Below the pieces are notes generated by a model that was given only the letters and a program-made list of their open reading frames with translations, was not told the origin of the DNA and made no database searches. Source: Promethearchaeota archaeon (GTDB lineage: Archaea; Asgardarchaeota; Lokiarchaeia; Sigyniarchaeales; SOKP01). From it: a DNA stretch of 64,000 nt. Position 1 is the first letter of the stretch; the number at the start of each line of letters is the position of its first letter. The stretch covers positions 2,086,676-2,150,675 of the forward strand of contig CP070805.1 in NCBI GenBank assembly GCA_020343655.1. The letters run 5' to 3'. The position numbers were made by a program, and so were the translations under genes. Shown here piece by piece: positions 1-64,000 of this stretch.

Positions 1-1
1 T

Positions 2-229
2 TCTTTCATGGGAAATATGAAAAAATTAGAAGAAATTGTTGATAAAACCAAAAATTTTTATTTTATTGGAATGAAGACATTAGCGGCGGGAGATATTAGG
101 CCAGATATTGCATTTCAATATATTGCTAATCATAATATATGTGCTGTGACGATAGGAATGGTTTCAAAACAACAAGCAGAAGAATCAACTGAATTTGCCT
201 TGAAGTCTTTGATTAATAAAAAATCGTAA
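2..229 (+). CDS. 3' end of a CDS that starts upstream of the window; product unknown
   Basis: The frame is open from base 2 to the TAA at 227-229. Only about 75 codons are visible and no diagnostic motif was seen. Confidence 0.3.
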   Translation, partial: SFMGNMKKLEEIVDKTKNFYFIGMKTLAAGDIRPDIAFQYIANHNICAVTIGMVSKQQAEESTEFALKSLINKKS

Positions 230-278
230 ATGTTGTTTTTCGGAAAAAAAGAGAGGATTATAGGGGAAAAAATATATA

Positions 279-1961
279 TTAGATTTTTTTAGATTCTTTA
301 AAAATATCAAAAATATCCATTTCATATTCCACAGTATCTTCAGGAAGTAATTGAGGGTCTTTTATAAGTTTTGCTAAGTAATATATTTTTGCTCCTCGTT
401 CAAGGTAATTTAATACTGTCTTTGCCCCTTCAAGATGACTCCCACAACATAAATTTCCATGGTTAGCAAGTAGAACCGCATTTCTTTCTTTTAAAGCATT
501 AATAACGGATTTTGCTAACTCTTCTGAGCCTGCTTCTCCATAATCTGCACATTGAACTTCTCCACCAATATATGGTACTAATTCTTCCATTACTGGTGGT
601 AAAGAGAGATTCAATGCACTCAATACAGTAGAATATATACTGTGAGCATGAATAATTGCGTTCACGTCTTCTCTTTCTTTATATACATTAAGATGCATAT
701 ATTTTTCGACAGAAGGATTCCTTTCGCCTTCAATGACTTTACCTTCCATATCGATGATAAGGATATCTTCTGGTTTCATCTCTGCGTAATTAACATTGCT
801 AGGAGTAATTAAAACATATTCATTTTCATTATCCTTTATTCTTGCACTAACGTTTCCTGCAGAACCTATCACATGTTTCTCCTCTAATAAGATTTTGCAA
901 AGTTCGACAATTTTCTTTTTCAATTTAGTTATTCTAGCACTTTTGATTATTCTTTTTCCTGAAAGTACTTCAGGGTTCATTATATGATTTGGTGTTTTAT
1001 TGTTTAACCATAATTTAATATCATCTAGAAGCATTTTTGATTGACGCTCAATTATCTCATATGTATCCCCTCCTATATGGGGAGAAACAATTGTGTTGGA
1101 TAATTCTAAAAATTCATTATCTTCATCAATAGGTTCTAATGGGAAAACGTCTAGTGCAGCTCCAGCAATCTTTTTTTCTTTTAAGGCTTGTTCTAAGATT
1201 TCATAATCCACTAAACTCCCTTTAGCTGTATTTATTAAGAATGCAGTTTTTTTCATTGAGTTAATGCGATCTCCATTAATAAGATTATCATTTTCATCCG
1301 TTGCAGCTGCGTGAATGGTGATAAAATCAGAATTCCTTACAAGAAAATCGATATCAACAATTTCACCATATTCTTTAGCAATTTCATCAGGGATATATGG
1401 ATCATAAACAAGACAATTAACACCAAAAGGTCTTAATCGATCCACTACTCTTCTCCCAATTTGCCCTAAACCTATAATACCAACTGCTTTTCCTCCCAGT
1501 TCAGTGCCTCTGAATTTTTCAAAATAACCTATCCAATCTTCAAAATCCACAACTTCAAAATCTTCAGAATGAAGGATTCTATCTATTTCTTGTACTTTTC
1601 GAGCAAGCATTAAAATATAACATACTGTTAAATCAGCAACTGCATCAACATTTCTTAATGGAGTATTGAGGACAAGTAAACCTTTTTCTGTTGCAGCTTT
1701 AAGATTAACGTTGAACGGATCTCCCCTGCATGAAATGAGCAGTTTTATATTAGTGAGTTCAAAAAATTCCTTTTTTTTTACATCATCAGTCTCAGTAATA
1801 AAAATATCCACTCCTTCTAGTTTCTGTGCTAACTCTTTTGCATCAAAATAAATCTCTCCGGTTTTAACCCATGGTTCATAGACAACTTCCATTAAAATCT
1901 TTAATTCATTTAGTGCTTCTGGAGTTAAATTTGCTGTGACAAAAGCTTTCATAAACTTCAC
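279..1961 (-). CDS. Fusion protein: D-isomer-specific 2-hydroxyacid dehydrogenase (N-terminal) plus class II aldolase/adducin domain (C-terminal)
   Basis: The N-terminal half has the NAD-binding motif GIIGLGQIGRRV and a DVFPLEP...SPHIGG tail typical of PGDH-like dehydrogenases. The C-terminal ~215 aa has GSAGNVSARI and IHAHS motifs typical of class II aldolases/epimerases. Confidence 0.75.
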   Translation of the reverse strand: MKFMKAFVTANLTPEALNELKILMEVVYEPWVKTGEIYFDAKELAQKLEGVDIFITETDDVKKKEFFELTNIKLLISCRGDPFNVNLKAATEKGLLVLNTPLRNVDAVADLTVCYILMLARKVQEIDRILHSEDFEVVDFEDWIGYFEKFRGTELGGKAVGIIGLGQIGRRVVDRLRPFGVNCLVYDPYIPDEIAKEYGEIVDIDFLVRNSDFITIHAAATDENDNLINGDRINSMKKTAFLINTAKGSLVDYEILEQALKEKKIAGAALDVFPLEPIDEDNEFLELSNTIVSPHIGGDTYEIIERQSKMLLDDIKLWLNNKTPNHIMNPEVLSGKRIIKSARITKLKKKIVELCKILLEEKHVIGSAGNVSARIKDNENEYVLITPSNVNYAEMKPEDILIIDMEGKVIEGERNPSVEKYMHLNVYKEREDVNAIIHAHSIYSTVLSALNLSLPPVMEELVPYIGGEVQCADYGEAGSEELAKSVINALKERNAVLLANHGNLCCGSHLEGAKTVLNYLERGAKIYYLAKLIKDPQLLPEDTVEYEMDIFDIFKESKKI

Positions 1962-1997
1962 TTAATTTGTATCTTCTTATATTAAATATAATAATGT

Positions 1998-2348
1998 TTA
2001 AAACAATAAACTTTTCAGTTTAAGCAAATTGCGAATTTTTCCTTCAACAACTTTTATTTGACCAGAGCTATATGCTTTTACAGCTCCAATTTCCTTATTA
2101 AATAAATCCATAAGAGTTTTTTCGTTTGTAAAATCAATTTTTACTGGTGCCGTATCATCTGCTGTATTGTCTTTTACTTCAATTCCTTGATCTCCGTTTA
2201 CTAAAATCATTATCTTACGTCCAGTATCTAATAAAGTGACTTGAATTGGTTCATTATAGTTTGCTAGTTTTTTTCTAATTTTTTCAGTATTATTGTATCT
2301 ATCTTCGATATCTTTCAAACAACTTGGAATATCTTCAAATCTTGACAT
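1998..2348 (-). CDS. SCP2 (sterol carrier protein 2)-like domain protein
   Basis: 116 aa. The C-terminal pattern LMDLFNKEIGAVKAYSSGQIKVVEGKIRNLLKL resembles the SCP2 GKL..A...GklkieG...kl signature. Confidence 0.55.
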   Translation of the reverse strand: MSRFEDIPSCLKDIEDRYNNTEKIRKKLANYNEPIQVTLLDTGRKIMILVNGDQGIEVKDNTADDTAPVKIDFTNEKTLMDLFNKEIGAVKAYSSGQIKVVEGKIRNLLKLKSLLF

Positions 2349-2557
2349 AAGTTTAATACCTCCATTTTATTAGTAATATTTATTCCTAATTGATAAATAA
2401 GTTTGAAAAGATTTAAAGAATTCCTTGATATATTTTGATTTTATAATAACCATTTTTAACTTCTTATAATTGTTTAATACTAATTACTAATGATTTTAAA
2501 TAAGTATATTTTAATATTAAATAGGAATTTGAATAAAACCTAAGGAACTGTGTTCAA

Positions 2558-3343
2558 TTGGATTTAAATGAACTTCTTATAGAATTTACTAATAAAGGGA
2601 GATACGAAGTCTTTAAAAGCTTATACAAAGAGAAAAAAAGACATAGTGAGTTGGAGAAAGAGTTAAATATACCTGGTCCTGAGATCTCTCGAAATCTTAA
2701 AAGGTTAGTTAAAAAAAAATTAATTTCAAAAACAATCGATAATGAGTATGAAATTACAAGTATAGGAAAAATTCTTTACGAAATTTTAAATATCTTTGAA
2801 TCTACATTAAAATTTGAAGAATTCTTAAATAATCATGATATCAGCTCAATTCCAATCGATCTATTCCTACAATTTGGTAAGCTGAAGAAGGTTAATGTCA
2901 ATAATCAAACAATGAAAAATATACAGAAATGGTCCGATTTAGTTAAAAATTCAGAAAAATATATACTTGCAATTTCTGATCAATTCCAAAACTCCATTCT
3001 ACCTATTGTTGAAAGAAAAATCAACAATCAATCAATTGAAATTAAAGCACTCATAGAAAAAGCAATTCTAATGGATTCTGTAAAAGTTGGAAAACAATTC
3101 AAAGATCGTCATGCATTTTATGATAAAGTTGATGTTTTTCAAAATGTAAGAGTCTTATCTCAAATTGGAATTTCACTTATTGCTTCTGATAAGGGAGCAA
3201 TTGTATTTTTGAGTAAGGGTGGAAAAATTGATTATAGTCAATGTCTAGTAGATAATAGCGAGGCATTTGTTAACTGGACTCGTGAACTTTTTAAATGGTA
3301 TTGGAAAAAGGGAAAAAAACTCAGGCCCTTTTTAAAAAAATAG
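2558..3343 (+). CDS. Winged-helix (ArsR-like) transcriptional regulator with an extended C-terminal domain
   Basis: TTG start. The N-terminal segment RYEVFKSLYKEKKRHSELEKELNIPGPEISRNLKRLVKKKLI is wHTH-like. The size (~260 aa) is typical of archaeal HTH plus DUF1724-type regulators. Confidence 0.5.
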   Translation: MDLNELLIEFTNKGRYEVFKSLYKEKKRHSELEKELNIPGPEISRNLKRLVKKKLISKTIDNEYEITSIGKILYEILNIFESTLKFEEFLNNHDISSIPIDLFLQFGKLKKVNVNNQTMKNIQKWSDLVKNSEKYILAISDQFQNSILPIVERKINNQSIEIKALIEKAILMDSVKVGKQFKDRHAFYDKVDVFQNVRVLSQIGISLIASDKGAIVFLSKGGKIDYSQCLVDNSEAFVNWTRELFKWYWKKGKKLRPFLKK

Positions 3344-3354
3344 AATAATAAGAG

Positions 3355-4860
3355 TTAAAGATCATCAATTTTTTTTTTTAGATTCTTCCATTGTTTGTAG
3401 ATACTCTTATATTCTTCAGAGATTGATCTTTCGATGTTGAATGTATCATATTTCATGAATTCGTTAATAATTGCTTTATAATTGGGATATTGCTTTAAGC
3501 CTAATAAAGTAATAATAGCATTTCCGATAAAGGCGGAGTCTCTAATCAGTGGAACCATTATTTCTTTATCTAAAATATTAGTTAAAATTTCACAAAATTC
3601 TCTTGATTTTGACATACCTCCTGAACAAAATGTTGTTATTTCTGATTGAACGAATTGATGGAGGGCTTGAAAATTTTCATAAATCCCAAAACAAATATTC
3701 TCAATAGCACTTCGAGCAAAATTTTCTAATTTAGGTAATTCTTCTCCAATCATGCTGGGCGGAGGAAAAACAAAAACTCCTCTTTTTATTGATGTTTGAT
3801 CTTTTAATGCCATAAGTTCTGGCCCCAAATATGCAAAAATCGAGCCTGATCCAGGTTTGCCTCTACTTAATAAATTATTCATAATTTCATCTGCATCCCC
3901 CTCAGAACTTGAAATAAACGCATCTTTAAACCAATCATAAACCCTTCCTGTACCTCCTGTATTAGCTTCAATTAACCATTTATCCTTAATCACGTGACAA
4001 TCCGTCCAAAAATTCAGATCAGAGTCTATTATAGGTTTTTCTATAACTAAATGTACCGGTGTAGTTGTTCCTAAACTAATTCCTATATTCCCCTCCTCAA
4101 TTACTCCCATGCCCAATAAATTAGCTTGTGTATCACCGCATCCTTTTAATACAGGAACACTTTTTTGGTTTATACCAAATTTCTTTTTTAGATCTGACTT
4201 TAATTCTCCTACTATAGTACCTGAATCGACAATTTCAGGAAGTATATCATAGTTTATGTTAAATGCTTCAATAATCTCCGAACTCCATCTTTTTTTGCTA
4301 ATATCAAAAAGTTGAGATTCTCCTATAGAAGTATAATCTGTAAAAAATTCTCCAGTAAATTTATAGACAATCCAATCATCTAACATTAACACTTTACCTA
4401 TATTTTCATACTGGTCTTCTTCCTCTTCTTGAAACCATAACAAGCGAGCTAAAGTAAACATTAACGATGGAGTATGGGCAGTTATTTTGAATAATTCCTC
4501 TTCTGAAAATTTATCTTCAATTAGATAAGCTGAATCAATACCTCTAATATCTGTGTTAGGACCTCCATAAATCTCCATTCCTTGTTTATCTAAAAAAACT
4601 GTAGCCATTCTTTGACCACATGAAGATATGCCGATTATGGTTTCAGGTTTATTTTGTTTTATCACATTTTTTATACCTAATTTAATTTTGTTCCACATAT
4701 CATCCATATCAAATCTCTTAGCAAAACCATCAACATCCTCATCAATGATATCATATCCGTGAACTGAGACCGTTTCTAACTCCAACCTATCAGAGATAAT
4801 ACCAACCTTAACTTTTTTAGAAGATATATCGATAGAAAGTATTTTATCTGAATTTCCCAT
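3355..4860 (-). CDS. FGGY-family carbohydrate kinase (xylulo-/ribulokinase-like)
   Basis: 501 aa. It has the N-terminal ILSIDISSKKVKVGI phosphate-1 region, GTTTPV and GGTG motifs, and the C-terminal CSGGMSKS motif characteristic of FGGY kinases. Confidence 0.8.
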   Translation of the reverse strand: MGNSDKILSIDISSKKVKVGIISDRLELETVSVHGYDIIDEDVDGFAKRFDMDDMWNKIKLGIKNVIKQNKPETIIGISSCGQRMATVFLDKQGMEIYGGPNTDIRGIDSAYLIEDKFSEEELFKITAHTPSLMFTLARLLWFQEEEEDQYENIGKVLMLDDWIVYKFTGEFFTDYTSIGESQLFDISKKRWSSEIIEAFNINYDILPEIVDSGTIVGELKSDLKKKFGINQKSVPVLKGCGDTQANLLGMGVIEEGNIGISLGTTTPVHLVIEKPIIDSDLNFWTDCHVIKDKWLIEANTGGTGRVYDWFKDAFISSSEGDADEIMNNLLSRGKPGSGSIFAYLGPELMALKDQTSIKRGVFVFPPPSMIGEELPKLENFARSAIENICFGIYENFQALHQFVQSEITTFCSGGMSKSREFCEILTNILDKEIMVPLIRDSAFIGNAIITLLGLKQYPNYKAIINEFMKYDTFNIERSISEEYKSIYKQWKNLKKKIDDL

Positions 4861-4941
4861 ATATTTTTATTCCATTATATCATTTTAAAATTTTATTTAT
4901 TCATAAAAAAATGTAAATAATGATTAAATAAAAGTAAATTT

Positions 4942-5574
4942 TTATGTAAGATACTTTCTTATAATTTCACCACGCGGTTCTTTTTCCTCAAAAAGAATGG
5001 CTTGAAAAGAATAAATTTTTGTATTTTTATCTTTCCAAGCATTGCTATCTAGCCAAGCTTTTGAACATGTCTGAGAGATAAAAGTTTCAACGTCCCAATT
5101 TCTACCATGTTCCACTGGAACTTGAGGAAGAAGTAAACCTCTCCTCATTCCTTTTTCAGCAATTAGCCCATCTCTTCCAATAACAATTTTATCCACATAT
5201 TGTTTTGGATCATCTACCTCTAATAATTTAGGGGGAGTTAAAATTGATAATTCAATTACTATATTATCCATTTCTTCTATAGAAACAGAAGAAAATCGTG
5301 GATCTTCAATTGCAGAACTTATTGATACCTTATGAATTACATCATATAATGAATAAGTAGGTTCAATATAGCCAATACACCCTCTCAATGGGTTGCCAAT
5401 AACATTATATTTATTTAATGTAACAAAAGCACCATAATTGTCTGAAAATCTCTCTTTTATTACTTCTGGAATGGGTATTCGTCTATTATTTCTTAAAAAA
5501 AATTCAATATTTTCCCGAGCAAATCTTATTAACATTCTACCCTCTTCTAAGCTAAATTCATCTTCATCAGACAT
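4942..5574 (-). CDS. AMMECR1 domain protein
   Basis: Contains the LRGCIGY and GLLLPQV motifs diagnostic of AMMECR1. Length is 210 aa. Confidence 0.85.
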   Translation of the reverse strand: MSDEDEFSLEEGRMLIRFARENIEFFLRNNRRIPIPEVIKERFSDNYGAFVTLNKYNVIGNPLRGCIGYIEPTYSLYDVIHKVSISSAIEDPRFSSVSIEEMDNIVIELSILTPPKLLEVDDPKQYVDKIVIGRDGLIAEKGMRRGLLLPQVPVEHGRNWDVETFISQTCSKAWLDSNAWKDKNTKIYSFQAILFEEKEPRGEIIRKYLT

Positions 5575-5633
5575 TATCTTATTCCTAAAATCGTTTAATT
5601 TATGTATAATTATACTGTTTAAACATTTATACT

Positions 5634-7028
5634 TTATAGCATTCTTCTAATAATTTTTCCATTAGGAATGGAATTATCAACATTGATTTCAATTCCTCTT
5701 AAGAACACTTTCCAAATGTAAACTGTAGTACTGAATTTCTCAAAAGGAGTATATTTTGCTTTAGTTTTAAAATTATGAGGATTAATAATGTATTCTGGGA
5801 TTTTATCAACAATTAATAGGTCAGCATCATACCCTTCTCTAATAAAACCTTTATTTTTTAAACTAAAAATTTCAGCAGGATTTTCAGATGCAGCCCTAAC
5901 AAAATTTTCTAAGGGAAGTTGAAATTTAAACACTTTATAAAGAATTAGTAAAGGATATGTTTCAAAACCTGGGAATCCAGAGGGTGCTTCAGAATATTTT
6001 TGAGATTTTTCATCTAATGTATGTGGTGCGTGATCAGTTCCTATTAGGTTTATACTCCCTTCTTTCAATTCATTAAAGAGAAATCTAGAATGATTATCTT
6101 TTCTTAATGGAGGTAATACTTTGCCAAAATTATCATTGCTTAATAAAATAGTATTTGATAGAAGTAGATGATGTGGGGTTACTTCAAAAGAAATCTTTAG
6201 ATCTTTATTTGAAGTCTGTGCTTTTTTGATTGTAAGATAGCTATCTATGCAGCTTACATGACAAAAATGAATAATTGGATAATCTTTAGGATCTAAAGGT
6301 TTTCCATTAACATATTTTATATAATTTTCTATGACATATTTAACATATTTTTCCTCTGCTTTAACTGGATCTAACCTGTTATGATATTCCAAGATGCTAA
6401 AGTTTTCTAGATTAAACTCTTGGTCAATTTGTTCTTTTTCTAGTTCAGATAAAGGATAAGAGGCATGAATAAATATTGGTGTATGGAATTTAGATGAAAT
6501 ATTAAATAATTTTTGCAGGTTACTTGAATCTTTCCAATTTATTTCATTTAAAGAATTAAGTGGGTAAATTTTAAATCCTAAGATCCCTAAATTAACAATA
6601 TTCTTAATCTCTTCTTCATCAAATCCTTTAGGAACTCCTGCTATGAATCCAACATCCACATAAATATTGTTTTCTGCTTTTTTCATCCATAATTTAATTT
6701 GTTCTGTTGTAATTGCTGGAGGTTTTGTATTTGGCATATTAAACACGGTCGTTATTCCAGAAAAAGCAGCTGCCTTAGTCCCGGTTAAAAATGTTTCTTT
6801 TTCACTTTGATCCATATCTCGCAAATGAGAATGAATATCAATAATACCCGGTAAAATTAGTTTGTTTTGACAATCGATTTCTTTATGATCTTGATTTTTT
6901 TTAGCTAATTTTTTTAAATTTTTTTCTTGAGGATTAAATATAACTGTTTTAATGATATCATTAGCGATGAGAATGGCTCCTTTATGTAATAAACCTTCAG
7001 AATAAATTTTCGCGTTTTTTAAGATCAT
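5634..7028 (-). CDS. pyrC: Dihydroorotase-like cyclic amidohydrolase
   Basis: Has the metal-binding DIHSHLRD (HxH) and GTDHAPH motifs. pyrD and pyrK are also present in the window. Confidence 0.7.
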   Translation of the reverse strand: MILKNAKIYSEGLLHKGAILIANDIIKTVIFNPQEKNLKKLAKKNQDHKEIDCQNKLILPGIIDIHSHLRDMDQSEKETFLTGTKAAAFSGITTVFNMPNTKPPAITTEQIKLWMKKAENNIYVDVGFIAGVPKGFDEEEIKNIVNLGILGFKIYPLNSLNEINWKDSSNLQKLFNISSKFHTPIFIHASYPLSELEKEQIDQEFNLENFSILEYHNRLDPVKAEEKYVKYVIENYIKYVNGKPLDPKDYPIIHFCHVSCIDSYLTIKKAQTSNKDLKISFEVTPHHLLLSNTILLSNDNFGKVLPPLRKDNHSRFLFNELKEGSINLIGTDHAPHTLDEKSQKYSEAPSGFPGFETYPLLILYKVFKFQLPLENFVRAASENPAEIFSLKNKGFIREGYDADLLIVDKIPEYIINPHNFKTKAKYTPFEKFSTTVYIWKVFLRGIEINVDNSIPNGKIIRRML

Positions 7029-7050
7029 ATTATTAATTTTTAGAGCGAAT

Positions 7051-7692
7051 TTATTGTTGATCTTTTCTAAAATTAATATATAAAATTTTATTTTCTACCT
7101 CTTTAATTTTTGAAAGAGATATAGGTTTTATATTTTTCACTTCTTTAAATAATTCTATTATTTTATGTTTATCTCTTGATTTAGAATAAAAAGGAATGAT
7201 AAAAAAATCAACTTCCATGTTTTCAATGAATTCGAAATTGAAATCTTCTACTTTTTCCTCAACATTTTGAGGATGATCTATCATCAGAAAGGTTTTTCCC
7301 TTCCTAAGTGATTTATAGAAAGTTATAAAAGAGGAATCATCAAAAAATTTTCTGAAAAAAATTCCTGGAGTTGATTTCTTCCATTGTTCATTTTCAAGAA
7401 ATGATTCTTTTTTCGTATTGCTCAAAGCTTTCTCCAGAAGTAATGTTTGAGATCTTTCATCAGGGCCTAAATAACGTAATTTAGTACCCTCAAATTTAAT
7501 CAATACATGCTCTTTTTGAAAATATAAATATAAGTTATTTTCTTTTCTAATGGAATAAGATAAACAGAAAGTCTCTCTTATACAATTGCATAGTCTATAT
7601 ACATCAAAAGGAGTTTTTCCTAAGTCAATATCTCTTTTAGAATATTTTGATATATTTTCTATTAATAAAATGAAATTGACCAAAATAATCAA
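7051..7692 (-). CDS. trmY: tRNA (pseudouridine54-N1)-methyltransferase TrmY (SPOUT, DUF358)
   Basis: TTG start. LRYLGPDERSQTLLLEKAL and WKKSTPGIFFRK match the SPDERNIA..IKKAL and W.QSTPGIYVRR blocks I recall from M. jannaschii TrmY. Confidence 0.7.
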   Translation of the reverse strand: MIILVNFILLIENISKYSKRDIDLGKTPFDVYRLCNCIRETFCLSYSIRKENNLYLYFQKEHVLIKFEGTKLRYLGPDERSQTLLLEKALSNTKKESFLENEQWKKSTPGIFFRKFFDDSSFITFYKSLRKGKTFLMIDHPQNVEEKVEDFNFEFIENMEVDFFIIPFYSKSRDKHKIIELFKEVKNIKPISLSKIKEVENKILYINFRKDQQ

Positions 7693-7715
7693 ATAAAATG
7701 TAAATTACTAAATTT

Positions 7716-9089
7716 TTAAAATTTTCCCAACTTCTTCATAAAATCACCTGCGGCTTTACCACCCGGGATTCCAGGCATTCCAGGTATCCCCTTCCCTTTT
7801 TTCTGCATTTGAATGAATCGTTTCATAAATTTCTTCATTTGGTTATATTGATCTAGCATTTTATTAATTACTGAATATTCTACGCCAGAACCAATAGAAA
7901 TTCTTCTTTTTCTAGTTTTTTTAATAATTTTTGGACTCTCTTTTTCCAATTTTGTCATAGAACCAAGAACAACTTCCCATTTTGCGAGATTTGCTTCAGC
8001 ATCTTCTTTTAAAGCGTCTGGAATATTTCCACCACCCATCATTGCTAAAATCTGTTTAAATTTACCAACTTTTTTAATGCTTTTCAATTGTAAATATAAA
8101 TCTTCGAGAGTAAATTTACCATGAACCATTCTTCTTAATGTTTCTGGATCGATATCTATTTCTGCATCTTGTACTTTTTGAACTAATGATTTGATATCGG
8201 GTATACCTAATAGCGATCCTATGAATTTGGTTGGCTCGAATTCCTCGAAATCATCTATTTTTTCCCCAATCCCAATGAATCTAATACCCACATTTGCAGC
8301 AACACAGGCGGATAGAGCACCACCTCCTTTAGCAGTCCCATCTAATTTAGTAACTATTATTGAACCTAAATTGGTTGTCTGTGCAAATGCTTCAGCTTGG
8401 TTAAATGCTTGTTGGCCGAGAGTGCCATCAATAATCAGAATTATTTCGTTTGGTTTTAATTTATCTTCAAGAATTGCCATTTCTTTCATTAATTCTTTTT
8501 CTTCTTTATGTCTACCGGCGGTATCTGCGATAATAATATCAATTCCATCATTTATTGCTCTTTTAGTTTCTTGAATGGCAATCTTGATGGCATTTTTTTC
8601 ATTAGGATTCCCGTAACAATTCACACCTATCTGTTCTGATAATTGGACTAATTGTTCATAAGCTCCAGGCCTCCAAGTGTCAGTTGTCAATGTTGCAACT
8701 TTATAACCTTTACTTTTATAATATTTGGCAATTTTTGCTATTGTTGTAGTTTTTCCAGAGCCTTGGATCCCAACTAATAAAATCACATTCTTTTTTCCAG
8801 GTTTGATTCGGATTGGCGCCGGTTTCCCTCCTAAAAGCTTAATCAGTTCATCATGTACTAATTTTACGACAAAATCTTTTCTTCTTGCCTTCTGAAGTTT
8901 AGTATTCATTGCTTCTTTTCTAATATTTTCTGTCATTTCGAATACAAGCTCCACACGCACATCGCTAGAAAGCAATGCACGTTGAAGATCCTGAATAAGA
9001 GCATTTATTGCATCTTTATCCACTGTTGGTAACCGTCTAATTTTCCGAATTGCATTATCTAAAGATCTACCAAGCTTTTCTAAAACCAT
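7716..9089 (-). CDS. srp54: Signal recognition particle protein SRP54
   Basis: Has the GTPase motifs GIQGSGKTTT, DTAGR and TKLDG, plus a Met-rich C-terminal M domain. Confidence 0.95.
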   Translation of the reverse strand: MVLEKLGRSLDNAIRKIRRLPTVDKDAINALIQDLQRALLSSDVRVELVFEMTENIRKEAMNTKLQKARRKDFVVKLVHDELIKLLGGKPAPIRIKPGKKNVILLVGIQGSGKTTTIAKIAKYYKSKGYKVATLTTDTWRPGAYEQLVQLSEQIGVNCYGNPNEKNAIKIAIQETKRAINDGIDIIIADTAGRHKEEKELMKEMAILEDKLKPNEIILIIDGTLGQQAFNQAEAFAQTTNLGSIIVTKLDGTAKGGGALSACVAANVGIRFIGIGEKIDDFEEFEPTKFIGSLLGIPDIKSLVQKVQDAEIDIDPETLRRMVHGKFTLEDLYLQLKSIKKVGKFKQILAMMGGGNIPDALKEDAEANLAKWEVVLGSMTKLEKESPKIIKKTRKRRISIGSGVEYSVINKMLDQYNQMKKFMKRFIQMQKKGKGIPGMPGIPGGKAAGDFMKKLGKF

Positions 9090-9243
9090 TAAATCCCAGC
9101 TTTTAATTTTTTCAATGTATTTGGAATAATTCTCAAAAACTAATATTTTTTTTTGAAAAAATATAATATATCATAAATTAAAAGAAATGTCAAAATTAAA
9201 AATATTGTGGATAAAAAATAAATAAACTAAGGTGGAAAAGTAA

Positions 9244-9672
9244 TTGTCTATTAGAAGAACAGAGATACAAAAATTAAAAACTGGGCAATATATCATGGTT
9301 GATGAAGAACCATGTGTTATTAAAAGCACCGAAAGATCAAAAAGTGGGAAGCATGGTCATGCTAAAGTAAGAGTTGTATGTGTTGGTGTATTTGATAATA
9401 ATAAACGTTCATTAACATTTCCAAGCGGCTCTATGGTTGATGTCCCAGAAATTAACAAAGGTAATGCACAAATCAATTTTATAGAGGATACTTCAATTAA
9501 TATAATGGACTTAGAATCTTATGAATCATTGGATGTGGATTGGCCGCAAGATGAAGATTTAAAAAATAAATTAAAAGATCTTCAATCTTACCCAGAAAAA
9601 ATATCAAATACTCAAGTAGAATATTGGCAATTAGCCGGAAAAACTCTAATAAATCGGGTATTTAGCAATTAA
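9244..9672 (+). CDS. eif5a: Translation initiation factor 5A (aIF5A)
   Basis: Contains the hypusine-site motif SKSGKHGHAKV. The TTG start is preceded by AAGGTGG about 8 nt upstream. Confidence 0.9.
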   Translation: MSIRRTEIQKLKTGQYIMVDEEPCVIKSTERSKSGKHGHAKVRVVCVGVFDNNKRSLTFPSGSMVDVPEINKGNAQINFIEDTSINIMDLESYESLDVDWPQDEDLKNKLKDLQSYPEKISNTQVEYWQLAGKTLINRVFSN

Positions 9673-9768
9673 GATTCTAATAACAATAATTTTATTTTTC
9701 AATTATGTATTATTTTTTTGGATAATATTAAAATAGAATAATAAATCTTTAAGATAAATTTGAGGGTT

Positions 9769-10668
9769 ATGGAGAAAAAACCAATAGCATTAGCTTGTAG
9801 AATGGATTCAGAAAGAGCTATTAAATTAACGAGAAGAATTTTTGAGTTCTTAGTCCAAAAAGGCGAAGTTGTTTATTTGGAAACAAGAATAGCACCCAAA
9901 ATTTTTCCTCATAATGGAATGGATTTAAGTGAAATGACTGCTGAAAACATAAAATTCATTATAATTATTGGTGGAGATGGATCAATATTAAGAGTTGCTA
10001 ATGGTTTATCTCAGAAAAATCCTCCACCTATCTTGGGTGTTAATGTTGGTTCTATAGGTTTCCTCGATGAATCCAATGAAAGAATGGTTTTTAAGGATAT
10101 AACAAGAATTTTAAATGGCGAATATGAATTAGAACATTGTTCAAAAATAACCGCATATATAGTGAAAAACTCTGATGAAATCAGATTGAGTAATGCATTA
10201 AATGAAGTTTTAATTGTATCTTCTAAGAGTTCGAAAGTCTTACAAGTATCTATTAAAATCAATGGCACTTTCCTAAATCGTAGTTATTTGGATGGAGTAA
10301 TTGTCTCAACTTCTACAGGCTCTACAGCTTACAATTTAAGTGCTGGGGGAGCTATAGTAAATCCTGGTATGGAAATTATGCAAATAACTCCATTAAATAG
10401 TTTTGCTGGATCAGGCTTAAAGCCAATAATAATACCTATTGATTCTGAAGTAGAAATTCAGCTTCTAAGACCACGTTTAGATGCTAAAATTGTAATAGAT
10501 GGGCAACAAATAATTAAGAGAATTGCACCTAATACTAAAATTAGAATTCGAAAAGCAAACTCTCAAAATAAATTTATTCGGTTTAGTAAAAGTTATTATT
10601 CACGTTTAAGAAAGAAAATTATTGGCACATTAAGAAGAGTACCTATTGATGATTCCCCTGAAGAATAA
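9769..10668 (+). CDS. nadK: NAD kinase
   Basis: Contains GGDGSILR, NEV and STGSTAYNLSAGG motifs. I prefer the ATG at 9769 (GAGGG just upstream) over the TTG at 9760 given in the ORF track. Confidence 0.85.
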   Translation: MEKKPIALACRMDSERAIKLTRRIFEFLVQKGEVVYLETRIAPKIFPHNGMDLSEMTAENIKFIIIIGGDGSILRVANGLSQKNPPPILGVNVGSIGFLDESNERMVFKDITRILNGEYELEHCSKITAYIVKNSDEIRLSNALNEVLIVSSKSSKVLQVSIKINGTFLNRSYLDGVIVSTSTGSTAYNLSAGGAIVNPGMEIMQITPLNSFAGSGLKPIIIPIDSEVEIQLLRPRLDAKIVIDGQQIIKRIAPNTKIRIRKANSQNKFIRFSKSYYSRLRKKIIGTLRRVPIDDSPEE

Positions 10669-10728
10669 AATATAGGAAGGTTATGAATAGAGATTATTTT
10701 ACAAATTAATTCACCAAAGAACAGTGAT

Positions 10729-11265
10729 ATGAAACAAAAAGCTTCAATTTATATTTTAGATACAAATATTTTCCTCACTGGAATTGATTTTAATATATTC
10801 GAGGGGATCATTTATACAACACCTTCTATAATTGAGGAAGTAAAAGTTAGCAAATACCTTGATAGAACTAGAAATATTTTAAATAAAATTAATGCAGCAA
10901 TCGAGACCAGAAAACTAAAGATAAAATCTCCTCAAAGTAAGTTTATTGATAAGATAAAAGAAGCATCTAAAAAAACAGGAGATTTCAAAGCTTTATCAGA
11001 TGCAGATAAGGAATTGATAGCTTTAACATTAGAATTGATAGAAAAGCGAGATGAATTGGTAAAAATTTATTCTAATGATTATTCTATTGAAAATGTATGT
11101 TCTGAATTGAATATCCCTTTTTCTTCATTATATAAAGATGGGATTGAATCGAAGATAATATGGGAAATTTATTGTCCCTATTGCAAAAATATTCGCAACC
11201 CTGAAGATTTGAATAAAATATGTGAAATCTGTGGAACAAAATTTAAAAGACGACCAAAAAAATAA
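10729..11265 (+). CDS. nob1: Nob1-like endonuclease (PIN domain plus zinc ribbon)
   Basis: Has an N-terminal PIN motif (YILDTNIFL) and a C-terminal CPYC...CEICG ribbon. The size is typical of archaeal Nob1. Confidence 0.7.
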   Translation: MKQKASIYILDTNIFLTGIDFNIFEGIIYTTPSIIEEVKVSKYLDRTRNILNKINAAIETRKLKIKSPQSKFIDKIKEASKKTGDFKALSDADKELIALTLELIEKRDELVKIYSNDYSIENVCSELNIPFSSLYKDGIESKIIWEIYCPYCKNIRNPEDLNKICEICGTKFKRRPKK

Positions 11266-11344
11266 TATAAAATATTAGTGGAAATTATATAAGTTGTATT
11301 ATAAATATTTATTGTAGAGGTAGAAAATAGGGAATAAATTAAAT

Positions 11345-12400
11345 ATGGGCGTAAAAATAAATGAATTGGTAAAACAAGTTAAAAGAACAATCACTTTTGA
11401 AAATCTCTTTAAAAAAAGTATAGCAATCGACGCATTCAATACGATTTATCAGTTTTTAGCAATAATTCGTCAGAGAGATGGAACTCCTTTGAAAGATTAT
11501 CAAGGAAATATAACTTCTCATCTTTCTGGCCTTTTCTATAGAACGATAAATTTTTTAGAACACAGTGTTAAGCCAATTTATGTATTTGATGGTATTCCTT
11601 CCGAATTGAAATTAGGGACTATTAGAGAAAGAAAAAAGATTAAAGAGGAAGCCAGGAAGAAAATGATTAAAGCCCAAGATGATGAAGATTTTAGAGAAGC
11701 TAAAAAATTCGCTCAATTAACTTCAAAACTTGACTCTGATATGATAGAAGAGAGTAAAAAATTGATTGAGTACATGGGAATACCTATAATTCAAGCTAGT
11801 TCTGAAGGGGAAGCACAATCTGCATATTTAGTAGAGGTAAATGATGCTTGGGCATGCGCTTCTCAAGATTATGATACTTTATTGTTTGGAGGAGAACGAT
11901 TGATTAGAAATTTTGCTATAAGCCGAAGTAAAAAGGTTAGAGATACAACAGTTACTTTAGAGATTGAGTATATTTCATTAGCTAAATTTTTGAGCAATCT
12001 TGGCATAACTCGGGAGCAATTGATTGATATGGGAATATTAATTGGCACAGATTTTTTTCCAGGTATTAAAGGTATTGGTCAAAAAACCGCATATGACTTG
12101 ATTAAAAAATACAATAATATAGAAAAAATACTAGAAAATAATGTTATGGTGGGGGGTAAGGAGATTTTTATAGATCTAGAATTAGTGACCCAGATTAGAG
12201 AAATATTTCTAAATCCTGATGTAAAAAAAGATTATAAGATAGCAAAACCAAAAAAGATCAATTTTGAAAAACTAGAAGATTTACTTATAGAGCAACATAA
12301 TTTTTCAAAACAAAGAGTACAAAATGCTTTAGAAAGACTAATGAAATTAGATTCATCAAAAATTCAAGTCTCTTTAGATGATTTTCTTAAAACAAAATAA
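11345..12400 (+). CDS. fen: Flap endonuclease 1
   Basis: Has the MGV...IAIDAFNTIYQFL N-domain, GEAQSAYL, and the H3TH region GTDFFPGIKGIGQKTA. Confidence 0.95.
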   Translation: MGVKINELVKQVKRTITFENLFKKSIAIDAFNTIYQFLAIIRQRDGTPLKDYQGNITSHLSGLFYRTINFLEHSVKPIYVFDGIPSELKLGTIRERKKIKEEARKKMIKAQDDEDFREAKKFAQLTSKLDSDMIEESKKLIEYMGIPIIQASSEGEAQSAYLVEVNDAWACASQDYDTLLFGGERLIRNFAISRSKKVRDTTVTLEIEYISLAKFLSNLGITREQLIDMGILIGTDFFPGIKGIGQKTAYDLIKKYNNIEKILENNVMVGGKEIFIDLELVTQIREIFLNPDVKKDYKIAKPKKINFEKLEDLLIEQHNFSKQRVQNALERLMKLDSSKIQVSLDDFLKTK

Positions 12401-12489
12401 ATTTCTTATTAAAAAAAAAAACAAAAATTTTTACGAAATTAATATTTCTTAATATTAGAATAATATTATTTAATTAAAATTGAAATATC

Positions 12490-14733
12490 ATGTCATCGAA
12501 AGGCAATGATAGTAAGGAAAAAGATGATAAAAAAGATAATGATTTGCCACGTGTAACTTTACGTGTCCAAAAGGCTAAAAAACGGGATATAGGGCGCAAT
12601 ATCATTAGAATTGATCCAAAGACTATGGAAAAGTTAAAAATTCAAACTGGAGACGTCATATCTGTTAATGGTAAGAAACAGAGTGCTGGAATTGCATGGC
12701 CAAGTTATCCACAAGATAATGGATTAGGAATTGTGCGAGTTGATTCTAGAATTCAGAAGAATACGGGGACAAGAATTGACGATACTATTGAAATTCAAAA
12801 AGTTAAAGCTGAAGTTGCTCAAAACGTTGTATTAGCACCATCAAATTTTCCAGTTAAAAATAATCCAAGGTTTGAAAGTTTTGTAAAAAGGAAGTTAAAT
12901 AATTATCCAATAACACTTGATGATTTTATCTTTATATCTATTGGCATTAGTCGAGAAATCACATTTAAAGTAATTAGTATGAGGCCTAATGGAGTTTGTG
13001 TTATAAAGCAAGATACTGTACTTAATATAAGTGATCGAATCACTGAGGAAGCAGAAAGAGGGCTTAATTATATAACTTATGAAGATGTTGGTGGATTGGA
13101 TCGAGAGATCCAACGCGTTAGAGAAATGGTAGAATTGCCTTTAAGGCATCCTTCTTTATTCAAGCGTTTAGGAATAGATCCACCTAAAGGAGTTTTACTA
13201 AGAGGCCCCCCTGGTTGTGGAAAAACCTTGTTAGCAAGAGCTGTAGCAAATGAAAGTGAAGCATATTTCATTTCAATAAATGGTCCAGAGGTTATGAGCA
13301 AATTTTATGGAGAATCTGAAAAAAAATTGCGAAAAATCTTTATTGAAGCAGAAGAAAAGAGCCCAGCAATTATTTTTATCGATGAAATTGATGCTATTGC
13401 TCCAAAAAGAGAAACTGTTACAGGAGAAGTAGAACGTAGAGTAGTAGCCCAATTATTAGCTTTAATGGATGGATTGCATGGTAGAGGGAAAGTGATCGTT
13501 ATCGGTGCTACTAATAGGCCTAATAGCTTAGATCCGGCGCTAAGGCGTCCAGGAAGATTTGATCGTGAAATTGAAATTAAAGTTCCTAATGAAAAGGGTA
13601 GGAGAGAAATTTTTCAGATACATACTCGAAATATGCCTCTTGACAAAAAAATATCATTAAAGGAATTTTCACAAATTACACATGGTTTTGTAGGAGCTGA
13701 TATTTCAGCAGTCTCTCGAGAAGCAGCTATGTCTGCATTGCGACGGTATTTGCCAAAAATTGATTTAGAATCAGAAATGATTGATCCTGAATTATTAGAA
13801 CAAATTGAAGTCACCAAACAGGATTTTGAAGAAGCTTTAAAAGAAGTATTACCTTCTGGAATAAGAGAAGTATTTGTAGAGGTTCCAAATGTTCCATGGG
13901 ATCAAGTAGGGGGTTTAGATGAGTTAAAACAAAAATTAATTGAGGCTGTTGAATGGCCATTATCACATCCTTCAATATTTAGTCGTATGGGGATAACACC
14001 TCCAAAGGGGATCCTACTTTATGGTCCTCCAGGTTGTGGTAAAACCTTATTAGCAAGAGCAGTGGCAACAGAAAGTAAAGCAAATTTTATATCTATAAAA
14101 GGTCCAGAACTCTTATCAAAATGGGTAGGAGAATCGGAGAAGGCAATACGAGAAGTCTTTCGTAAAGCAAAAATGGCATCTCCGTGTATCATTTTTTTTG
14201 ACGAATTTGATTCGATAGCACCAAGTAGAGGTAGACATACTTCAGATTCAGGTGTATCAGAAAAAGTTTTATCTCAATTTTTAACAGAGTTAGATGGTTT
14301 AGAAGTCATGAAAGATATCGTGGTGATCGCAGCTACAAATCGTCCTGATATCTTAGATCCAGCCTTAATAAGACCGGGGAGGATTGATAGAATATTACTA
14401 GTGCCCGTTCCAGAAGAAAAGGGAAGACTTGAAATTTTAAAAATATTTACAAAAGAGATGCCTTTAACCAGCAATATAAAATTAGAAGATTTAAATAAAA
14501 TGATTGATGGATTTTCTGGTGCAGACATTGAAACATGGTGTCGCGAAGCTGCTATGATTGCCTTAAGAGAAAATATTAGAGCGAGAAAAGTATCAATGGA
14601 AAATTTTAAAGAAGCAAGAGAACTTGTTAATCCTACATTAACGAATGAAGTAATTAGTTGGTATGAAAAGTTTGGTGAAAAGTTAAAAACCAGAAGAATA
14701 GAAGAATCAAAAGAAGATCGATTGTTTGTATAA
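12490..14733 (+). CDS. cdc48: CDC48/VCP/p97-type AAA+ ATPase
   Basis: Has an N-domain followed by two AAA modules, each with [15 protein letters not shown] Walker A and DEID/DEFD Walker B motifs. Confidence 0.95.
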
Positions 14734-14795
14734 AATTCAAAAAATTATTTAGATAACACAGATTTTTTATCTTAACTTTATTTTAGGTGTTATAG

Positions 14796-15068
14796 ATGGA
14801 GTCTCATAGATGGAATCAAAAACCTGTAATCAATTCAATAATTGATATTTTAATTAAAAACAAGGGAGAAATTTTAGATAAAAGACTTGAAGAATTACTA
14901 AAAAAAGAGTTTCCTTTTGTTAATTCTTTAATATTAGAAGAAATATTCATGAAATTAGAAAGCATGAACATTGTAAATGTATTTAGAGTCTCAAAGAATA
15001 AAAAAATGATAGTACTTAATAAAAATAGTCAATCAATTAGGGAAGGAATAATTACAGATTTATTTTAA
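14796..15068 (+). CDS. Small hypothetical protein (90 aa)
   Basis: ORF only, with no motif recognised. It converges on the HerA-like gene and overlaps it by 9 nt. Confidence 0.35.
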   Translation: MESHRWNQKPVINSIIDILIKNKGEILDKRLEELLKKEFPFVNSLILEEIFMKLESMNIVNVFRVSKNKKMIVLNKNSQSIREGIITDLF

Positions 15069-16586
15069 TTCTTTTTTTTGCCAAATTAAGCAAGATTGGG
15101 ATAAAGTTATTGCATCAACTTTCGGTTTATACTTTCTTTCTCTCACATCAATGAACACAGGATAATTTACAGCATTCCCCATTAATAGCATTTCACCTAC
15201 ACCCAAACTAGAAATCATACTAGTGTATTCTTTGGTTATTGCCTCTGAACTGTCCATTAAATGTTTTAAATCATATGGGTTTTTTACATTTAATACTAAT
15301 TTTGAATTACATTGAGATAAAGCGGTAGTACTTAATTTTTTGGGGCGCTGACTAATTAAACATAGGCATGCCATGAATTTTCTACCTTCTCTCGCGAGCA
15401 TCTCAATGATAGGTTTTGAAATTGCTTTAGAATGGGCAGCTTCAGGACAAAACTGATGTGCTTCTTCTACAATTAATAGAAATGGAGGAATTTTATTCGT
15501 TCTTCGTAGCTCAAATAATCTATTACAAATATAATCAACAATAATTTGTTTTTTTCTAATACTTATTTCGTTTTGAAAGTTAAAAATTGTTATTTCTTGG
15601 TTTTTTACTACTTTTTCTAATATTGGATTTTCTTGATAACCAAATAGAGTTAATCGCTCTAATTCTGCTAACCAACCTATTAAAGCTTGTTTTGTGCTTT
15701 TATTTCCATCAGATTCGTTTTCGATCTGTTCAATTATATCTTTTAATGTGTATTTACTATTTTTATTCTTATCCCTTTTTAATTTTTTTATGTATTTTGA
15801 GAGTTCTCTAACTTGAACGTTTGAAATTTGTTCTTGATATTTTTTAAAAGAATAAACTGATAATTTAGGTATTCCAAGTTGAAAATAAGAAATATTTTCA
15901 ATTTTAATTTTATTTTTTAATTCAGGAATATCTTTTAAATAAATATATTCTCCATGAACGTCAAATAAAATGATAGCTGGTGTACCATAATCCTCTTTTC
16001 TCGACAGGAGCTCTTCAATAAGAATTGATGTAAGATAACTCTTTCCCCCTCCTGAGATTGATAGAATCGCAAAATGTTTGTTTAAAAGTCTGTTCATATT
16101 AATATTTGCATTAGAATTTGTTACTTTCACCCGACCTATATTTAAACCAAATTTGGTATCAAATCCAAGAAATTTATTGAGAATTTCTTCCTCTACGATA
16201 TAAACTCCCTTTCCAGGACTAGCAGGGTAAGTCATTCGTTGAACTCTTTCGATTTCTTTCAAATTATCATCTTTAAATTTTATTAATCCTAAACATTTTA
16301 CAATAGCAATCGCAAATTCAAAATCATCACTCGGAAAAAGCCCTTTTAAAATATTAGGATTATTGTTATTATTATAGGCTTTAATTGTTAGCGCATCAGT
16401 AAAATATTCATTTAATAATACAATTTCTTCAATAACACCAATTAAAAATCCCTCATTTGATTTAGTATAAACGAATAATCCCTTTTGTATAAACACCTCA
16501 TCTTGTCTTTTATTTATAACAAAAGGGAATTTTGATACATTGGGGAATTGTAAATAATTAAAAACAGTTCCAACTTTAATTGCCAT
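15060..16586 (-). CDS. HerA/FtsK-superfamily ATPase (DUF87-like)
   Basis: Has Walker A LSISGGGKSYLTS and Walker B LLIVEEAHQF, plus an N-terminal barrel-like region. No NurA-like partner is adjacent. Confidence 0.7.
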   Translation of the reverse strand: MAIKVGTVFNYLQFPNVSKFPFVINKRQDEVFIQKGLFVYTKSNEGFLIGVIEEIVLLNEYFTDALTIKAYNNNNNPNILKGLFPSDDFEFAIAIVKCLGLIKFKDDNLKEIERVQRMTYPASPGKGVYIVEEEILNKFLGFDTKFGLNIGRVKVTNSNANINMNRLLNKHFAILSISGGGKSYLTSILIEELLSRKEDYGTPAIILFDVHGEYIYLKDIPELKNKIKIENISYFQLGIPKLSVYSFKKYQEQISNVQVRELSKYIKKLKRDKNKNSKYTLKDIIEQIENESDGNKSTKQALIGWLAELERLTLFGYQENPILEKVVKNQEITIFNFQNEISIRKKQIIVDYICNRLFELRRTNKIPPFLLIVEEAHQFCPEAAHSKAISKPIIEMLAREGRKFMACLCLISQRPKKLSTTALSQCNSKLVLNVKNPYDLKHLMDSSEAITKEYTSMISSLGVGEMLLMGNAVNYPVFIDVRERKYKPKVDAITLSQSCLIWQKKELK

Positions 16587-16739
16587 ATTATCAAATAGGC
16601 GTAATCAGATTGATTATAATTATGGTTTGAATTTATTAGAGAATAAATTTAAATAAAAAGAATAAAAGAGCAAAAAATTTCTAATTTAATCAAAAAAAAA
16701 AATCAAAAATTTGTAAGATATTTTATTTTTCAAGAAAGT

Positions 16740-17357
16740 CTAATCCTTCTTTTCTTTTTCTAAAGAACCTAATAGTCTTAAAATCAAATAATACCCATTC
16801 TTCCAAAAGTATATCAAAAAAAGAATGACACCAACAAGTAAAAAGAGTCCGATTCCAATAAATAGCACCCGTGGACCTGTACTTCCTAAAAATGTCAAAA
16901 TAGCTGAGGGGTCTCCAGCGGAACTAGCAAAAATATCCCATATAATTGCAATAATAACACCAATAATAATACCAATTAAACTAACCAATAAACCCCCGGC
17001 TGCGATTTTAACATCAATGCGATTCTTATATTTTTCCTCAAGCTCTCTCTTCCTATAAATGAAATTTATCAAGGAACGTGAAGTTTTTTTAAACAATCCA
17101 AAAAAGAAAACTAATAAAAAAAACAAACCCGCTAATAGTCCACCAATAATAGCGATCTGATATCCTGTATTAAGTCCTAAAAATGTTAACCATTTTCCAG
17201 TTGTACCAATAAAGATATCCGCAAAGGTCCAAACAACACCACCAATAGTAATTATACTTGCTATAACTATTATAATAAAAAATATTAAGGCTATCACTTT
17301 CTGACTTTTTCTATATTCTCTAGACAATCTTGAAGATTGATTTTCCATTTTATTCAC
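16740..17357 (-). CDS. Integral membrane protein with internal two-fold repeat
   Basis: Four predicted TM helices. The two halves share W.F.DIF...LTFLG..TG blocks. Confidence 0.6.
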   Translation of the reverse strand: MNKMENQSSRLSREYRKSQKVIALIFFIIIVIASIITIGGVVWTFADIFIGTTGKWLTFLGLNTGYQIAIIGGLLAGLFFLLVFFFGLFKKTSRSLINFIYRKRELEEKYKNRIDVKIAAGGLLVSLIGIIIGVIIAIIWDIFASSAGDPSAILTFLGSTGPRVLFIGIGLFLLVGVILFLIYFWKNGYYLILRLLGSLEKEKKD

Positions 17358-17529
17358 TTTTTTGTTTTTCTGCTCTGTAGGTAATTTTAATTATAGAAAG
17401 AATAACAATTAAAATATATAAAATTGATTATTATGAAGAAAATTCAGACAATATTCATAATTTTTATGTTGATATACTATTCTTATTAGTTTTAAAGATA
17501 TTGAAAGGAAATTAATAAAAAATCCAATT

Positions 17530-18201
17530 TTACTTGATTTTATTGTATCCGCACTTTGGGCAAACTAGTTTACCGAATCCCACACCATAATCTTTGATTT
17601 CTGTCAGCATTCCATTGCAAATAGGACATTTTGCTTCAAATGTAGGAAACCACTGTCCTTTAATATTCGGCATCTGTTTAAGCATATTATTAAATTTCAA
17701 TTTTTCTAATTCTTTCCTATTTATTTGTAGTAATTGTCGTTCTTCGGCAATAGATTTTCCTTTAGGTGCTAAAACCATTAAAAATTTCATTTTTTCCGGA
17801 TTATTTAATAAAGATAACGTACGTATAATGGCTTCTTTTTTATATTGTTTAAACAATTTCCCTAATTCTGGAGGAGCTAAAGCCACCAAGATTGCTTTTT
17901 CTTTCGATTTTTGTATTAGAAACTGGTAGATTCTTCTCTCATTATCCATTCCCCACACAAAATTCCAGGGCTCAATATCATAATCTTCAGCATTAGGCCC
18001 AATAATCCTTTTAATGCTTTCAACCCATGAATAATGTTTGAATTTATACAAATTTGAGAGAATATCATCAAAAAATTCTGGTTCAATTACAGGATATTTC
18101 TTAAATATATTTTTCAATGAAAACAATTTAACTTCAGTTAATATATCTGAATTAAGTGTATCCCAGGGAGTTAAAGTAAAGATTCTAAAGAAACTAATCA
18201 T
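17530..18201 (-). CDS. Hypothetical protein with C-terminal zinc ribbon
   Basis: 223 aa ending in CPICNG...CPKCG. No other motif recognised. Confidence 0.5.
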   Translation of the reverse strand: MISFFRIFTLTPWDTLNSDILTEVKLFSLKNIFKKYPVIEPEFFDDILSNLYKFKHYSWVESIKRIIGPNAEDYDIEPWNFVWGMDNERRIYQFLIQKSKEKAILVALAPPELGKLFKQYKKEAIIRTLSLLNNPEKMKFLMVLAPKGKSIAEERQLLQINRKELEKLKFNNMLKQMPNIKGQWFPTFEAKCPICNGMLTEIKDYGVGFGKLVCPKCGYNKIK

Positions 18202-18288
18202 ATAATATCAATAGATTCAATGTTTAAAAATTAATTTTATATTTTAAATTAACAATTTTTAAAAATCACATTCAACATTATATCTCGT

Positions 18289-19440
18289 ATGACCTCAATT
18301 TGGGATACTAAGGCTGATGCTGTTCAAAAAGGAGATAAATTAAGAGATGTCTCTCCTTTGCACGATAAAACTAAAGTGGATGAAAACGGTTTCACACACT
18401 ATGTATTCAGTAAGATTATGTTTAATAATCCATGGTATAAAATACCTGATGATGAATTAGAGTTATTTAAAAAATATTTAGATGGAGGATCAAGAATGTA
18501 TCCTTCGGATGGGAAAATTCCTTGCGATATCGTAGCGGGTGAAGCTAGGAAAGTTTTAAATCATATTGTTTCATGTACGGAGGATTCAACTAATCCTTAC
18601 TGTAATAACGCTAAAAAAGCACTAAAAAATGGAAAAAAGGCTATGGTACGGGGTACTTTAAAGTTATATCTAGGTAAATATACATCAAGGGATTGGAGAA
18701 GAAAACGTTTTACTGATGATATAGATTTTTGGTGCTTTGAGGTAGGTGTTTTAGACCATGCTTTAAAAGAATGTGGATGGATTAAGAATAAAGAAACCGG
18801 TGAGTTCGAAAAACAAGTTCAATGGACTAATCCTGATACAGGTGAAGTAAGATATGAGGCACTCTGTGCTGCGAATAATTTAAATCAATTACTGGATTTT
18901 GGAGCAGGAAGTTATCTTGAGGGAACAGGATTGAAAGAAATTTTCAATAAAAAGCTAAAAAGAGGTCATGACGTTGATCTTAGTGATATTATGAATGTAG
19001 TCTTAAATAATAAGGAACTAGTAGATAGAAGTGAGGAGGAATGGAATAATATTTGGGAAACTTTTGAAGCTGCTACTAATACTAGAAATTCTAGAATCAC
19101 TTCAAACCTAATTAGTTTATGTAGATATTCATTAGGTACTGCTGATTATTTAGAAAGAGTAAGTTATGTTATTAATAAGTATCATGATAAAATCCTTGAT
19201 TTAATTGAATCTCCTAATGATAGCTTAGAAAAAATTTGTAGAATGTCAATTCATTGGATGAACTACCTAAAAGAAAGCGGTCCTGATGAAACTAGGAATA
19301 TGATACATCAATTTTTACTTGAACAGAAAGATGAAAAATTAATTCAAGCAAAGAATCTAAGAGATTTTGCATATCGTGTTCTGAAATTGCTAAATTCTAA
19401 GTATGAATATCTCAAGATTATATTTGAAATTGAGAGCTGA
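18289..19440 (+). CDS. Hypothetical protein; possible AbiEii/DUF1814-like nucleotidyltransferase
   Basis: RGTLKLYLGKYTSRDWRRKRFTDDIDFW resembles the GGTAL....R.S.DLDF motif of AbiEii-type nucleotidyltransferases. This is motif-level evidence only. Confidence 0.4.
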   Translation: MTSIWDTKADAVQKGDKLRDVSPLHDKTKVDENGFTHYVFSKIMFNNPWYKIPDDELELFKKYLDGGSRMYPSDGKIPCDIVAGEARKVLNHIVSCTEDSTNPYCNNAKKALKNGKKAMVRGTLKLYLGKYTSRDWRRKRFTDDIDFWCFEVGVLDHALKECGWIKNKETGEFEKQVQWTNPDTGEVRYEALCAANNLNQLLDFGAGSYLEGTGLKEIFNKKLKRGHDVDLSDIMNVVLNNKELVDRSEEEWNNIWETFEAATNTRNSRITSNLISLCRYSLGTADYLERVSYVINKYHDKILDLIESPNDSLEKICRMSIHWMNYLKESGPDETRNMIHQFLLEQKDEKLIQAKNLRDFAYRVLKLLNSKYEYLKIIFEIES

Positions 19441-19452
19441 TTAAAGAAATTC

Positions 19453-19476
19453 ATCGTGAAAGATGCGTTTCACGAT
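19453..19476. terminator. Perfect 9-bp hairpin between convergent genes
   Basis: ATCGTGAAA-gatgcg-TTTCACGAT lies 13 nt after the stop of 18289..19440 and 76 nt after the stop of the MFS gene. Confidence 0.4.
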
Positions 19477-19551
19477 CATTAATACCAAATTTTATATCTT
19501 AAATCATTATTAAATCGTTGATTATTAATAATAAACAAATATAGAAATCTC

Positions 19552-20826
19552 TCATTCAATTGAAGTAACAGTAAGTTCAAGTAGTTCTTCTTTCCTAGGT
19601 TTTTTTTCTTTTGAAAAACGCTCTTTAGTGATCTTATGAACTAATAAAAATCCTATTAATGAAATCAGAGAAAGAAGCCCAGCTAAATACCATACCCAGT
19701 TTGGTCCAATATGCTCTATAATTAAACCTGCGACTAAAACTCCAAAAAGATTCGGGATCGACCATTGAAAAGCAAACATACCCATATATCGACCTCGTTT
19801 ATCTTCTGGAGCAAATGATGCAGCTATACTTTGAGCAAGAGGGAATACAATCATTTCTCCTACTGTGATAATAATCATAGCGATAAAAAACAAGTATGGT
19901 TCAGAAATAAAACCATACATTCCAAAACCAATCATAAGAAATATCGTTCCAAAAGCCATCATTTTCATGGGAGCATATTTTGAAATCTTCCTAGTTATCC
20001 AGAATTGAAAAAGCACTACCATTAACGCATTCATGCTTAATAACAAGCTAAAACCTTGAGTGGGGAACCCATGAACATCTCGTAAGAATACTGACAGTGT
20101 ACTATTCATTTGCATATAAACTAATAATGTTATAGCAGACACAGCTAGAAATAACATATATTTCCAATCCTTTACCACCTCTTTATATCCTATAAGGGTT
20201 TTCATTACTGATTCTTCTGATGTGTTATCCTGCATTTGAGGTTTGGTCTCTGGAATGACAATATATACAATAACTGCGGTAATAATACTGCTCACAGCAT
20301 CCGAAATAAATAGAAATAAATAGGATTGGGTTGCTATAAATCCACCCAAAAGAGGACCAATCACTGCTGAAAGATTATATGCCACTCTTAGAATCCCAAA
20401 TCCTTCAGTTCGTTTCTCCTTTGGAAGTAAATCCGCCACCATTGCCCGTCGTGCAGGACCTCCAAAATTGCCTATCAAGCCTAAGAAGGCTGAGAGTAGA
20501 TAAAAAGTATTCATATTATTAGCTAAACCCATCAATATACTCCCTATCCCGCTTACAACTAAACCAATTAAAACCATCGCACGACGACCATATTTATCAG
20601 CTAAAGCTCCTCCGATCACAACACCGAATATATTTCCCATAGCCAAGATCGAAAATAGGTACCCTACTTCGATCATCCCTACTCCAAAACGTTCTGTCAT
20701 ATACAGAGCATAAAAGGGATATAATAAGAAGCTTCCAAGCTGGTCAATAAAAGTGGCGAGAGTTAGCACTTTAAATGCATTGGGATATTCGTTGTACATA
20801 TTTTTAATTTTTGCGAACATAAGCAA
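19552..20826 (-). CDS. MFS transporter
   Basis: About 12 TM helices and the MFS motif A GALADKYGRR. Confidence 0.85.
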   Translation of the reverse strand: MLMFAKIKNMYNEYPNAFKVLTLATFIDQLGSFLLYPFYALYMTERFGVGMIEVGYLFSILAMGNIFGVVIGGALADKYGRRAMVLIGLVVSGIGSILMGLANNMNTFYLLSAFLGLIGNFGGPARRAMVADLLPKEKRTEGFGILRVAYNLSAVIGPLLGGFIATQSYLFLFISDAVSSIITAVIVYIVIPETKPQMQDNTSEESVMKTLIGYKEVVKDWKYMLFLAVSAITLLVYMQMNSTLSVFLRDVHGFPTQGFSLLLSMNALMVVLFQFWITRKISKYAPMKMMAFGTIFLMIGFGMYGFISEPYLFFIAMIIITVGEMIVFPLAQSIAASFAPEDKRGRYMGMFAFQWSIPNLFGVLVAGLIIEHIGPNWVWYLAGLLSLISLIGFLLVHKITKERFSKEKKPRKEELLELTVTSIE

Positions 20827-21052
20827 GTTATCTATTTAAGATTTTAAGATTATAAAGTTGAGATTTATGATTTTTTAAAAATAATTTACATAAATTTGCT
20901 ATTCAGTGTGTAAGATAAGGAAATTTGAATATTTATAGATTAAATTGTTGAACTACAATGAAACTTTGAACTTGAGAAAAAAAGTAAACTTATCAAATTA
21001 GATAAAAATCAATTATTAAAAATTATACCATAATATAGATCCTTAAAAAAAA

Positions 21053-22207
21053 TTACTTTTGTTTAGAGAGATATCTTATTTTCACTAATAAATCCCGTAA
21101 TTCCATTTTATCGTTATCAGGAGTGATATACTTCTTTTTAACTCCTTCAGAAAGAGGGACTGTTTCAATTTTATTCCCTTGGAGTGATACCATATTTCCA
21201 AATTTACTTTGTAAAATAAGTTTCATAGCGGCTAAACCAAAACGTAATCCTAGAATTCTATCAAATGAATTAGGTGTCCCCGCGCGCATAGTATGACCAA
21301 GTACAACACTTCGACATTCAAATTCTACTCCATTTTTCTGAAAATCTTGTTTTAAATCATCTCTTAAGTTTAATTCATCAACAATTATTTGAGACATTTT
21401 CAATTTTACTAATAATGGATTACCAAAAGTATCTTTAGGTAGTTTATCTATTGTTTCTTTTGATATTGTCTTAAAATCCCTTTCTAATGATTCTAAATTT
21501 GGGTAAGCACCTTCTGACATTGCAATTATATGATATTTATAACCCGCATTAACTCTATTTTTTAGAACATCAATTACATCCTTCTCTAAATCAAATGGAG
21601 TTTCTGGAATTAAGATTATATCCGCTCCAGCAGAAATTCCACTGTACATAGTCAAAAAACCAGCATCTCTTCCCATTATTTCAACTACAAATACTCTCTG
21701 ATGTGAACGGGCAGTAGTAGTAAGATTATCCATTGCGTTAGAGGCTAATTGAGTGGCACTCCAGAAACCAAATGTATAATGGGTTCCCGCGAGGTCATTA
21801 TCTATCGTCTTTGGGCAACCAACTACTTTTGCATTACCGAATTTATACATAGTATCAGCTACACCTAATGTATCATCTCCCCCTATAGCAATTAACGCAT
21901 CAATTCCTAATTCATCAAATTTTTCAGTTAATTCTTTTGCTCTTTTTTCTTTTGAATCTACACCTTTAAATGGATTAGTTCTGCTTGTATATAGTATGGT
22001 TCCACCAACGGTATGTAAGTCATCATGTTCTGCAATATCAAGGGGGATTGTTTGATTTTCTACAAACCCTTTCCACCCTTTTAAAATTCCAATACATTCT
22101 ACACCTGCATCATAAGCCTTGAGCATGATTCCATAGAGGACAGAGTTTAAACCAGGACAATCTCCTCCTCCGGTTAAAATACCTATTTTTTTTATTTGAT
22201 TTCCCAT
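21053..22207 (-). CDS. pfp: 6-phosphofructokinase, probably PPi-dependent type
   Basis: Contains GILTGGGDCPGLN, AIGGDDT, PKTIDND and MGR motifs. The Asp in GGDD and the Lys in PKTIDND are the residues associated with PPi rather than ATP use. Confidence 0.8.
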   Translation of the reverse strand: MGNQIKKIGILTGGGDCPGLNSVLYGIMLKAYDAGVECIGILKGWKGFVENQTIPLDIAEHDDLHTVGGTILYTSRTNPFKGVDSKEKRAKELTEKFDELGIDALIAIGGDDTLGVADTMYKFGNAKVVGCPKTIDNDLAGTHYTFGFWSATQLASNAMDNLTTTARSHQRVFVVEIMGRDAGFLTMYSGISAGADIILIPETPFDLEKDVIDVLKNRVNAGYKYHIIAMSEGAYPNLESLERDFKTISKETIDKLPKDTFGNPLLVKLKMSQIIVDELNLRDDLKQDFQKNGVEFECRSVVLGHTMRAGTPNSFDRILGLRFGLAAMKLILQSKFGNMVSLQGNKIETVPLSEGVKKKYITPDNDKMELRDLLVKIRYLSKQK

Positions 22208-22287
22208 AAAATTTCACACAATTGATTTATTGAGGTTTTAAAAAAATAATTTATAATAAAGAATTATGATTATTTCATATTTTATAT

Positions 22288-22857
22288 TTATTCTAATTTG
22301 TTCTCCTCAATTTTTCTGAAATTATATTTTGAATTATCTTGAGGAATAATATAACTCCCTCCTTGAGGATCTGTTATTTTTAAAGTGAATTTAAAGCTAC
22401 CTTCCATTGCTTTTTTTAAGTTTTCTAAAAGTTCTTCTATTTCAGTTATTTCTGGATCATTTTTTTCAAGATTTTTTTTATAAATTAAGACTGCACCTTC
22501 AAATCTAAATAATATACCTTCTACATTTGTGTAATAGAAATCTGCTCTTGGGCCGGGTTCTACAATTAAATCCAATTCAGGTATTGCTAATTTGCCAGTA
22601 GGAGCCCGATAGATTTTAGATTTGAGATCCTTTTCGTTTGTTACTTGCAATGTCATCGTTCCTGGTTCCATGTTTGTAGTTAAAGGAATTATGTCATTTT
22701 TATGAAAATTACATATATTGCATTCAAATTTTAATATAAGCATTTTATCTCCGTCTGGCAGGTCATAAATGTTTTTAATGATATCAATTGTTCCTTTTTG
22801 ACATGAAGGACACTTAAAGGAATAAACTACATCGTCGTTTTTCTTCTCATTAAGCAT
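22288..22857 (-). CDS. ZPR1-type zinc finger protein
   Basis: Has CPSC...CNIC zinc ribbon knuckles followed by a ZPR1-like beta-rich domain. The size is typical of archaeal ZPR1 homologs. Confidence 0.65.
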   Translation of the reverse strand: MLNEKKNDDVVYSFKCPSCQKGTIDIIKNIYDLPDGDKMLILKFECNICNFHKNDIIPLTTNMEPGTMTLQVTNEKDLKSKIYRAPTGKLAIPELDLIVEPGPRADFYYTNVEGILFRFEGAVLIYKKNLEKNDPEITEIEELLENLKKAMEGSFKFTLKITDPQGGSYIIPQDNSKYNFRKIEENKLE

Positions 22858-23042
22858 AAGTTTATTTCCTACTTTAAAATATATTAATTTTGGGTGAAAA
22901 AATTTTAAAGTTACTGAAAATCAATTTAAGATTGTATTTTTCTGAAAAGGAATTAATTATTATAACAATTATTATTATAAATTCTATATTATTGTTTCAT
23001 ATTGTAGCTATATAAGTAAAATCAATAGAACTTTTATTCATT

Positions 23043-23678
23043 GTGCCTTTATTGGACATATTGCATTCAATTGAAATTAATAAAAGTAAGTTGAATAAAT
23101 TGTCAGACAATGAAAAAATTGTAGAAATATCAATGCATTGTAGAGGTGGTCAAACATGTATCACTGCAAGCCAATTACTGGCAGAAATGGCATATGAGGA
23201 AGATTTTAGGGACACAATTGCAATTCCAATAATAGGAGCAGAGCGAAGGGGTGCTCCAGTACAGGCATTTACAAAGATTTCTAAGAGTAAGGCAATTAAA
23301 ACTTATGATAGTGTAATAAATCCAGATTATATGCTTATGTTTGATACCTCATTATTAGATATACCTACAATAAAAGCTACTATAAAGGAAGGTGTAAATC
23401 TAATAATAAATAGCCCAAATCCTATAGATATAAGTAGCCTCCCTAATAATATAAAGATCTTTATCGTAGATGCTACAGGTATTTGTATTAAACATAATTT
23501 CATGCATGCAAGTGGACCAATTCTGAATATTCCTATGTTAGGGGCTTTTGGAAAGATTTCAGGGTATTTTAATCTTGAAACAATGGAAAAAGTGATTAAA
23601 AAGGAATTTGGAGAAAGTAGACTAGAAAAAAATATGAGCGTTGCAAAAGACGCTTATGAATCAGTAAGAGAGATATAA
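23043..23678 (+). CDS. porG: 2-oxoacid (pyruvate):ferredoxin oxidoreductase gamma subunit
   Basis: The [19 protein letters not shown] motif fits GRGGQG..taa.lLa. It starts at GTG with an N-terminal extension of about 25 aa, so the start is uncertain. Confidence 0.8.
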
Positions 23679-23680
23679 TT

Positions 23681-24028
23681 ATGTCAGAATCTAAAAAATG
23701 GAAGAAAATTAATAAATCAGTAAAAGAACGTCCCAAAGTTCAAGAATATAAAAATTGGAAAGAATTATCACCAATTCCAATTTCATTACCAATTGATGGA
23801 AATATAGGTACAACTGGTGATTGGAGGACTTTTAGACCCATCATTAAAGAGGGATGTAATAAATGTGGAATATGCTGGATGTATTGTCCAGAAGGCGTAA
23901 TCAAAAGGAAAGAAGACGGTACATTTGAGATAGATTTGAGGTATTGCAAAGGTTGTGGCATATGTGCTAAAGAATGTCCCACAAATAATATAGAAATGGT
24001 AAGAGAGAGTGATATAAAAGATGGTTGA
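23681..24028 (+). CDS. porD: 2-oxoacid:ferredoxin oxidoreductase delta subunit (2x[4Fe-4S])
   Basis: Contains two cluster motifs, [12 protein letters not shown] and [12 protein letters not shown]. Confidence 0.9.
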
Positions 24029-25277
24029 AGCTCAAGAAGATTTTGTGCAAAAAAGAGAAACTATAATAATTAAAGGAAATGAAGCAGCTGCGTATGCTGC
24101 TAAATCAGCACGAGTTCAAGTAATAAGTGCATACCCAATAACACCTCAAACAACAGTTGTTGAAAAGTTATCCGAGTTTGTAGATAATGGAGAGATGCCA
24201 GGTACTCAATACATAAAAGTAGAATCAGAACACAGTGTTTTTGCATCTGTAATAGGGGCTAGTAAAGCAGGAACTCGAACTTTTACTGCTACATCTGGCC
24301 AAGGAATATTTTATGCACATGAAATGATTCATTGGGCCGCAGGAGCTAGACTTCCTATTGTTGTTGCTATTGCCTCACGAGGACCGGCACCACCATGGAA
24401 TATTTGGGCAGATTTTACAGATGTGTTAAGTCAGCGGGATACAGGATGGATGAGTGCCTTTTGTGCGACACATCAAGAAATATATGATGAAATACTAATG
24501 TCATATAAAGTTTGTGAAGATCATGATATTCTCTTACCTAAGTTTGTAGCTTATGGGGGTTTCATTCTTTCACATACCTCAAAACCTGTCATAATTGAGG
24601 ATCAAGATCTTGTAGATAGTTTTTTGCCTTCATTACCAAGTGAAGAAGGTTGGCCTCACATTTGGATGGATCCAAAGAGACCAATGATGTTTGGAAATCT
24701 TATCATGCCTTCTAGCTTTTATTTAGAATTTAGATTAAAAATTCAAAATGCTTTTATTAGAGTTAAAGAAAAAATTAAAAAAGTCACTAAAGAATTTGAG
24801 AAAATTTTTGGTAGAAATTATGGTAATGGTTTAGTTCAGGAATATAAAATGAATAATGTTGATGTAGGTGTGATTATTTATGGTGATTTAGCTTTACAAA
24901 TGGAACAAGCTGTTGACGAATTGAGAGATCAAGGATATAAAGTTGGTATGGTAAAATTAAGACATTTTAGACCATTTCCAACAGAAGATATAATTGAAGT
25001 TGCTAAAAAGGTGAAATTACTTGGAGTTATAGATAGAGCTACTGCTTTTGGTTCTCAAACTGGAGGTCCTGTAAGCTGTGAAGTAAAAACTGCTCTACAC
25101 GAAACTCAAGAAACAGCTAAAGTATTACCAATAATTAATGGATTAGGGGGTAGAGAGGTTACTCTTGAGCAACAAAAAAATCAATTAAAAGCATTAATTA
25201 AATTTAATGAAACGGGAGAAATTCCAAAAGATACAATTCATGGAACTCTTTGGGATGGATTACTGGAGGTTGAATAA
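24021..25277 (+). CDS. porA: 2-oxoacid:ferredoxin oxidoreductase alpha subunit
   Basis: Has the GNEAAAYAA...[11 protein letters not shown]-terminus. Its start overlaps the porD stop by 8 nt. Confidence 0.9.
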
Positions 25278-25281
25278 GAGA

Positions 25282-26223
25282 ATGGTTAAATTGAAAGAAG
25301 CATTAGAATCTTGTCAGGAAGAATATTTCCTTCCAGGAAATTCGTGCTGTGCAGGATGTGGTTTGGAGTTAGCTCTTAGATGGGCAATAAAAGCTTTAGG
25401 CCCTAACACAGCTCTTGTAACTCCTGCATCCTGTCTTAATGTAGTTGTAGGTTTATGGCCTAAAACAGCACCGAATTTTCCTTTTACAAATATGGCTTTT
25501 GCTGCGGGAGCTGCTGCCGCAACAGGTATGTCTGCAGCTTTTAAAGCTAAAGCATATAGATTCCCGGGGAAAGGATGGGATGAGATTACAGCAATTACTT
25601 TTGCTGGTGATGGGGGCACAGCAGACATAGGAATTCAAGGTTTGAGTGGAGCAGCAGAAAGGAATTCTGATCAAATTTATGTCTGTTATGATAATGAAGC
25701 ATATATGAACACAGGAATTCAGAGATCTTCAAGTACACCGCATGGTGCCTGGACAAGCACAACTACAAAGGGGAAAGACCGTTTCAAGAAGAATCTTCCT
25801 GCAATTATGACTGCCCATGATATACCTTATGTTGCGACTTGTTCTATCAGTGAACCACTTGATTTATATAATAAATTCAAGAAGGCAAAGTCTATTAATG
25901 GTTGTAAATATATTCATATTCTTGCCCCATGCCCACCTGGTTGGGGTCTTGAGAGTTCGGAATCAATAGAAATTGCGAGATTAGCTGTAAAAACAGGTTC
26001 GTGGATTCTATATGAAGTAGAAAATGGTATTATGAATTTATCAAAAGCAAGTAGGTCATTGTTAGATACTTCAAAGAGGGCTCCACTAATAGATTATCTT
26101 TCTAGGCAAAAAAGATTTGCTAATATTTCAGAAAAGGATTTAATTGAACTCCAAGAATACTTAGATCATACTTGGAAACGTTTAGAAGCTGATTTACTTT
26201 GTCAAGATCAATATCCAAAATAA
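25282..26223 (+). CDS. porB: 2-oxoacid:ferredoxin oxidoreductase beta subunit (TPP-binding)
   Basis: Contains CAGCG and GDGGTADIG motifs. I use the ATG at 25282, just after the porA stop, instead of the upstream in-frame ATG at 25207. Confidence 0.9.
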   Translation: MVKLKEALESCQEEYFLPGNSCCAGCGLELALRWAIKALGPNTALVTPASCLNVVVGLWPKTAPNFPFTNMAFAAGAAAATGMSAAFKAKAYRFPGKGWDEITAITFAGDGGTADIGIQGLSGAAERNSDQIYVCYDNEAYMNTGIQRSSSTPHGAWTSTTTKGKDRFKKNLPAIMTAHDIPYVATCSISEPLDLYNKFKKAKSINGCKYIHILAPCPPGWGLESSESIEIARLAVKTGSWILYEVENGIMNLSKASRSLLDTSKRAPLIDYLSRQKRFANISEKDLIELQEYLDHTWKRLEADLLCQDQYPK

Positions 26224-26283
26224 TGTATATTTTTTTATTTATTCAATTTTTTATTATTAGTCTTAAATTATTAACGAACTCAA

Positions 26284-26943
26284 ATGGGATTTTTAATAAA
26301 ACTGGCTGGGAAAGAATTAAAAGAGATTGAATTTTATCTAAAAATTGCAGTTGAAAATATAATTGAAGGGAAAGTTATTGCCTTTCCTACTGATTCTGTT
26401 TACGGAATTGGTGGTGATCCTCAAAATTTAGATGTAATTAATAGAATTTATGAAATTAAATTTCGAGATAGATCAAAAGGTTTATTATTATTAATTTCAG
26501 ATTATGATGAAGCTACTATGATTGCTGAATTCAATGATACCGCAAGAAAATTGGCAAATCGATATTGGCCTGGTCAATTAACGCTTATATTGAAAAGAAA
26601 AGATCCATGTATAATCCCACCTGAAGTCTCGGCTTTTCAAAATACAATAGGCTTACGAGTTCCTGAAAATGAAATAATATTAAAGATTTTGAATCTTTTA
26701 AAATCAGAAGGACATTTTGGTGGAATTATTGGTACTTCGGCTAATTATACAGGAGAGCCCCCCTCTATAAGTGGAGAAGAAGTAACAAAAAAAATATTAA
26801 GTCCTATAGATTTAATTCTTGATAGTGGTAAATCAAAATCAAAACTTCCAACCACAATTGTTGATTGTTCCTCTCAAAAGATAGAGTTTTTAAGAATTGG
26901 GAAGATTTCTGAGGAAGAAATTTTAGAGTTTTTATCAAAATGA
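26284..26943 (+). CDS. tsaC: L-threonylcarbamoyladenylate synthase (Sua5/YrdC/TsaC family, YrdC domain only)
   Basis: Contains the AFPTDSVYGIGGDP motif. At 219 aa it has no Sua5 C-terminal domain. Confidence 0.85.
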   Translation: MGFLIKLAGKELKEIEFYLKIAVENIIEGKVIAFPTDSVYGIGGDPQNLDVINRIYEIKFRDRSKGLLLLISDYDEATMIAEFNDTARKLANRYWPGQLTLILKRKDPCIIPPEVSAFQNTIGLRVPENEIILKILNLLKSEGHFGGIIGTSANYTGEPPSISGEEVTKKILSPIDLILDSGKSKSKLPTTIVDCSSQKIEFLRIGKISEEEILEFLSK

Positions 26944-27038
26944 AAAGAGTGATATAAACGAAGAATTTTAATCTTTTAGTTTCAACATCTCGGTATAACG
27001 AATCTAATGCAAAAGCAGAATTATGGTTTATTTTATTA

Positions 27039-27473
27039 ATGTGCGGTGATACTTACCCAATTATTTCACAAATTCAGTTTCCGGGATTAATTACTGCTTT
27101 AACTAATTTAAATCCAAAAGAAGTAGTTTTTAAGATTAAAGAAATTCTGGAGACTGATCCTCACTTCCTCCAATTTATTTTAAAAATTGTTCCTATTAAT
27201 TTTATCTGTGAAACTAATACTAAAACGATAAGCAAAATTGTACAAGATAATTATAAAAAATTCATTAATGAAGAGGATACCTTTAAAATATCTTTAAAAC
27301 GTCGACATCATGAAAAAATAGAAAGAACTAATTTTATTGAAGAAACTGCTAAGAATATTGATAATAAAGTTAATCTTGAAAATCCAGATAAAGTTATTCG
27401 TATTGAAATCTTAGGAAATATTAGTGGAGTGTCGATTTTAGAAAAAAATGAAATTATAAAATTGAAAAGATAA
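27039..27473 (+). CDS. Small THUMP-domain protein (coordinates from first canonical start; conserved N-terminus lies upstream, see findings)
   Basis: The frame is open from 26958 and encodes NFNLLVSTSRYNESNAKAELWFILL before the first ATG. The overall size and pattern fit small archaeal THUMP proteins. Confidence 0.55.
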   Translation: MCGDTYPIISQIQFPGLITALTNLNPKEVVFKIKEILETDPHFLQFILKIVPINFICETNTKTISKIVQDNYKKFINEEDTFKISLKRRHHEKIERTNFIEETAKNIDNKVNLENPDKVIRIEILGNISGVSILEKNEIIKLKR

Positions 27474-27489
27474 GTTTCATATTTTCATT

Positions 27490-28179
27490 TTATTTATTTT
27501 TTTCTAGGCTTAAGAGAGCCATTTTCTCACAAATTAGATCGTATAATGCTAAAAACATAAAATTTAGGCTTAATTCTGATCTTTTTGTATTAATATTATA
27601 TGATCTTAAGATAGGGAGGAGCTGATTCTCAGATATTTCAAAAAATTCTTTAATTGAATTAAACTTAGCATGAGATTGATTATTTATTTTTAATTCTATA
27701 TCTTCTGCATCTAATATCCTTAGTAGCTCATTATTAATATTATTTAAATTGTTTATTGGAGAAATTATACAAAGTGTTAAGCATTTCTTATTTAAATCAG
27801 GATAATCAATTCCAAACGCTTCAATACTCTTACTAATTTGCCGATTAGTAGCCAAATACAATAGTAATTCAATATTTTTCTTGTTTGAAATGTTGGATTT
27901 TTGTTGAAAGGCTTTCTGTAGATAATAACATGCAGTAAATATGTGATCTTGGTTAAGTATATACTTATCTTTAATAAATTGTATCACTGAATTTTCATTT
28001 TTATTTTGGAGTTCTTCAATAATTTTAAAAAATTGATCTAAAATATTTTCTTTTTTATCTTTTCCGTAGAAATCTAAAAATCTATTTGAAGTCATTTTAA
28101 TTTGATTTATCCCTACGAAATATGTCAAATTTAATTCATCTATGTTGAATTCTTTTACAATCAAACAGGTAAACTCCAC
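27490..28179 (-). CDS. cgi121: KEOPS complex subunit Cgi121
   Basis: NIELLLYLATNRQISKSIEAFGI matches the E.L...sg.RQI..AI...G block. The C-terminal DLICEKMALLSLEK matches the EKIALIELKK block I recall from M. jannaschii Cgi121. Confidence 0.7.
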   Translation of the reverse strand: MEFTCLIVKEFNIDELNLTYFVGINQIKMTSNRFLDFYGKDKKENILDQFFKIIEELQNKNENSVIQFIKDKYILNQDHIFTACYYLQKAFQQKSNISNKKNIELLLYLATNRQISKSIEAFGIDYPDLNKKCLTLCIISPINNLNNINNELLRILDAEDIELKINNQSHAKFNSIKEFFEISENQLLPILRSYNINTKRSELSLNFMFLALYDLICEKMALLSLEKNK

Positions 28180-28934
28180 ATTAAAAATTCTGGCATTGAA
28201 TTGAATTGAATTCTAAGAAAAATTGAAAACGCTAAGAATAACAATAAATAAATCGTAAAACCCCAATCTTTTAGTGAATATTTAATACTATAATAATAGG
28301 TACGCTCTTTTCTACTACCAAATGCTCTTGATTCAAGAGCTTCAGCAACATTAAAAGCTCTTTTAATAGAACAAATAATCAAAGGAATTAATAGTGGAAA
28401 AAGATTTTTAATCTGGTTAATGAGCCCTTTTTTTTGCATTTCATAACCTCTACTTTGTTGGGCATCTAAGATATTTTGGGCTTCAAATGCAATAGTGGGG
28501 ACAAACCTAAATGCCAATGAAAAAGAAAATGCAAACTCATATGGAAATTTCATGGAAATCAGAGAAAGCGCTAAATCATTTGGATCAACAGTTAAGAAGA
28601 AGATTGAAAATGCAGATACCATTATATAAATTCTTAAGATCATAGCGATAGCAAATGATAAGGATATAAATAATGTATTTAAAATAACTATAAAAAGGAT
28701 TAAAAAAGATAAACCCCGTATGCTCTTAATCCATTGTTTAAATAATTTACCAATTAGAACCAATGGAATTAAAGTTAAAAATATAAAAAACAAAGGGATA
28801 ATTTCGGTAAATAATAGGGCACTAATAGTATATATAATTGCAAATACTAATTTTGCTCGTGGATCTAAATTATGTAAAAAAGATTTCTTTTTCATGAATT
28901 TAAAAGCATTTAAAAATTCTAAAGACATATACAC
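28161..28934 (-). CDS. ecfT: ECF transporter transmembrane (T) component
   Basis: Multi-TM protein with a QQSRGYE (ARG-type) coupling motif, located downstream of two EcfA ATPase genes. Confidence 0.85.
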   Translation of the reverse strand: MYMSLEFLNAFKFMKKKSFLHNLDPRAKLVFAIIYTISALLFTEIIPLFFIFLTLIPLVLIGKLFKQWIKSIRGLSFLILFIVILNTLFISLSFAIAMILRIYIMVSAFSIFFLTVDPNDLALSLISMKFPYEFAFSFSLAFRFVPTIAFEAQNILDAQQSRGYEMQKKGLINQIKNLFPLLIPLIICSIKRAFNVAEALESRAFGSRKERTYYYSIKYSLKDWGFTIYLLLFLAFSIFLRIQFNSMPEFLMWSLPV

Positions 28935-28949
28935 GCATTCCTCCTAAAT

Positions 28950-29798
28950 TTATGAAGATGTATTTTTTATTATTTTCTTTAAATAATTCACCATATCATT
29001 TTTGGACATTATGGCATCTACTTCTTGAAAACCTCTTTCTTGTAATGCTAAATAAAATTGACGAATTTGAGGCAAAATTAATGATGTCTGTCTTATTAAA
29101 AACTCATTTTTCAATACTTCTTTTGTAGGCCCATCAGAGATTATTTGCCCATCTGCCATTAATATCGTCCGAGATAAGTATTCATAGGCAAATTCAATAT
29201 TGTGAGTAATAATAATTATTGTTTTACCATTTTCTCTTTCATTTTTAATTAAGTTAATAAAAAATTCAATTTCTTTTGCATCTTGACCTAGAGTAGGTTC
29301 ATCGAAAACCAAAATTTCAGGATCCCTGCAAATAATTGATGCGACAGCAAGCTTTTTTGATTCTCCACCAGATAAATTTAGTGGAGATCGTTTCTTGTAT
29401 TTCTCAAGATCAAATTTATGTAATATCTGATCTGTTCTTAACTGAATTTCTTCTTTAGATAGATTAAAACTTTTTAATGAAAATTTAATTTCTTCCTCTA
29501 CTGAATTAGCAAATAATTGGTGGAATGGATTTTGAAAAATTATTCCCACCTTTTTGGATAAAGTTGCGATACTTTTAGAACTAATGTTTTCATTATCAAT
29601 ATAGACATTACCTTGTGTTGGTCTAATCAATCCGTTTAAAGTTCGAATAAGGCTGGTTTTACCTGCTCCATTTTTCCCCATTATTCCAACTAATTCCCCT
29701 TTAAAAATATTCAAATTTATTTTTTTTAAAGCCTCTGTTCCATTTGGATATATATATCCGAGTTCTCTAATCATAACGATTGGTATTTCTTCAAACAT
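28950..29798 (-). CDS. ecfA: ECF transporter ATPase component
   Basis: Has Walker A GKNGAGKTS, signature LSGGESKK and Walker B ILVFDEPT. Confidence 0.9.
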   Translation of the reverse strand: MFEEIPIVMIRELGYIYPNGTEALKKINLNIFKGELVGIMGKNGAGKTSLIRTLNGLIRPTQGNVYIDNENISSKSIATLSKKVGIIFQNPFHQLFANSVEEEIKFSLKSFNLSKEEIQLRTDQILHKFDLEKYKKRSPLNLSGGESKKLAVASIICRDPEILVFDEPTLGQDAKEIEFFINLIKNERENGKTIIIITHNIEFAYEYLSRTILMADGQIISDGPTKEVLKNEFLIRQTSLILPQIRQFYLALQERGFQEVDAIMSKNDMVNYLKKIIKNTSS

Positions 29799-29821
29799 TT
29801 ATGTCTCCAATAAATTTTTTA

Positions 29822-30655
29822 TTACAATTTTAAAGATTTTATTGCTTCTGGGATGGAACTAGGAATATTTTTTCTATATAAGTTTTCTTTTTTAAGTTTA
29901 TTAAAGATGGAGTAAATAACAGGTATATTTAATCTTAAATTTTGAAAATTGTCGCCATTAATGACTCTTTCACGAGATCCATGCTCAATTATACTACCCC
30001 GCTTTATTAAAATTAATTGTTCTGTAAATGGTAGAATTAAATCAAGTCGATGTTCACTAATCAAAATTGTAATTTTTTTTTCAATTCTTATCTCTTGTAG
30101 TAAATTAATTATTTTTTTTGCCATATAAGGATCCAATAGAGCAGTAGGTTCATCCAGTATCAAGATTTTTGGTTCTAAAACTAAAATGGATGCAATAGCA
30201 ACTCGTTGTTGTTCTCCACCACTCAGTTCAAATGGGGCTTTATCTAATATATGTTCAATTTCAGTTAATGATGCACTCTCCTTTATTCTTTTTGAAATCT
30301 CTTTTGAAGGAACACCTAAGTTCTCTAATCCAAAGGCGATTTCATGCTCGACATTCATTGCTATTAATTGATTTTCTGGATTCTGAAATACGATTCCTAC
30401 TTCTGTAGATAAATTCGCTATTGGTGCTTCAGTTGTGTTTTTTCCACAAACCTCTACTTTACCTTTATAAAAACCAGAATAAAATTGTGGAATTAAACCA
30501 TTCATACATCTAATTAAAGATGTTTTTCCGCTTCCAGTTTCACCACATAATAATATAAATTTATTATCTTCAATCTTTAAATTGATATTTTTTAGCGCAT
30601 ATTCTTCGTTTCCTTTATACCGGTAATAAAAGCTTTCAAATTTTACTAAATCCAT
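29822..30655 (-). CDS. ecfA: ECF transporter ATPase component (second copy)
   Basis: Has Walker A GETGSGKTS, signature LSGGEQQR and Walker B ILILDEPT. Confidence 0.9.
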   Translation of the reverse strand: MDLVKFESFYYRYKGNEEYALKNINLKIEDNKFILLCGETGSGKTSLIRCMNGLIPQFYSGFYKGKVEVCGKNTTEAPIANLSTEVGIVFQNPENQLIAMNVEHEIAFGLENLGVPSKEISKRIKESASLTEIEHILDKAPFELSGGEQQRVAIASILVLEPKILILDEPTALLDPYMAKKIINLLQEIRIEKKITILISEHRLDLILPFTEQLILIKRGSIIEHGSRERVINGDNFQNLRLNIPVIYSIFNKLKKENLYRKNIPSSIPEAIKSLKL

Positions 30656-30712
30656 GCTAAGATTTAAACTCTTAAAAATCTTGTTCTTTAATATTTTTTG
30701 ATAAAACTTAGA

Positions 30713-31720
30713 TTATAAACATTTTTTAATTTTTTCAATAATTTTAGTGATAATAAAATCAGTTTCTTTATTTGTAATTAAGGATGCTGCTCCATCATGT
30801 CCACCACCACTTCCTTCGTATTGTTCGGAGATTTCTTCTAAAATTTTCCCAAGATGCAATCCTCTTTTTAAACAAACTACTTTTTTGGCACGAGTATTAA
30901 TTCGATATTGATTTAATTCTTTTGAGAGAACAATGGCGATGTCAAATCCCAACTTTATTAACATTGTGGCAACGCTGGCCCCGAAACTACTCGTATTTGT
31001 AATTCCAATCAAAATTTCTCCTTCCCGAATCAGCTCAACTCTCTGTATTCCTTTTATTTTAGCAATTTTTTCTGAAATTTCTATATCCCTTTTAAGAAGA
31101 AAAAGTATATCTTGTATGTTTATGTGCTCACCCAATAATTTACTTACATTTTGAATAGTTTTATTATTGCCATGTTTAAAGAAGCCTGAATCAGTTATTA
31201 TACCAGCTAAAATAAGAATTTTTATAGGAACCGTTAATGCTACGTTATAGATTTCAAATAAATCTAAAATAATTTCTACTGTAGAAGAATAGTTTTCAAA
31301 TGTTAAAGATGATTTTTTAATTTCATTAATTCCTGATTTTTCTCCTATATAATGATGATCTATGAAGGTATAGGGAATTCCTAAATGTAAGATATCCAAA
31401 TTATCATCGATTTTAATTTGGTTTAAATTATTAGTATCTACTATTAAGAATAGATCAGTTTTAGAAAGGTTTATATTTTTATTGTAGGAAAAGTTAAATT
31501 CAGGAAATTTCTTAGAAAAATTTCTTATGAAATTTTTTGCTAATTTACTAAGTTCTGAAAAAAAAATTGAGATCTCTTGATTTTTAAAGTATTGATTTAA
31601 GAAATATTTTAAAGTAAAACAAGAGGCTAAACCATCAATATCTACTAAATCATGAGTTAGTATTGTAATACTTTTATTTTCTAATAAAGTCAAAAAATAT
31701 TTAAATTTAGATTTCAACAT
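30713..31720 (-). CDS. DHH/DHHA1 family phosphoesterase (NrnA/RecJ-like)
   Basis: Contains THDLVDIDGLAS, FIDHH and C-terminal GGGHDGAAS motifs. Confidence 0.8.
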   Translation of the reverse strand: MLKSKFKYFLTLLENKSITILTHDLVDIDGLASCFTLKYFLNQYFKNQEISIFFSELSKLAKNFIRNFSKKFPEFNFSYNKNINLSKTDLFLIVDTNNLNQIKIDDNLDILHLGIPYTFIDHHYIGEKSGINEIKKSSLTFENYSSTVEIILDLFEIYNVALTVPIKILILAGIITDSGFFKHGNNKTIQNVSKLLGEHINIQDILFLLKRDIEISEKIAKIKGIQRVELIREGEILIGITNTSSFGASVATMLIKLGFDIAIVLSKELNQYRINTRAKKVVCLKRGLHLGKILEEISEQYEGSGGGHDGAASLITNKETDFIITKIIEKIKKCL

Positions 31721-31728
31721 AAAAATTT

Positions 31729-32091
31729 CTAAGAATTTTGTTTTTGTAAATCAGCCTGGAGAGATTTTCTCATAGTTTCGATTTGGCTTTTTATCCGTTC
31801 TTCTTTTTGTTTTAAAGTTTTTAACCGCATCTCTAAAGTGACTTTTAAACTTTTTTTCTCATCTAATAACTTATTTTTTTCACTTTTAACTAAAATCCCA
31901 CCTATTGACTTATAGACAACATCATCTGGATTAATTTTTTCTAATTCCTCGATTGCTAATTCTGATTCTCTTAACGTACTCTCAATTTGTAATTTTTGAG
32001 AAGTAATAAATTCAAAAGATTGTTGTAAATTATTAAGATTTAATATTTTTTTCTTTTGTTCTTCGCTTAAACTGTTGAGATCTATCGTCAT
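31729..32091 (-). CDS. pfdB: Prefoldin beta subunit
   Basis: 120-aa coiled-coil protein with a central VYKSIGGILVKSEK hairpin. It sits in the conserved superoperon position. Confidence 0.85.
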   Translation of the reverse strand: MTIDLNSLSEEQKKKILNLNNLQQSFEFITSQKLQIESTLRESELAIEELEKINPDDVVYKSIGGILVKSEKNKLLDEKKSLKVTLEMRLKTLKQKEERIKSQIETMRKSLQADLQKQNS

Positions 32092-32159
32092 AATAATTCT
32101 ATAATTATATGTGTATTCATTTTATAATTTATTTTATACTGTAAACAATATATTTTTTT

Positions 32160-32432
32160 TTATGAATTATCAACTATTTTCAAAGAATTAGTAATTACTT
32201 TCCCAAAACTAATAATTTCATTAACGGAAGCACGAAAAGCAGTAATATCATTACTTTTAATCTCAAAAATTATGGTATTATAATCAGTTTTTTGGATTGA
32301 AATCTTGGATCTTTTTGTCTGTAATCTTTTGAACTCTGGTAAAAAAGAATTGAAAGAAATATCTCTTAATTGAGAAGAATCAAATTGAAATTCTATTGTA
32401 GATTTTATTAAGAAAAAATTATTTTTACTCAT
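32160..32432 (-). CDS. pcc1: KEOPS subunit Pcc1
   Basis: At 90 aa, KSNDITAFRASVNEIISFGKVI matches the Pcc1 block a.D..alRa.vNs.lr. Its start overlaps the rpl37ae stop (TAATG). Confidence 0.65.
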   Translation of the reverse strand: MSKNNFFLIKSTIEFQFDSSQLRDISFNSFLPEFKRLQTKRSKISIQKTDYNTIIFEIKSNDITAFRASVNEIISFGKVITNSLKIVDNS

Positions 32433-32719
32433 TATTCTTCAATGACTTCTAATTCTCTTTGTTTACGCTTTGCTATGCGGAAAGATTCAGTACCTCTCGG
32501 TGTTTCTATGTGATAGGCGCCTCCTGTAAACTTAGCACCACATTTTTTACAATACCAGATACCAGTCGAAATCCGATTAACAGAACCTTTAGTAATACAC
32601 CTAGGACATTTTATATCTCCTTTCATCTTTTCCAAAATTAAGCGAGTCCTTTTCCGTAATGTACTTCCATAACGAGCCGCGTAACGCCCAGTAATACCTA
32701 CTTTCTTAGTTTTACCCAT
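32432..32719 (-). CDS. rpl37ae: Ribosomal protein L37Ae (eL43)
   Basis: Contains MGKTKKVGITGRYAARYG plus a CPRC...CKKCG zinc ribbon. I prefer the ATG at 32719 to the TTG at 32728. Confidence 0.95.
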   Translation of the reverse strand: MGKTKKVGITGRYAARYGSTLRKRTRLILEKMKGDIKCPRCITKGSVNRISTGIWYCKKCGAKFTGGAYHIETPRGTESFRIAKRKQRELEVIEE

Positions 32720-32868
32720 TTTAATCAAAATTGGAATTGATTAGTTGATATTATATTAAAAATAGGATATACTATAAATTTTTCTAAATTAGAATTTTAT
32801 AAACAATAAGACTTTAATAAAAACAAAAAAACCAAATTAAATATAGAAGGAAAAAATTATTTAAGCTA

Positions 32869-33696
32869 TTACTCGATTTTACTTAAATATTGTAAAAGGT
32901 TCAATTTTTTTCTTAGTTTACTGCCAATTTCTAAAGTTTTATTTCCTAGCATTTTAATCTCGTCAATTGAAAATGTAGCAGCTCCACTCTTTTGAATTGA
33001 AGTAATTTTATCTTCTGTAGCTGAAATTGAAATTTTACCATCGCAGACCAATTCTTCTGGTAAACTAGGATCTAAGAAAATAATATCATCAATTTTTCCA
33101 TATGTTAACACTAAAGGTAATTCATTCACAATAATTTCTCCCGTTAGATACTTTCCAGTCCATTCAAGACCATTATCTCCCATTATTCCCTCAGGAATAT
33201 GAGCAGAAATTAATGTAGTTAATGCACTTACACCACCTGCATCTATTAAATTACCATCATAATTAATCACGTACATATCAACAAAAAGTATATAAACTGC
33301 TTCATTTTCTTTAATACATAGTTTTTTAGTTTGAACACAGTCTGCATGCCGAATACCACGATCAACTACGCGTGCTAATTCAATAGATTGTTCATCTGGA
33401 GGTCCTCTTTCAAATAAGGGAGATGCTATTGGAAGTAACTCAGCCATGACAGTGCAAACCCCTTCATTGGGTAGATCTGGAAAAGGTTCACCAACTTCGT
33501 ATTTTAGACCTGTTATAATCCTTGTGTCTCCTAAAGAAACATCTGCTGAACCTTCTGCTGAAGAAATGATATCACTCTTTATACGAAATTCGCGATATTC
33601 CCAGAGCCCTCTATTGTCTATTCTCTCTTCTTTTCTCAAATTTGAAATTATATAATCTTTTTCAATTTTTGATATAATTCGTTTAACATCCATCAT
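32869..33696 (-). CDS. rrp42: Exosome complex RNase PH-like subunit Rrp42
   Basis: RIDNRGLWEYREFRIKSDII..AEGSADVSLGDTRI is typical of Rrp42, and the gene follows rrp41. Confidence 0.9.
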   Translation of the reverse strand: MMDVKRIISKIEKDYIISNLRKEERIDNRGLWEYREFRIKSDIISSAEGSADVSLGDTRIITGLKYEVGEPFPDLPNEGVCTVMAELLPIASPLFERGPPDEQSIELARVVDRGIRHADCVQTKKLCIKENEAVYILFVDMYVINYDGNLIDAGGVSALTTLISAHIPEGIMGDNGLEWTGKYLTGEIIVNELPLVLTYGKIDDIIFLDPSLPEELVCDGKISISATEDKITSIQKSGAATFSIDEIKMLGNKTLEIGSKLRKKLNLLQYLSKIE

Positions 33697-33698
33697 TT

Positions 33699-34484
33699 TT
33701 ACTTATCACCTTTTTTGTCTTCATCCTTTTTGTTTTTAGATGTTTTTTCTTGTAATTTTATATATTTACTTTTTAAAGTATCTAATTGGATATTATGAAT
33801 GCTCTTTAAGAATTCTTTAGCTAGATCTAAGAATTCATTCATCTCATTCAAATCCATGTCTCCATCAAACTGTAATAATGAAATTTCCTCGTTATACCAG
33901 GTGATTGCGATTGGTAAATCTGCTTCTCCTGCTTTATCTTCAATTCCAGAAAGATCAATAACTTTCTTTCCATCAATTTTTCCTACTGCGATTGCCGATA
34001 CCAAACTCTTCATAGGAATCCCTGCATCAGCTAAAGCTAATGCTGCTACTGTAATACTTGCACATCTCGTTCCACCATCGGCATCCATGACTTCAATAAA
34101 GACTTCAAAACTAGTACCAGGATAAAGTTCAAGAAAAAGTACTGGTTCTAAACAATCAGCGACAATCATTGAAATTTCCTTTTCACGACGCCCAGGTGCG
34201 GGTCTTTTCCTATCAAAAACTGAAAAAGTAGCCATTCTATAAAATACTCTTAAAATTCCCTTATCTGGTTTTGCTAAATGATGTGGATGTACTTCACGTG
34301 GACCATATACAGCAGCAAAGATTTTATTATTACCCCATTCAAGATATGCAGATCCATCTGCATTTTTTATAATACCAACTTCCATTTTTATAGGTCTTAA
34401 TTCATTATTATCTCGACCATCGAGTCTTTTTCCATCTTCACGAAATAAAGTCTCAGGATATTCATCTTTAATAATTAATGGCAT
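33699..34484 (-). CDS. rrp41: Exosome complex exonuclease Rrp41
   Basis: Contains RLDGRDNNELRPIKMEVG...ADGSAYLEWGNNKIFAAVYGPRE and DADGGTR motifs. Confidence 0.95.
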   Translation of the reverse strand: MPLIIKDEYPETLFREDGKRLDGRDNNELRPIKMEVGIIKNADGSAYLEWGNNKIFAAVYGPREVHPHHLAKPDKGILRVFYRMATFSVFDRKRPAPGRREKEISMIVADCLEPVLFLELYPGTSFEVFIEVMDADGGTRCASITVAALALADAGIPMKSLVSAIAVGKIDGKKVIDLSGIEDKAGEADLPIAITWYNEEISLLQFDGDMDLNEMNEFLDLAKEFLKSIHNIQLDTLKSKYIKLQEKTSKNKKDEDKKGDK

Positions 34485-35276
34485 TTATTCAATACCTCTC
34501 TTCTTTTTTTCATTTATTATAAATTCTTGCATTCTATCTGTTAATCCAACAGTATGGGCTTCAGAAGCAATTTTATAAATTGATTCTATAAGCAACCTTT
34601 CATGAGCAATATCTTCACCTTTCAACCAAATTCGACCATTCTGAGTCACAAATATATTACATTTAGTCAAATTTTTTAACATTTTTATCATTGATCCGTT
34701 TCTACCAATTACTCTTGGAATTTTAGGCGGATCTACTGATATTACAATACCACCGGTCTTTTTTCCTAAGTACTTTCCTACAGTAGTTAATTCAGGTTTA
34801 TTTAAACGATCTGCAGATAGAACTTTTACAACTAAAATATCTCCAATATCAAATTTTTCAGTGCTTATTTCATCCTGAACTGCAGAACCTCCTCTGAATC
34901 CTCTTGTCTTTCCCCTTTTAACTGTATTCTTGGGTTTAAGTTGCCCAAAATCTTTAGCATTTATATCACATTTGTATTTAACTGGATTTTTATCAACTAT
35001 CAAAGCTATGACCTTATCTCCAGGATGAGGAGTATAAAACCCTCTAAGTGGAATAACATTGATATAATTCTTTTTTATTTGTTTTAGTCCAATATTCAAA
35101 GAGATTATTTTAGTTTTCTCTTTATTTAAGATTGTTCCCCTTCCAGGTAAGAAGTTCTTAACATCTTCAGTTAAAATCTCTCCAGGTACAACAACTTCTC
35201 TCGAAACTTCTTCATCTTCAAAATCCTCAAATTCATCCTCTACAGATTCTTCGTCATCTTCCATAATACTACTCAC
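34485..35276 (-). CDS. rrp4: Exosome RNA-binding subunit Rrp4 (S1 + KH)
   Basis: Has an S1-like core and a KH motif (VIGRNGSMIKML), with an acidic N-terminal extension. It abuts rrp41 with no gap. Confidence 0.9.
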   Translation of the reverse strand: MSSIMEDDEESVEDEFEDFEDEEVSREVVVPGEILTEDVKNFLPGRGTILNKEKTKIISLNIGLKQIKKNYINVIPLRGFYTPHPGDKVIALIVDKNPVKYKCDINAKDFGQLKPKNTVKRGKTRGFRGGSAVQDEISTEKFDIGDILVVKVLSADRLNKPELTTVGKYLGKKTGGIVISVDPPKIPRVIGRNGSMIKMLKNLTKCNIFVTQNGRIWLKGEDIAHERLLIESIYKIASEAHTVGLTDRMQEFIINEKKKRGIE

Positions 35277-35355
35277 ATCTTTTTTAAAATTTACCTCTTG
35301 GCCTAACCTATATTAAAAACATAATATAAATAAAAATAAATTGAAAACTTTGAGG

Positions 35356-36147
35356 TTAGGATTTTAAGATTCTTGTCTGAACTCTTCCATGAGTTAATTT
35401 ATTTAATTTGTCAATTAATTCCATTTGTAATCCTGCTGGTAAACTTACAACAGCTACCCATGAACCATCTGATTGCCATTCTTCTTTCTTAATTTGTGCA
35501 TATTGAGCAACGATATTATAACCTTTTGCAGTGAAAGTTGTTGGAATTTTTATAGCCATCTCTACCTGTTCGATTCTAATAGGAATAATGGCACGAATAC
35601 TCTTAACAATATCATCAACTTGTTCTTCTGCATTTCTCATTAAATCAATTTTAACTTTTGCCTCTTCGATTGCCTTTTCAATGCGTTGATAAGGATGAGG
35701 TTTATTATTCTGTGGATTTATCGCATTTTTACTAATTATTGTTATTATTTGTTTTAATTTCTTCTGCCTTTCCTCTTCTCTTTGAGCTTGTGTCCAATGT
35801 ATCTCTCCATCTAATAGAATATGTGCTGCAATTGTCATTCCATCTGTAGTATTAAATACAGCTTCCATATCTCCATCTGTTGCTTTTTTACCTCTCCTTA
35901 AATCTTCAAATACAATGAAACTCTCAAAAATAAGTTCTAAATCAATTTTTTGATCATTTAATACCTCTTCTACACCAAGTCGCGACTTTTCTTTCCCCGA
36001 TTTTAACCTTTTATTAATTTCTTCTCGAATAAATTTTTTCGCTTCCCATGCCTTCTCCGGATCCATTAACATTTCAAAAACTCTACCTGAATTCTCAATT
36101 CGCCCTATGATAAATCCGCCCAAATCAATCCTTGCCCTATCAATCAT
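35356..36147 (-). CDS. sdo1: SBDS/Sdo1 family ribosome maturation protein
   Basis: Has an FYSH-like N-terminus (GRVFEMLMDPEKAWEAKK). The 263-aa length and the position between psmA and rrp4 also fit. Confidence 0.85.
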   Translation of the reverse strand: MIDRARIDLGGFIIGRIENSGRVFEMLMDPEKAWEAKKFIREEINKRLKSGKEKSRLGVEEVLNDQKIDLELIFESFIVFEDLRRGKKATDGDMEAVFNTTDGMTIAAHILLDGEIHWTQAQREEERQKKLKQIITIISKNAINPQNNKPHPYQRIEKAIEEAKVKIDLMRNAEEQVDDIVKSIRAIIPIRIEQVEMAIKIPTTFTAKGYNIVAQYAQIKKEEWQSDGSWVAVVSLPAGLQMELIDKLNKLTHGRVQTRILKS

Positions 36148-36266
36148 ACTATAAATTCACAAATTAACTGATTGAATTAACTCGATTTTTATCCTATCCA
36201 ATTCTTTTGTCTTTCCGTTAAACGATAAATATAAAGGGGTATTGCCTTGATTTTATTTTCTATAAA

Positions 36267-36995
36267 TTAGGAAGTTTCGAGTTTTTTTAATAGTTCTTCC
36301 TCTTCTTCCAAACTTAGGAGTCTAAAGGTTCTATCTTCCTTTAATATTAAAGCTACATCACATGTATTTTTATTTAAATTATCACCCATCAATTCTTTTA
36401 ATGTTCTTAAAGGCAATAATTTCAATTCTTCATCACTCATATCCTCCTTATAATGTTCCTCAAGGTAAGCTCTTGCTTCCGCTGCTCCAGAACCAATAGC
36501 AAAAGCTTTATAACCCCACATTGCTCCACTTGGGTCTGTTAAATATAAAGAAGGCTTATTATTTGAATCTATTCCAGCAATTAGAAAAGAAACTCCAAAG
36601 GGACGTACTCCTGCATTTTGTGTAAAAGCTTGTTTATATTCACATATATTTAAGGTACTATCCTTAACAGAAATTCTTTCATCATAATTTAATATATTAA
36701 CCTGAGCTTGAACCCTAGCTCGGTCAATAAGTACTCTCGCATCAGCTGTAAGTCCCGCAATGGCTACCCCAATGTGATCATCAATTTTAAATATTTTTTC
36801 TGAACCAATATTTTGTTCTTGAAGTTCAGAGCTTTTCTTTTCAACCGCAAATACAACTGAATTCTTATTTCTACATACAATTGCGGTTGTACCTCGTCGG
36901 ACGGCTTCAATAGCATATTCAACCTGGAAAAGTCGACCTTCTGGCGAAAATTGGGTTATGGCCATATCATAACCTCTTCCTGCTTGCTGGAACAC
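36267..36995 (-). CDS. psmA: Proteasome alpha subunit
   Basis: Contains YDMAITQFSPEGRLFQVEYAIEAV, the hallmark alpha-subunit N-terminus. Confidence 0.95.
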   Translation of the reverse strand: MFQQAGRGYDMAITQFSPEGRLFQVEYAIEAVRRGTTAIVCRNKNSVVFAVEKKSSELQEQNIGSEKIFKIDDHIGVAIAGLTADARVLIDRARVQAQVNILNYDERISVKDSTLNICEYKQAFTQNAGVRPFGVSFLIAGIDSNNKPSLYLTDPSGAMWGYKAFAIGSGAAEARAYLEEHYKEDMSDEELKLLPLRTLKELMGDNLNKNTCDVALILKEDRTFRLLSLEEEEELLKKLETS

Positions 36996-37179
36996 TCAGA
37001 TTCACCTTAAAAGTTTTTAATATTTATCTATTTATATTATTATTTTTTATTTTTATTTTACTTTAGTTAAAAAGTAGTAATAAATGATATAATAAATATT
37101 TTTTTTATATATTTTAAAAAAAGAGTATAAAAAATAAAATAGAGAAGGTTTATCTAAATCTTCTAGGGGGTATGACCTT

Positions 37180-37551
37180 TTATGACCACGCAACTTTATT
37201 TATAAAAATAGACCACTCTAATAAAATCAGGCCTTCATCTCTTGTATGGGCAACAAGATAATCACCTTCTTTTGTAATTGAGCCAATGATATTACCTTTC
37301 CCAGCACCAATATTTTTAGCAGCTAATTGTATTTCATCATTTTTTAAAATTGCAAATCGATAATTCTGAAAAGTAAGAGCAGATTCTTTTGTTTTCCAAG
37401 CACTTAATATTGCTTTAGCCTCTTCACTTGTTAGAGGGAAATCGCTAGATTTAAAGACGATAGCTCCTTCGCTATTTAAAAGAAAAACTTCTTCCACCCC
37501 TTCATATTCATTTAGTGCATTGACTAGATTATTAAATCTTTGTTCTTCCAT
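37180..37551 (-). CDS. Profilin-like protein (Asgard-type); the Roadblock/LC7 fold is the main alternative
   Basis: In this 123-aa protein, NYRFAILKNDEIQLAAKNIGAGKGNIIGSITKEGDYLVAHT parallels the profilin core G.KY.vi..d...i.gkkG.gG..i.kT...lvi. The N-terminal EGVEEVFLLNSEGAIVFKS and LTSEEAKAIL also fit profilin. Confidence 0.55.
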   Translation of the reverse strand: MEEQRFNNLVNALNEYEGVEEVFLLNSEGAIVFKSSDFPLTSEEAKAILSAWKTKESALTFQNYRFAILKNDEIQLAAKNIGAGKGNIIGSITKEGDYLVAHTRDEGLILLEWSIFINKVAWS

Positions 37552-37750
37552 AATTCTCCATCTTTCGCAATAATCTGTTTTTAATTTTATTGAATGATAA
37601 AAATTTTGAAATTTAAATCTTTTTAGAACGATAGAATCTACAATTGAAAAATTGAGAAAGTAATTTTAGTTCTATGATATTATAAAAATCATATTAAAGA
37701 ATAAAATTTTAACCTCATTAAAACTAATGAGAAATTTATAAATAAATTCA

Positions 37751-38677
37751 ATGAAAAATAGGATAAAATTAGAACATCAAGCTTATATATTTATCTCAAT
37801 CGCTATAGTCTGTTGGGGTTTATCGAGTACTTTTGTGGAATTAGGATTGAATTCAATGCACTCTGTGCCATTTCTTTTTTATCGTTTCGCTATTTCAATG
37901 ATAATATTAACTCCTCTAATTTTAATTAAGAAACGGCGTCATGTTGCTATTTTATTCAAAAATAAATTTGTGTGGTTTATAGGGATATTTGAAGGGTTGG
38001 GATTAATACTTCAATATTTTGGTCAAGAGCTTCAAGTTCCAGCAGGTTTAGCGACTTTATTGACACTAACATATGCAATCATGGTTCCTTTTTTCTCTTG
38101 GGTTTTATTAAAACAAAAATTGCAATTATTTCATTTAATTGCTGTAATTACTAGTTTGTTAGGAATTTTTCTTATAATTTCTGGAGGAAATTTGACTTTT
38201 CTTAGTAATGGATCATTTTCTTTAATAGGAATAATAATATTAATCTCATCAGCAGTTTTCTTTGGATTATACATAACATACACTTCCTATATACAAAAAT
38301 TAAAGAACGATAATTTAGATTTAATTAGTTTATTTTATGTGGTACTTGTTATAGTCACTTTATTTAGTATAGCAATTATGATAATAGTAGGCGAATATGT
38401 TATCCCTTCTCAAGAGACATGGATTTGGTTAATAAGTCTTGTAATCTTTTCAACGATTATAGCTTTTTACATGTATTTTATGTCTATGAAAACATTAAGT
38501 GCTAATCAAGTATCTTTACTTTTATTACTTCAAATTATTATCCCATTTGTGATAGATATATTCTTATTCAATCGAAATTATAATTTGTGGGTTTTAATTG
38601 GAAGCTTTATCCTGTTTATTTCGGTTTTTTTATCAACTCTCGTTTCCAATAGAACTCATGGAAATAAAATAGAATAA
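37751..38677 (+). CDS. EamA/DMT-family transporter
   Basis: Ten predicted TM helices arranged as two EamA-like halves. Confidence 0.8.
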   Translation: MKNRIKLEHQAYIFISIAIVCWGLSSTFVELGLNSMHSVPFLFYRFAISMIILTPLILIKKRRHVAILFKNKFVWFIGIFEGLGLILQYFGQELQVPAGLATLLTLTYAIMVPFFSWVLLKQKLQLFHLIAVITSLLGIFLIISGGNLTFLSNGSFSLIGIIILISSAVFFGLYITYTSYIQKLKNDNLDLISLFYVVLVIVTLFSIAIMIIVGEYVIPSQETWIWLISLVIFSTIIAFYMYFMSMKTLSANQVSLLLLLQIIIPFVIDIFLFNRNYNLWVLIGSFILFISVFLSTLVSNRTHGNKIE

Positions 38678-38719
38678 AAAAGGTTTTACTTTTAACATGC
38701 TAAGATACTTAAATTTTAA

Positions 38720-39538
38720 ATGATACTAACACTTAAGTGTTTTTTTATGGTACAAAAACTAGTTTTATTCGATAAAATCTATAATATTTCAGATCGTGGA
38801 AAAAAAGAAGATATTTACCTTAGATATCTTAAATATTTGAAAGAGCATGTTAAAGGGTTTCCTGACACTTCTATCAAGGTTAAAAAGTTAAGAAAATTTG
38901 ATAAACGGTTTGAAATTATCATCAGTGGCCCTGAAGAGCAATTTGTTTTTAATCTTTTAAGAAAAGAAATCGGAACGATTAATGAATTTAAAGATATTCA
39001 GGTTGGTAAAGAGTATAGAGGATCGCTTGTAGATGTAGGGAAAGTTGGATTCGGATTATTTGTTGATTGTGCTATTTTAAATCCACATGCAGACGTTCTT
39101 ATAAACCTACACACTTTACGAAAGCAATTATGCAAAGGGAAAGAGAAATCGTTGAAGGAAATTATTGAAGCTTATGAACTAATTGATCACTTTCCTGTAA
39201 ATATTAAAATCACTGAGTTAGATACAGTTAATAATAAAATACGTGGTGAATTAGCAATAAATACTTTAAATTTCTTTAAAAAAATATTGGCAGAAAATCT
39301 CGAAGCTGTTTTTTTAAGCGGAGAAACGAAAGGTCAATTCAAGAAAGTAATAACTAAAAAAGGGCATTTTCAAGACATTATTACTGTAAAAAGATTTGGG
39401 TTTTTAGAAAACCTTGTTTTATTAAAAGAAGGATCTGATGCTCCCGGAATTATTACTCATATTGGGAGTGAACTTAGAAATTGTAAGTTAAGCGCCTTAC
39501 GCCCTGAAAAAATGAAAAGACTACTTTCAGAGAATTAA
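38720..39538 (+). CDS. Conserved hypothetical protein with S1/OB-like segment
   Basis: GKEYRGSLVDVGKVGFGLFVDC resembles an S1-type strand pair. The true start may be the ATG at 38747. Confidence 0.45.
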   Translation: MILTLKCFFMVQKLVLFDKIYNISDRGKKEDIYLRYLKYLKEHVKGFPDTSIKVKKLRKFDKRFEIIISGPEEQFVFNLLRKEIGTINEFKDIQVGKEYRGSLVDVGKVGFGLFVDCAILNPHADVLINLHTLRKQLCKGKEKSLKEIIEAYELIDHFPVNIKITELDTVNNKIRGELAINTLNFFKKILAENLEAVFLSGETKGQFKKVITKKGHFQDIITVKRFGFLENLVLLKEGSDAPGIITHIGSELRNCKLSALRPEKMKRLLSEN

Positions 39539-39542
39539 AAAA

Positions 39543-39618
39543 TGGTGGGCCAGGAGAGGATCGAACTCCCGACCTTCGCGGTGTAAGCGCGACGTCATAA
39601 CCACTAGACCACTGGCCC
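39543..39618 (-). tRNA. tRNA-Val (anticodon UAC), CCA encoded
   Basis: The reverse complement GGGCCAGTGGTCTAGTGGTTATGACGTCGCGCTTACACCGCGAAGGTCGGGAGTTCGATCCTCTCCTGGCCCACCA folds as a cloverleaf. It has a 7-bp acceptor stem, a 5-bp anticodon stem and the loop CTTACAC. Confidence 0.9.
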
Positions 39619-39627
39619 TTAATTAAG

Positions 39628-39710
39628 CGCAATCGGTGGGATTTGAACCCACGAATCCTTTGGACACCGGTTTAGCAGACCGGCGCTCTACCAGGCTAAG
39701 CGACGATTGC
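39628..39710 (-). tRNA. tRNA-Ser (anticodon GCU), class II
   Basis: The reverse complement begins GCAATCGTCGCTTAGCCTGGTAGAGCGCCGGTCTGCTAAACCGG. It continues with a 14-nt variable arm, GTGGGTTCAAATCCCAC and CGATTGCG. No CCA is encoded. Confidence 0.9.
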
Positions 39711-39828
39711 ACGTTTGATTAAGTTTTGATACAATACAATTTCAATATAACGATTTTAAATTTTAATATTTTATTATAGACTTTGTAAAAATGAAAGAAA
39801 AAGGAAATTTACAGTTATTGAATTTAAA

Positions 39829-40311
39829 TTATTCTGAGATTATCTCAAAGACCATCTTCTCAATGATCGGCTTTTTGGTGTACCTTTTATCATAATACCA
39901 TCCTACTAGATGCGCCTTTTGTTCCTTCTGCGGAACCTCAGGGACAACAATTATCATCACCCCGTTTGATAAATATTTCAAGATCCTCTTGTCAATCGTG
40001 TGCAGCTTCTCCGAGCCACTCGGGTGACTGTGCCACATCCATACGATATCCACACCTAGCTCAGTTTTAAATTTACGCATGTTATAAATTTTTGATTTTT
40101 TATAACGCATCCAGCTTCTTGGTTTTACATGAACTTTACTTTTATGTAAATCAGGATTCATTATAAATTTAGTACAGATTCCAAAATTCTCTTTACGGTC
40201 GGCAAAAAGCCATCCATGAACTATTTGAGGATATTCCTCCGCGGCTTTCTGAGTTATTTCTTTAAATAAACTTTCTGGTATTAAATAGCGAAAATCCTTT
40301 GCCCCGCTCAT
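39829..40311 (-). CDS. JAMM/MPN-like domain protein (variant motif)
   Basis: WHSHPSGSEKLHTID aligns to the JAMM HxHx7Sx2D motif, with the Ser position occupied by His. No clear upstream catalytic Glu was found. G+C is visibly higher than in the flanks. Confidence 0.55.
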   Translation of the reverse strand: MSGAKDFRYLIPESLFKEITQKAAEEYPQIVHGWLFADRKENFGICTKFIMNPDLHKSKVHVKPRSWMRYKKSKIYNMRKFKTELGVDIVWMWHSHPSGSEKLHTIDKRILKYLSNGVMIIVVPEVPQKEQKAHLVGWYYDKRYTKKPIIEKMVFEIISE

Positions 40312-40484
40312 TCTTCACCATCTCTTTTTAGAGTCAATGTAGCATAAAATTTATATTTTACTTATTGTTGATACAGAGCTTAAAAGGCAAAAGAGTAAAA
40401 TAATAAAAAATTTATTTTCTTGATTATAATCTAATTATAGTATTAGAGAAAAATAAGTATTCAAATTATAAATATCCTAATTGT

Positions 40485-40589
40485 GCAGACGTAGCCTAGC
40501 TGGTAAGACGCCGGCCTTGAGATTATTATGATATGAACAAGCTAGCCGGTGCGCGTGAGCGCTCGGGGGTTCGAGTCCCTCCGTCTGCG
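40485..40589 (+). tRNA. tRNA-Ser (anticodon UGA) with 22-nt intron at canonical 37/38 position
   Basis: The acceptor stem is GCAGACG/CGTCTGC and the anticodon stem is CCGGC/GCCGG. The loop is CTTGAG|intron 40522-40543|A. Anticodon-loop CTTG pairs with intron CAAG, leaving 3-nt bulges at both junctions. The variable arm is 15 nt. There is one C-A mismatch in the D stem. Confidence 0.85.
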
Positions 40590-40623
40590 TATATTAATAA
40601 TATTATGAGAAAATTGAAATTTT

Positions 40624-40697
40624 GGGCTATTGGCGCAGGCAGGTAGCGCAACCGGCTCTTAACCGGCAGGTCGGGGGTTCGAATCCCTCATAGCCCG
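40624..40697 (+). tRNA. tRNA-Lys (anticodon CUU)
   Basis: GGGCTAT TG GCGC AGGCAGGTA GCGC A ACCGG CTCTTAA CCGGC AGGTC GGGGG TTCGAAT CCCTC ATAGCCC G. There is one A-C mismatch at 27:43, and no CCA is encoded. Confidence 0.85.
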
Positions 40698-40745
40698 CTA
40701 TTTTTTAAAAAAAAAAGAGGAATCCTCTACCCAATTTAAAAGAAA

Positions 40746-41636
40746 TTATAAATATTGAAAAACCACTTCAAAATCTGAAAAATCAAAGGGCTTCAAGATA
40801 TAACCGTCAGCTTTAGTCTCCCCCATTTTCTTCTCTACTTCAGATCCCGGTATGGCAGTCAATAAATAAATTGGTATTTCATTATACTTTTCATGATCTT
40901 TGATCATCTTGCAAATTTCATAGCCCGAAATATCTGGTAAGATGATATCTAATAATATAAGTTTAGGAACACCACCTCTCAATTCTTCTAAACCTTTTGA
41001 ACCGCTTACAACACCCTTACACTTGTATCCCTTACTTTCGAAGTAGCTGGTAAGTAAGCGGATTGTGGATAAATCATCTTCAATTAGAAGTATATCGTAT
41101 TGAAGATGAGGTTCTTCCACAGCAATATTATCTAAAATATTAATAATCTTATTTTCAAGAAGTAAACTCTGGTCGAAGATGTTCTTAATCGTCAACAACA
41201 CTTCTTCGTTTAAATCATCTTTATAATTTTCTAGAAGAAGTTGGCTAAATCCCTTTATTGTAGTAAGTGGTTCCTTTAATGCATGAGAAACATTAGAAAT
41301 TGTCTTTTCATCCATTCTGTTTAAACCATTACCAAAGAGATCTGATTTTTTTTCGATATAATAATCAACACTCTCTCTAATCAAAGCAGAAATCGTTGAA
41401 TATTGATGTGAGGCCTTAAAATCTTGCCAACGTTGTTTTTTTTCTTCAGATATATATAATGAAATTCTTTCTTTATCTCTATCATAAATTTTTTCACCTT
41501 TTAACCATTTTTTAAATCCTTCTGTAATAGTTCCTCGCCAAATTGCATATTTTTCAGTTTCATTTCGATATTCTTTCATCAAATTCTTAACTTCTTTACT
41601 TTCCAAATCTAGTTTAGCGATTTCCTCATCAGTCAA
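40746..41636 (-). CDS. Response-regulator receiver protein with RHH-like and HisKA-like (DHp) segments, no ATPase domain
   Basis: TTG start. RISLYISEEKKQRWQDFKASHQYSTISALIRESVDYYI is ribbon-helix-helix-like. VSHALKEPLTTIKGFSQLL is an H-box. The C-terminal REC domain has LLIEDD, LILLDIILPDISG, LTA and KPF motifs. Confidence 0.7.
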   Translation of the reverse strand: MTDEEIAKLDLESKEVKNLMKEYRNETEKYAIWRGTITEGFKKWLKGEKIYDRDKERISLYISEEKKQRWQDFKASHQYSTISALIRESVDYYIEKKSDLFGNGLNRMDEKTISNVSHALKEPLTTIKGFSQLLLENYKDDLNEEVLLTIKNIFDQSLLLENKIINILDNIAVEEPHLQYDILLIEDDLSTIRLLTSYFESKGYKCKGVVSGSKGLEELRGGVPKLILLDIILPDISGYEICKMIKDHEKYNEIPIYLLTAIPGSEVEKKMGETKADGYILKPFDFSDFEVVFQYL

Positions 41637-42240
41637 ACCTTTTCTTTTATTATTTAATTCTTTATCTTGCTCATTCCTTTTAGACTGATTGGTTTTGTTT
41701 GATATTTTTTCATCCCTCTTTTTTTTATCAGATATTAATTATTTTGTTAACATTCATGAATAGTTATACAAAATTCCTTGTAAAACTTAGATTTCATATA
41801 ACAACAGTATACAATATTGTGTAATTTTTTATCCATTGATAAATCTTTTTTATTATAAATTTATTGTATTATCGAGATTATGCTCAAATATTTTAAATAT
41901 CAATATGATATTCTTGGCATCATTAATACAAATTATAAGTTTTGCTTGAAACCAATATAAAAGAATAATTATTTAATTTTTTTTGATTTTTTTATTGGTT
42001 TGTAGATGCAAATATGTGTGTTAAAAAAATAAAAATTTAATTCTTTATTGTTCTATTATCCGACAAATTTGATAATTCTCACTCTTACCTATGATGGTTT
42101 TTACAACAATAACATATCTAGATATTATATAGATTTTATAAAAACTCTCTAATAATTTTTATTATCAAATTTTTTCACACAGGAAACTTAAACGTATATT
42201 TAAGCATAAGTAATGCATATTTGAAAAAATATTTATGACG

Positions 42241-42256
42241 AAAAGATTTAAATATG
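42241..42256 (+). promoter_or_regulatory. BRE/TATA-like element upstream of tfb
   Basis: AAAAGATTTAAATATG resembles the archaeal BRE plus TTTAAATA box. A second T/A box lies near 42340-42352, closer to the ATG. Confidence 0.3.
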
Positions 42257-42272
42257 TGCTTGCGAATTATAA

Positions 42273-42300
42273 TTACAACAAATAAAGGCTTTTACAACAA
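42273..42300 (+). promoter_or_regulatory. Direct repeat TTACAACAA x2 (third copy at 42101-42109) upstream of tfb
   Basis: Exact 9-mers lie at 42273-42281 and 42292-42300, 19 nt apart and 70-97 nt upstream of the TFB start. Confidence 0.3.
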
Positions 42301-42369
42301 AAAGAATTTTTTGTATATAGTGTGTGTTCAAAAAGCTAAAATTTTATATTTTTTTAAGGGTTATGGTTT

Positions 42370-43266
42370 ATGATTATTGAAATATCAACTCAAACAGGTT
42401 TTTGCCCTGAGTGTGGAGGTTCTACGATTGATATTCATCAAAGAGGGGAAATTGTTTGTCAGTATTGTGGTCTGGTAGTTTCTGAGAAGGCAGTAGACAT
42501 TACTCACAGTGGTATAAGGGCCTATTCGAAACAAGAGAAAGATAAAAAAGAAAGAACAGGATGTCCGATTTCAATTTTGATGCCCGATATTGGTCTTAGT
42601 ACAATTATTGATAGGACAAAAATAAAGAATCCTGATTTAAGGAGGGCAACAAAGTGGAATACCCATTTATCTTGGGAGAAGCGAAACATGCTTATTGCTA
42701 TAACGGAATTAAAGAGGATTGGTGGTAATTTGAATTTTCCAGAGAGAGTAAAGAAAGCAGCTGTTCGCCTATACAAAGAAGTATTTAAAAAGAATCTCTT
42801 AAGGGGCAGATCTATAAATGGCATGATTGCTGCGTGTGCATATTATGTATGCAAGCAAGAAAAAGTTCCTATTACTCTTCAAGAAATCTTAGATGAAGCC
42901 TCAATAAACGATAATATCGTGAAAAAATGTTATAAGATCTTAGTAAGAGAATTGAACTTAAAATCACCTCACATTGATCCTGTATCACTTATACCACGTT
43001 ATTGCGCAGATTTAGGTTTAGACATTAATGTAGAGAAGGAGGCAATAAAAGTATTAAAGAAATTCATTGAAAATATATCAATATGCGGGAAAGATCCAAA
43101 AGGGTTATGTGCGGGATCGATATATTTAGTATCAAAGCTGAAGAATCACAAGGTAAGTCAAAAAGATATTTCCAAAGTAATAGGAGTCACAGAGGTGACT
43201 CTTCGTTCAAGGTATAAGGAATTTCTACAAAATGTATCGTTTAATTTTAATGTTAACGTTCAATAG
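42370..43266 (+). CDS. tfb: Transcription initiation factor TFB (TFIIB homolog)
   Basis: Has an N-terminal zinc ribbon CPECGG...CQYCG followed by two cyclin-fold repeats (GRSINGMIAACAYYVC, GKDPKGLCAGSIYLV). Confidence 0.95.
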   Translation: MIIEISTQTGFCPECGGSTIDIHQRGEIVCQYCGLVVSEKAVDITHSGIRAYSKQEKDKKERTGCPISILMPDIGLSTIIDRTKIKNPDLRRATKWNTHLSWEKRNMLIAITELKRIGGNLNFPERVKKAAVRLYKEVFKKNLLRGRSINGMIAACAYYVCKQEKVPITLQEILDEASINDNIVKKCYKILVRELNLKSPHIDPVSLIPRYCADLGLDINVEKEAIKVLKKFIENISICGKDPKGLCAGSIYLVSKLKNHKVSQKDISKVIGVTEVTLRSRYKEFLQNVSFNFNVNVQ

Positions 43267-43535
43267 TCTACTTTTTTCTTTTCCATAATAATCTGTTAAG
43301 GGTTGAGAGGGCGCGATCTTATAGTTTCTTTTTTAACAACTATCAGAAATTGATATTCTCAGAAGTTTAAGTAAAAAGACCTAAATTTTAATAAATCTAT
43401 CAATTCTTCTAATACCATAGTAAATGCTGACTTGTTATTTTTAATCGTTTCTTATAATAAAGAAAAAGTAAGATTATTCACCAAAATAATAAACGTTAAT
43501 ATATCACTGTATATTAAAAATGTTTCTGCCCAATT

Positions 43536-43591
43536 TAGTGGTAAATTTATCATAAATAGTGGTAAATTTATGAAAATAGCGGTAAATTTGA
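43536..43591 (+). repeat. Three tandem copies of TAG(T/C)GGTAAATTT with 21- and 20-nt spacing
   Basis: Copies start at 43536, 43557 and 43577, just upstream of a TTTAAAAA box and the 43647 gene. Confidence 0.7.
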
Positions 43592-43646
43592 CACTAAAGT
43601 TTAAAAACTAGACCTCCTAAATTATGAAGTAGCATTTAAAATTAAA

Positions 43647-44084
43647 ATGGGAGTGTTGAAAATGGAATTAAAGTGTAGTGATTGTAGCTATGAGGAGATA
43701 ATTCCTGACAGTAGCCCTTGCCCTGGGGAATGTCCTCAATGTGGGTCAAAGAATATTAACGCTTATGTAGGCGATCGGATGAAATTATTGTGTAAAGATT
43801 GTAAACATGAGCAGATTGTAAGTCATAGGAATTTTGAAGATTGTCCTCATTGTGGTTCGAGTAATATAAAGATCCGTTTAACTTCAGATTATGGTATCAT
43901 AGGTATGTTAAAACTTCACCCCATGATAGTTGGTCCATGTATTGTGTGCTCTTTAATATGCGGAATCATAGCAACTGTTCTTGTTTTTCCATATTTCAAC
44001 CTGGGACTTTGGTTTTTAATTCCAATAGCATTTGGTGTGGGTTTTTTTATTCCGATTATTGAAGAGTTTTTTTTTAACTTATAA
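43647..44084 (+). CDS. Double zinc-ribbon membrane protein
   Basis: Contains CSDC...CPQCG and CKDC...CPHCG knuckle pairs followed by two or three hydrophobic helices. The start may be the ATG at 43662. Confidence 0.55.
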   Translation: MGVLKMELKCSDCSYEEIIPDSSPCPGECPQCGSKNINAYVGDRMKLLCKDCKHEQIVSHRNFEDCPHCGSSNIKIRLTSDYGIIGMLKLHPMIVGPCIVCSLICGIIATVLVFPYFNLGLWFLIPIAFGVGFFIPIIEEFFFNL

Positions 44085-44423
44085 CAAAGATGGTTCAAGC
44101 TTAGAGTATGAGGGTGAAAAATGAGGAGTGGATGAAAATAAGAATTATTAACTTCTTTATTTAACACCCTATTACACAAAATCAGCGTAGAGAAAGATGT
44201 TTGTTAACATGAAATACCTTGTAAGTCGTCATGTGAGTGTGAGAATAAGTCTTTTGCTCTCTGCTATATATAATGAATTTCCTATTTAAAACTTGCGTTA
44301 GCAGTGATTTTGTAAATTTTCTAGATTAACTTTTTTTATCACAATATTTAATAAAATATTAGATATCATCGAAATTATCAAGATAATGGAAGTGTATTCA
44401 CTAACCATCATTAATAAGTAAGA

Positions 44424-45152
44424 CTAGTTTTGGTGACCCGTTCTTCTTGCAGCTATTTGTCCGACTTTCCTACCTGGAGGAGCGTTGCGGGATGTCGTTG
44501 TTGGTTTATGTGGTGACTGTTTTGCCCCACCTCCATATGGATGGCTAACTGCATTTTGAGCAACTCCTCGCACCACAGGCCACTTTTTAGCCTTAGATTT
44601 TACGTAGTGGAACTTATTCCCAGCCTTAAGAAAAGGTTTATCTGTACGACCGCCTCCCGCGACAACCCCTACTGTTGCTAAACAGCTTCCATGAATCCAT
44701 TTTGTTTTTTTTGAGCGAAAGAGAAGTTCGACTTTGTTTCCTGATCGGTTTCTTACAATGGCAGCAACGCCTGAAGCGCGTGCGAATTTGCCACCATCTT
44801 GAGGTATGGCTTCAATATTGAATACTAATGTCCCTAACGGCATTTTTTTTAGTGGTAAGACATTTCCGACCTCCACTTTTTGCCCATACCCAGTTTTAGA
44901 TTGCAAAAATTCTTGTCCTACAAAAATTCCTTCTGGAGGTAGCCATAAACCTTTTTCACCATCATTGTATTGCACCCTCGCTACGGGAGCACCTCTTCCA
45001 GGAGAATGGATAAGGTCAATCACTTTAAATGTAAATAGATTCTCGCTCTTCTTAAATTTTTTATATTTTACTTCTCCTACATGTCTATGGCTTGGAGATC
45101 TAAAACCAAGAACGCCTCTGCCTTTCCTTTGGGCTAAAATTCGTTTTCCCAT
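44424..45152 (-). CDS. rpl2: Ribosomal protein L2 (uL2)
   Basis: Contains MGKRILAQRKGRG, GRGAPVARV and HPYGGG motifs. No other r-protein gene is adjacent. Confidence 0.95.
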   Translation of the reverse strand: MGKRILAQRKGRGVLGFRSPSHRHVGEVKYKKFKKSENLFTFKVIDLIHSPGRGAPVARVQYNDGEKGLWLPPEGIFVGQEFLQSKTGYGQKVEVGNVLPLKKMPLGTLVFNIEAIPQDGGKFARASGVAAIVRNRSGNKVELLFRSKKTKWIHGSCLATVGVVAGGGRTDKPFLKAGNKFHYVKSKAKKWPVVRGVAQNAVSHPYGGGAKQSPHKPTTTSRNAPPGRKVGQIAARRTGHQN

Positions 45153-45282
45153 TTACTTCACAATAATAACTGAATATAAACTTAAATTATGCAAACTTTA
45201 AAATTTTTATCATTTTCGTTGAAATTTAATAGAAGATTGAAAAATAAGGATTTTATATATAATGTGACATGATTTGAGTTGT

Positions 45283-46641
45283 TTAGAGCTTATTTTGTTT
45301 TAGTAATTCATCAATATTATAATTGAAGGCAATAGGAATTTCTCGCTCTAAAAACTCACCGGCAATATTTTGTAATAATAGACCTTTAATTTCTTCTGGA
45401 TTGCTAGTTTGACCTAGAACCCAACCAAGTTTAACGTATGCAACTTCTGGTAAAAGATTTCTTCCAGGAATGATGCCCATATTTTGCAATTCTCTTCCTG
45501 TCGAATAAACATTCATACCTACAAATCCATGGAGAGTTTGTGTTGTCATAAGAAGGGTGAGACCTTCCTGAACGGCTCTTTCTATTGAATCATAAAGAGT
45601 AGTTGGTAAATGTCCTAATCCAGTCCCGGCAAAAACGATTCCTTTATATCCTTTATCAGTATAAAAATCAATTAACTCATTGTCTATTTCAGGATAAGAA
45701 TAAATTAAAGCGATTTTCTTTTCGAAATTAGTTATTGCCACAGTATTTAATTTTGATCTTTTTCGATAATCTTGAGTAAACATTTTTATTTCTCTATTTT
45801 TTACCATTCCAAGAGGAATACTATTGATCGTTCGAAAAGTGTTTCTCACAGATGAATGCATTTTTCTTACTAAAGTACCTCGATGGATTAAACCATAATC
45901 ATGAGAAGTAGATCCTAGCATCGAAACAACCACTTCAGCGATATCTGAGGAACTTACTACAGCAGCATTAATTAAATTTAAAGCAGCATCAGAAGAAGGT
46001 CTATCAGAACTTCTTTGACTCCCAACTAATACTACAGGGATTGATAAATCTTTTAACATAAATGATAAAGCAGCACTGGTAAAAGACATTGTATCTGTAC
46101 CATGTCCAATCATAACACCACTAACTCCAGAATTCGCTGCTTCTGCGACTTTTTTCGCCAATTTTTGCCAATTTTCATATTTCATATTTTCTGACAAAAT
46201 CTCAAATATCATCTCGCATTCAAGATTACATACTTCTGCTAATTCTGGGACAGCGCTAAATAATTCTCCTGGTGTGAAAGAGGGGATTACGGCTCCTGTA
46301 GTATAATCTAATCTTGAAGCGACTGTTCCACCAGTTCCTAATAATTTAACTTTAGGGAGATTTTTGTTTATTGGAAACTCCTTTTCAGGAATTTTATAAG
46401 AAGCTTCTCTTTTACCAATTTTTATGATTTCTTGAATATCTGAAACTTTTATTCCAATGTTATAATTATTCTCTAATTTGATATTAATGAAATTTGGGGC
46501 TGAATATTCGCTTCTGGGTAAAATAATCCCTTCATAACTGGTTTTTTCTGTTTTAATTTGAATAATATCCCAAATTTCAATTTTATATTTTTCTAAGAGT
46601 TTTTTTCCCTCTGCTTTATAACCTTTTAATTTCTCATTCAT
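45283..46641 (-). CDS. gatD: Glu-tRNA(Gln) amidotransferase subunit D
   Basis: Has an asparaginase-like core with the motifs LGTGGTVASR and HGTDTM. It abuts gatE with no gap. Confidence 0.9.
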   Translation of the reverse strand: MNEKLKGYKAEGKKLLEKYKIEIWDIIQIKTEKTSYEGIILPRSEYSAPNFINIKLENNYNIGIKVSDIQEIIKIGKREASYKIPEKEFPINKNLPKVKLLGTGGTVASRLDYTTGAVIPSFTPGELFSAVPELAEVCNLECEMIFEILSENMKYENWQKLAKKVAEAANSGVSGVMIGHGTDTMSFTSAALSFMLKDLSIPVVLVGSQRSSDRPSSDAALNLINAAVVSSSDIAEVVVSMLGSTSHDYGLIHRGTLVRKMHSSVRNTFRTINSIPLGMVKNREIKMFTQDYRKRSKLNTVAITNFEKKIALIYSYPEIDNELIDFYTDKGYKGIVFAGTGLGHLPTTLYDSIERAVQEGLTLLMTTQTLHGFVGMNVYSTGRELQNMGIIPGRNLLPEVAYVKLGWVLGQTSNPEEIKGLLLQNIAGEFLEREIPIAFNYNIDELLKQNKL

Positions 46642-48567
46642 TTACTTCAACTCCTTTAGTTTTTCTTTTATTGAATTTTCTAACTCCTTAGAAACAACAG
46701 CACCATCAACTTTTCCACGTACTTTTTTCATAACTTCTCCCATTAAGGGCCCTTTTGCTCGCATTTCTTTTTCTTTTATTATTTTAGAGTTATTGTTTAC
46801 TAATTCGGTTATCAATTGTTTAAGATCATCTATGGAAATACTCTCGATTTTTAATTTCTTTCTAATTTGACCAATAGAGAGTTCTGGGGTATCGGCTTTT
46901 AGGCTCATTATTTCTTCAATTGCTTCTTTACTAATTTTTTTTTCTTTTAGAAGGTTAAAGATTTCCGCAAAATCGTTGTCAGTAATATTTTCGATGTTTT
47001 TCCCGTCCCTTCTAAGAGCAGTTGTTGTTTCAAGTAGAGTTGTGAAAACTAATGAAGGATTCTCTGGATACAATTTTATTAAATTATCAAATAACTTGAG
47101 TTTTCCCGTAAAAATTAAGTCTTTTATGAATCTTTCCTCAATTTTGTATTTTTTAGAATACTGTTTAATTGTTACCCAAGGATATTCTGGAAGATTTTTT
47201 CTAATTTCATTGATTTCTTCTTCGGTATTAAAAATAGCTTCAGTATCAGTATCAGGATATAACCTTGCTCCTCCATGAAGTTCTCTTAAAAATTCTGTAT
47301 TACCATTCTCTAGAGCTCTTCTAGTCTCGGGAGGGACCCCCTTAAAAGCAAACTTAACTCGATTAATTATGACATTCATTGCTTTATTCACTTCTTTCTT
47401 TGATCCTAAAACTAATACAAAACAATCATTTTCTTTCGATTCTAATTTCTCTTTGATTTTTTTAATATCATCATTTGAGAAATTATATGTACTTAAATCT
47501 TCATCTGAATGAATAATGCCTCTTAGGCCAGAAATCAATTTTACTTTGCTACTAACTTCAGTACCAAATCTATAGTCTTCCATTAATTCTTTTCCAAATA
47601 AGCCCTTAAATCCACTGAAATTAATCCCAAATAATAATTTTCCTGATTTAATACCTTTAGTTATAAAATTGGATTTGGTTTTAGCTAAAGAATCAGTTAA
47701 ATCTACAGGATTATCTGGAATAGCGCTTTCATCTAATTTTCTTTTTTCAAGTTCTTCTTTAATTTCAAGTAGTTTTAATTGTCGTGAGATTTCATGATTG
47801 ATTAAGACGGGGATCCATCCTAATTTTTGAACTCCTTTTATTTCAATCCTAGTCCCTGCTTCAATACTAACATTAACATCTTGTCTAATTGATCCGAGAA
47901 CTTTTTTTACGTTTGTTGACCATAATAGTAATCCTATTCGTTCAGCGCATTCTCGACATTCCTCTGGTGTATTTATATCCGGCTTTGTTGTGACCTCTAT
48001 TAATGGAATTCCTAAGCGATCTAAACGAAAAAAATTCACTTTATTTTCTGTTTTAATTTTTCTCGCAGCCTCTTCCTCTAAACTTAAGATATCTAATCGA
48101 ATTTTTTTACCACTTTCTAAAGTTATGTAGCCATCAGTTCCAAGTATCATTGTACGTTGAAACCCGCATGGAACACTTCCATCAAGGTAGTTTTTTCTAC
48201 AAACATGCATTTCTTCAATTATATTAGCATTTAGAAGCATGGCAATTTGTAAAGCAATCATTCTAGCTTCTAAATTGCAGGAAAAGGGAGGAGTATCATC
48301 GAGTTCATAAGTACATACTACATCATTATATCCTTCATATGTAATTCCCATTCCCTTTTCGTATTCTGTAAGCATTGCTTTATCAAAAGTACCCATTTCA
48401 CCTAAAACAGGTCGCATTTTTCGCCTTATTGTAAAATCTGGGGCTCTAGTTCCCTGTAGTTTCGCAGGGCATCTACAAAATAATTTTTTTTCCGTGTCAA
48501 GCTGTTGATGGATCTCAAGCCCGCATTTAAGCCCCATTTTTTCATAATCATATTGTTCCATATTCAA
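46642..48567 (-). CDS. gatE: Glu-tRNA(Gln) amidotransferase subunit E
   Basis: Has the GLKCGLEIHQQL N-terminus and a GatB/E-like core plus insertion domain. Length is 641 aa. Confidence 0.9.
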   Translation of the reverse strand: MNMEQYDYEKMGLKCGLEIHQQLDTEKKLFCRCPAKLQGTRAPDFTIRRKMRPVLGEMGTFDKAMLTEYEKGMGITYEGYNDVVCTYELDDTPPFSCNLEARMIALQIAMLLNANIIEEMHVCRKNYLDGSVPCGFQRTMILGTDGYITLESGKKIRLDILSLEEEAARKIKTENKVNFFRLDRLGIPLIEVTTKPDINTPEECRECAERIGLLLWSTNVKKVLGSIRQDVNVSIEAGTRIEIKGVQKLGWIPVLINHEISRQLKLLEIKEELEKRKLDESAIPDNPVDLTDSLAKTKSNFITKGIKSGKLLFGINFSGFKGLFGKELMEDYRFGTEVSSKVKLISGLRGIIHSDEDLSTYNFSNDDIKKIKEKLESKENDCFVLVLGSKKEVNKAMNVIINRVKFAFKGVPPETRRALENGNTEFLRELHGGARLYPDTDTEAIFNTEEEINEIRKNLPEYPWVTIKQYSKKYKIEERFIKDLIFTGKLKLFDNLIKLYPENPSLVFTTLLETTTALRRDGKNIENITDNDFAEIFNLLKEKKISKEAIEEIMSLKADTPELSIGQIRKKLKIESISIDDLKQLITELVNNNSKIIKEKEMRAKGPLMGEVMKKVRGKVDGAVVSKELENSIKEKLKELK

Positions 48568-48681
48568 TCGAATTTACATTTTTTTAAAGATTTGAACATA
48601 CAATAAATATTCAAGTAAGAAATGTTATAATTATTTTCAAAAAAATTTTGGGATATTTATTTTAAGAAAAATAAGAAATCA

Positions 48682-49779
48682 TTATAACGAAGTATTTATA
48701 GTTAATAATTTTAAGTAATAAAGTCCCTCTTTCTGAGAAATCTCAGTATAATTTGAAAGATAATTTAGTAGCAATTGTTTTTGTTCCAGATTTTTTTCGA
48801 TAGATTGTTCAACTTGAAAAGAGAGATCTTTTAAATTTTCAATTCTAATCCAATGTATTTTATTAAAAAACAATAATAATTTACTGAGAAAATCTTCCTT
48901 TGTTCCAAATTTCTGCAAATCTTTCTCGATACTTCTAATCCATTTGGTAAAAGCATTTTCACTCTTAAAACTTATAAATAAATCGTTGTCTTCTGCTAAA
49001 TTCATCCATAAATACTTATCTTTATCATCAAGCATTCTATTATAATTTACGATGTATTCTATATTTTCATTTAGCAATTTTATCCTTTCTTTCTTGGCTA
49101 ATTCTTTTTTAAACAGGAGATCTGTCTCTAATAAATCCAATCTACAATAATAGTCTGTAGGTGAATATATAAAATCAGTTACTTTTATTCCTAACATTCC
49201 AAGTACGGCTGCAAAGAATTTGCAATTTTCATAATGAAGATTTCTTTGTGTCCCAATAAATTCTAAAACTCCTTGCGCAGGTCTGTTATTTTCATCTGGA
49301 ATAATTTCCAAGTTCCATTCTTTAGAAATATTTGAAAGGTTAACTCTTGTTCTTAATCTTTCATATAATATTCTAAGATCATCATAATTCTGTGATCTAA
49401 ACTGTCTCTTCAAGAAATTTAAATAGGTTAATAGAAAACGAGTAGTAAATTCAAAAGAAAAGGGTGTATATCTATTAGACTCTGAAACCATTTCATAAAG
49501 TGGTATTGTGGCGCGGAAAGTGAATGGTTCAAAGAAATCTTTAACCTCTTTATCCTCTACTCTGGCAAAATCATCAAGAGTCTTACCCTTCTTAAATAAT
49601 TCCAATATATTCTCCATGATATAGTTATAAAAAGCTGATACGCTTTGAAATCTTTCATCATTAGGATTCTTTTTGTGATTGACATTTACATATCTTTTTA
49701 TCCAATCTTTGAGAGCAGGTGATATTGAAATCGTTTGTTGGCTAGTTTTCTTATCTGAAAGATATTTTTTAGAGGTCAT
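48682..49779 (-). CDS. Uncharacterised protein, paralog A (RHH-like N-terminus)
   Basis: QQTISISPALKDWIKRYV....RFQSVSAFYNYIMENIL looks like strand-helix-helix. The protein aligns along its whole length with ORF 50157..51242. Confidence 0.6.
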   Translation of the reverse strand: MTSKKYLSDKKTSQQTISISPALKDWIKRYVNVNHKKNPNDERFQSVSAFYNYIMENILELFKKGKTLDDFARVEDKEVKDFFEPFTFRATIPLYEMVSESNRYTPFSFEFTTRFLLTYLNFLKRQFRSQNYDDLRILYERLRTRVNLSNISKEWNLEIIPDENNRPAQGVLEFIGTQRNLHYENCKFFAAVLGMLGIKVTDFIYSPTDYYCRLDLLETDLLFKKELAKKERIKLLNENIEYIVNYNRMLDDKDKYLWMNLAEDNDLFISFKSENAFTKWIRSIEKDLQKFGTKEDFLSKLLLFFNKIHWIRIENLKDLSFQVEQSIEKNLEQKQLLLNYLSNYTEISQKEGLYYLKLLTINTSL

Positions 49780-50043
49780 AATTCCAAATATTTTACCTAA
49801 TTTTTAAATTTATAATAGTTGAGAAATTTAAAAATTTAAGAGTATTTCTGATAAAGAAGAAATTATATAATTAAAAAGATATTTATAAGATACGATTTTT
49901 TCTAATGATATATTTCCATTTCTATTCTACTTGTATATTCTTTTTAGGATTACCTATTATTAAAATTATAAGTTAGAAAAGTTAATATTAAGTTTTAAAT
50001 ATCCTCTTGAAAAATTATATTTGGGCAATTTTTAAAGATAAGA

Positions 50044-50134
50044 ACCAAGGGGATGACAGGAGAGCCTTGCCAGGAAGGTAAAAAGGGGAGAAAATCTATA
50101 GGGGCAAGGAGGGGGAGATCCTACCTTTTTTTTT
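50044..50134 (+). ncRNA. Candidate small structured RNA or regulatory element (G+C/purine-rich island ending in T9)
   Basis: About 54% G+C by hand count over ~82 nt, versus about 30% in the flanks. CCTTGCC (50065-50071) is complementary to GGCAAGG (50103-50109). Nine T residues occupy 50126-50134. The strand assignment is tentative. Confidence 0.25.
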
Positions 50135-50156
50135 CTTAATATTAAATTAGATATCC

Positions 50157-51242
50157 CTAAGAAGCTAGAGGCTCTAGGTGGTATTTCCCATTTATATGTG
50201 AAACTTTTGATTTTTTTGAAAGAATCTTTAATAAGGATTCTCTTTCAGATTGATATTTGGATTTTAATAATCTGATTTGAAAGATTAAGTCTTTCTCACT
50301 TTCAATTTCAATCCAATGTAATTTCTCAAAGAATTTTAAAAAATTGAGATGAAATTCCTCTTCTTCTCCAAATTTCTCAATTTCACTTTCTATTAATTTT
50401 ACCCATTCTTGTTTGGTTTCTTCATTATTAAAAGTAATGATTATATTTTTATCATTAGCTAATTTCATCCATAAGTAGTAATCTTTATCATTTATAATTC
50501 TATTGTAATTGATGAAAAATGAAAGATTATGTTCCATAAGGTTGATTCTTTCTTTTTTTGCTAAATCCTTTATAAAAAATAAATCTGTTGCTTTTAAATC
50601 GAATCTACAATAATCTTCTTTACGTGAATATAGAAAATTTGTAATTTTAGTTCCTAATAATCCGAAAAATGCAGCTGAGAATTTATAATTTTCATAACAC
50701 AAATTTTCATATAATCCCGCATGTTCAAAGATTCCTGATAAATCTTTAATGCCTTTTCCAGTAAAAAGATCTAATCTAAATTCCTTAGAAAGATTGTTTG
50801 AAAATACATAGTTTCTCACTCGATTAAATATGGTTTTTATGCTAGTAATATCATATGGATCCATCCGGGATGTGTATATCCTTCTAAGTGTGAAGTAGAA
50901 AAAGGGATTTCTCTCAAGAGTGGGACTTGTATAACGATTTGTTCTTATTGCATTTTCGTAATAGGGTATTAAGGCACTAAAAGATATGTTTTGGAAAATA
51001 TCTTTTATTTCAGTATCAACAAATGCTTCGAAGTCATCAAGTGTTTTACCCTTTTCAAGGATATTCATTGTTTTATCCAAAACATAGTTATAAAAGGCAG
51101 AAATACTTTTGAACCTTTTATCTTCCGGATGTTGTTTATATTTTTCATTAACATATCCTTCGATTTTATTTTTAAGTGCCGGTGAAATAGAAATCGTTTG
51201 CTGGGTGATTTTCTTTTTTGATAAGGGTCTTTCTGTAGACAT
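50157..51242 (-). CDS. Uncharacterised protein, paralog B (RHH-like N-terminus)
   Basis: QQTISISPALKNKIEGYV....RFKSISAFYNYVLDKTM. It shares blocks with paralog A, including KGKTLDDF, NRYT, YEN.KF.AA..G.LG.K.T.F.YS, LAKKERI and YLWM.LA. Confidence 0.6.
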   Translation of the reverse strand: MSTERPLSKKKITQQTISISPALKNKIEGYVNEKYKQHPEDKRFKSISAFYNYVLDKTMNILEKGKTLDDFEAFVDTEIKDIFQNISFSALIPYYENAIRTNRYTSPTLERNPFFYFTLRRIYTSRMDPYDITSIKTIFNRVRNYVFSNNLSKEFRLDLFTGKGIKDLSGIFEHAGLYENLCYENYKFSAAFFGLLGTKITNFLYSRKEDYCRFDLKATDLFFIKDLAKKERINLMEHNLSFFINYNRIINDKDYYLWMKLANDKNIIITFNNEETKQEWVKLIESEIEKFGEEEEFHLNFLKFFEKLHWIEIESEKDLIFQIRLLKSKYQSERESLLKILSKKSKVSHINGKYHLEPLAS

Positions 51243-51334
51243 TCTAAATCATTACTCATATATATTTAACATTTATACCGTAGTATAAAGTATATACGGA
51301 ATAATATTAAGATATACTATTTTAAAATTCTTGT

Positions 51335-52963
51335 TTAAAGTACTTTAGAAACATAGACTCCATCTAAATTATATCCCATTTCATAGAACCAATCTCTTGC
51401 TCCGATTCCACTTATTACAGCTAACTTTTTTGCATCAAACTCTTCAAAAGATATCTTTTCAGCGTTTTCCATTAATAGTTTTCCAAAACCTCTATGTTGA
51501 ATTTGAGTGTATCGATTTGGTTTTAAATCTTTTGGAACAAGTTCACCCACTACTTTGATTTCTCTTACAATCATAGTTTTTCCATCATTTAATTCTGGTC
51601 TATGAGCGAATTCTGAGGGTTTTCTTAAGCGTAAATATCCAATTAAATAATCTTCGTTTTTATTCTCATAAGACAAGAATATTTCTTTCCCTTGAGAAGC
51701 ATCATAATCTAATCGATACAGTTTAACTTCGTCCAAAGATTTTTCATCGATAATTTCTTTTCTTTTACTGATACCGTACTCTTTGCATCTAATGCATTTA
51801 CAAGTTTCATTTATTTCTTTTAATCTTTCTTGTACCAACTGCCTTAAATTGCTATTTTTACATCCTGCTTCAATTAACGTAGCAGGGATGTCTCTCATAA
51901 TTCTTTGAATTCTAACATATGGAGGAAGATCAGTCTTAACCTTTGCTATTAAATCTATTAATTCTTTATCAGAATATGGAGTATATTTGCCCTTTTTCCA
52001 CCAATTGTATAATTCAGTACCACTTATTACTAGGGTAGGATAAATCTTTAACATATCAGGTCGATATTCTGGAATAGAAAATAAAATATCAAATAATTCT
52101 AAATCTTTATCGATACTTGAACCTGGTAAATTTGGCATTATGTGTGCGTTAATTTTTAATCCTGCATCTTTAGCAATCCTTATCGATTCAATGCTATCAG
52201 CGGTTGTATGCCCTCTCTTTATTAAATCATAGATTTCATTATAAATAGTTTGGATACCGATTTCAACTCGAGTAGTTCCAAAGTTTAACATATCATCAAT
52301 ATGTGTTTCCTTGCAATAATCTGGTCTTGTCTCAACAGTTATACCTATAACCCTTCTTTTGGATTTTTCTGCCACTATCTTGGCTTCTTCTAAACTGCCT
52401 GTTTTCTGTTCTATTATTCCTTCTAATGCCCCTTTAACGAATTCTGTTTGATAGTTCTGATCAGTTGATAAGAATGTCCCACCCATTATGATTAATTCGA
52501 TTTTATCTACAGCATGACCAATAGATTCTAAATCCTTAATTCTACTTTGGACTTGTAAGTAAGAATCATAATTGTTATGAATAGATCTCATAGCTGCTGG
52601 TTCTTGACCTGTATAAGATTGGGCTACTTTTTCTCCAGGCTGAGAATCTTGCCCTGGACAATATACACAAGTTCCAGGACAAGGAAGAGGTTTTGTCATA
52701 ATAGCTATAACAGATACACCAGATAAAGTTCTGGTTTTTCTTCTCTTAAGAATCTGGGTAATTATTAGTTTTTCTTGTTCCGTTGCAAAATCCAGGATTG
52801 TTGCATTTTTAATGACTTTATTGTATCTATATTTTTTTCCTATTCTACCTTTTATATTAGTAATTTTTTCTCTTGGAGTTTCTGGATTCCTTATTAAATA
52901 ATTTATGATCTCTCTTGAAATAAGTTTAATTTTTTCAGGAAATTCAGTTTTTTCTTGTACCAT
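51335..52963 (-). CDS. elp3: Elp3-type radical SAM / GNAT tRNA modification enzyme
   Basis: Has the radical SAM cluster motif CPGTCVYCPG and a C-terminal GNAT domain with QHRGFGKLLM. Confidence 0.9.
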   Translation of the reverse strand: MVQEKTEFPEKIKLISREIINYLIRNPETPREKITNIKGRIGKKYRYNKVIKNATILDFATEQEKLIITQILKRRKTRTLSGVSVIAIMTKPLPCPGTCVYCPGQDSQPGEKVAQSYTGQEPAAMRSIHNNYDSYLQVQSRIKDLESIGHAVDKIELIIMGGTFLSTDQNYQTEFVKGALEGIIEQKTGSLEEAKIVAEKSKRRVIGITVETRPDYCKETHIDDMLNFGTTRVEIGIQTIYNEIYDLIKRGHTTADSIESIRIAKDAGLKINAHIMPNLPGSSIDKDLELFDILFSIPEYRPDMLKIYPTLVISGTELYNWWKKGKYTPYSDKELIDLIAKVKTDLPPYVRIQRIMRDIPATLIEAGCKNSNLRQLVQERLKEINETCKCIRCKEYGISKRKEIIDEKSLDEVKLYRLDYDASQGKEIFLSYENKNEDYLIGYLRLRKPSEFAHRPELNDGKTMIVREIKVVGELVPKDLKPNRYTQIQHRGFGKLLMENAEKISFEEFDAKKLAVISGIGARDWFYEMGYNLDGVYVSKVL

Positions 52964-52994
52964 TTCGTGCCAAATTTAATGTATATTTGATTTT

Positions 52995-53873
52995 TTATAA
53001 CTCTACTTTCCTCCCAGTAAAATCTCTTTTAAATTTTCCAAAATCTTCCATGTTCTTTAGGGTTTCAGTTTTAAAAACAGGCCCATCCTTACAAACTAGT
53101 AATCCTAAAGGATCAATTACACATAATCCACACAATCCACACCCACATCTCATTATTCGCTCAAGACTTGCGTGAAGTTCAATATCCCATTTCTCACATA
53201 TTTCATAGATTGAATAGATCATTTTCTCAGGACCGCAAGTATAAACTATTGCATTTGAAAATAGTCTTTTTGAGTAGGTTTCTAAAATTGTTTCAAAAGC
53301 CTCAGTTGGAATACCTTTAGAACCATAACTCCCATCCTCGGTACAATAAAAAATATCAACTGATTTTTTATCTAATATTTGAAATTGATTAGCAAACATT
53401 AATTCACTTTTAACTTTTGCGCCTTGAATTAGGATAAAGGGAATTTTATGTTTAGATAGTTCTTCAGTAAGAAAACGAAGAGGAGCCATACCGATTCCTC
53501 CCCCAATTACGAATATATTTTTAGATTTTTGTTCTGGAATTTCAAACCAATTACCTAAAGGTCCTCTAACGCCAATAAAATCACCCCGTTTTAGGTTAAA
53601 AATTGCATCAGTGCACTCGCCAATATTTTTTACAGTAATACTCCAATTTCCATTTATATCACACCCTGAAACTGACATTGGGACCTCGTCAACTCCAGGA
53701 ACCCATAACATAACAAATTGCCCTGGTCTGGGTATGATATAGTTTGTATTTTCATTTTTCATATTGAACTTAATGGTTTTAACGTCTTCACATTCCATTA
53801 TAGCTTCTTCAATAGCAACAGTTCTTATGATATTTTCACTCAAAATCGGGTACCTCTTGAGTTTTATATTCAT
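52995..53873 (-). CDS. pyrK: Dihydroorotate dehydrogenase electron-transfer subunit
   Basis: Has an FAD/NAD-binding fold (RPGQFVMLWVPG, GGGIGMAPL) and the C-terminal 2Fe-2S motif CGCGLCGLC. Confidence 0.85.
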   Translation of the reverse strand: MNIKLKRYPILSENIIRTVAIEEAIMECEDVKTIKFNMKNENTNYIIPRPGQFVMLWVPGVDEVPMSVSGCDINGNWSITVKNIGECTDAIFNLKRGDFIGVRGPLGNWFEIPEQKSKNIFVIGGGIGMAPLRFLTEELSKHKIPFILIQGAKVKSELMFANQFQILDKKSVDIFYCTEDGSYGSKGIPTEAFETILETYSKRLFSNAIVYTCGPEKMIYSIYEICEKWDIELHASLERIMRCGCGLCGLCVIDPLGLLVCKDGPVFKTETLKNMEDFGKFKRDFTGRKVEL

Positions 53874-54762
53874 GGGCTAATCCAATTATTTCTGATATGG
53901 ATGAATATCCATTATTCTTAATATAATAAATTAAAGAATTATTGATTTCAGTAATGATTTCAACACCTTTATAAAGAGCAGTTCCGATTTGAACAGCATT
54001 AGCACCTGCTAACATAAATTCCACTACTTCTTTCCAAGTAAAGATACCTCCGCATCCAATAATTGGAATTTTTAATAATTGATAAAGATCATACACTTTT
54101 TTTACTGCAATTGGATGAATAGCTTTTCCAGATAGACCACCACTTCCATGAGCTAATATTGGTCTCTTAGTATTTATATCAATTACCATAGCTCCTAGGG
54201 TATTTATAGCAACAACTCCATCAGCACCGCCCTTTTCAGCTGCTAAGGCAATTTTCCCAATATCCGTAACGTTGGGGTTTAATTTAACAAATACTGGCAC
54301 TTTTAGATTATCTTTTAGTGTTTTAACAACTTTATAAGTTAAATCCTTGTTGATCCCTATTGATGATACCTCCGCGTGAGGACATGAAATATTTATCTCA
54401 ATAGCATCCGCACCTGCCTGTTCTGCTTTAGTGGCAACATTTAAATAAGAGTTAGCAGAGTCACCAAACACGCTAACTATCATAGGAATGTTAAATTCCT
54501 TTATTTCTTTAATTTCAGAAAGAAAATTGTCAATTCCGGGATTGCCAAGACCGACAGCATTCAGAAAGGTACCAGGAAATAATTCTATAATCGAAGGATT
54601 TTTATAGCCTTTTCTTGGATTAGGCCCAATCGATTTAGAGGTTACAGCACCTATCCCTGCGTTGAATATTCTCTTCATTGAAGAATATGATACACCTAAA
54701 ATTCCAGAGGCCAAAATAATGGGAGATTTTAATTCTAAACCAGAGAGATTTATTTCAAGCAT
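53836..54762 (-). CDS. pyrD: Dihydroorotate dehydrogenase catalytic subunit (class 1B)
   Basis: Contains GSGGLSGKAIHPIA and IGCGGI motifs. Its 3' end overlaps the pyrK start by 38 nt. Confidence 0.9.
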   Translation of the reverse strand: MLEINLSGLELKSPIILASGILGVSYSSMKRIFNAGIGAVTSKSIGPNPRKGYKNPSIIELFPGTFLNAVGLGNPGIDNFLSEIKEIKEFNIPMIVSVFGDSANSYLNVATKAEQAGADAIEINISCPHAEVSSIGINKDLTYKVVKTLKDNLKVPVFVKLNPNVTDIGKIALAAEKGGADGVVAINTLGAMVIDINTKRPILAHGSGGLSGKAIHPIAVKKVYDLYQLLKIPIIGCGGIFTWKEVVEFMLAGANAVQIGTALYKGVEIITEINNSLIYYIKNNGYSSISEIIGLAHEYKTQEVPDFE

Positions 54763-54839
54763 TTTTTTAAGAAAATAATGATTATAATTTTATAATAATT
54801 ATTAATGATGGAAAAACAAGTTTAAATTAACTAATCAAA

Positions 54840-56042
54840 ATGAAATCTTACATAGCAGACACTTTAATTGGAATTTTTGCATTTGATGAAACTGGAAACA
54901 TATTAAATTTTATTGATTTCAATGATGATATTGCAAAAATAATTGAATTTTATGACGCTTTGGATAATGACGTTATTCAAAAGGTATTTGAAGATTTTTT
55001 ATTAGATTTGAAAAATTCCGGATTTAGTGAATTTCTATTTGATAATAAGAAATTAGAATTATTAACTTCAGAAAAATTAGGTTATGAAACAATTTTTCAA
55101 AGAAATTCATTGGAGCTTAAATCTATACGTTTAAATTTAGATGAACACTTAAAAAAAGTGGGTATAATTAAAACAAGAGAAGAAATTCTAGCGCAATACA
55201 AAAAAGTAAGTGTAGAATTAACAAAGAGAAAGGTCAGTCAAGTCAGTGGTCATACTGATAATATAATAACTCAAATTATTACAGTTTTGGATGTAATAAA
55301 AAAATCAATCAGTCTATTTTCAAATCATCTTCGAGAATGGTATGGCTTACATTTCCCTGAATTAACTGACGAAATTATTGAGGAAAATATTATTTTAGCA
55401 AAATTAGTTTCAGTTTTAGGGTCAAGGGAGAATTTTACATTCAAAAATATTGAAAATAATTTTGATATTAAAGAAAGTAAGATTAAAGCCTTGGAGCAAT
55501 ATGCATTAGAATCAATGGGAGCAAAAATTGATCTTAATATCCTACAGAATTATGCTGACCAAATACTTTCTTTAGATACTTATCGACAGCAATTGGAGAA
55601 TTATTTAGAAGCAATGATGGAAAAAGCTGCTCCAAATATCAATGCTATTATTGGTTCTTTGATAGGGGCAAAATTAATAGCTAAAGCAGGCGGTTTGCAA
55701 AAATTAGCTTATATGCCTGCTTCCAGAATTCAATTATTAGGAGCTGAAAAAGCATTATACCGTTTTCTTAAAAGCGGTGAAAAAAGACCTAAACATGGCT
55801 TAATATTTCAGTGGAATCAAATTAGATCCTCAAAACCTATTTATAGAGGCAATATTGCAAGGATAGTTGCAGGAAAAATCGGGATTGCCGCTAAGGTCGA
55901 TTATTTTGATGGTAAATTCATCGGTGATATATTAACTAAAGAAATTCAAGGAAAAATAGAAGAATTAAAAAAGAAATTTCCTCAAAAAAAAAAAGTTGAA
56001 AGAAAAATGACTTTTAAACAAAAAAAGAAAGGCAAAAGATAG
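54840..56042 (+). CDS. nop5: C/D box sRNP core protein Nop5 (Nop56/58)
   Basis: Has the NOP domain AAPNINAIIGSLIGAKLIAKAGGLQKLAYMPASRIQLLGAEKALYRFLK and a Lys-rich tail. Confidence 0.95.
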   Translation: MKSYIADTLIGIFAFDETGNILNFIDFNDDIAKIIEFYDALDNDVIQKVFEDFLLDLKNSGFSEFLFDNKKLELLTSEKLGYETIFQRNSLELKSIRLNLDEHLKKVGIIKTREEILAQYKKVSVELTKRKVSQVSGHTDNIITQIITVLDVIKKSISLFSNHLREWYGLHFPELTDEIIEENIILAKLVSVLGSRENFTFKNIENNFDIKESKIKALEQYALESMGAKIDLNILQNYADQILSLDTYRQQLENYLEAMMEKAAPNINAIIGSLIGAKLIAKAGGLQKLAYMPASRIQLLGAEKALYRFLKSGEKRPKHGLIFQWNQIRSSKPIYRGNIARIVAGKIGIAAKVDYFDGKFIGDILTKEIQGKIEELKKKFPQKKKVERKMTFKQKKKGKR

Positions 56043-56332
56043 AACCTTTACATATTCAAAATTAATCAAGATCTTCCATCAAAAAATCTTCTATGATGTT
56101 TATGACCAATATGTTGATGCACCTATTCTTTTGCGGTTTCCCTTGACAAAATTTTTATTCTCTAGTTCTATCAATTTATTATATGCTGCTCTCATCCCTT
56201 TTCCAATAATTTTAGAAATAGTTAATTTACATTTTGGTTTTCTTCTCTTACGGCATAAAAAATGTAGAACTCTATTTATGTTATTTCATTCTCTCCAATG
56301 TTATTTTTACTATTCATTTTTAATGAAAAGAA

Positions 56333-56893
56333 TTAAAATACCACGTTATTTATTATCAATCTTTCAATTGCAGTTAACTCAGATCTATTTAATGATGTGA
56401 TGATTTTAAATAAAATTCCATTTGAAAGATGAAAAACCAAAGAATAATTGGAAAGTTTTAATCCATATGAAGATACAGTTGTATTCTTTTTAATATATAC
56501 ATTAGATATCATTAAAAATGGTATCAATTTCTTTTTAGTAAAGATTCCAAAGTGGGTTTCAATTTGAACTGTGCTTGAGATTTTATCAATTTTCAAAATC
56601 CTTTTAAAAAACAATCCTCTAATCAAAAAAAACAAACAAATAATTATAAATGAAAAAAATATGGCAGATATCAAAAAATAAGCAAATATCTTTAAATTTC
56701 TGTTTTCTAGAATGAATACATATGTTTCTATAATGAAAAGTAATAGAAAATAACCTATTAGAAAAATAACAATAATTACTATAAATAAAATTAAATTCTC
56801 TTTATAATTTAATTTTAAAGCTAATACATCCTGGTTATCTTTTATTATTTCAAATCTTTTATATTTTTTATCTCTAATAATTGTATCTTCCAT
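56333..56893 (-). CDS. Hypothetical membrane protein
   Basis: Two or three hydrophobic helices followed by a soluble C-terminal domain. It lies on the opposite strand between nop5 and fibrillarin. Confidence 0.45.
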   Translation of the reverse strand: MEDTIIRDKKYKRFEIIKDNQDVLALKLNYKENLILFIVIIVIFLIGYFLLLFIIETYVFILENRNLKIFAYFLISAIFFSFIIICLFFLIRGLFFKRILKIDKISSTVQIETHFGIFTKKKLIPFLMISNVYIKKNTTVSSYGLKLSNYSLVFHLSNGILFKIITSLNRSELTAIERLIINNVVF

Positions 56894-57190
56894 TATAATT
56901 CAATTGTTACTATTTCTCTTTAGTATAAATCTTATTTCACTTTTTATCTATAATCACAGTTATTATGAATGATTTGAACTTATTGTCATTTTTTGTAAAA
57001 ATTATTAAAGAGAATAAATCTTGGTTTGAATTTTTCACAAATGATATCTTATTGATTCTACATTTTTATTATCTGATAATAAATTTATTAATTTGTATTA
57101 ATCTATCAAAAAAAAAGGATAACTAGGAAATGAATATAAATTAAAACTGAGATTGACTAAATAAAGATTTGAATAAGAAATAAAATATTG

Positions 57191-57229
57191 GGAGAGTTAG
57201 TTCAATTAAGATTGAACTTCATCCTCTCC
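57191..57229. other. Nested inverted repeat / hairpin
   Basis: GGAGAG-tta-GTTCAAT-taag-ATTGAAC-ttcatc-CTCTCC: a 6-bp outer stem and a 7-bp inner stem. Confidence 0.4.
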
Positions 57230-57399
57230 GATTCTTGAATTATCTTTTTTTCATAAAATTTTATTTCAACATTATTTCTGCAATAATTTAATTAATTTAT
57301 TAATAACCTAATCCTTATTTTTTTATCTGAACTCACTTTTATTATCATATAATGATTTAATACAAAACTAAAAAAAAAGAAAATAAACGATTTTATTAA

Positions 57400-57542
57400 A
57401 TTCGTGAAAAAGTTGCTCGTCTGATAGCTGGAAAATTGGACTATCAGCTAAAGTTGATTTTCTCTTAGGTGAATTTATTGGTAATATTTTATCTAAAGAA
57501 GTTGAAGAAAAAAGAAAAGAAAATGATTGTTTTATTATAAAA
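57400..57542 (+). pseudogene. Relic of a Nop5 C-terminus (frameshifted) directly upstream of fibrillarin
   Basis: The region translates as IREKVARLIAG, then a 1-nt shift in the A-run at 57432-57435, then KIGLSAKVDFLLGEFIGNILSKEVEEKRKEN. Intact Nop5 reads YRGNIARIVAGKIGIAAKVDYFDGKFIGDILTKEIQGKIEEL. By hand alignment 22 of 42 positions are identical. Confidence 0.65.
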
Positions 57543-58241
57543 ATGACTAATATTGAAATTAGGAATCATCCAAAATTTAAAAATGTCTATATATCTGGCT
57601 CTCAAGAATATTTAAAACTCTATACAAAAAATTTAGATGTGGGTAAAAGAATCTACGGAGAGAAGTTGATTATACATAAGGATATACAATATAGAGAATG
57701 GGATCCTTTTAGAAGTAAATTGGCAGCATTAATTTTAGAAAATCCCATTACAAATTTCTTAACAGATAATTTAAAGTGTTTATATTTAGGAGCTTCTTCA
57801 GGTACCACTATTTCTCATCTTTCCGATATCATACAATCTGGAATCATATATGGTGTAGAATTCTCAGAAAGAAGTATTAGACAATTAATTCAAAATACTT
57901 CAAAAAGGGTAAATATCGTTCCAATTTTGGCAGATGCCCGCTTTCCAGAAAGTTATGCTAAATACTTTTTTACAGATATAGATTTAATCTATCAGGATGT
58001 TGCCCAACCACGACAAGCCAATATTGCGGTAGAAAATTGTAATTACTATCTGAAGAATGATGGTATTTTAATTATAGCTATTAAATCTCAATCAATTGAT
58101 AGTATTCAAAAATCTGAATATATTTATGCTCAAGAGAAAAAGATCCTAGAAAAAGCAGGATATCAAATCTTAGAAAGTATAAATATCCATAAATATGCTG
58201 CTAATCACATTATTTTGATAGCTAAAAAAGCAATTAGTTAA
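57543..58241 (+). CDS. flpA: Fibrillarin (rRNA/tRNA 2'-O-methyltransferase)
   Basis: Contains the LYLGASSGTTISHLSDI SAM-binding motif. Length is 232 aa. Confidence 0.95.
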   Translation: MTNIEIRNHPKFKNVYISGSQEYLKLYTKNLDVGKRIYGEKLIIHKDIQYREWDPFRSKLAALILENPITNFLTDNLKCLYLGASSGTTISHLSDIIQSGIIYGVEFSERSIRQLIQNTSKRVNIVPILADARFPESYAKYFFTDIDLIYQDVAQPRQANIAVENCNYYLKNDGILIIAIKSQSIDSIQKSEYIYAQEKKILEKAGYQILESINIHKYAANHIILIAKKAIS

Positions 58242-58875
58242 GAAACTCTGTTATTTTTCTGTTAGACAATTCTTCACTTATTATTTTTTTAGTTGTATCC
58301 CATGACTTCCTAGCAAAAATAGGTGGTTTTTTATTTTTTTTTACATATTCTCTCATGAATTCTATTGTTCTAACATCAGAAGGATATCCTGAGCCAAAAT
58401 TTCCGTATTCATCCTGGAGTTCTCCAATTAAGGCATCTCTTTTATCTTTAGCTATTATAGAACCTGCTGATACAATTGGATATATATCATCAGCCTTGTG
58501 TTTAGAGACTATTTTTTTAGGGGTATAATTTAATAATGCTTTTATAGATTCTCCGAATCTCTGTTCATTCACATCAACAGCGTCTATATAGATGATATCT
58601 GGTTTCAAATTATTAATTATCTCTGCCATTTTTAGTTCTTCAAGTCGATTCATTGTGATTTTTTTAAGTTCTCTCTCATCAATTTCCTGAGGTCCAATTA
58701 CAATGATTTTATGGGAATAACAGTTATTCTTTAATATATTAGCTAATTTACTCCTCTTTTTAGGAGATAATCTCTTTGAATCTTTAACCCCAATTTCAGA
58801 TAAAAAGTCTATTTTTGATTTGAAAAAACATACTCCACATAAAACCATTGGGCCTAAGACAGAGCCTTTTGACAT
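58234..58875 (-). CDS. rnhB: Ribonuclease HII, ORF as callable from first ATG (lacks the GIDEAGRG strand; see findings)
   Basis: GSVLGPMVLCGV, DSKRLSPKKR and ASIIAKDKRD blocks are typical of RNase HII. The catalytic N-terminal motif is encoded upstream, beyond an in-frame TAA. Confidence 0.85.
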   Translation of the reverse strand: MSKGSVLGPMVLCGVCFFKSKIDFLSEIGVKDSKRLSPKKRSKLANILKNNCYSHKIIVIGPQEIDERELKKITMNRLEELKMAEIINNLKPDIIYIDAVDVNEQRFGESIKALLNYTPKKIVSKHKADDIYPIVSAGSIIAKDKRDALIGELQDEYGNFGSGYPSDVRTIEFMREYVKKNKKPPIFARKSWDTTKKIISEELSNRKITEFLN

Positions 58876-58896
58876 ATAATTCGAAGTGAATTAAAT
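58867..58896 (-). other. 30-nt in-frame intervening segment with TAA inside the RNase HII GIDEAGRG motif
   Basis: In gene sense the sequence reads AGA|ATT TAA TTC ACT TCG AAT TAT ATG TCA AAA|GGC. Deleting the 30 nt restores GIDEAGRGSVLGPMV. Confidence 0.6.
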
Positions 58897-58939
58897 TCTA
58901 CCAGCCTCGTCTATCCCACAAATTAATTCTATTTTATCC

Positions 58940-59941
58940 TCATGATTCTTGGATGAGTTCAATGAATTCTTCTTCATTATCCAGTTTTTCTAAATTTTTA
59001 ATTCTAACAATGGGAATTTTTTCCTTTTTAAACATCTCAGGAATTTTAATATCGTTATCAATTATTAAGAGTGAAGTCTTGTGGAATAAATCTGCGAAAA
59101 TTTTTAGACATTTCAAACTCATTTCATTGACTTTACCTTGTTCTTCTGAAATACTAGAAAAAAGAGGATAAAATCCTTCTAAATCTTTTTTTTCGGACGT
59201 AGAGTATAAGGATAATTTAAAGGGAATTGACCCTTTCTTATACCAGTATGAAGTAAGGCCGATATCCCTTATTATATTTTGTATGTGAGATTCAAATTCA
59301 TTTAATTCTTTCTCTTCAAAGATTTTTTTATCATCGACAATATTTTCAATAGGCCATCCAAAAACGTTTATTTTTTTAAAAAGATCATTATTTTCCAATA
59401 TCTCTAGTAGCTTTTCAGCAATTTTTTCAGATGGACGCATAGATTCGTTTTCATATGCACACAAGGTTCTCTTCGTTACACCTAAAGTTTCTGATAGTTC
59501 CTTTCTTGTTATTGAATGATTTTCTCTTAGTATTTTCATTAAACTACCATTTAAAAACACAACTCCACCACCCCTTCTTGCTAAGATATAAGGATATCTA
59601 TCGTTAAGGATATTCTCAAATGTATTAAGAGTAATAAAGGGTAAACCTTCTCTTATATAGATTGTATTGTCGTCTAATTTTTGGTATCGATTCCTTAGTC
59701 CGATTAATAATGGCTTTGATTTGAGAATTGTAGATAAAGATTTAATATCTCGAATTATATCAGGGTTTAAATTATCAATATTAGGAAATATTTTTACACT
59801 AAATATCTGATTTTCTTTTTTAACTAACAGATCAAAGCAGAATTTGTTTTTCTTAGTAGCAAAATTTTCCAATACTAATGTTTCATAATTAGCATTCTTT
59901 AATAAAACGTCAATTCTCTCAAGAATCTTTTCAATCATCAA
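58940..59941 (-). CDS. Putative transcriptional regulator with central XRE-type HTH
   Basis: The HTH segment is ITRKELSETLGVTKRTLCAYENESMRPS, in the middle of a 333-aa protein. Confidence 0.55.
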   Translation of the reverse strand: MMIEKILERIDVLLKNANYETLVLENFATKKNKFCFDLLVKKENQIFSVKIFPNIDNLNPDIIRDIKSLSTILKSKPLLIGLRNRYQKLDDNTIYIREGLPFITLNTFENILNDRYPYILARRGGGVVFLNGSLMKILRENHSITRKELSETLGVTKRTLCAYENESMRPSEKIAEKLLEILENNDLFKKINVFGWPIENIVDDKKIFEEKELNEFESHIQNIIRDIGLTSYWYKKGSIPFKLSLYSTSEKKDLEGFYPLFSSISEEQGKVNEMSLKCLKIFADLFHKTSLLIIDNDIKIPEMFKKEKIPIVRIKNLEKLDNEEEFIELIQES

Positions 59942-60059
59942 ATTTAATCTTTAAAAAATAATATTGTATAAAAAAATTATTCTTTTTTCTATTATATAAT
60001 ATCAATTTACAAATATATTGCTTTTACATTCTAACATTGATAAATTTTCGAATTTTTAC

Positions 60060-60629
60060 TTACTTTTTATTAGGTAATCTAAGAAGATCAGAATCAGTAA
60101 CTATTCCAATATAATCATTATTTTCTTTTACCAAAACAGCAGGATACTTCAAAAGTAAATCAGATATGTCCTTTACATTCCAATTTTTATCAATTTCTGG
60201 AAATGGTAATTCTTTTATAAGCGATACATCCATATTAATAATTTGTGGATTATCTGTTATGTATTTCTGAATTTTTTTAGATGTTATACTTCCCAAATTC
60301 TGATTATTTTCTATTATTGGTAATTGTGAGATTTCATGTTTATTCATTAAATCTACTGCTTTTCTTATAGTTGAGCTGGATTCGATAGATATTATATCAT
60401 GTACCATTATATCTTCCGCATGTTTCTTTGATTTTTCTCGTATTTTACGTTCATTTTCGAGATATTCAAAAATTTTTTTTAACTTAGAATATGGAGGATC
60501 TATGGTTCCGTTTTCAATTCTAGAAATTGTAGACTGCGGAATATTTAATATTTCTCCCAGGTCTTTTTGACTGATGTTTAATTTTTTACGTAATCGCTTA
60601 ACATCACTCAAAGAGGGTAATATTTCCAT
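60060..60629 (-). CDS. XRE-type HTH plus CBS-pair domain regulator
   Basis: The N-terminal LNISQKDLGEILNIPQSTISRIENG HTH is followed by two CBS-like repeats (VHDIISIES...ISQLPII and PAVLVKENNDYIGIVTDSDLL). Confidence 0.75.
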   Translation of the reverse strand: MEILPSLSDVKRLRKKLNISQKDLGEILNIPQSTISRIENGTIDPPYSKLKKIFEYLENERKIREKSKKHAEDIMVHDIISIESSSTIRKAVDLMNKHEISQLPIIENNQNLGSITSKKIQKYITDNPQIINMDVSLIKELPFPEIDKNWNVKDISDLLLKYPAVLVKENNDYIGIVTDSDLLRLPNKK

Positions 60630-60809
60630 ATTATAATAACATATTTTTATGCTGTATATGCATAATTATTATACAAAATATTTAATAAATATTTACATTT
60701 ATAAAAAGCAAATACTGTATTTTTCATTTAATAAGGAATTTAACTGATAAATAATTTAAAAACATATTTAAAAGGACTATTTATATAGATAAGAAGTTGG
60801 TTAATTGAA

Positions 60810-62054
60810 ATGTTAAAAATTACTCGTGCTAACTTTTTACCAATTGAAAAAAGTGAATTCCCAGAACTCTGTGAAAGGAAAGGTATTGGACACCCTGATA
60901 CTGTTTGTGATGCCGTTGCTGATGCTTGTTCTAGAGCTTTGTGTCTTTATTATCTTGAGAAATTCGATAGAGTATACCACCATAATGTTGATAAGGCTGC
61001 TCTCGTTGGAGGTACTGCAAAACCAGAATATGGCGGAGGTCAGATTATCCAACCACAATATTTTCTCATTGTTGGAAGAGCAATAAATCAAATTCTTAGA
61101 GAGTGTAGTGATGGTACAAATAAACTTGAGTATATTCCTATTCCTACTATTTGTATAGAAACACAACGTGAAGTTCTTTCCAAAATTTTTAGAAACCTTG
61201 ATTTAAATAAAGATATCCAGTTTGATTATGCAGTTCGACCGGGTTCAATAGATTTGACAGGAGTTTTTGATGAGTCTCATCATTCTGAAGAAATTCCACT
61301 TGCTAATGATACAAGTTTTGGTGTCGGTTATGCTCCATATTCGGATGTAGAAAGAATTACTTTAGAAGCTGAAAAATTAATTAATTCGAATAAATTTAAA
61401 GATAAGTGCCCCGCTTCCGGAGAAGATGTGAAGGTTATGACAGAACGAATGGGGAATGAAATTGGAATAACAGTAGCTGCTGCCATGATTAGCAAATATA
61501 TCAACGATGCTAGTGAATATGTTAGTTATACCAATCAAATAAAAGAAGCAGTTTTAGATTTAGCAGCAGATATTATCCCAGAACGTGACATATCATGCCA
61601 AGTAAATGTAGCGGATAATATAGAAAAAGGAATTATATATTTAACTATTACTGGAACATCTGCGGAAGCTGGTGATGATGGAGAAGTAGGACGCGGAAAT
61701 AGAGCAAATGGACTCATAACTCCTTGTAGAACAATGAGCCTAGAAGCTGTTTGCGGAAAGAACCCTATTAATCACGTAGGTAAATTATATAATGTACTTG
61801 GAACAGAAATGGCAAGAGAAATTGTAAAGAGAGGACAAGGAGATATTATAGAGGCACACGTCAAACTTTTATCTCAGATTGGAAGACCAATAACCGATCC
61901 ATGGGTAAATTCAATTGAATTAATTCCTGCAGATAATGTAAACTTTGATTCAGCAAAGAGAATAGCAGAGGAGGTATCCGCTGAAAAGCTCAGTAAAGAA
62001 TACTTTTTTGATTTAAGAAAGAGACTTATTGCAGGTGAGGTTCAAGTATTTTAG
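60810..62054 (+). CDS. mat: Archaeal-type S-adenosylmethionine synthetase
   Basis: Contains the ERKGIGHPDTVCDAVAD N-terminus and NDTSFGVGYAP. The ~410-aa length fits the archaeal MAT family. Confidence 0.9.
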   Translation: MLKITRANFLPIEKSEFPELCERKGIGHPDTVCDAVADACSRALCLYYLEKFDRVYHHNVDKAALVGGTAKPEYGGGQIIQPQYFLIVGRAINQILRECSDGTNKLEYIPIPTICIETQREVLSKIFRNLDLNKDIQFDYAVRPGSIDLTGVFDESHHSEEIPLANDTSFGVGYAPYSDVERITLEAEKLINSNKFKDKCPASGEDVKVMTERMGNEIGITVAAAMISKYINDASEYVSYTNQIKEAVLDLAADIIPERDISCQVNVADNIEKGIIYLTITGTSAEAGDDGEVGRGNRANGLITPCRTMSLEAVCGKNPINHVGKLYNVLGTEMAREIVKRGQGDIIEAHVKLLSQIGRPITDPWVNSIELIPADNVNFDSAKRIAEEVSAEKLSKEYFFDLRKRLIAGEVQVF

Positions 62055-62188
62055 TGTTTAATTATCGATAAACAAATTTTTATTTTTTTCCCTTTTTTTA
62101 TTTATTAGGTTTTAAGTTTATGAAATAACTATATAGATATATGTTTTAAATCTTCCTTAAATTATTAGATTTCTAAGGTGATTATCTA

Positions 62189-62455
62189 ATGGGTTTAGAC
62201 AAGTGGCTCAAGTCAGATGATATAGCAAAAGAATCAACAAAAAAAAAGGAATCATCAATTAAAGCTAAAAGAAGTAAAGGTGAACAAATACAACCTAAAG
62301 AACTTGAAACACAATCAATTAAGTTAACAAAATATGTGTTGGTTTGTCCAAATGCAAAATGTAAATATCAAAAGACAATTATTAAAAAGCAAATCACTGA
62401 TGAAGATAAAACCTGTCCGAGATGTAAGACAAAAATGAAAATTAAGGAATTGTAA
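62189..62455 (+). CDS. Small Lys-rich zinc-ribbon protein
   Basis: CPNAKC...CPRC knuckles in an 88-aa basic protein. Confidence 0.45.
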   Translation: MGLDKWLKSDDIAKESTKKKESSIKAKRSKGEQIQPKELETQSIKLTKYVLVCPNAKCKYQKTIIKKQITDEDKTCPRCKTKMKIKEL

Positions 62456-62708
62456 ATTTATTTTTAGGACCAAATACTTGGGTAATATTTATTTTTTGTG
62501 AGGGAAGGTTATTTAAATCAAAAACAGATTCGCAATTCGGGCAGGTATTTGGCTTTTTTGAATATTTCAGAATAAAGTAAATGATAAAGCCTAAACCTAA
62601 AGTTAGGATTACCATAAAGCAAAGAAGCTCATGATATTGATGAGCAAAATTCTTCCGGCGAAGCAAGACCTCCTGTTCACAAGTTGGGCAATATATTTTA
62701 TGACCCAT
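62442..62708 (-). CDS. Split zinc ribbon with embedded hydrophobic helix (LITAF/SIMPLE-like architecture)
   Basis: CPTC is followed by about 45 aa that include the helix LLCFMVILTLGLGFIIYFIL, then CPNC. Confidence 0.4.
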   Translation of the reverse strand: MGHKIYCPTCEQEVLLRRKNFAHQYHELLCFMVILTLGLGFIIYFILKYSKKPNTCPNCESVFDLNNLPSQKINITQVFGPKNKFTIP

Positions 62709-62925
62709 TTTTCGACTTCCAAAAATATTTTGATGATGAATAAATCTAATACAATGAAGTATAATTATTTTTTGTTTAATATAAAATTATCATTAAACTT
62801 TTTCCATCTTTTGGTAAGTCTACCATAATATATTCTTTACCAATTAGACTTTTTGAAACATAAATTAGCTAGAATTCATCGTATATACGAAATTTTTAGG
62901 AAATAAAAGCATATTTTTAAGGAAA

Positions 62926-63081
62926 TTATATAAATCCTCTAAAAGGTTTTTTCTCTTCGGGTTCTTTCTTTTTCTTTTCGCCGGTTGTCAACATATCCCA
63001 GGTACTATTGACGCCTAACTCTTTTAATTTCTTACGCTCCTCATCCAATGACATTTCATTTTCATTTTCATCTTCACTCAT
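62926..63081 (-). CDS. Possible small charged protein (51 aa)
   Basis: An ATG at 63081 runs to a TAA at 62926-62928 and encodes MSEDENENEMSLDEERKKLKELGVNSTWDMLTTGEKKKKEPEEKKPFRGFI. It is below the ORF-track length cut-off and has no homology evidence. Confidence 0.25.
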   Translation of the reverse strand: MSEDENENEMSLDEERKKLKELGVNSTWDMLTTGEKKKKEPEEKKPFRGFI

Positions 63082-63297
63082 AACATACACGAATGAAATC
63101 TTTAACTTTAATTAATTAGTATACTTCAGCTTAATATACTTTTCTAAATCCAGTATTAGTAAGCATTAAATTAGAGCATTCTATCACTAAAAAAATTTTT
63201 TAAGATTTTCTCAATAAAATTTTATATCTTTAATTTTATAATTAATTAAAACAGTTTTCTTTTAAATAAGTAGAAAAATACACGTTAGGTAAAAAGT

Positions 63298-64000
63298 ATG
63301 ACAATATGTGCTCATTGTGGTGAGGAGATTATTGGAGATTTATTCTATTGTAGTGATTGTAGACAAAATTATTGTATATTCCATAAAGAACCAATAAATC
63401 ATGAATGCAATATTGTAAAAGAGAGTTTAAGGGTTCAACAATTATCAACAACACCCACTTATGGTGAACCCTCTCAAATTTCACCTGCGCCACAAGAACA
63501 TACATATCAACAGCAAATTCCTCCTAGTGTTGTACGAGGAACTACTGATGGCACATATACTTGGTATCGTCAAGAATCCCAGGTTCCAGTAAATGCATTT
63601 GATCCTGATTCAGGTATTGAATTCAAAGGTATCTTATTACCTCATAAATCAGAATTTACACATTTTTTAATTGGCCTATCCCTTATTTTTATTATTGGCC
63701 TTTTAATTTTCACTCCTAATTTAGTTAATACTGGATATGAATGGGCAATTTTTATGTTAGCAGGTTTTTATGCTACAGCTTTTCTCTTTCACGAATTTGG
63801 ACATAGGCAAGTAGCAATTCATTTTGGACTTCAAACGAAATTTAGATTGTTAACTTTTGGAATGATTTTAACGGTTACTGGAGTAGTTTTTGGTCTATAT
63901 TCATTGATATCAGGCGGACCAAGTTTCCCATCATTAGCTCTACCGGGTGCTGTTGTAGTTTTAGGGTTAAGTAAAATTGATAGAACTACAGGTTTATGTA
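63298..64000 (+). CDS. AN1-type zinc finger fused to a membrane HExxH metalloprotease (M50/site-2-protease-like), 3' end outside window
   Basis: CAHC-x10-CSDC-x4-C-x2-H-x5-H-x-C matches the AN1 signature exactly. Downstream are TM helices with HEFGH. The frame stays open to base 64000. Confidence 0.7.
   Translation, partial: MTICAHCGEEIIGDLFYCSDCRQNYCIFHKEPINHECNIVKESLRVQQLSTTPTYGEPSQISPAPQEHTYQQQIPPSVVRGTTDGTYTWYRQESQVPVNAFDPDSGIEFKGILLPHKSEFTHFLIGLSLIFIIGLLIFTPNLVNTGYEWAIFMLAGFYATAFLFHEFGHRQVAIHFGLQTKFRLLTFGMILTVTGVVFGLYSLISGGPSFPSLALPGAVVVLGLSKIDRTTGLC

Follow-up and report, generated by a model that had tools for sequence, protein, structure and literature searches.

Probable Shine-Dalgarno-led initiation at an ACG codon in a Sua5-linked THUMP-domain gene of Lokiarchaeia

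Based on comparative analysis of a Promethearchaeota genome and its lokiarchaeial relatives, we propose that the THUMP-domain gene located next to Sua5/TsaC very probably starts at the ACG codon at 26958..26960 (plus strand), a near-cognate of AUG, and that its initiation is led by a Shine-Dalgarno (SD) element and coupled to Sua5. All positions refer to the window, that is, the whole stretch of 64,000 nucleotides that was analyzed. The full gene (26958..27473, plus strand; 171 codons and a TAA stop) encodes an N-terminal ferredoxin-like domain followed by a THUMP domain and is Tan1/THUMPD1-like. In contrast, the public annotation of this genome (P0001) lists a protein of 144 aa that begins at Met 27039. 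To our knowledge, ACG is absent from the list of start codons in translation table 11, the bacterial and archaeal code. In E. coli, initiation at ACG reaches only 0.1-1% of that at AUG (bioRxiv 10.1101/063800), and reviews give AUG, GUG, and UUG as the archaeal start codons (PMC7531240). Our literature search turned up no description of conserved start codons of the types ACG, AUA, or AUU in Asgard archaea.

The conserved N-terminus of the THUMP-domain protein

The Sua5/TsaC gene (L-threonylcarbamoyladenylate synthase; 26284..26943, plus strand) was recognized by PF01300 (E 1.7e-47) and by TIGR00057 above its cut-off. It ends with AAA followed by the TGA stop at 26941-26943, and this stop is overlapped, as ATGA, by an ATG at 26940..26942. 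Read in frame from 26940, the sequence is ATG AAA AGA GTG ATA TAA (26955-57) ACG (26958-60) AAG AAT TTT AAT CTT. From 26958 onwards, the THUMP frame has no stop until the TAA at 27471-73, with the ATG at 27039..27041 (plus strand; internal Met28 of the full protein and the start in the public annotation) as its first ATG, GTG, or TTG. The preliminary description of this DNA had given the sequence exactly, including the ATGA overlap and the TAA at 26955-57.

The 27 codons ahead of ATG 27039 encode TKNFNLLVSTSRYNESNAKAELWFILL, which matches the N-termini of orthologues at 22-23 of 27 positions. Orthologues of 171-179 aa span 99-100% of the full-length THUMP protein, and those of 171 aa start with MKNFNLLVST, their ATG being aligned with ACG 26958. 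The preliminary description had proposed that a conserved N-terminus (FNLLVST...) upstream of the first canonical start is part of the protein; the orthologues bear this out, as they carry the segment rather than starting at the equivalent of Met 27039 without it. At the base composition of the window, a stretch of 27 codons without stops and without canonical starts would arise by chance with a probability of about 0.03, but at the sequence level the decisive evidence for coding ahead of Met28 is homology, not this probability.

We calculated substitution rates (NG86) for codons 2-27 in 16 of the 17 genomes without a canonical start and obtained a median dN of 0.077, a dS of 1.24, and a ratio of 0.06, with no stops and no indels. 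These values bear on the possibility that the start codon was simply lost (ATG to ACG), so that the gene would now either yield nothing but a 144-aa truncation begun at Met 27039 or be a decaying pseudogene. Such a loss would take a single mutation, and pipelines annotate a 144-aa product for this genome and for at least eight relatives; we nevertheless regard it as improbable, because codons 2-27 remain under strong purifying selection (~0.06) in genomes without a canonical start, where synonymous change is saturated, and because this state is maintained across a deep clade and turns up repeatedly, in at least five lineages. Moreover, position 28 is occupied by Ile or Leu in six of these genomes (L002, L025, L029, L040, L049, and L057), and Met28 therefore cannot be the start of the family. 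The truncated product would also be devoid of strand 1 and helix 1.

The structural role of the segment is apparent from the predicted fold. The THUMP domain matches PF02926 (E 5.5e-10, 39.9 bits versus a cut-off of 20.6), and the AF2 model of the 171-residue protein (pLDDT 89, pTM 0.82) places a strand at residues 3-10 and a helix at residues 12-28. A Foldseek search with the full-length model matched the NFLD+THUMP modules of 3tm5, 1vbk, 3g8q, and 2c5s (TMq 0.62-0.71 over 165-190 columns). The 27 pre-start codons are real coding sequence and supply the first strand and the first helix of a fold predicted with confidence; by this model, a product started at Met28 would be without the first beta-alpha unit. 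The deposited THUMP protein is thus 27 residues short, its fold deprived of strand 1 and helix 1, and the truncation also affects at least eight further entries in public databases. Structural or phylogenetic use of the shortened entries is compromised, and gene callers that accept only ATG, GTG, or TTG repeat the error.

The protein shares the THUMP Pfam match and the NFLD+THUMP fold with Tan1/THUMPD1, the stand-alone THUMP proteins that are partners of the tRNA ac4C acetyltransferase. Its best sequence match among solved structures, a weak one, is the THUMP domain of human THUMPD1 (2dir, E 0.035), and JGI names the relatives ‘tRNA acetyltransferase TAN1’. It is these names and the weak 2dir match that point to a putative Tan1-type role with a tRNA acetyltransferase. 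Constant linkage to Sua5/TsaC, which belongs to the t6A pathway, is not a known feature of Tan1.

Start codons and upstream elements across Lokiarchaeia

The start-codon survey included the window and 59 species-level genomes of Promethearchaeota (Lokiarchaeia). Among these 60 loci, the codon aligned with ACG 26958 is ATG in 20, ACG in 12, TTG in 10, ATA in eight, ATT in six, GTG in three, and GCA in one, counts that come from phylogenetically non-independent genomes. Apart from three genomes in which the ATG is located one codon earlier (L036, L038, and L039), the aligned codon is always ATG or a one-base neighbour of ATG. ACG is the first codon in 10 of the 12 ACG loci, distributed over at least five separate lineages, and the first-codon ‘Thr’ is encoded by ACG in 10/10, although ACG accounts for just 5.8% of the window's Thr codons. 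Across 57 species, the site has switched among six codons at least 18 times. The two control genes start with ATG throughout (Sua5 in 59/59 genomes and porA in 31/31), so the start variation is specific to the THUMP gene and is not an alignment artefact.

In 17 of the 60 genomes, the codon is near-cognate and a stop separates it from any upstream in-frame canonical start. The combinations include TAA-ACG (the window, L001, L002, L006, L017, L025, L033, and L040), TGA-ATA (L005 and L013), and TAA-ATT (L057). A sequencing or assembly error at 26955 (TAA) or at 26959 (ACG for ATG) would in either case amount to a one-base difference, and we give this explanation the least credence of all: the identical GTGATATAA-ACG recurs in the first five of the listed TAA-ACG relatives, and the TAA-ACG assemblies are independent, come from different studies, and differ at many synonymous sites, which rules such an error out. 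Editing of the transcript from ACG to AUG by C-to-U conversion, as at some plant organelle start codons, would require exactly one change, and archaeal tRNA C-to-U editing does exist (CDAT8, PDB 3g8q, which is also among the structural matches). This mechanism would, however, not account for the 14 genomes that have ATA or ATT there, and no deaminase gene was seen adjoining the locus. As we also know of no mRNA editing in archaea, we consider it highly improbable.

An SD-like element, GAGTGAT with the core GTGAT (26947..26953, plus strand), is complementary to the 3' end of the 16S rRNA, where we take the anti-SD to be ...GAUCACCUCC, the 16S gene being located outside the window. The core stands 4 nt ahead of ACG, and the spacer ATAA (26954..26957, plus strand) includes the ‘in-frame’ TAA at 26955-26957. 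The identical motif GAGAGTGATAT precedes the porA ATG in the window; a point against the ACG start is the short spacing after GTGAT, 4 nt at the THUMP gene versus 7-8 nt at other window genes. One of GTGAT, GGTGA, or GGAGG was found 4-9 nt upstream of the start-aligned codon at 41 of the 60 loci (68%), compared with 5.7% of random 18-mers, and anti-SD complementarity of at least 5 nt is present in 10/10 ACG genomes. In three relatives (L008, L011, and L015), GTGAT(A/T)TAA leads into ATG; the window counterpart is GTGATATAA leading into ACG.

The preliminary description had taken ATG 26940 for an ATGA-coupled start of the THUMP gene and TAA 26955 for an interruption of that gene. Neither view survives the comparison with relatives. 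The equivalent of ATG 26940 is GTG in L002 and ATA in L009, L017, L023, and L029, and it varies with the last Lys codon and the stop of Sua5 (AAG TGA giving GTG, AAA TAA giving ATA); in most relatives, it is followed by an in-frame stop. Judging from this pattern, the ATG is an incidental by-product of AAA TGA at the end of Sua5 and not the THUMP start, the orthologues beginning with M-K-N-F-N-L-L at the codon aligned with ACG 26958. The position of TAA 26955 is freely variable within the SD-to-start spacer and holds TAA, TGA, TAT, TGG, CAG, CAA, TCT, AAA, or AAT in relatives. This is the variability expected of a non-coding spacer, and not of a sense codon that is recoded.

The same data weigh on translation from ATG 26940, or from GTG 26949, with readthrough or recoding of TAA 26955. 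Three relatives (L019, L020, and L023) have a GTG three codons upstream, in frame and open to the near-cognate codon (GTG ATA TAT/CAG A[CT][GA]), that could serve as a start instead, and gene callers do use the upstream GTG, giving MIYTKNF... (P0004) and MAGVIYTKNF... (P0003). However, with ATG 26940 not conserved, and with two stop types and seven unrelated sense codons at the TAA position, there is no conservation of an amino acid or of a stop context, and it is the nucleotides GTGAT that are conserved, as for an SD element. Many relatives have stops further upstream (for example, TGA ATT TTA ACG in L028 and TGA AAG AAA ATT in L051). No stimulatory RNA structure was predicted 3' of TAA 26955 (MFE -15.2 kcal/mol, z = +0.45 versus shuffles), and TAA is an ordinary stop in the window, where it terminates 47 of 62 ORFs, the THUMP gene included. 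We therefore consider readthrough very unlikely, and the count of TAA-terminated ORFs equally led us to reject reassignment of TAA. A frameshift fusion of Sua5 with the THUMP gene was also rejected, since the Sua5 frame has stops at 26941-43 and 26950-52 and the THUMP frame contains the TAA.

Proposed mechanism of initiation and comparison with known systems

All 59 related loci have Sua5 immediately 5' of the THUMP gene, and the distance between the Sua5 stop and the THUMP start ranges from -39 to +5 nt in 60/60 loci (-17 in the window). No known RNA family was detected at the junction, tRNAs being the only matches across the window, and a promoter scan of the Sua5 3' end, of a bacterial type unsuited to archaea, gave nothing above chance. 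In the model of initiation at ACG 26958 that we favor, Sua5 and the THUMP gene would be co-transcribed as a tightly packed pair. A ribosome would terminate Sua5 translation at UGA 26941-43, or a small subunit would be recruited directly, and the SD-like GAGUGAU (26947-53) would hold it for initiation 4 nt downstream on ACG, most likely with the initiator Met-tRNA. The product would be the 171-residue protein with the ‘pre-start’ segment as its first strand and helix, and TAA 26955 would be merely spacer sequence between SD and start. We infer physical initiation on ACG and insertion of Met there. Translational coupling to Sua5 is suggested by the geometry of the junction, and Sua5 termination, the SD element, or both would render the weak codon usable; in turn, the weak start may keep the THUMP protein low relative to Sua5.

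Termination-reinitiation coupling at ATGA and TAATG overlaps is known from Haloferax and E. coli. Likewise, the distal start here is within a few nucleotides of the proximal stop, and in L049 and L052 the two overlap as AT-TAA. The described cases have canonical starts, unlike the ACG of the THUMP gene. The closest bacterial parallels are infC and pcnB (AUU) and ebpA of Enterococcus faecalis (ATT), where an SD-led near-cognate codon also starts a conserved protein (PMC4447247). Annotation placed the start of ebpA 120 bp too far downstream (PMC4447247), and that of the THUMP gene 81 bp. For such rare bacterial starts, too, a weak start codon is thought to limit expression. In contrast to infC, pcnB, and ebpA, the THUMP gene belongs to an Asgard archaeon, ACG is not an accepted prokaryotic start, and six start codons interchange across species; infC follows an autoregulatory logic, and it is by the type of start codon alone that the THUMP gene is likened to it.

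In eukaryotes, non-AUG initiation (CUG, GUG, ACG, AUU, and AUA) has been recognized from the same type of evidence, namely coding conservation that extends upstream of the annotated AUG and has a near-cognate codon, itself conserved, at its 5' boundary, and ACG, AUA, and AUU are typical eukaryotic near-cognates (PMC3105428). The THUMP gene differs in that there is no scanning or Kozak context, the start site being SD-led and located 15 nt past the stop of the upstream operon gene, and in that ACG is the sole start of the protein rather than the source of an alternative N-terminal extension. Ribosome profiling in Haloferax volcanii placed ~30% of putative alternative initiation sites at near-cognate codons (PMC7261190), and archaeal ribosomes can thus likewise sit on such codons. 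In that study, the near-cognate sites were left aside as potential false positives and not linked to conserved proteins (PMC7261190), whereas the THUMP case draws on evolutionary evidence and bears on the only start that a conserved gene has.

As a broader and much more tentative proposal, lokiarchaeial ribosomes might accept ACG, AUA, and AUU in SD-led, operon-internal (coupled) contexts, and selection might retain weak starts of this kind, over tens to hundreds of millions of years, for the sake of gene dosage, in the Sua5-linked THUMP gene and sporadically in others (e.g. an ecfA-like ATPase in L030). If this is true, the closest archaeal relatives of eukaryotes would have a eukaryote-like breadth of near-cognate initiation, and Asgard gene catalogues would systematically truncate or miss genes with near-cognate starts. 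With start codons that cycle beside a constant-ATG partner, the locus offers a clean natural experiment, in the closest lineage to eukaryotes, on the stringency of start selection, on compensation by an SD element, and on translational coupling.

Other genes of the window and the in-frame TAA of rnhB

A window-wide search for other near-cognate starts, which combined Pfam matches to long pre-start stretches with a scan for SD elements followed by near-cognate codons, yielded none that was supported; in all other window genes, the domain begins after the canonical start. The candidate starts at 11327 (ATA), 57477 (ATT), and 7091 (ATA, minus strand) were unsupported. Apparent ACG or CTG starts of porB in relatives were discarded, as the alignment had run into the 3' end of porA, and the extrapolated start codons of ecfT and of the ABC genes were unreliable. 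A CTG at Cgi121 in L030 and L048 is ambiguous.

The preliminary description had also suggested a shared mechanism or a shared artefact for the in-frame TAA codons of the THUMP gene and rnhB. We find that both cases are real and have separate explanations. The rnhB gene has a canonical ATG (58977-75, minus strand), and its TAA is part of a conserved insert of 30 nt that adopts a bulge-helix-bulge fold, with two 3-nt bulges (AGA and AAA) on opposite strands, a 4-bp central helix (UGGU/GUCA), and flanking helices. The list of RNase HII relatives was obtained with an approximate query, in which only the first ~45 residues were window-derived (with the initial M substituted and the insert spliced out by hand), and the conclusions on rnhB accordingly rest on window and locus DNA only. 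Removal of the 30 nt restores the rnhB frame (GIDEAG-RG-SVLGP). In a hand-built comparison, 21 further loci preserve the bulge-helix-bulge through compensatory changes, one of them as a 36-nt variant (L063), and the insert is putatively intron-like, of the splicing-endonuclease type.

The Sua5-THUMP junction and the peptide preceding the annotated start

In the window, which belongs to an Asgard genome (Promethearchaeota, Lokiarchaeia) and has a G+C content of ~30%, the Sua5/TsaC gene (26284-26943, plus strand; PF01300, TIGR00057) ends in ...TCA AAA TGA. In the frame of the small THUMP-domain gene that follows, the same DNA reads ATG(26940) AAA AGA GTG ATA TAA(26955) ACG(26958) AAG AAT TTT AAT CTT. 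From the ACG on, this frame contains no stop before the TAA at 27471-73; the earliest ATG, GTG or TTG it offers is the annotated ATG at 27039. Re-reading of the window thus confirmed the sequence facts of the preliminary description, which took ATG 26940 as a start and the in-frame TAA as splitting the conserved N-terminus, from a cause perhaps shared with rnhB. Of this interpretation, the N-terminus proved real; the proposed start at an ATG followed by TAA, and the connection with rnhB, did not hold.

A search with the 171-aa conceptual THUMP protein found 252 relatives, the majority of which are 171-179 aa long, with 99-100% query coverage and the N-terminus MKNFNLLVSTSRYNETNAKSELWF... The pre-start peptide of the window gene matches the N-termini of relatives at 22-23 of 27 positions. 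Nine database relatives are called, as in the window, at 144-145 aa from MCGD..., which gave an early indication that the absence of a start is genuine and recurs among relatives. An AlphaFold2 model of the 171-aa protein, built with 31 input sequences (pLDDT 89, pTM 0.82), places a strand at residues 3-10 and a helix at 12-28, and superposes in full on the NFLD+THUMP modules of Trm14, PH1313, CDAT8, ThiI and Trm11 (TMq 0.62-0.71 over 165-190 columns). According to the model, a product initiated at Met28 would have a ferredoxin-like domain without its first beta-alpha unit.

Across 16 of the genomes without a canonical start, codons 2-27 have a median dN of 0.077 and dS of 1.24 (dN/dS 0.06), and contain no stops or indels. 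In six of these (L002, L025, L029, L040, L049, L057) Met28 is replaced by Ile or Leu, and the first canonical codon lies 26-74 codons inside the gene. This codon-level comparison indicates that the pre-start segment is translated in such genomes. Loss of the start, or decay to a pseudogene, is contradicted by the conserved peptide and its strand and helix in the model, as well as by the low dN/dS and the absence of Met28 in six genomes.

Start-aligned codons and Shine-Dalgarno-like elements among relatives

One scan of species-representative genomes yielded 59 loci, all from Promethearchaeota MAGs, and Sua5 lies directly 5' of THUMP in every one of them. The junctions were aligned codon by codon, the start-aligned codon being that just before K/N-N-F-N-L-L. 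The codon aligned with ACG 26958 (n=60) is ATG in 20, ACG in 12, TTG in 10, ATA in 8, ATT in 6, GTG in 3 and GCA in one. The GCA and two of the 12 ACG codons are accounted for by an ATG one codon further 5' (L036, L038, L039); all other first codons are ATG or its one-base neighbours. In 17 of the 60 genomes, a stop separates the near-cognate codon (one base from ATG, other than GTG and TTG) from any in-frame canonical start 5' of it. These stop-blocked junctions are TAA-ACG in the window and seven loci (L001, L002, L006, L017, L025, L033, L040), TGA ATT TTA ACG (L028), TGA-ATA (L005, L013), TAA-ATA (L029), and others with ATT (L035, L049, L051, L057) or ATA (L059).

Only 5.8% of the window's Thr codons are ACG, whereas this is the codon found at all ten first positions that read as 'Thr'. 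On the Sua5+THUMP tree, first-position ACG occurs in at least five separate lineages, and the 57 taxa require at least 18 changes between start-codon states. Since ACG is also kept across a whole clade in which synonymous sites are close to saturated, these patterns point to its long-term maintenance rather than a recent lesion, again in conflict with start loss.

The GTGAT nucleotides of the junction are conserved, relatives often having GGAGTGAT, GGTGAT, AGGTGA or GGAGG, while the next codon varies (TAA, TGA, TAT, TGG, CAG, CAA, TCT, AAA, AAT), which argues that GTG ATA TAA is a Shine-Dalgarno element plus spacer and not coding. The conserved 3' end of archaeal 16S rRNA is complementary to motifs of the GTGAT type. 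Complementarity of at least 5 nt within the 18 nt upstream was found at 68% of the 60 junctions versus 5.7% of random positions, and at 20/24 near-cognate versus 20/36 canonical junctions (Fisher p = 0.03, uncorrected for phylogeny). The same GTGAT(A/T)TAA precedes an ATG in three loci (L008, L011, L015), and GAGAGTGATAT precedes the porA ATG in the window. ATG 26940 itself is an overlap with the AAA-TGA end of Sua5, and its position is occupied by GTG in L002 and by ATA in L009, L017, L023 and L029, where Sua5 ends in AAG-TGA or AAA-TAA. Readthrough from ATG 26940 or GTG 26949 is contradicted by this pattern and by the non-conserved ATG, by the predominance of TAA among stop codons (47 of 62 ORFs), and by the finding of no RNA structure downstream of the TAA. 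Identical junctions in independent assemblies contradict an assembly error. C-to-U editing could apply to ACG alone and gives no account of the ATA and ATT codons that other relatives have there; we regard it as very improbable. A Sua5-THUMP frameshift fusion is impossible, both frames being blocked by stops.

In all genomes the distance between the stop of Sua5 and the start of THUMP is within -39 to +5 nt, and in L049 and L052 the stop overlaps an ATT start as AT-TAA. Translation of THUMP might proceed by Shine-Dalgarno-assisted initiation or by reinitiation following Sua5 termination, a context in which a weak start codon would be tolerated. From the comparative evidence, we consider it quite likely that the window gene starts at ACG 26958.

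Near-cognate starts are known in bacteria, including infC with AUU and ebpA with ATT, the latter mis-annotated to a downstream ATG (PMC4447247), in chloroplasts (PMC9845219) and in eukaryotes (PMC3105428). In E. coli, AUA, AUU, AUC and CUG reach 1-2% of AUG, and ACG 0.1-1% (10.1101/063800). Reviews list AUG, GUG and UUG as archaeal start codons (PMC7531240, PMC4705826), and near-cognate sites seen by ribosome profiling in H. volcanii were set aside (PMC7261190). For Asgard archaea, our literature searches brought up no description of starts at ACG, AUA or AUU. The THUMP starts would therefore be a new Asgard instance of a process known elsewhere, with strong comparative evidence.

Candidate near-cognate starts in other genes

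Sua5 starts with ATG in 59/59 loci and porA in 31/31, and no other gene within the window has a conserved domain extending 5' of its first canonical start. A blind scan for conserved pre-start peptides in 82 loci (559 kb) recovered the THUMP cases and turned up one more that is convincing, in L030 (minus strand, ~5690-5830), where another Promethearchaeota MAG encodes an ecfA-like ABC ATPase. This gene is without a canonical start for 46 codons past a TAA, its first ATG standing just before the Walker A motif. The junction GAGGAG-ATAAAT-ATT TCT AAA aligns with the orthologue N-terminus (..ISKELPLILIKEV), and is likely a second near-cognate (ATT) start in the lineage; such starts thus seem to be sporadic in other genes.

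In the L048 and L030 orthologues of Cgi121 (window gene 27490-28179, minus strand), the start-aligned codon is CTG, in L048 with TAG right before it and the next ATG five codons 3', which might reflect initiation at CTG or simply a shorter N-terminus. A PyrK-like oxidoreductase of L074 (plus strand, ~4854-4970) has TTA versus the TTG start of its L079 orthologue, with CTG and ATT just 5' of it behind AAGAGGTG; its 38 pre-start codons, 85% identical to L079 over 27 residues, may reflect a near-cognate start or recent divergence.

At 25314-25628 (minus strand) and 28495-28629 (plus strand), long 'shadow' ORFs run antisense to porB and to the ecfT-like gene, respectively. They recur in many loci solely through the conservation of the sense genes, and are false positives of conservation-based ORF screens. 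The listed porB ORF, from ATG 25207, overlaps porA by 70 nt (25207-25277). The equivalent stretch in relatives has an in-frame stop after nine codons (MKLENFRKI*FMELSGMDYW), so the true start is probably the Met at about 25240.

A candidate intron in rnhB

The common cause proposed for rnhB and THUMP is contradicted by the structure of rnhB (RNase HII, minus strand), which has a canonical ATG at 58977-75 leading into MKKNSLNSSKNHEDKIELICGIDEAGR, as in relatives, and carries its in-frame TAA inside a 30-nt insert (~58868-58897) directly after ...GCT GGT AG / GIDEAG. Excision in silico gives the family consensus GIDEAG-RG-SVLGP and restores GIDEAGRGSVLGP; the public annotation (P0233, 213 aa) is without the catalytic N-terminus. 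Folded by hand, the insert forms a helix-bulge-helix-bulge-helix, comprising an exon-exon outer helix, a 3-nt bulge AAA, a 4-bp helix UGGU/GUCA, a 3-nt bulge AGA and the inner hairpin AUUUAAUUC-ACUUC-GAAUUAUAU; RNAfold predicts the same two helices.

Twenty-two other loci (L060, L061, L062 and 19 metagenome loci) carry the insert at this position. Pairing is kept in variants of the central helix (UGGU/ACCA, UGGC/GCCA, UGGU/GCUA) and through a U-A to A-U change in the inner helix, the L063 insert measures 36 nt and has an unrelated inner helix in which pairing is likewise kept, and the position of stop codons inside the insert differs among loci. In these features the insert resembles a splicing-endonuclease (BHB) intron within a Lokiarchaeia mRNA, a phenomenon separate from the THUMP start. 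Such introns in mRNA were known until now for cbf5 of Crenarchaeota (PMC2738675). Elsewhere in the window (40485-40589, plus strand), a 105-nt tRNA match by Rfam (43.3 bits), uncalled by ARAGORN, probably represents a tRNA gene with an intron; this would be in keeping with BHB splicing being active in this organism.

What the first reader, a model, noticed from the sequence alone, without database searches (positions are those of the whole stretch)
48682..51242. Tandem pair of uncharacterised ~360-aa paralogs with ribbon-helix-helix-like N-termini
ORFs 48682..49779 and 50157..51242 (both minus strand) align over their whole length. Roughly half of positions in the first ~100 residues are identical by eye.

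Shared blocks include QQTISISPALK, RF.S.SAFYNY, KGKTLDDF, NRYT, YEN.KF.AA..G.LG.K.T.F.YS, LAKKERI, NYNR...DKD.YLWM.LA and FF.K.HWI.IE..KDL.FQ.

The N-terminus (TISISPALKDWIKRYV ... SVSAFYNYIMENIL) has the strand-helix-helix look of CopG/Arc/MetJ DNA binders. It is followed by about 290 aa that I cannot assign to any family.

The two copies are separated by a 377-bp spacer containing an unusual G+C-rich element. They sit between gatE and elp3, which are otherwise housekeeping genes.

A third RHH-like segment occurs in the response-regulator protein at 40746..41636. This may be a lineage-specific regulator family.
Basis: partly seen in the sequence, partly recalled or inferred. Interest (0 to 1): 0.6.

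Follow-up and report, generated by a model that had tools for sequence, protein, structure and literature searches.

The report
Lokiarchaeal paralog pair flanking conserved RNA-like element
Two neighbouring genes encode ancient duplicates of an unannotated protein family found only in Loki-type Asgard archaea, probably nucleic-acid binders, and the gap between them holds a conserved element that looks like an undescribed small RNA gene.

Summary
ORFs 48682..49779 and 50157..51242 (both minus strand) are 43% identical over 360 residues without a gap (E 6e-98). All eight quoted motifs sit at the same positions in both.

They belong to a compact family of about 360 aa: 127 clusters at 50% identity, every named source record a Promethearchaeota-type MAG, and no match in Pfam, NCBIfam, PDB, PADLOC or PHROGs. 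Both copies are under purifying selection (dN/dS 0.13-0.22). The duplication predates about 30 species-level genomes.

The family nearly always sits in the order PyrD-PyrK-Elp3-[B]-[A]-GatE-GatD. A third lineage sits directly upstream of RtcB/Archease.

The RHH reading of the N-terminus is plausible but unproven. Its motifs resemble CopG and Arc, the module is basic (pI 9.7), and the best structural hit is an RHH protein, though a weak one. No profile or fold search is significant. The remaining ~290 aa model confidently but match no solved fold.

The "G+C-rich element" is a conserved ~110-nt unit on the opposite strand (50018..50127). It has a TATA-like box upstream and a T9 run downstream, shows no conserved secondary structure and has no Rfam match. 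It is most likely a novel small RNA gene, or else an operator array.

Function remains inferred. Interest is moderate.

The parts
48682..49779 (-). Paralog A (365 aa), A-type lineage of the family; lies directly upstream of gatE
   Evidence: ORF. Identical to NCBI protein JSV23_10740. A-type forms a monophyletic clade in the NJ tree. dN/dS 0.13-0.22. AF2 model pLDDT 83.5, pTM 0.74.
50157..51242 (-). Paralog B (361 aa), B-type lineage; lies directly downstream of elp3
   Evidence: ORF. 43% identical to A with no gaps. The B-type clade groups with the single-copy syntenic genes. dN/dS 0.13-0.22.
49585..49740 (-). RHH-like N-terminal module of A (residues 14-65): extended QQTISIS, helix 21-37, 9-residue loop, helix 47-63
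   Evidence: Secondary structure from the models. Family-wide conservation of S18/S20/P21/K24/S46/S48/F50. pI 9.7. RHH membership is not demonstrated.
51048..51203 (-). RHH-like N-terminal module of B (residues 14-65)
   Evidence: Same motifs at the same residue numbers as in A.
50018..50134 (+). Conserved ~110-nt purine-rich element plus T9 run (50126-50134), on the strand opposite the genes; candidate small non-coding RNA gene
   Evidence: Model R1 scores 83.7 bits, E 9e-24 here. One copy per locus in 36 other loci, always antisense to the family genes. Identity 65-85% against 50% for shuffled sequence. 45.5% G+C. No Rfam family reaches threshold. No conserved structure. Not coding: the ATG is not conserved and the indels are not multiples of 3.
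49993..50002 (+). TATA-like box (TTTTAAATAT), about 20-25 nt upstream of where the element's conservation starts
   Evidence: Conserved as TTTAAATA / TTTATATA / TTTATAAA in the same alignment columns in most of 30 loci. Coordinates. Promoter function is inferred.
49780..50017 (-). AT-rich upstream region of A. Its length is fixed (236-238 nt in 8/8 loci compared). It holds two conserved blocks: AAAAAATCGTATCTTATAAA at 49882-49901 and TTCTCAACTATTATAAATTTAAAAATT at 49799-49825, the latter including a TATA-like box 23-35 nt before the ATG
   Evidence: Alignment of 28 upstream regions. Length constancy. Coordinates.

Best explanation
The two ORFs are ancient tandem duplicates of a protein family restricted to Loki-type Asgard archaea (Promethearchaeota).

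Each protein has a basic N-terminal module of about 50 residues. This is most likely a divergent ribbon-helix-helix that dimerises and binds nucleic acid, probably DNA. It is followed by ~290 residues of a confidently modelled but unassigned fold containing two alpha-beta-beta-alpha-beta-beta units. That larger part would act as the oligomerisation or ligand/partner-binding portion.

The likeliest role is a sequence-specific regulator acting on its own constrained intergenic region. A and B have sub-functionalised, or possibly pair with each other through the RHH.

The conserved element in the spacer is most likely a separately transcribed ~115-nt unstructured, purine-rich small RNA. It would be transcribed divergently from A and convergently with B.

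Shown: paralogy, family limits, purifying selection, synteny, and the conservation and orientation of the element.

Inferred: the RHH fold, DNA binding, the regulatory role, and transcription of the element.
For: Paralogy and family:
- 43% identity, 0 gaps, E 6e-98.
- 262 homologues, and 127 clusters at 50% identity, all about 350-365 aa or fragments of that.
- All 77 genome loci are Promethearchaeota-type MAGs.
- dN/dS is 0.13-0.22.
- A-type and B-type clades are each monophyletic across about 30 genomes.

N-terminal module:
- It is the most conserved part of the protein: LSxKK..QQTISISPALKDWI and SxSxF, with S48 and F50 invariant in 38 divergent sequences.
- It has pI 9.7, while the rest of A is neutral to acidic.
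- The model shows an extended N-terminus followed by two 17-residue helices, at pLDDT about 90.
- hhalign's best local alignment puts S48-A-F-Y-N-Y-I-M-E on Arc S35-E-I-Y-Q-R-V-M-E, the start of helix B.
- The top PDB structural neighbour is 1zx3, described in PMC6294495 as an RHH with a third helix.

No enzyme signature: family-wide invariant residues are mostly hydrophobic, and Cys186 is not conserved.

Spacer:
- The element occurs once per locus and is always antisense to the genes.
- It has a conserved TATA-like box upstream and a T-run downstream.
- A diverged form sits at the same place in single-copy loci.
- The distance from the element to the A start codon is fixed at 236-238 nt although dS is above 1.
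Against: - No statistically significant link to any RHH. Pfam finds no RHH-clan hit even at E<=10 in 80 scans.
- hhalign against CopG, NikR, Arc and MetJ gives at most 1.5% probability, the same as reversed-sequence controls. That test also missed true RHH pairs, so it has low power.
- Foldseek hits of the N-terminal model all have E>=2.5 in the PDB and E>=0.28 in BFVD (the best named BFVD hit is E 1.1). No canonical RHH is listed.
- The loop between the helices is 9 residues.
- The beta-strand is not formed in the monomer model.
- No repeated operator motif was demonstrated.
- Neighbours in two independent contexts are tRNA enzymes (Elp3/GatDE, and RtcB/Archease). That fits an RNA-related role at least as well as a DNA-related one.
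- Transcription of the element is untested, and it shows no conserved RNA structure.
Confidence: 0.45

Rival explanations
1. The family is an RNA- or tRNA-associated factor rather than a transcription regulator. The basic N-terminus and the novel body would bind tRNA, or the neighbouring small RNA as an RNP. The gene stays next to tRNA-metabolism genes because it works with them.
For: In nearly all genomes the gene lies between Elp3 (tRNA U34 modification) and GatE/GatD (tRNA-dependent amidotransferase) on the same strand. An independent paralog lineage in six loci lies immediately upstream of RtcB (1.3e-170), with Archease adjacent. A conserved RNA-like element is adjacent in about 40 loci. 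No catalytic residues are conserved.
Against: PyrD and PyrK are just as syntenic yet functionally unrelated, so the conserved order may simply be inherited among fairly close relatives (GatE 67-94% identical). Unrelated genes are inserted between A and GatE in about 10 loci. Other extra copies sit next to DnaK/GrpE, TetR/GH4 or DUF362. No element was detected at the RtcB-linked copies. No RNA-binding domain was detected.
Confidence: 0.2
2. The N-terminus is not an RHH at all. The two helices are simply the first part of a larger helical domain of a lineage-specific protein with a non-nucleic-acid role, structural or protein-binding.
For: All RHH tests fall below significance. The inter-helix loop is long. 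In the full-length model the region is followed by five more helices, residues 68-146. pTM 0.74 suggests one compact body. The whole model has no PDB neighbour at E<0.05.
Against: The strongest conservation falls on the short extended segment and on the start of helix 2, exactly where RHH proteins contact DNA. The module is basic. The best structural neighbour is an RHH.
Confidence: 0.2
3. The body of the protein is a degenerate, catalytically dead LAGLIDADG-like double domain, that is a domesticated homing endonuclease comparable to WhiA. It would use its beta-sheet saddle, together with the N-terminal module, to bind DNA.
For: The model has two alpha-beta-beta-alpha-beta-beta units, residues 132-218 and 297-356. 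They show a weak co-linear profile similarity to each other: 8.7% probability, E 0.004, against at most 0.6% for controls. I-DmoI appears among the weak Foldseek hits (E 0.28, probability 0.20). The topology resemblance itself comes from general knowledge of the fold.
Confidence: 0.08
4. This rival concerns the spacer element only. It is not an RNA gene but a cis-acting DNA element: an operator array, or a nucleoprotein assembly site bound by the family proteins.
For: No conserved secondary structure or covariation in 23-39 sequences. The folding z-score is about 0. G-runs recur at roughly 8-16-nt intervals (read from the consensus). The spacing to the A start codon is fixed. The putative DNA-contacting residues of the proteins are highly conserved, which predicts a conserved target. 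The single-copy clade carries a palindromic GGAGACTCC.
Against: Conservation begins about 20-25 nt after a conserved TATA-like box and ends in a T9 run, which is the layout of an archaeal transcription unit. G+C enrichment within 16% G+C intergenic DNA is typical of RNA genes. In L012 and L013 the element is separated from A by 2-3 kb of inserted genes yet remains conserved.
Confidence: 0.3

Closest known systems
Ribbon-helix-helix repressors (CopG, Arc/Mnt, MetJ, NikR N-domain; Pfam clan Met_repress), especially RHH proteins with a third helix such as Reg576 and NE0241 (PDB 1zx3)
   Same: A short N-terminal segment of alternating hydrophobic and polar residues (T-I-S-I-S), followed by two helices. 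A Ser-rich N-cap of helix 2 (S46, S48) and a conserved core Phe. A basic N-terminal tail. A third short helix (68-74), as in 1zx3, which is the top structural neighbour.
   Different: No significant sequence or profile match. A 9-residue loop in place of a tight turn. The module is fused to ~290 residues of unassigned fold, whereas most RHH proteins are 45-130 aa. Dimerisation and DNA binding are untested.
Multi-domain RHH regulators such as NikR (RHH plus ACT-like sensor) and the Lokiarchaeum Arc-type RHH-HisKA-REC proteins (PMC5847659; window ORF 40746..41636)
   Same: The general logic of an N-terminal RHH followed by a larger C-terminal module that would sense or oligomerise. The RHH-HisKA-REC type occurs in the same lineage and in the same window.
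   Different: The C-terminal part is unrelated. There is no ACT, HisKA or REC domain, and no specific similarity between the N-termini.
WhiA / degenerate LAGLIDADG DNA-binding proteins
   Same: Two alpha-beta-beta-alpha-beta-beta units in one chain combined with a small helical DNA-binding module. No catalytic residues.
   Different: Only a topology-level resemblance plus one non-significant Foldseek hit. No LAGLIDADG motif. The accessory module is N-terminal and RHH-like rather than a C-terminal HTH.
Unstructured protein-titrating or antisense small RNAs (bacterial CsrB/RsmZ type; archaeal intergenic sRNAs)
   Same: An intergenic unit of about 115 nt with its own promoter-like and terminator-like signals, and many GGA/GGAG/GGGG motifs. 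The best Rfam hit is RsmZ (20.9 bits).
   Different: The score is far below the gathering threshold of 44 and is not reproduced in an orthologous locus. The GGA motifs are not presented in conserved hairpin loops. No CsrA-like partner is known to me in archaea (from memory, not tested).

Membership tests
Ribbon-helix-helix superfamily | Beta-strand, helix A, helix B module of about 45 residues at the DNA-binding end | tested here: inconclusive
   AF2 gives an extended coil at 1-20, H21-37 and H47-63 at pLDDT about 90. The strand cannot form in a monomer model, and the 9-residue loop is atypical.
Ribbon-helix-helix superfamily | Alternating hydrophobic/polar strand, plus an S/T/N N-cap of helix B that contacts the phosphate backbone | tested here: met
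   T16-I17-S18-I19-S20 is conserved, and S46/S48/F50 are invariant or nearly so. S48 aligns with Arc S35. This is a motif-level match only.
Ribbon-helix-helix superfamily | Significant sequence or profile similarity to an RHH family (Pfam clan CL0057) | tested here: not met
   No RHH-clan Pfam hit at E<=10 in 42 full-length and 38 N-terminal scans. hhalign gives at most 1.5% probability, equal to the reversed control. The test has low power: Arc and MetJ were also missed.
Ribbon-helix-helix superfamily | Structural superposition on a solved RHH | tested here: inconclusive
   The top PDB hit, 1zx3, is an RHH with a third helix, but E 2.5, probability 0.20, TM 0.46. No CopG, Arc, MetJ or NikR among the 17 hits. 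BFVD was uninformative.
Ribbon-helix-helix superfamily | Obligate dimer with an intersubunit antiparallel beta-ribbon inserted in the DNA major groove | not testable with these tools
   No multimer prediction or experiment was available.
LAGLIDADG homing endonuclease-like fold | Two alpha-beta-beta-alpha-beta-beta-alpha domains with LAGLIDADG helices at the interface, each carrying a catalytic acidic residue | tested here: not met
   The secondary-structure topology is compatible. No LAGLIDADG motif or conserved acidic residue is present. The I-DmoI Foldseek hit has E 0.28.
CsrB/RsmZ-type sRNA (Rfam RF00166, clan CL00106) | Score at or above the Rfam gathering threshold, with repeated GGA motifs in hairpin loops | tested here: not met
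   20.9 bits against a gathering score of 44. There is no hit in the orthologous element of L031 and no conserved hairpins.
Archaeal box C/D sRNA | C box RUGAUGA near the 5' end and D box CUGA near the 3' end, flanked by a terminal stem; length about 50-70 nt | tested here: not met
   Only a partial GGAUGA is present, and it is not conserved (GATTGA, GATCGC or GAAAGA in other loci). There is no CUGA at the 3' end. Length is about 115 nt. No Rfam snoRNA hit.

The most novel reading that the evidence does not exclude
The protein family and the adjacent conserved ~115-nt RNA form a Lokiarchaeia-specific ribonucleoprotein or regulatory module dedicated to tRNA maturation and charging. It would be linked to Elp3, GatDE and RtcB/Archease, built on a protein fold with no solved relative.
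Probability: 0.12. Interest if true: 0.7.

Novelty: new variant of a known kind. Interest (0 to 1): 0.45.

Why it matters
Loki-type Asgard archaea are the closest cultivated relatives of eukaryotes, and a large share of their genes is unannotated. Several features mark this family as functionally important rather than incidental:
- It appears in all 77 related genome loci recovered here (at least one copy each).
- It is under purifying selection.
- It is kept at one chromosomal position next to tRNA-modification, tRNA-amidation and, for one lineage, tRNA-ligation genes.
- It is accompanied by a conserved non-coding element.

If the N-terminus is an RHH, this would be a large lineage-specific RHH regulator with a new effector domain. 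If the element is transcribed, it would add an undescribed small RNA family, absent from Rfam, to a lineage in which I found no described regulatory RNA (two literature searches).

Neither outcome would overturn current views. Both are cheap to test in the existing enrichment cultures.

Tried and rejected
- Pfam, NCBIfam, PDB sequence search (single sequence and profile), PADLOC and PHROGs gave nothing significant.
- Recurrent weak QIL1/MIC13 hits (13-17 bits against a cutoff of 26.6), and a DUF2115 hit seen only in this window's B protein, were judged to be noise.
- Foldseek of the full model against the PDB: best E 0.05 (S24e, large GDH, MopR sensor, GyrA, I-DmoI), with none credible.
- A profile search with 49 divergent members found only the same family.
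- The NikR search returned only close homologues (at least 72% identity). The resulting RHH profile was narrow and missed Arc and MetJ as well.
- Element as a protein-coding micro-ORF: rejected. The 28-codon ORF starting at the ATG in GGGGATGACAGG is not conserved.
- Element as a tRNA or a known RNA: rejected.
- Conserved RNA structure: RNAalifold gave 0-3 pairs, and two hairpins picked by eye did no better than slid controls.
- The element read in gene orientation (GGATCTCGTCCTCCTTA) resembles the 16S rRNA 3' end as I recall it. I could not test this and do not rely on it.
- A V4R/Bet3-like reading of the central domain rests only on the weak MopR hit and was not pursued.
- Two literature searches found nothing on this family or on the RNA.
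Full report
**Observation**

The two minus-strand ORFs are present as described: 48682..49779 (A, 365 aa) and 50157..51242 (B, 361 aa). They align end to end without a gap: 154/360 identical, 64% similar, E 6e-98. Identity is 51% in the first 100 residues, 31% in the second hundred, 48% in the third and 40% at the end.

The spacer is 377 bp. Its G+C-rich part is 45.5% G+C, against 16% for the rest of the spacer and 29.8% for the window. The neighbours are GatE followed by GatD downstream, and Elp3 upstream, followed by PyrK-like and PyrD ORFs. The window holds no third copy of the family.

**What the proteins are**

Neither protein matches any Pfam, NCBIfam, PADLOC or PHROGs model at a meaningful level, nor any PDB sequence, whether searched singly or as a family profile.

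Protein A is identical to an NCBI entry, 'hypothetical protein JSV23_10740 [Promethearchaeota archaeon]', on a 2.27-Mb contig. It has 262 homologues, all unnamed or 'hypothetical'. An exhaustive phmmer search of 1.84 billion cluster representatives with B found only 127 clusters, all 350-365 aa long or fragments of that. A profile built from 49 divergent members found nothing outside the family.

All 77 loci recovered from one-genome-per-species GTDB contigs come from Promethearchaeota-type MAGs. Some records carry Thor-, Hod-, Hermod- or Odinarchaeota labels. Their GatE proteins are 73-94% identical to the window's, so I infer that they are all Loki-type relatives.

Orthologue comparisons give dN/dS of 0.13-0.22 for both A and B, with dS about 1-1.4 for most pairs (0.4-0.6 against the closest genome, L003). 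Both are therefore functional genes under purifying selection.

**History and context**

In most loci the order PyrD-PyrK-Elp3-[family]-GatE-GatD is kept on one strand. About 30 genomes have the B-then-A tandem seen here. Others have a single copy about 50% identical to both. A few have independent tandems.

A neighbour-joining tree makes the A-type and B-type copies each monophyletic. B-type groups with the single-copy syntenic genes, and A-type is the divergent lineage. The duplication is therefore old and both copies have been retained.

A further lineage occurs in six loci directly upstream of RtcB on the same strand (PF01139, 1.3e-170), with Archease adjacent. Other stray copies have unrelated neighbours: DnaK/GrpE, TetR plus a family-4 glycosidase, and DUF362.

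Association with three tRNA-related systems (Elp3, GatDE, RtcB/Archease) is suggestive. It is weakened by two facts. PyrD and PyrK are just as conserved as neighbours. And unrelated genes, for example a 798-aa glycyl-radical-enzyme-like ORF, are inserted between A and GatE in about ten loci.

**Structure**

AlphaFold2 with a 42-sequence alignment gives a confident model (pLDDT 83.5, pTM 0.74):
- a disordered or extended N-terminus (1-20);
- helices 21-37 and 47-63;
- five further helices (68-146);
- an alpha-beta-beta-alpha-beta-beta unit (132-218);
- a helical stretch (229-307);
- a second, smaller alpha-beta-beta-alpha-beta-beta unit (297-356).

The two units show a weak co-linear profile similarity: 8.7% probability, E 0.004, with controls at or below 0.6%. 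This hints at an internal duplication but does not establish one.

Across divergent members the invariant positions are mostly hydrophobic or Gly (G197, F271, W258, W310, F321), plus K10, S48, Y104, K187 and N239. The Cys of 'ENCK' is not conserved. I see no catalytic or metal-binding signature.

**Is the N-terminus an RHH?**

Evidence for:
- The segment Q14-Q15-T16-I17-S18-I19-S20-P21-A-L-K-D-W-I is the best-conserved part of the family. It has the alternating pattern and helix N-cap of CopG's TITLSESVLENL. The CopG sequence was verified against PDB 1b01/2cpg.
- S46-V-S48-A-F50 opens helix 2. hhalign's best local alignment superposes it on Arc S35-E-I-Y-Q-R-V-M-E. The Arc sequence is from memory.
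- Residues 1-65 have pI 9.7, while the rest of A is neutral or acidic.
- The isolated N-terminal model (pLDDT 87.4) has as its top PDB neighbour 1zx3. PMC6294495 describes that protein as sharing the unusual RHH-plus-third-helix geometry of Reg576.

Evidence against:
- That hit is weak (E 2.5, probability 0.20, TM 0.46), and no canonical RHH is among the 17 hits. BFVD gave only unnamed weak hits.
- No RHH-clan Pfam model hits any of 42 full-length or 38 N-terminal sequences, even at E<=10.
- hhalign against CopG, NikR, Arc, MetJ and a NikR profile gives at most 1.5%, no better than reversed controls.
- The inter-helix loop is 9 residues.

The profile test has low power. It recovered CopG-NikR (64-83%) but missed Arc and MetJ, so it cannot exclude a divergent RHH.

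I put the RHH reading at roughly 60%. The fold is plausible and the motifs fit, but membership is not demonstrated.

**The response regulator**

ORF 40746..41636 has HisKA and REC domains by Pfam. [quoted passage not shown]

However, the segment shows no specific similarity to the A/B N-terminus, so it does not define a common family.

**The spacer element**

The G+C-rich stretch is conserved in every tandem locus. Aligned on the strand opposite the genes, it shows three parts in order:
- a conserved TATA-like box (window 49993-50002);
- about 20-25 nt later, the start of a ~110-nt conserved core (50018-50127), with consensus TATTTGGGCAATTTTTAnCGATAAAAATCAAGGGGATGACAGGAGACCCTTGCCATAAAGGTAAAAAnAGGGGAAAATnGnGGGGTTAAGGAGGACGAGATCC;
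- an oligo-T run (50126-50134), ending 23 nt before B's stop codon.

A sequence-only covariance model finds exactly one copy per locus, always antisense to the family genes. The window copy scores 83.7 bits, E 9e-24.

Single-copy loci carry a shorter, diverged version between Elp3 and the family gene, sharing the boxes GGAGACYCYTGCCAnnAAGG and GGRCGARATC. The element therefore predates the duplication.

Its identity to orthologous copies is 65-85%, against 50% for shuffled sequence, although synonymous sites are near saturation.

It is not a tRNA and not any Rfam family. The best hit is RsmZ at 20.9 bits against a threshold of 44, and this is not reproduced in L031. It is not coding either, because the only ATG is not conserved and the indels are not in threes.

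It has no detectable conserved secondary structure. RNAalifold gives 0-3 pairs, the folding z-score is about 0, and hairpins picked by eye do no better than slid controls.

The remaining 238 nt between the element and A's ATG is poorly conserved in sequence, apart from two blocks at 49882-49901 and 49799-49825, the latter with a TATA-like box. Yet its length is fixed at 236-238 nt in all eight loci compared. The whole spacer therefore behaves as one constrained unit.

My reading is that the element is a divergently transcribed, unstructured, purine-rich small RNA (about 55%). The main alternative is a DNA operator or assembly site for the family proteins (about 30%).

**How it most likely works**

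Shown: an old, retained tandem duplication of a lineage-restricted protein with a basic, highly conserved N-terminal module and a large novel body, sitting beside a conserved non-coding unit.

Inferred: the N-terminal module dimerises as an RHH and reads a conserved DNA target, most simply within its own constrained spacer. The body mediates higher-order assembly or senses a ligand or partner. A and B have divided these roles, or pair with each other.

The RNA/tRNA-partner alternative is kept at 20%. 'Not a nucleic-acid binder' is also at 20%, and a degenerate LAGLIDADG-like origin for the body at 8%.

**Novelty and verdict**

The family and the element are undescribed in every library searched and in the two literature searches I ran.

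If the RHH reading holds, this is a new variant of a known kind: an RHH regulator with an unprecedented 290-residue partner domain. The candidate small RNA is a bonus finding.

Interest is moderate. The locus is solidly real and conserved in a lineage of high evolutionary interest, but its function is still inferred and nothing here contradicts current understanding.

Noticed in passing
window 40746..41636 (-): A 296-aa protein with HisKA and REC domains by Pfam, plus an N-terminal CopG-like segment (ERISLYISEEKKQRWQDF...STISALIRESVDYYIEKK). It matches the 'Arc-type RHH-HisKA-REC' architecture reported for Lokiarchaeum GC14_75 (PMC5847659).
   Followed up: partly
L051:7989-11169 and the same region in L052, L055, L056, L062, L063: A third paralog lineage of the family lies immediately upstream of RtcB (tRNA-splicing ligase), with Archease adjacent. 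CDP-archaeol synthase, Orc1/Cdc6 and the PolD small subunit lie further along. A 185-aa weak wHTH protein lies upstream.
   Followed up: partly
window 49780..50017; same region in L003, L005, L007-L010, L014, L031: The distance from the conserved element to the A start codon is 236-238 nt in all eight loci compared, although most of that sequence is barely above shuffled identity. Length is constrained without sequence conservation.
   Followed up: partly
window 49882..49901 (-) and upstream of B (about 51290-51300): A conserved block AAATGTATCTTGTAAAA lies about 105-125 nt upstream of A. A similar (T)ATCTT-containing block (AGTATATCTTAATAT) lies upstream of B. These may be a shared operator half-site. 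Not tested statistically.
   Followed up: no
L009:9172-11568 (also L010, L026, L029, L030, L039-L041, L047, L075): About 2.6 kb is inserted between the A-type gene and GatE. In L009 it encodes a 798-aa glycyl-radical-enzyme-like protein (C-terminal RVSGYSARF motif). This shows that the A-GatE adjacency is not obligatory.
   Followed up: partly
L012:4658-8000 and L013:6009-8000: The element is separated from the A-type gene by 2-3 kb of inserted ORFs but remains conserved. In L013 (complete chromosome CP070831.1) neither B nor Elp3 lies within 8 kb upstream.
   Followed up: partly
window 50105..50121 (+); read on the minus strand as GGATCTCCCCCTCCTTG: The 3' part of the element contains a strong Shine-Dalgarno-like AAGGAGG followed by GAGATCC. 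In gene orientation the consensus GGATCTCGTCCTCCTTA resembles the 3' end of 16S rRNA as I recall it. Not tested.
   Followed up: no
L010:4022-4098 (+): A weak second match to the 5' half of the element model (14 bits, E 0.025-0.048), on the gene strand and inside the inserted region between A and GatE. Possibly a partial duplicate, possibly chance.
   Followed up: no
window 39543..39710 (-) and 40624..40698 (+): tRNA-Val(TAC) and tRNA-Ser(GCT) lie 8 nt apart, and tRNA-Lys(CTT) lies just downstream of the 3' end of the RHH-HisKA-REC gene (40746..41636, minus strand).
   Followed up: no
record titles of L003, L010, L011, L014, L029, L048, L062 and others: Several MAGs are labelled Hod-, Thor-, Hermod- or Odinarchaeota in NCBI. 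Their GatE proteins are 73-94% identical to this window's, and they share its gene order. The phylum-level labels look unreliable.
   Followed up: no

Follow-up and report, generated by a model that had tools for sequence, protein, structure and literature searches.

What might a short G+C-rich island be doing in the A+T-rich spacer between two paralogous genes of a Promethearchaeota genome? The window analyzed here (the whole stretch of DNA, 64,000 nucleotides) contains such an island, and a first-pass annotation had proposed it as a candidate small RNA or regulatory element. On the plus strand, the 82-nt island (50044-50125) measured 53.7% G+C and 73.2% purine, in agreement with the earlier hand count of about 54% and the purine bias. 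The positions of CCTTGCC (50065-50071), GGCAAGG (50103-50109), and the T9 run (50126-50134), read again from the sequence, were also correct. The surrounding spacer is poorer in G+C than had been estimated (15-19% instead of 25-30%). G+C is 29.8% across the whole window and 23.0% in its intergenic DNA. Of the 6192 80-nt windows that lie fully in intergenic DNA, those with a G+C of at least 0.50 all belonged to two tRNA clusters (39.5 and 40.5 kb) or to 50035-50130, and the purine fraction of 0.79 in the island was the top value of all intergenic windows. Thus, the statement that comparable islands coincide with tRNAs holds for intergenic DNA; the remaining G+C-rich stretches lie within ORFs.

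At the locus level, the gene order is ELP3-P1-island-P2-GatE, with P1 and P2 on the minus strand:

51335-52963: ELP3, neighbor of the P1/P2 pair
50157-51242, minus strand: P1, the upstream paralog, 361 aa, convergent with the proposed small RNA
48682-49779, minus strand: P2, the downstream paralog, 365 aa, divergent from the proposed small RNA promoter
46642-48567: GatE, neighbor of the P1/P2 pair

P1 and P2 are paralogs with 43% identity, and the P1 stop codon starts 22 nt past the T-run. Neither had a match in Pfam, NCBIfam, or a PDB sequence search, and the AlphaFold2 model of P2 (pLDDT 80, pTM 0.71) retrieved nothing significant from the PDB with Foldseek (best E = 0.067). P2 matches a hypothetical protein from a Promethearchaeota MAG at 100% identity. 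Its 262 relatives likewise carry only hypothetical annotations, and all of them come from MAGs and metagenomes of Asgard/Lokiarchaeia type. Judging from these relatives, the P family is restricted to Asgard/Lokiarchaeia MAGs. By eye, the N-terminus of P resembles a DNA-binding ribbon-helix-helix, without Pfam support.

Homologous loci were gathered by paralog alignment against one genome per GTDB species, which gave 32 Asgard loci. In every locus with both paralogs and enough sequence, the order ELP3-P1-island-P2-GatE is kept and the island lies directly after the P1 stop. Same-place copies were present in about 25 or more related genomes or metagenome contigs, including the LCGC14 'Loki' assembly. 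R1, a covariance model trained on 15 close homologs, retrieved exactly one strong copy per related locus (42-138 bits). Neither the 64-kb window nor the loci yielded a further copy, and weak 30-nt matches elsewhere fell inside coding sequence. The LCGC14 marine-sediment assembly (GCA_000986845.1), which we take to be Lokiarchaeum sp. GC14_75, carries the element with an R1 score of 45.9 bits (E = 3.8e-9). In JYIM01000451.1 the corresponding segment is L096 2655-2763. A metagenome-wide scan with a two-block DNA pattern gave 62 matches, six of them true homologs, and all six showed the ELP3-P1-x-P2-GatE synteny.

Along the spacer, identity to the window residue (23 spacers) was 0.77-0.83 for 50010-50060, a level comparable to the P2 N-terminal coding region, and 0.73 for 50110-50119; just past the T-run it was down to a background of 0.35-0.49. 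The flanking proteins in the genomes compared are 59-81% identical. This profile argues that the island is under selection and is not a decayed remnant, and its conservation at the same position in 25 related loci, next to a decayed flanking spacer, makes it more than chance. A lack of conservation in related genomes had been named as an outcome that would count against the element; we found the island kept at about 25 loci. It is a genuine, strongly conserved non-coding element.

On the plus strand, the spacer contains the following signals and parts of a proposed RNA:

49982-49991, no strand assigned: perfect palindrome TTAATATTAA, immediately before the TATA box, in BRE or operator position; kept in most close homologs
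49994-50001, plus strand: TATA box TTTAAATA, proposed small RNA promoter, 8/8 match to TTTAWATA
50023-50134, plus strand: proposed small RNA transcription unit of ~105-112 nt, with the start at G50023 predicted from TATA spacing and the 3' end in U9
50023-50062, plus strand: best-conserved 5' domain, predicted unpaired, containing GAUAAGAACCAAGGGG (consensus GAUAAAAAUCAAGGGG) and AUGACAGGAG
50126-50134, plus strand: U9 tract, proposed archaeal termination signal; a T-run is conserved after the terminal hairpin

For the TATA box, distances were counted back from the G that opens the conserved GGG of the nearly invariant box TTGGGCAA. The best TTTAWATA match (7-8 of 8) starts at -29 in 18 of the 25 homologs and at -27 in four of them. 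This spacing fits the expected archaeal distance from TATA box to start (box centered ~26 nt upstream of the start) and puts the predicted start site near G50023, so that the transcript would probably begin ~21 nt upstream of where the first-pass annotation placed it. A/T boxes had been noted 20-35 nt upstream of the island; the conserved TATA box actually lies 43-50 nt upstream of the island start. Being nearly palindromic, the box gives no decisive orientation.

At the other end, the T-run after the terminal hairpin has at least four Ts in 25/25 homologs and at least five in 23/25. Archaeal terminator signals are U-tracts of 4-7, and Lokiarchaeum aCPSF1 cooperates with U-tracts (PMC8716108). 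A TATA box in position and a 3' U-tract, the two marks by which we judged an ncRNA transcription unit, are both present here, with a predicted start site. Between the GGG box and the terminal hairpin, the purine-rich body measures ~95-105 nt in the homologs. The 5' domain (50023-50062) contains invariant columns in the alignment, with identities of 0.77-0.83 across the 23 spacers, and the primary sequence is most strongly conserved in GAUAAAAAUCAAGGGGAUGACAGGAG and in repeated A-tract/G-tract modules.

Other observations concern termination. An archaeal polymerase could already be stopped by a T5-T6 run at about +8 to +12 (50030-50034). AGATC, which is conserved in the hairpin loop, matches a weak downstream termination motif of Haloferax (PMC7237163). 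A scan for bacterial-type promoters and terminators, a type of scan that is uninformative for an archaeon, found no canonical hairpin-plus-T site at the island.

At the structural level, the first-pass annotation had proposed a 7-bp stem between CCTTGCC and GGCAAGG, and two hairpins can be drawn as well:

50065-50109, plus strand: the long-range stem CCTTGCC/GGCAAGG (arms 50065-50071 and 50103-50109), whose perfect 7-bp form occurs only in this window
50065-50086, plus strand: candidate central hairpin (U67-A81, U68-A80, G69-U79, C70-G78, C71-G77; loop 50072-50076)
50106-50127, plus strand: imperfect terminal hairpin AAGGAGGG / loop GGAGAU / CCUACCUU, the loop with a nearly invariant GATC

The long-range stem did not hold up in the alignment. 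Across 15 close homologs, 80% of cells pair, one pair (54-88) is unpaired in 12/15, and covariation scores were not above those of shuffles. The compensatory changes that a comparative alignment had been expected to reveal were absent, as no pair changed on both sides in these 15 homologs. The central hairpin competes with this stem, since it uses the same 5' arm, and C65/C66 could form extra pairs with G85/G86. Across 15 homologs, 92% of its cells are paired; compensatory changes are absent, and covariation is not above shuffles. The hairpin module has been lost as one block in L014 and L016, and hairpins of a different sequence are found instead in L096, L010, and L025; we consider it suggestive of a real module.

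The terminal hairpin is present in all homologs. In this case 85% of cells pair, many of them as G-U pairs, and covariation is not above shuffles. Its plus-strand fold is at least as stable as the minus-strand one in 18/20 homologs, and the summed hairpin energies are -131.8 kcal/mol for plus vs. -104.6 for minus. Paired cells in the two candidate hairpins number 69 vs. 60 and 102 vs. 96 (plus vs. minus), and this slightly better plus-strand pairing arises because G-U pairs outnumber A-C pairs.

Overall folding gave little beyond these hairpins. RNAalifold returned an empty consensus structure for the homologs, single-homolog folds were mutually inconsistent, and the island MFE z-scores (+0.46 for plus, -0.52 for minus) were no better than shuffles. 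By eye, an alternative closing helix AAGGGGAU with AUCC..CCUU is possible in about two thirds of the close homologs, with one apparent compensatory event only (L003/L005). A G-quadruplex appears in canonical form in 1/25 homologs, and at least four G3+ tracts occur in 20/25; a G-quadruplex role for the island RNA is a weak possibility. As far as the alignment goes, sequence is conserved more strongly than structure. Of the original proposal, the discrete non-coding plus-strand element ending at the T-run is supported (TATA box, T-run, no conserved ORF), while its stem is not.

The covariance-model scan that had been suggested was run with Rfam and found no known family at the island. At the gathering threshold, Rfam 15 detected only four tRNAs in the whole window, and no family matched the related loci. 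ARAGORN together with Rfam RF00005 placed tRNAs only at 39.5-40.7 kb, none of them at the island. The permissive scan of the spacer gave PrrB_RsmZ (RF00166) with 20.9 bits (local E = 0.009, threshold 44), besides one noise match. This sub-threshold score is driven by GGA motifs and a 3' hairpin with a U-run. Membership in the PrrB/RsmZ sponge RNAs was rejected, given the score below threshold and no consensus hairpins beyond the two candidates. Two other candidates were rejected as well: a mimic or relic of the 16S rRNA 3' end (AAGGUA / AGGGGAA / GCGG / GAUC / CUCCU), whose Smith-Waterman scores equal those of shuffles (mean z = -0.07), and an Sm-site reading of CAAUUUUUA, whose U-run is missing from the wider family (L014, L016). 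When looking for C/D boxes (RUGAUGA, CUGA), the C box was found in 0/25 homologs and CUGA in 2/25, misplaced; for H/ACA, an ACA near the 3' end of the body was found in 0/25 homologs, with no conserved pocket hairpin. No report of an RNA of this kind in Asgard archaea came up in our literature searches, and the searchable literature describes no Asgard regulatory or structural RNAs beyond the universal ones. Most likely, the island RNA would represent a previously undescribed candidate small RNA family of Lokiarchaeia-type Asgard archaea.

Related elements accompany the P gene in other settings. In single-P genomes (L017-L020 and L032), where P lies between ELP3 and GatE, a related and shorter purine-rich island is located between ELP3 and P; in L017-L020 its plus sense finishes in an A-run, not a T-run. 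The version in L026 and L103 is colinear and has both a T5 run and a terminal hairpin (GAGGGCGA-type). Next to P homologs at 36-42% identity, outside the ELP3/GatE context, the corresponding position is taken by strongly structured elements in the matching orientation:

L030, 4064-4207: closed by a 14-bp stem, with two 7-bp hairpins; MFE -41.4, z = -5.7
L100, 1021-1156: 9-bp closing stem and four hairpins, then T7; z = -3.2

The outer CUCC/GGAG of the closing helices is common to both elements, and five inner positions are changed on both strands and still pair (AGUCA/UGACU in L030 vs. UGCGG/CCGCA in L100), in too few sequences for statistics. Both also contain the 19-nt motif AAAGACAAAAAUCCAGGGU. 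When searched with the window-type RNA profile, the distant elements scored marginally at the expected spot (L026 E = 0.056, L030 E = 0.36, L100 E = 3.2), and homology of the L030 and L100 elements to the window-type RNA is plausible. What recurs across the loci compared is a P gene that has, upstream and in the opposite orientation, a small RNA-like element. This arrangement suggests that the element is linked to P rather than to the ELP3/GatE neighborhood.

The minus strand is the strand of both flanking genes, and it offers a different explanation. The island could be the 3'UTR and multi-U-tract terminator or insulator of the gene before it (P1, or ELP3 where P is single), with C-tract/U-tract modules that block read-through into P2. 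The feature that bears on it is:

50080-50094, minus strand: two gene-strand U-tracts (U4 50094-50091, U5 50084-50080) inside the proposed small RNA gene, likely P1 mRNA terminator (predicted)

On the gene strand, the island region has several U4-U6 tracts and reads as CCCCUUUUU-type modules, of which the plus-strand A-tract/G-tract modules would be the mirror image. Reading on from the P1 stop, a run of at least four Us is first met within the island in 16 of 18 genomes, at 41-87 nt into the aligned RNA region. Archaeal terminators with at least two U4 tracts are the most efficient (PMC8716108). However, the best-conserved block (50037-50062) lies beyond the U-tracts, with its own U-run lost in this window, and in L017-L020 a gene-strand T9 terminator already precedes the island. 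A plain terminator would not need the closing helices of L030 and L100 either, and it leaves the fixed TATA-to-GGG spacing and the opposite-strand T-run (25/25) unexplained. As the whole explanation, we regard it as unlikely. It may well hold alongside a plus-strand RNA, not instead of it. The CU-rich 3'UTR of the first-pass annotation shares this outcome: parts of it are probably also true, with the first U-tracts of P1 falling within the island, but the conserved plus-strand TATA box and T-run are not accounted for. Being full of U4-U6 tracts, the gene strand would stop any long leader, and only the plus sense could be transcribed through. With the first U-tracts of P1 inside the RNA gene, convergent transcripts would overlap by ~45-60 nt if both strands are transcribed.

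The island could also act as DNA. It would then be a binding-site array (operator or upstream activating sequence) for the ribbon-helix-helix-like P or another factor, controlling the P2 promoter with no functional RNA. Two features on the P2 side of the spacer are relevant:

49801-49814, minus strand: P2 TATA-like box, ~23 nt upstream of the ATG, conservation 0.80-0.86
49882-49898, minus strand: candidate operator box AAATCGTATCTTATAAA (consensus AAATGTATCTTGTAAAA), between the two divergent promoters

The position of the TATA-like box implies a leaderless or near-leaderless P2 mRNA, and the predicted starts of P2 and the small RNA are ~245 nt apart. The box at 49882-49898 is present in all spacers (local conservation 0.69-0.74), which leaves it as a candidate operator. 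This further conserved box and the palindrome at 49982-49991 speak for regulation at the DNA level, as do the conservation of sequence above structure and the constant company of P, whose N-terminus looks ribbon-helix-helix-like by eye. Nevertheless, a distance of ~265-350 nt separates the island from the P2 start, which is long for an operator in archaea, and no repeated operator-like motif was found in it. A binding-site array would not explain a conserved hairpin and T-run at the end of the island or a well-placed TATA box before it, nor why relatives fold with significant z-scores and keep 9-14-bp closing helices despite changes on both strands. Altogether, we consider a purely DNA-level role improbable.

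A small protein is a very remote alternative. A 28-codon ORF from ATG 50053 to TAA 50137-50139 is open in the window and in some homologs (17-39 codons), and a G-rich stretch lies just upstream. That stretch abuts the ATG without a spacer, however, and few stop codons are expected in any purine-rich sequence from its composition alone. Only 13/25 homologs have the ATG, the length of the longest ORF varies from 6 to 39 aa, indels of 1-2 nt break the frame between homologs, and the search for a conserved ORF across them found none. Thus, the alignment effectively refutes this reading. Last, a chance compositional island or a functionless decayed coding or rRNA remnant has only the absence of a significant fold in its favor and is almost inconceivable for an island that is conserved where the flanking proteins are 59-81% identical and the adjacent spacer has decayed, that resembles the 16S rRNA 3' end no more than shuffles do, and that, against the degraded coding sequence considered by the first-pass annotation, shows indels of 1-2 nt and no conserved start codon.

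The reading we favor is that the island is probably the body of a plus-strand non-coding small RNA gene (~50023-50134), linked to P in Lokiarchaeia. The conserved TATA box at 49994-50001 would drive transcription from the conserved GGG, and transcription would end at U9 after the imperfect hairpin. The RNA would be purine-rich and mostly unpaired, and its gene would lie a few hundred nt upstream of an oppositely transcribed P gene (P2) while converging on the upstream gene (P1). It may act in trans through single-stranded A-tract/G-tract modules (GAYAAAAAUCMAGGGG and repeats). These modules would bind a protein, most plausibly the linked P, or, less likely, they would serve as a seed for CU-rich RNA targets. 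The convergent overlap with P1 could add an antisense or transcription-interference coupling. We infer transcription, strand, and mode of action from the sequence. Since sequence rather than structure is conserved, and a purely antisense role would not constrain sequence, a trans-acting protein-binding RNA is favored.

Target searches covered the 64 kb and a few neighboring genes and gave no signal. In the window, the RNA was compared with 62 start regions by RNAduplex; the best value, -44.4, was inside the shuffled range (-40.1 +/- 3.7). Complementarity to the ELP3, P1, P2, and GatE start regions, in up to 19 genomes, presented mean z values from -0.62 to +0.39.

A more ambitious proposal, which we hold only tentatively and consider rather unlikely, is that the P protein and the small RNA form a dedicated Lokiarchaeia-specific RNA-protein module, either as an RNP or with the RNA titrating or guiding P. 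Its ancestor would be a compact multi-hairpin RNA like those of L030 and L100, from which the window-type RNA would be derived, and the conserved position between the tRNA-related genes ELP3 and GatE/GatD would point to an RNA-dependent role in translation or tRNA biology.

Intergenic trans-acting small RNAs of archaea are described in Methanosarcina, Haloferax, and Sulfolobus. The proposed RNA would be similar to them in being ~100 nt long, intergenic, and non-coding, with its own TATA promoter, a U-tract terminator, and a conserved, predicted unpaired region as a possible seed. In contrast, it has no sequence or Rfam relationship to them, is unusually purine-rich and weakly folded, and is strictly tied to one protein gene family, with no target found in our searches.

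The CsrB/RsmZ sponge RNAs (RF00166), the sole Rfam model scoring here, share repeated GGA/GGGG purine motifs and a 3' hairpin followed by a U-run. However, the island scores 20.9 against a threshold of 44, and its motifs are not presented by successive hairpin loops. The CsrA/RsmA protein is bacterial and is not known to have an archaeal counterpart. At most, the resemblance would be a functional analogy.

In the copy control of plasmid pMV158, the ribbon-helix-helix repressor CopG works together with the countertranscript RNAII. Both systems would have a small antisense RNA from the spacer of two co-directional genes, with a hairpin and a U-run, and a possible ribbon-helix-helix neighbor. Unlike pMV158, the island locus is chromosomal and set in conserved housekeeping synteny, and the RNA would overlap the predicted 3'UTR of the upstream gene instead of the downstream translation start. 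Moreover, the primary sequence of the island is conserved, and since a pure antisense RNA needs no such conservation, this sets it apart from CopG/RNAII.

Klein, Misulovin and Eddy reportedly described in 2002 ncRNAs of A+T-rich archaea that appear as G+C islands (Hgc RNAs). As in that case, our element is a G+C-rich island within A+T-rich intergenic DNA, alongside tRNAs. The G+C content of Hgc RNAs comes from stable folding and several are H/ACA guides, whereas the island does not fold significantly and lacks both H/ACA and C/D boxes.

Finally, the island provides a concrete and well-delimited candidate RNA in Lokiarchaeia-type genomes, including the founding LCGC14 assembly, and it is tied to an uncharacterized protein family with no Pfam domain or PDB structural match. 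If the RNA is confirmed, the pair of RNA and P would be an entry to a lineage-specific RNA-protein system, with a covariance model for annotating these genomes. If the minus-strand reading is true, the island would be a conserved multi-U-tract insulator between tandem genes in an Asgard archaeon. And if the RNA-P module is real, it would represent an unknown RNA-dependent function in the closest archaeal relatives of eukaryotes.

The two proteins flanking the proposed small RNA gene belong to a single family:

48682-49779, minus strand: P2
50157-51242, minus strand: P1

This family has 262 relatives, found in Asgard/Lokiarchaeia only and all annotated as hypothetical. No Pfam domain was found in P1 or P2, and a confident AlphaFold2 model of P2 (pLDDT 80) gave no significant match to PDB folds. 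Judged by eye only, the N-terminus looks like a ribbon-helix-helix.

On the P2 side of the island, the spacer holds additional conserved boxes:

49982-49991: perfect palindrome TTAATATTAA, adjoining the TATA box proposed for the small RNA
49882-49898: conserved box AAATCGTATCTTATAAA, consensus AAATGTATCTTGTAAAA
49801-49814: TATA-like box of P2

Since the TATA-like box lies only ~23 nt from the P2 ATG, the sequence suggests that the P2 mRNA is leaderless.

At the other end of the island, the loop of the terminal hairpin carries an almost invariant AGATC/GATC, at 50117-50121 in the window and at the equivalent position in homologs. In Haloferax volcanii, AGATC serves as a weak downstream termination motif (PMC7237163); the loop sequence matches it, and any such role in Asgard archaea would be hypothetical. 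In one related locus (L002, ~7086-7110), the stretch separating the P1 stop from the 3' end of the RNA contains a T8 run with an A8 run immediately after it. The pair looks like a back-to-back bidirectional terminator, an arrangement that differs from most homologs.

Regarding gene order, P2 and GatE are separated in some genomes by an insertion of 1.2-2.6 kb (L003 8533-11155, L021 2232-4848, L025 8481-9706). The L003 and L021 inserts contain coding sequence; therefore, synteny is not rigid on the P2-GatE side.

Within the window, Rfam identified a 105-nt tRNA at 40485-40589 (plus strand; 43.3 bits) that is absent from the ARAGORN output and is probably an intron-containing archaeal tRNA of the tRNA cluster. 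In L100, a locus with a distant P homolog, the strand opposite to P carries a G+C-rich stretch ~710-870 nt upstream of where P starts; it begins like a tRNA (CCCCCCTTAGCTCAGTTGGTCAGAGCGC...), contains a long insert, and may likewise be an intron-containing tRNA.

RNA-like, strongly structured elements, with no Rfam match, lie upstream of distant P homologs:

L030 4064-4207, minus strand: structured element (z = -5.7)
L100 1021-1156, minus strand: structured element (z = -3.2)
L029 1-107, minus strand: further element of this kind
L101 1069-1187, minus strand: further element of this kind

The closing helices of L030 (14-bp) and L100 (9-bp) differ in sequence on both strands, and the motif AAAGACAAAAAUCCAGGGU is common to both elements.

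Follow-up and report, generated by a model that had tools for sequence, protein, structure and literature searches.

The window analysed here is a stretch of 64,000 nt from contig CP070805.1 of a Promethearchaeota archaeon, and it carries nop5 and the fibrillarin gene flpA, both intact and in the same order and orientation as in the canonical archaeal aNOP56-fibrillarin pair (Table 1). In the archaeal nop5-flpA operon, the two genes lie on the same strand within a few tens of nucleotides and with nothing between them. In the window, the stop codon of nop5 and the start codon of flpA are 1,500 nt apart and an opposite-strand gene lies between them, whereas the gap in 123 related archaeal loci (54 genome and 69 metagenome loci) is about −4 to 30 nt and none of these loci shows the 1.5-kb spacing. 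The nearest relative, L001, also lacks the 1.5 kb; by blastn it was collinear with window positions 50060-55981 and 57512-62833, and L001 together with the 54 + 69 loci with adjacent genes represents the empty site. These results demonstrate that the nop5-flpA operon is split in the window and that this arrangement is exceptional among relatives. A sequence-only reading of the same DNA had claimed such a split, and its coordinates and the content that it assigned to the gap, an opposite-strand ORF (ORF186) and about 500 nt of AT-rich DNA, proved correct.

Table 1. Features of the nop5-flpA locus, in window coordinates.
Feature	Position	Strand	Remarks
nop5	54840-56042	+	400 aa; Pfam Nop PF01798 (E 1.6e-61) and archaeal Nop5 N-terminal domain
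Native nop5 5′ part (nt 1 to ~984)	54840-55822	+	Syntenic orthologue of the L001 gene
Putative replacement nop5 3′ end (left copy; codons 335-400 and stop)	55842-56042	+	Intact; apparently constrained and of aberrant ancestry
Winged-helix-like ORF remnant	56100-56285	−	Translation ends in LTISKIIGKGMRAAYNKLIELENKNFVKGNRKRIGASTYWS and a stop; usable start codon absent; named from translation pattern only
ORF186	56333-56893	−	186 aa; sole intact gene of the insert; small membrane protein (predicted)
AT-rich non-coding stretch	56894-57399		506 nt; 17-19% GC; longest ORF at most 53 aa
Hairpin	57190-57229		Real; within the AT-rich stretch
nop5 3′-end relic (right copy)	57400-57526	+	nop5 nt 1003 to ~1125; nhmmer profile nt 1003-1130
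Ancestral nop5-flpA spacer	57527-57542	+	16 nt, retained; 15-20 nt in relatives; blastn collinearity with L001 resumes at 57512
flpA (fibrillarin)	57543-58241	+	Intact; Pfam Fibrillarin (E 5e-78); NCBIfam fibrillarin-like 2′-O-methyltransferase

ORF186 is 100% identical to the NCBI hypothetical protein JSV23_10770, and comparison with its homologues in L082 and L081 gave dN/dS values of 0.21-0.26. Its homology to four other contigs was confined to window positions 56303-56914, and the flanks differed in all four. By these comparisons ORF186 is a live gene under purifying selection, which sits in other genomic contexts elsewhere and behaves as an accessory, context-hopping gene; that it is live goes beyond what had been noted before. 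The AlphaFold model of ORF186 (pLDDT 83), which had EROS/CYBC1 as its sole significant PDB match (8kei_D, E 2.4e-5), predicts a transmembrane hairpin inside a PH-like domain, and a sequence-profile search of the PDB with the ORF186 family gave no match. In the winged-helix-like remnant, only a 31-aa ATG ORF was listed; searches of Pfam, PHROG and NCBIfam gave no match and the protein database no homologue. It probably represents a defunct gene of the insert, for which we infer a helix-turn-helix from the translation. The AT-rich stretch must hold the promoter of ORF186, and it probably also holds whatever now drives flpA. The hairpin that had been reported in this stretch is present, but its fold was not significant (z −1.3 and −1.7); it was not repeated in the window and was absent from 162 related loci. 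In addition, 54000-59000 gave no Rfam match at E up to 1, a pattern search of the insert for C/D-box sRNAs was negative, and a scan for sigma-70 promoters and terminators, which is uninformative for an archaeon, gave fewer matches than shuffled sequences.

The sequence upstream of flpA had been described as a frameshifted relic of the Nop5 C terminus, a claim that depended on significant similarity in a profile search. Using an nhmmer profile built from 48 Lokiarchaeial nop5-flpA loci, we found that 57400-57526 matched profile nt 1003-1130 with 62.5 bits (E 3e-21). The relic was also detected by tblastn of the whole window with Nop5 (E 2e-5), by blastn with nop5 (74.7% identity over 75 nt, E 8.5e-8) and as a match to positions 187-226 of the 228 positions of Pfam Nop (E 0.0034), and its BLOSUM62 local score against Nop5 was 120, compared to 30.4 ± 4.7 (maximum 61) for 2000 shuffles. 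The identity of 22 of 42 residues with the resident Nop5 tail was reproduced, and one nucleotide missing from the GGAAAA run at 57430-57435 causes the frameshift. The relic lacks about 87 nt internally (profile nt 1131-1217), the part that encodes IEEKYPxPPKK and further K-rich sequence. Its terminal K-rich codons and stop survive in a third frame (AGA AAA AAG AAA AGA AAA TGA), and the position of the old nop5 stop is kept (TGA, 57524-57526). The segment thus combines a significant match to the C-terminal end of the Nop domain with disabling lesions, as befits a nop5 pseudogene fragment. With filters off, nhmmer detected no other nop5 remnant in 56043-57399 and no sequence from before nop5 nt 1003 upstream of 57400. 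An inverted nop5-like piece of 43 nt at 57048-57091 (blastn E 3e-5) was dismissed as a chance match, since 9 of 100 shuffles score equally.

Of 55 columns with at least 90% conservation among relatives, 8 (about 14%) are changed in the relic, and no relative departs at more than 3. Its rare states fall at 4 variable and 8 conserved columns, its GC content is 29% versus 33%, and it is 68% identical to L001, sharing none of seven L001-rare states. This pattern looks like typical clade sequence that has since undergone unconstrained, neutral decay. Judged from its sequence and position, 57400-57526 is the original 3′ end of nop5, evidently dead now, at the ancestral 16-nt distance from flpA. It had also been proposed that the relic is fused to the start of flpA; the frame that enters the flpA ATG has no start codon, and so nothing is fused to flpA in an expressed sense. 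The relic might instead have been kept for a function of its own, such as serving flpA as promoter, 5′ UTR or translation-initiation context, given that the ancestral spacer and the sequence directly upstream of the flpA ATG are kept and that flpA must have gained independent expression. We consider this improbable, as the eight substitutions at the 55 conserved columns, the frameshift and the deletion of about 87 nt look neutral and the frame cannot be started; furthermore, flpA of L054 has no nop5 sequence upstream at all, and hence the relic is not required for flpA.

We then compared the resident nop5 with that of L001. The 5′ part was about 92% identical to L001 at the nucleotide level (88-97% in 60-nt windows) and 91% identical at the amino acid level over residues 1-334. 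Collinearity and this 92% identity over the first 984 nt rule out a xenologous replacement of the whole gene. The scenario in which an older nop5 decayed after a second copy had arrived is not supported either, because only nt ~1003 to the end is duplicated and the head is the orthologue of the L001 gene. The last exact run of at least 17 nt common to the window nop5 and L001 ends at 55811, and identity to L001, which was 88-97% up to nt ~960, fell to about 73% beyond nt ~990 and to 53-63% over the tail. In nop5 coordinates, this switch in ancestry (nt ~985) coincides with the start of the relic. After nt 1020, none of 11 L001-rare states were shared, compared to 30 of 50 in the head (p ~4e-5); third-position identity to L001 was 24/42 in the 3′ segment versus 83% in the head, and dS was 1.03 versus 0.34. 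The identity of this segment to L001 (0.73) was lower than that of all 41 relative pairs of comparable head identity. The density of rare states reached 15.1% in the resident 3′ end, compared to 5.7-5.9% in the nop5 head and both flpA halves and a mean of 6.3% in relatives. Eighteen of the rare states fell at variable columns (12 at third codon positions), which equals but does not exceed the maximum among relatives, and one fell at a conserved column; this split differed from that in the relic (Fisher p 5e-4). The Pfam Nop domain of the resident Nop5 is complete to residue 374. Its tail lacks the KYPxPPKK motif that is present in all relatives and matches any of the 48 relatives compared at no more than 9 of 24 residues. 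The rare-state pattern of the resident 3′ end points to a long period of separate evolution under purifying selection. L029 likewise has a nop5 3′ segment that is discordant.

Two direct copies of the nop5 3′ end therefore flank the insert, both starting at nop5 nt ~1003, and they are 65% identical with indels. The upstream copy completes the intact gene, and the downstream copy is untranslatable and stands in the ancestral place beside flpA. Only one rare state is common to the two; the intact end appears to be the aberrant one, and the copies do not look like diverged sisters. An earlier scenario of insertion with partial duplication followed by drift holds insofar as the insert lies between two 3′-end copies, but is not borne out where it derives the copies from each other. 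In full, this rival explanation is that slippage or template switching produced an in-situ tandem duplication of the final ~200 nt of nop5, that foreign DNA landed between the copies, and that the downstream copy decayed while the upstream copy evolved fast. This would account for two direct copies of one nop5 segment around the insert and for the failure to find an integrase or att core. Moreover, the decay of the relic at about 14% of conserved columns implies an old event, and few shared private states are then expected, so the sister-copy comparison is weak; its power is low if the duplication is as old as the private branch of this lineage. We nonetheless regard in-situ duplication as unlikely: it requires two events at one spot, and with 18 private changes, chiefly at third positions, the constrained copy would have outpaced the unconstrained one (11), which implies faster-than-neutral change at variable sites while conserved ones were spared. 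The dS of 1.03 to L001 beside a head at 0.34 and a tail unlike that of any of the 48 relatives also speak against it.

The block of low affinity to L001 does not end with the insert; it reaches 330 nt into flpA, an observation beyond the sequence-only reading. Identity to L001 was 0.80 for flpA nt 1-330 (third-position 0.59, dS 1.0) versus 0.92 for nt 331-696 (third-position 0.83, dS 0.28), and the difference of 0.113 exceeded that of all 152 comparable pairs (maximum 0.089). The first exact run of at least 17 nt shared by the window flpA and L001 starts at 57879. The breakpoints relative to L001 were placed at 55812-55830 (~55820), just past the conserved KHGLIFQWNQI, and at 57860-57879 (~57870), and in the 5′ part of flpA the window and L001 are no longer mutual nearest relatives. 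Divergence between the two is mosaic over 12 kb (dS 1.43 for the neighbouring pyrD-like gene and 1.07 for the ORF at 50157-51242), so a lost affinity to L001 is by itself weak evidence for origin from an element. Because the block is bounded by breakpoints at ~55820 and ~57870, another recombination event at the least, or else a chimeric assembly, must be involved; likewise, since the relic has no special affinity to L001 and the block runs into flpA, a single integration in this lineage is not the whole explanation.

One way to meet this is that homologous recombination, with crossovers in the conserved nop5 and flpA stretches, either brought in a block of about 2 kb (replacement end, insert, relic and flpA nt 1-330) from a different Lokiarchaeial lineage or repaired it in the L001 lineage, which would once have carried it. 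We hold this to be a serious possibility, somewhat short of even, and an addition to the models of origin rather than a substitute for them. It agrees with the breakpoints on both sides, with a dS of about 1.0 that the resident nop5 segment shares with the flpA 5′ part and that falls to 0.28-0.34 in the flanks, with the loss of mutual nearest-relative status in the flpA 5′ part and with the commonness of mosaic dS along the 12 kb. However, it does not by itself explain the two nop5 3′ ends, and the resident segment is far more aberrant than the flpA 5′ part of the same block (15.1% versus 5.8% rare states). In addition, the closest relatives by FlpA identity (86% among genomes and 81% among metagenomes) are too distant to polarise the exchange between the window and L001. 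The alternative is an assembly chimera, in which the assembler jumped from one of two co-occurring Lokiarchaeia to the other at k-mers conserved in nop5 and flpA. On that view, the ancestry switch in nop5 is an artefact, and the operon split and the relic exist all the same but belong to a different genome. In favour of a chimera, the sequence comes from a metagenome-assembled genome, conserved stretches adjoin both breakpoints, and the exact Nop5 and FlpA products of the window are absent from the gene-position collection. Nevertheless, a chimera is very improbable: the source contig of 2.27 Mb suggests careful or long-read assembly, copies that are 65% identical with indels are no collapsed or duplicated repeat, and a simple switch between two genomes would not explain why the nop5 segment is more aberrant than the flpA 5′ part.

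The reading that we favour, with a probability of roughly 0.5, is that a now degraded integrated element brought its own nop5 3′ end, as e14 did in icd/icdC of Escherichia coli. About 1.56 kb of DNA (roughly 55842-57399) would have entered nop5 near codon 330-335. Its first part, in frame and at the same nop5 coordinate, would have been a more divergent but unbroken form of the last ~66 codons. This would make the resident nop5 a chimera, native over the 5′ five-sixths and imported over the final sixth; an essential gene would have been kept whole and its old end displaced 1.4 kb downstream. Such an outcome would be expected from Campbell-type integration, site-specific or homology-driven, of a circular element whose attachment region mimics the 3′ end of the target gene. 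What is left would be a remnant, with ORF186 live, the winged-helix-like ORF dead, ~500 nt of AT-rich DNA and no integrase. flpA would have lost co-transcription with nop5 and would now depend on expression signals that lie in the AT-rich DNA or the relic. Later, the composite block may have moved between lineages by homologous recombination, or L001 may have lost it that way, a step invoked because the breakpoints at ~55820 and ~57870 need explaining.

The accessory, context-hopping behaviour of ORF186 lends support to this favoured reading, and several searches bear on it. No integrase, recombinase, transposase or mobile-element domain was found in the ORFs of 56043-57399 using Pfam, PHROG and NCBIfam, which fits only a degraded or non-autonomous element. 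No att core was found between the two nop5 copies, whose longest exact shared string is an 11-nt A-run out of register; a core could have eroded as the relic decayed. The ends of the insert carry no terminal inverted repeats. An insertion sequence or transposon was rejected on the lack of a transposase and of such repeats, and because a gene repeat of 127-200 nt is too long for a target-site duplication. Searches of IMG/VR with ORF186 and the resident Nop5 tail gave no match, phage and plasmid collections contained no match to an element or donor, and the protein database returned only ordinary Nop5 fragments (63-64%) for the resident tail. An exact look-up of the ORF186 product, like those of Nop5 and FlpA, gave no record. 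Overall, neither an intact element nor a donor nor a second example was detected in the 162 related loci, IMG/VR, the phage and plasmid collections or the protein databases.

In E. coli, the e14 prophage supplies the 3′ codons of icd and leaves a 163-bp pseudo-icd at its far end (PMC6379469; PMC13626634), a case that goes back to Hill et al. (1989; PMC210168) as cited in PMC13626634. As with e14 and phage 21 in icd, the proposed integration here struck an essential or central protein-coding gene in its 3′ part, the upstream side supplies a slightly different 3′ end that keeps the gene intact, and direct copies of the gene's 3′ end with the same start coordinate flank the insert. The old 3′ end is an untranslated direct repeat at the far end in both cases, 163 bp for icd and 127 nt left of ~200 for nop5. 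In contrast, e14 is 15 kb long with an integrase and SOS-induced excision, and the nop5 insert is 1.36 kb plus the 200-nt end and has no recombinase; the e14 copies are near-identical with a defined core, and the nop5 copies are 65% identical, with no core and no evidence of excision. A further difference from icd is that the downstream gene, flpA, is an operon partner whose co-transcription is broken. In archaea, elements and proviruses with SSV-type and pNOB8-type integrases target the 3′ ends of tRNA genes, and casposons insert at the 3′ end of aEF-2. These elements, too, have the target's 3′ end duplicated at both ends, a rebuilt gene and empty sites in relatives; unlike the nop5 insert, they have short exact att sites or target-site duplications and their own integrase or casposase. 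Integrated elements of Asgard archaea have been described from Atabeyarchaeia (iMGEs; PMC11529989) and Heimdallarchaeia (PMC8813620). Like the nop5 insert, these Asgard elements can be small, with some of only 2.6-11 kb, and were recognised against genomes without them, whereas the published ones encode tyrosine integrases and use att motifs that are short (11 bp) and AT-rich, neither of which was found here. None of them is reported to lie in nop5 or flpA, and no mention is made of nop5 or fibrillarin.

Read in this way, the locus is a clean molecular fossil, an integration scar of a well-known type that calls for no new mechanism. It indicates that even the highly conserved nop5-fibrillarin pair can be broken by inserted DNA in an Asgard archaeon if the essential gene is repaired in the same event, and it offers a natural example of fibrillarin having to be expressed apart from its operon partner. 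For annotation, the label of 57400-57526 should be nop5 pseudogene fragment rather than intergenic DNA. The locus also illustrates the mosaicism of a Lokiarchaeial chromosome, in which synonymous divergence from L001 jumps three-fold over tracts of a few hundred bases. As a more speculative extension, for which we see only an outside chance, Lokiarchaeia may harbour a family of integrative elements that attach at the nop5 3′ end and carry a working mimic of the Nop5 C terminus. If so, the discordant nop5 3′ segment of L029 would count as another trace of such a family. Should an intact element with that target turn up, Asgard archaea would have their first described integrative element that targets a protein gene. 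In the presence of such a family, repeated rounds of integration, excision and homologous exchange would shuffle Nop5 C termini among lineages and occasionally uncouple fibrillarin from nop5.

The window belongs to an AT-rich Lokiarchaeial (Promethearchaeota) genome, in which nop5, whose product is assigned by NCBIfam to the aNOP56 subunit, is separated from the fibrillarin gene flpA by 1,500 nt containing five features. The nop5 end at 56042 and the flpA start at 57543 proposed by the sequence-only reading were confirmed, and the opposite-strand membrane ORF and ~500 nt of AT-rich non-coding DNA that it described in the gap are both present, the ORF being intact. In 54 related genome loci (FlpA identity 62-86%), the distance between nop5 stop and flpA start ranges from -4 to 30 nt, and nop5 was found directly upstream of flpA in 69 additional metagenome loci, which bears out the claim that a normally adjacent pair has been split here. 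The nearest relative (L001, JBHLMQ010000007.1; amino acid identity 87% for Nop5 and 86% for FlpA) is collinear with the window at 50060-55981 and 57512-62833 and does not carry the extra DNA. Among the related loci, the split arrangement is exceptional. At its other end, flpA overlaps by 8 nt (58234-58241) with an RNase HII gene that lies convergently on the minus strand (58234-58875), so that the two genes share their stop regions.

Features of the nop5-flpA locus (window coordinates)
Feature	Position	Strand	Remarks
nop5	54840-56042	+	400 aa; complete Pfam Nop domain (E 1.6e-61) and archaeal Nop5 N-terminal domain
Winged-helix-like ORF remnant	56100-56285	-	no start codon
ORF186	56333-56893	-	intact 186-aa membrane-protein gene
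Non-coding DNA between ORF186 and relic			506 nt, 17-19% GC
Hairpin in AT-rich part	57190-57229		sole copy; statistically unremarkable
nop5-like stretch (relic)	57400-57526	+	nucleotide profile match
nop5-flpA spacer			16 nt, 3' of relic stop
flpA	57543-58241	+	Pfam Fibrillarin, E 5e-78

Several other loci in the comparison deserve mention. In JBHLPW010000024.1 (L054; Promethearchaeota H3B.172, 1-700), an unrelated plus-strand ORF and a spacer of ~150 nt precede flpA, and neither nop5 nor a relic was found in the 546 nt between flpA and the contig end. This is a second, independent nop5-flpA break; the pair can thus be broken in other ways, and flpA is able to dispense with the relic. One contig of 62 kb (DATKTW010000134.1), which bears the name 'Candidatus Nanopelagicaceae bacterium', carries a typical Lokiarchaeial nop5-flpA pair with FlpA 71% identical to that of the window and is probably mis-binned or mislabelled. 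In several other loci, the Asgard phylum labels are inconsistent (Hermod-, Hod-, Thor- and Odinarchaeota) despite FlpA identities of ~80%.

The stretch before flpA had been described as a frameshifted relic of the Nop5 C-terminus, and this was confirmed. The reconstructed peptide, IREKVARLIAG/KIGLSAKVDFLLGEFIGNILSKEVEEKRKEN, scored 120 against the resident Nop5, compared with 30 +/- 5 (maximum 61) for shuffled sequences, and corresponds to positions 187-226 of the Pfam Nop model (length 228). Searches of the whole window matched the relic to Nop5 by tblastn (E 2e-5) and by blastn (74.7% identity over 75 nt). Furthermore, a nucleotide profile built from the nop5-flpA loci of 48 relatives aligned nop5 nt 1003-1130 with 57400-57526 (62.5 bits, E 3e-21), then jumped ~87 profile positions and resumed at the flpA start. 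The frameshift stems from a run at 57430-57435 that is short by 1 nt, and the IEEKYPxPPKK...K-rich part is missing; the terminal K/R codons and the stop (TGA 57524-57526) are kept in a third frame. With 16 nt between this stop and the flpA ATG, compared with 15-20 nt in relatives, the relic occupies the ancestral physical position. The relic frame does continue into flpA, as had been claimed; however, it lacks a start codon and so gives rise to no expressed fusion. The relic is changed at ~14% of conserved columns and shows signs of decay and none of conservation.

Both 3' copies were compared with relatives, and it is the intact one that appears aberrant. In 60-nt windows, the identity of resident nop5 to L001 is 88-97% up to nt ~960; past nt ~990 it drops to ~73%, and then to 53-63% in the tail, and L001 is no longer privileged in similarity there. 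The encoded proteins share 91% of amino acids over residues 1-334, 28/42 over residues 335-376 and 8/24 in the tail, where all relative pairs of similar head identity share at least 43%; dS against L001 is 0.34 for the head and 1.03 for the 3' segment. The segment identity to L001 of 0.73 is below every one of 41 comparable pairs. When we scored rare states (nucleotides uncommon among related loci at a column), the resident shared 30 of the 50 carried by L001 in the head and 0 of 11 after nt 1020, and the relic shared 0 of 7, indicating no special affinity to L001. The resident segment had a rare-state density of 15.1%, compared with 5.7-5.9% for the nop5 head and both flpA halves and an average of 6.3% (maximum 14.3%) for the 3' segments of relatives. 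Of the 19 rare states of the resident segment, 18 fall in variable columns, 12 of these at third positions, and one in the 55 columns kept in at least 90% of relatives, whereas the relic has eight in such conserved columns and four in variable ones (Fisher p 5e-4); only one is common to both copies. The intact copy therefore looks long separate and under purifying selection, and the relic looks like an ordinary clade member that later decayed without constraint. In another locus (L029, JAUWZR010000053.1), the nop5 3' segment is 78-81% identical to relatives sharing 87-92% in the nop5 head, and their other pairs share 90-97%; it is possibly another swapped nop5 3' end.

These patterns bear on the two origins offered by the sequence-only reading, whose interpretation was partly supported. 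Decay of an older nop5 after arrival of a second copy is not supported, because the duplication is confined to the last ~200 nt and the first 984 nt of the resident represent the syntenic orthologue. The other origin, insertion and partial duplication with later drift, holds in part; it would require that, at variable sites, the copy under constraint outpaced the one free of it.

The stretch without L001 affinity reaches on into flpA. Identity to L001 is 0.80 (third positions 0.59, dS 1.0) over flpA nt 1-330 and 0.92 (0.83, dS 0.28) over nt 331-696, a difference that exceeds all 152 comparable pairs, so the entire block at ~55,820-57,870 differs in history from its flanks. Exact runs of at least 17 nt shared with L001 end at 55,811 and reappear at 57,879, each breakpoint following a conserved stretch. 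Three readings may account for this block: the composite allele arrived whole by homologous recombination, it was lost from L001 by the same process, or the assembly switches between populations there. Over 50060-62833, dS against L001 is itself mosaic, reaching 1.43 in a pyrD-like gene (53836-54762) and 1.07 in the ORF at 50157-51242, with 0.34-0.55 in other neighbours, which suggests frequent homologous exchange among Lokiarchaeial lineages. This mosaic weakens arguments drawn solely from L001; the case for a foreign resident end comes mainly from the contrast with the flpA 5' part in the same block and from the pattern of conserved and variable columns.

The insert carries one live gene. 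The ORF186 product, 100% identical to NCBI protein JSV23_10770 from a contig of 2.27 Mb, is under purifying selection, as shown by a dN/dS of 0.21-0.26, and its family has 7 representatives at E < 1e-3 among 1.84 billion proteins. At least four further contigs from Lokiarchaeia carry the gene at 84-88% nucleotide identity (L081 1-420, L082 465-1052, L163 85-641 and L164 96-704). Homology is restricted to 56303-56914, from ~20 nt upstream of the start codon to between ~10 nt inside the stop (L163) and 30 nt past it, and the neighbourhoods elsewhere all differ (a toxin-antitoxin-like pair, an MmeI-type methylase region, a glycoside-hydrolase-like ORF and an FGGY kinase); ORF186 behaves like a small context-hopping module. 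Its AlphaFold model (pLDDT 83; two strands, a transmembrane hairpin, six strands and a helix) predicts a PH-like domain interrupted by a transmembrane hairpin. As a side observation outside the nop5 finding, the sole significant PDB match was EROS/CYBC1 (8kei_D, E 2.4e-5, TM 0.60/0.67), a eukaryotic NADPH-oxidase chaperone of the same length class and topology whose PH-like domain is likewise split by a transmembrane hairpin (PMC11161758); Pfam and a PDB sequence-profile search found no sequence-level similarity between the two. The minus-strand frame at 56100-56285 (61 codons) has a winged-helix-like pattern (LTISKIIGKGMRAAYNKLIELENKNFVKG), no ATG, GTG or TTG upstream of its internal Met and no homologue in any library, and is probably a dead regulator gene from the inserted DNA.

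Two nop5 segment copies around an insert, with an empty site in relatives, form the geometry expected if a circular element that mimics the 3' end of its target integrated in Campbell fashion. DNA would have entered the essential nop5 at codon ~330-335; such an insertion is tolerated only if a working C-terminus restores the reading frame, and the insert begins with exactly such an end. Its own nop5 C-terminus would have completed the resident gene, leaving both copies to border the remaining insert, and all that is left of the element would be a single live cargo gene, a dead ORF and AT-rich DNA. No recombinase was found in the ORFs of 56043-57399 (Pfam, PHROG, NCBIfam), and no common core of the two copies, the longest shared string being an A-rich, out-of-register 11-mer; 162 related loci, IMG/VR, phage and plasmid collections and protein databases yielded neither a donor nor a second example. 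We consider Campbell-type integration of an element with a nop5 3' mimic the best explanation, at about even odds. In E. coli, prophage e14 supplies the last codons of icd and leaves a 163-bp pseudo-icd (icdC) at its other end (PMC6379469; PMC13626634); here too, the end of the target gene would be supplied by the insert and the old end left at the far side. Taken together, the locus is most likely a degraded integration scar with nop5 3'-end replacement inside a recombinant block, and, as the sequence-only reading proposed and synteny supports, flpA appears to have been deprived of its partner and promoter context.
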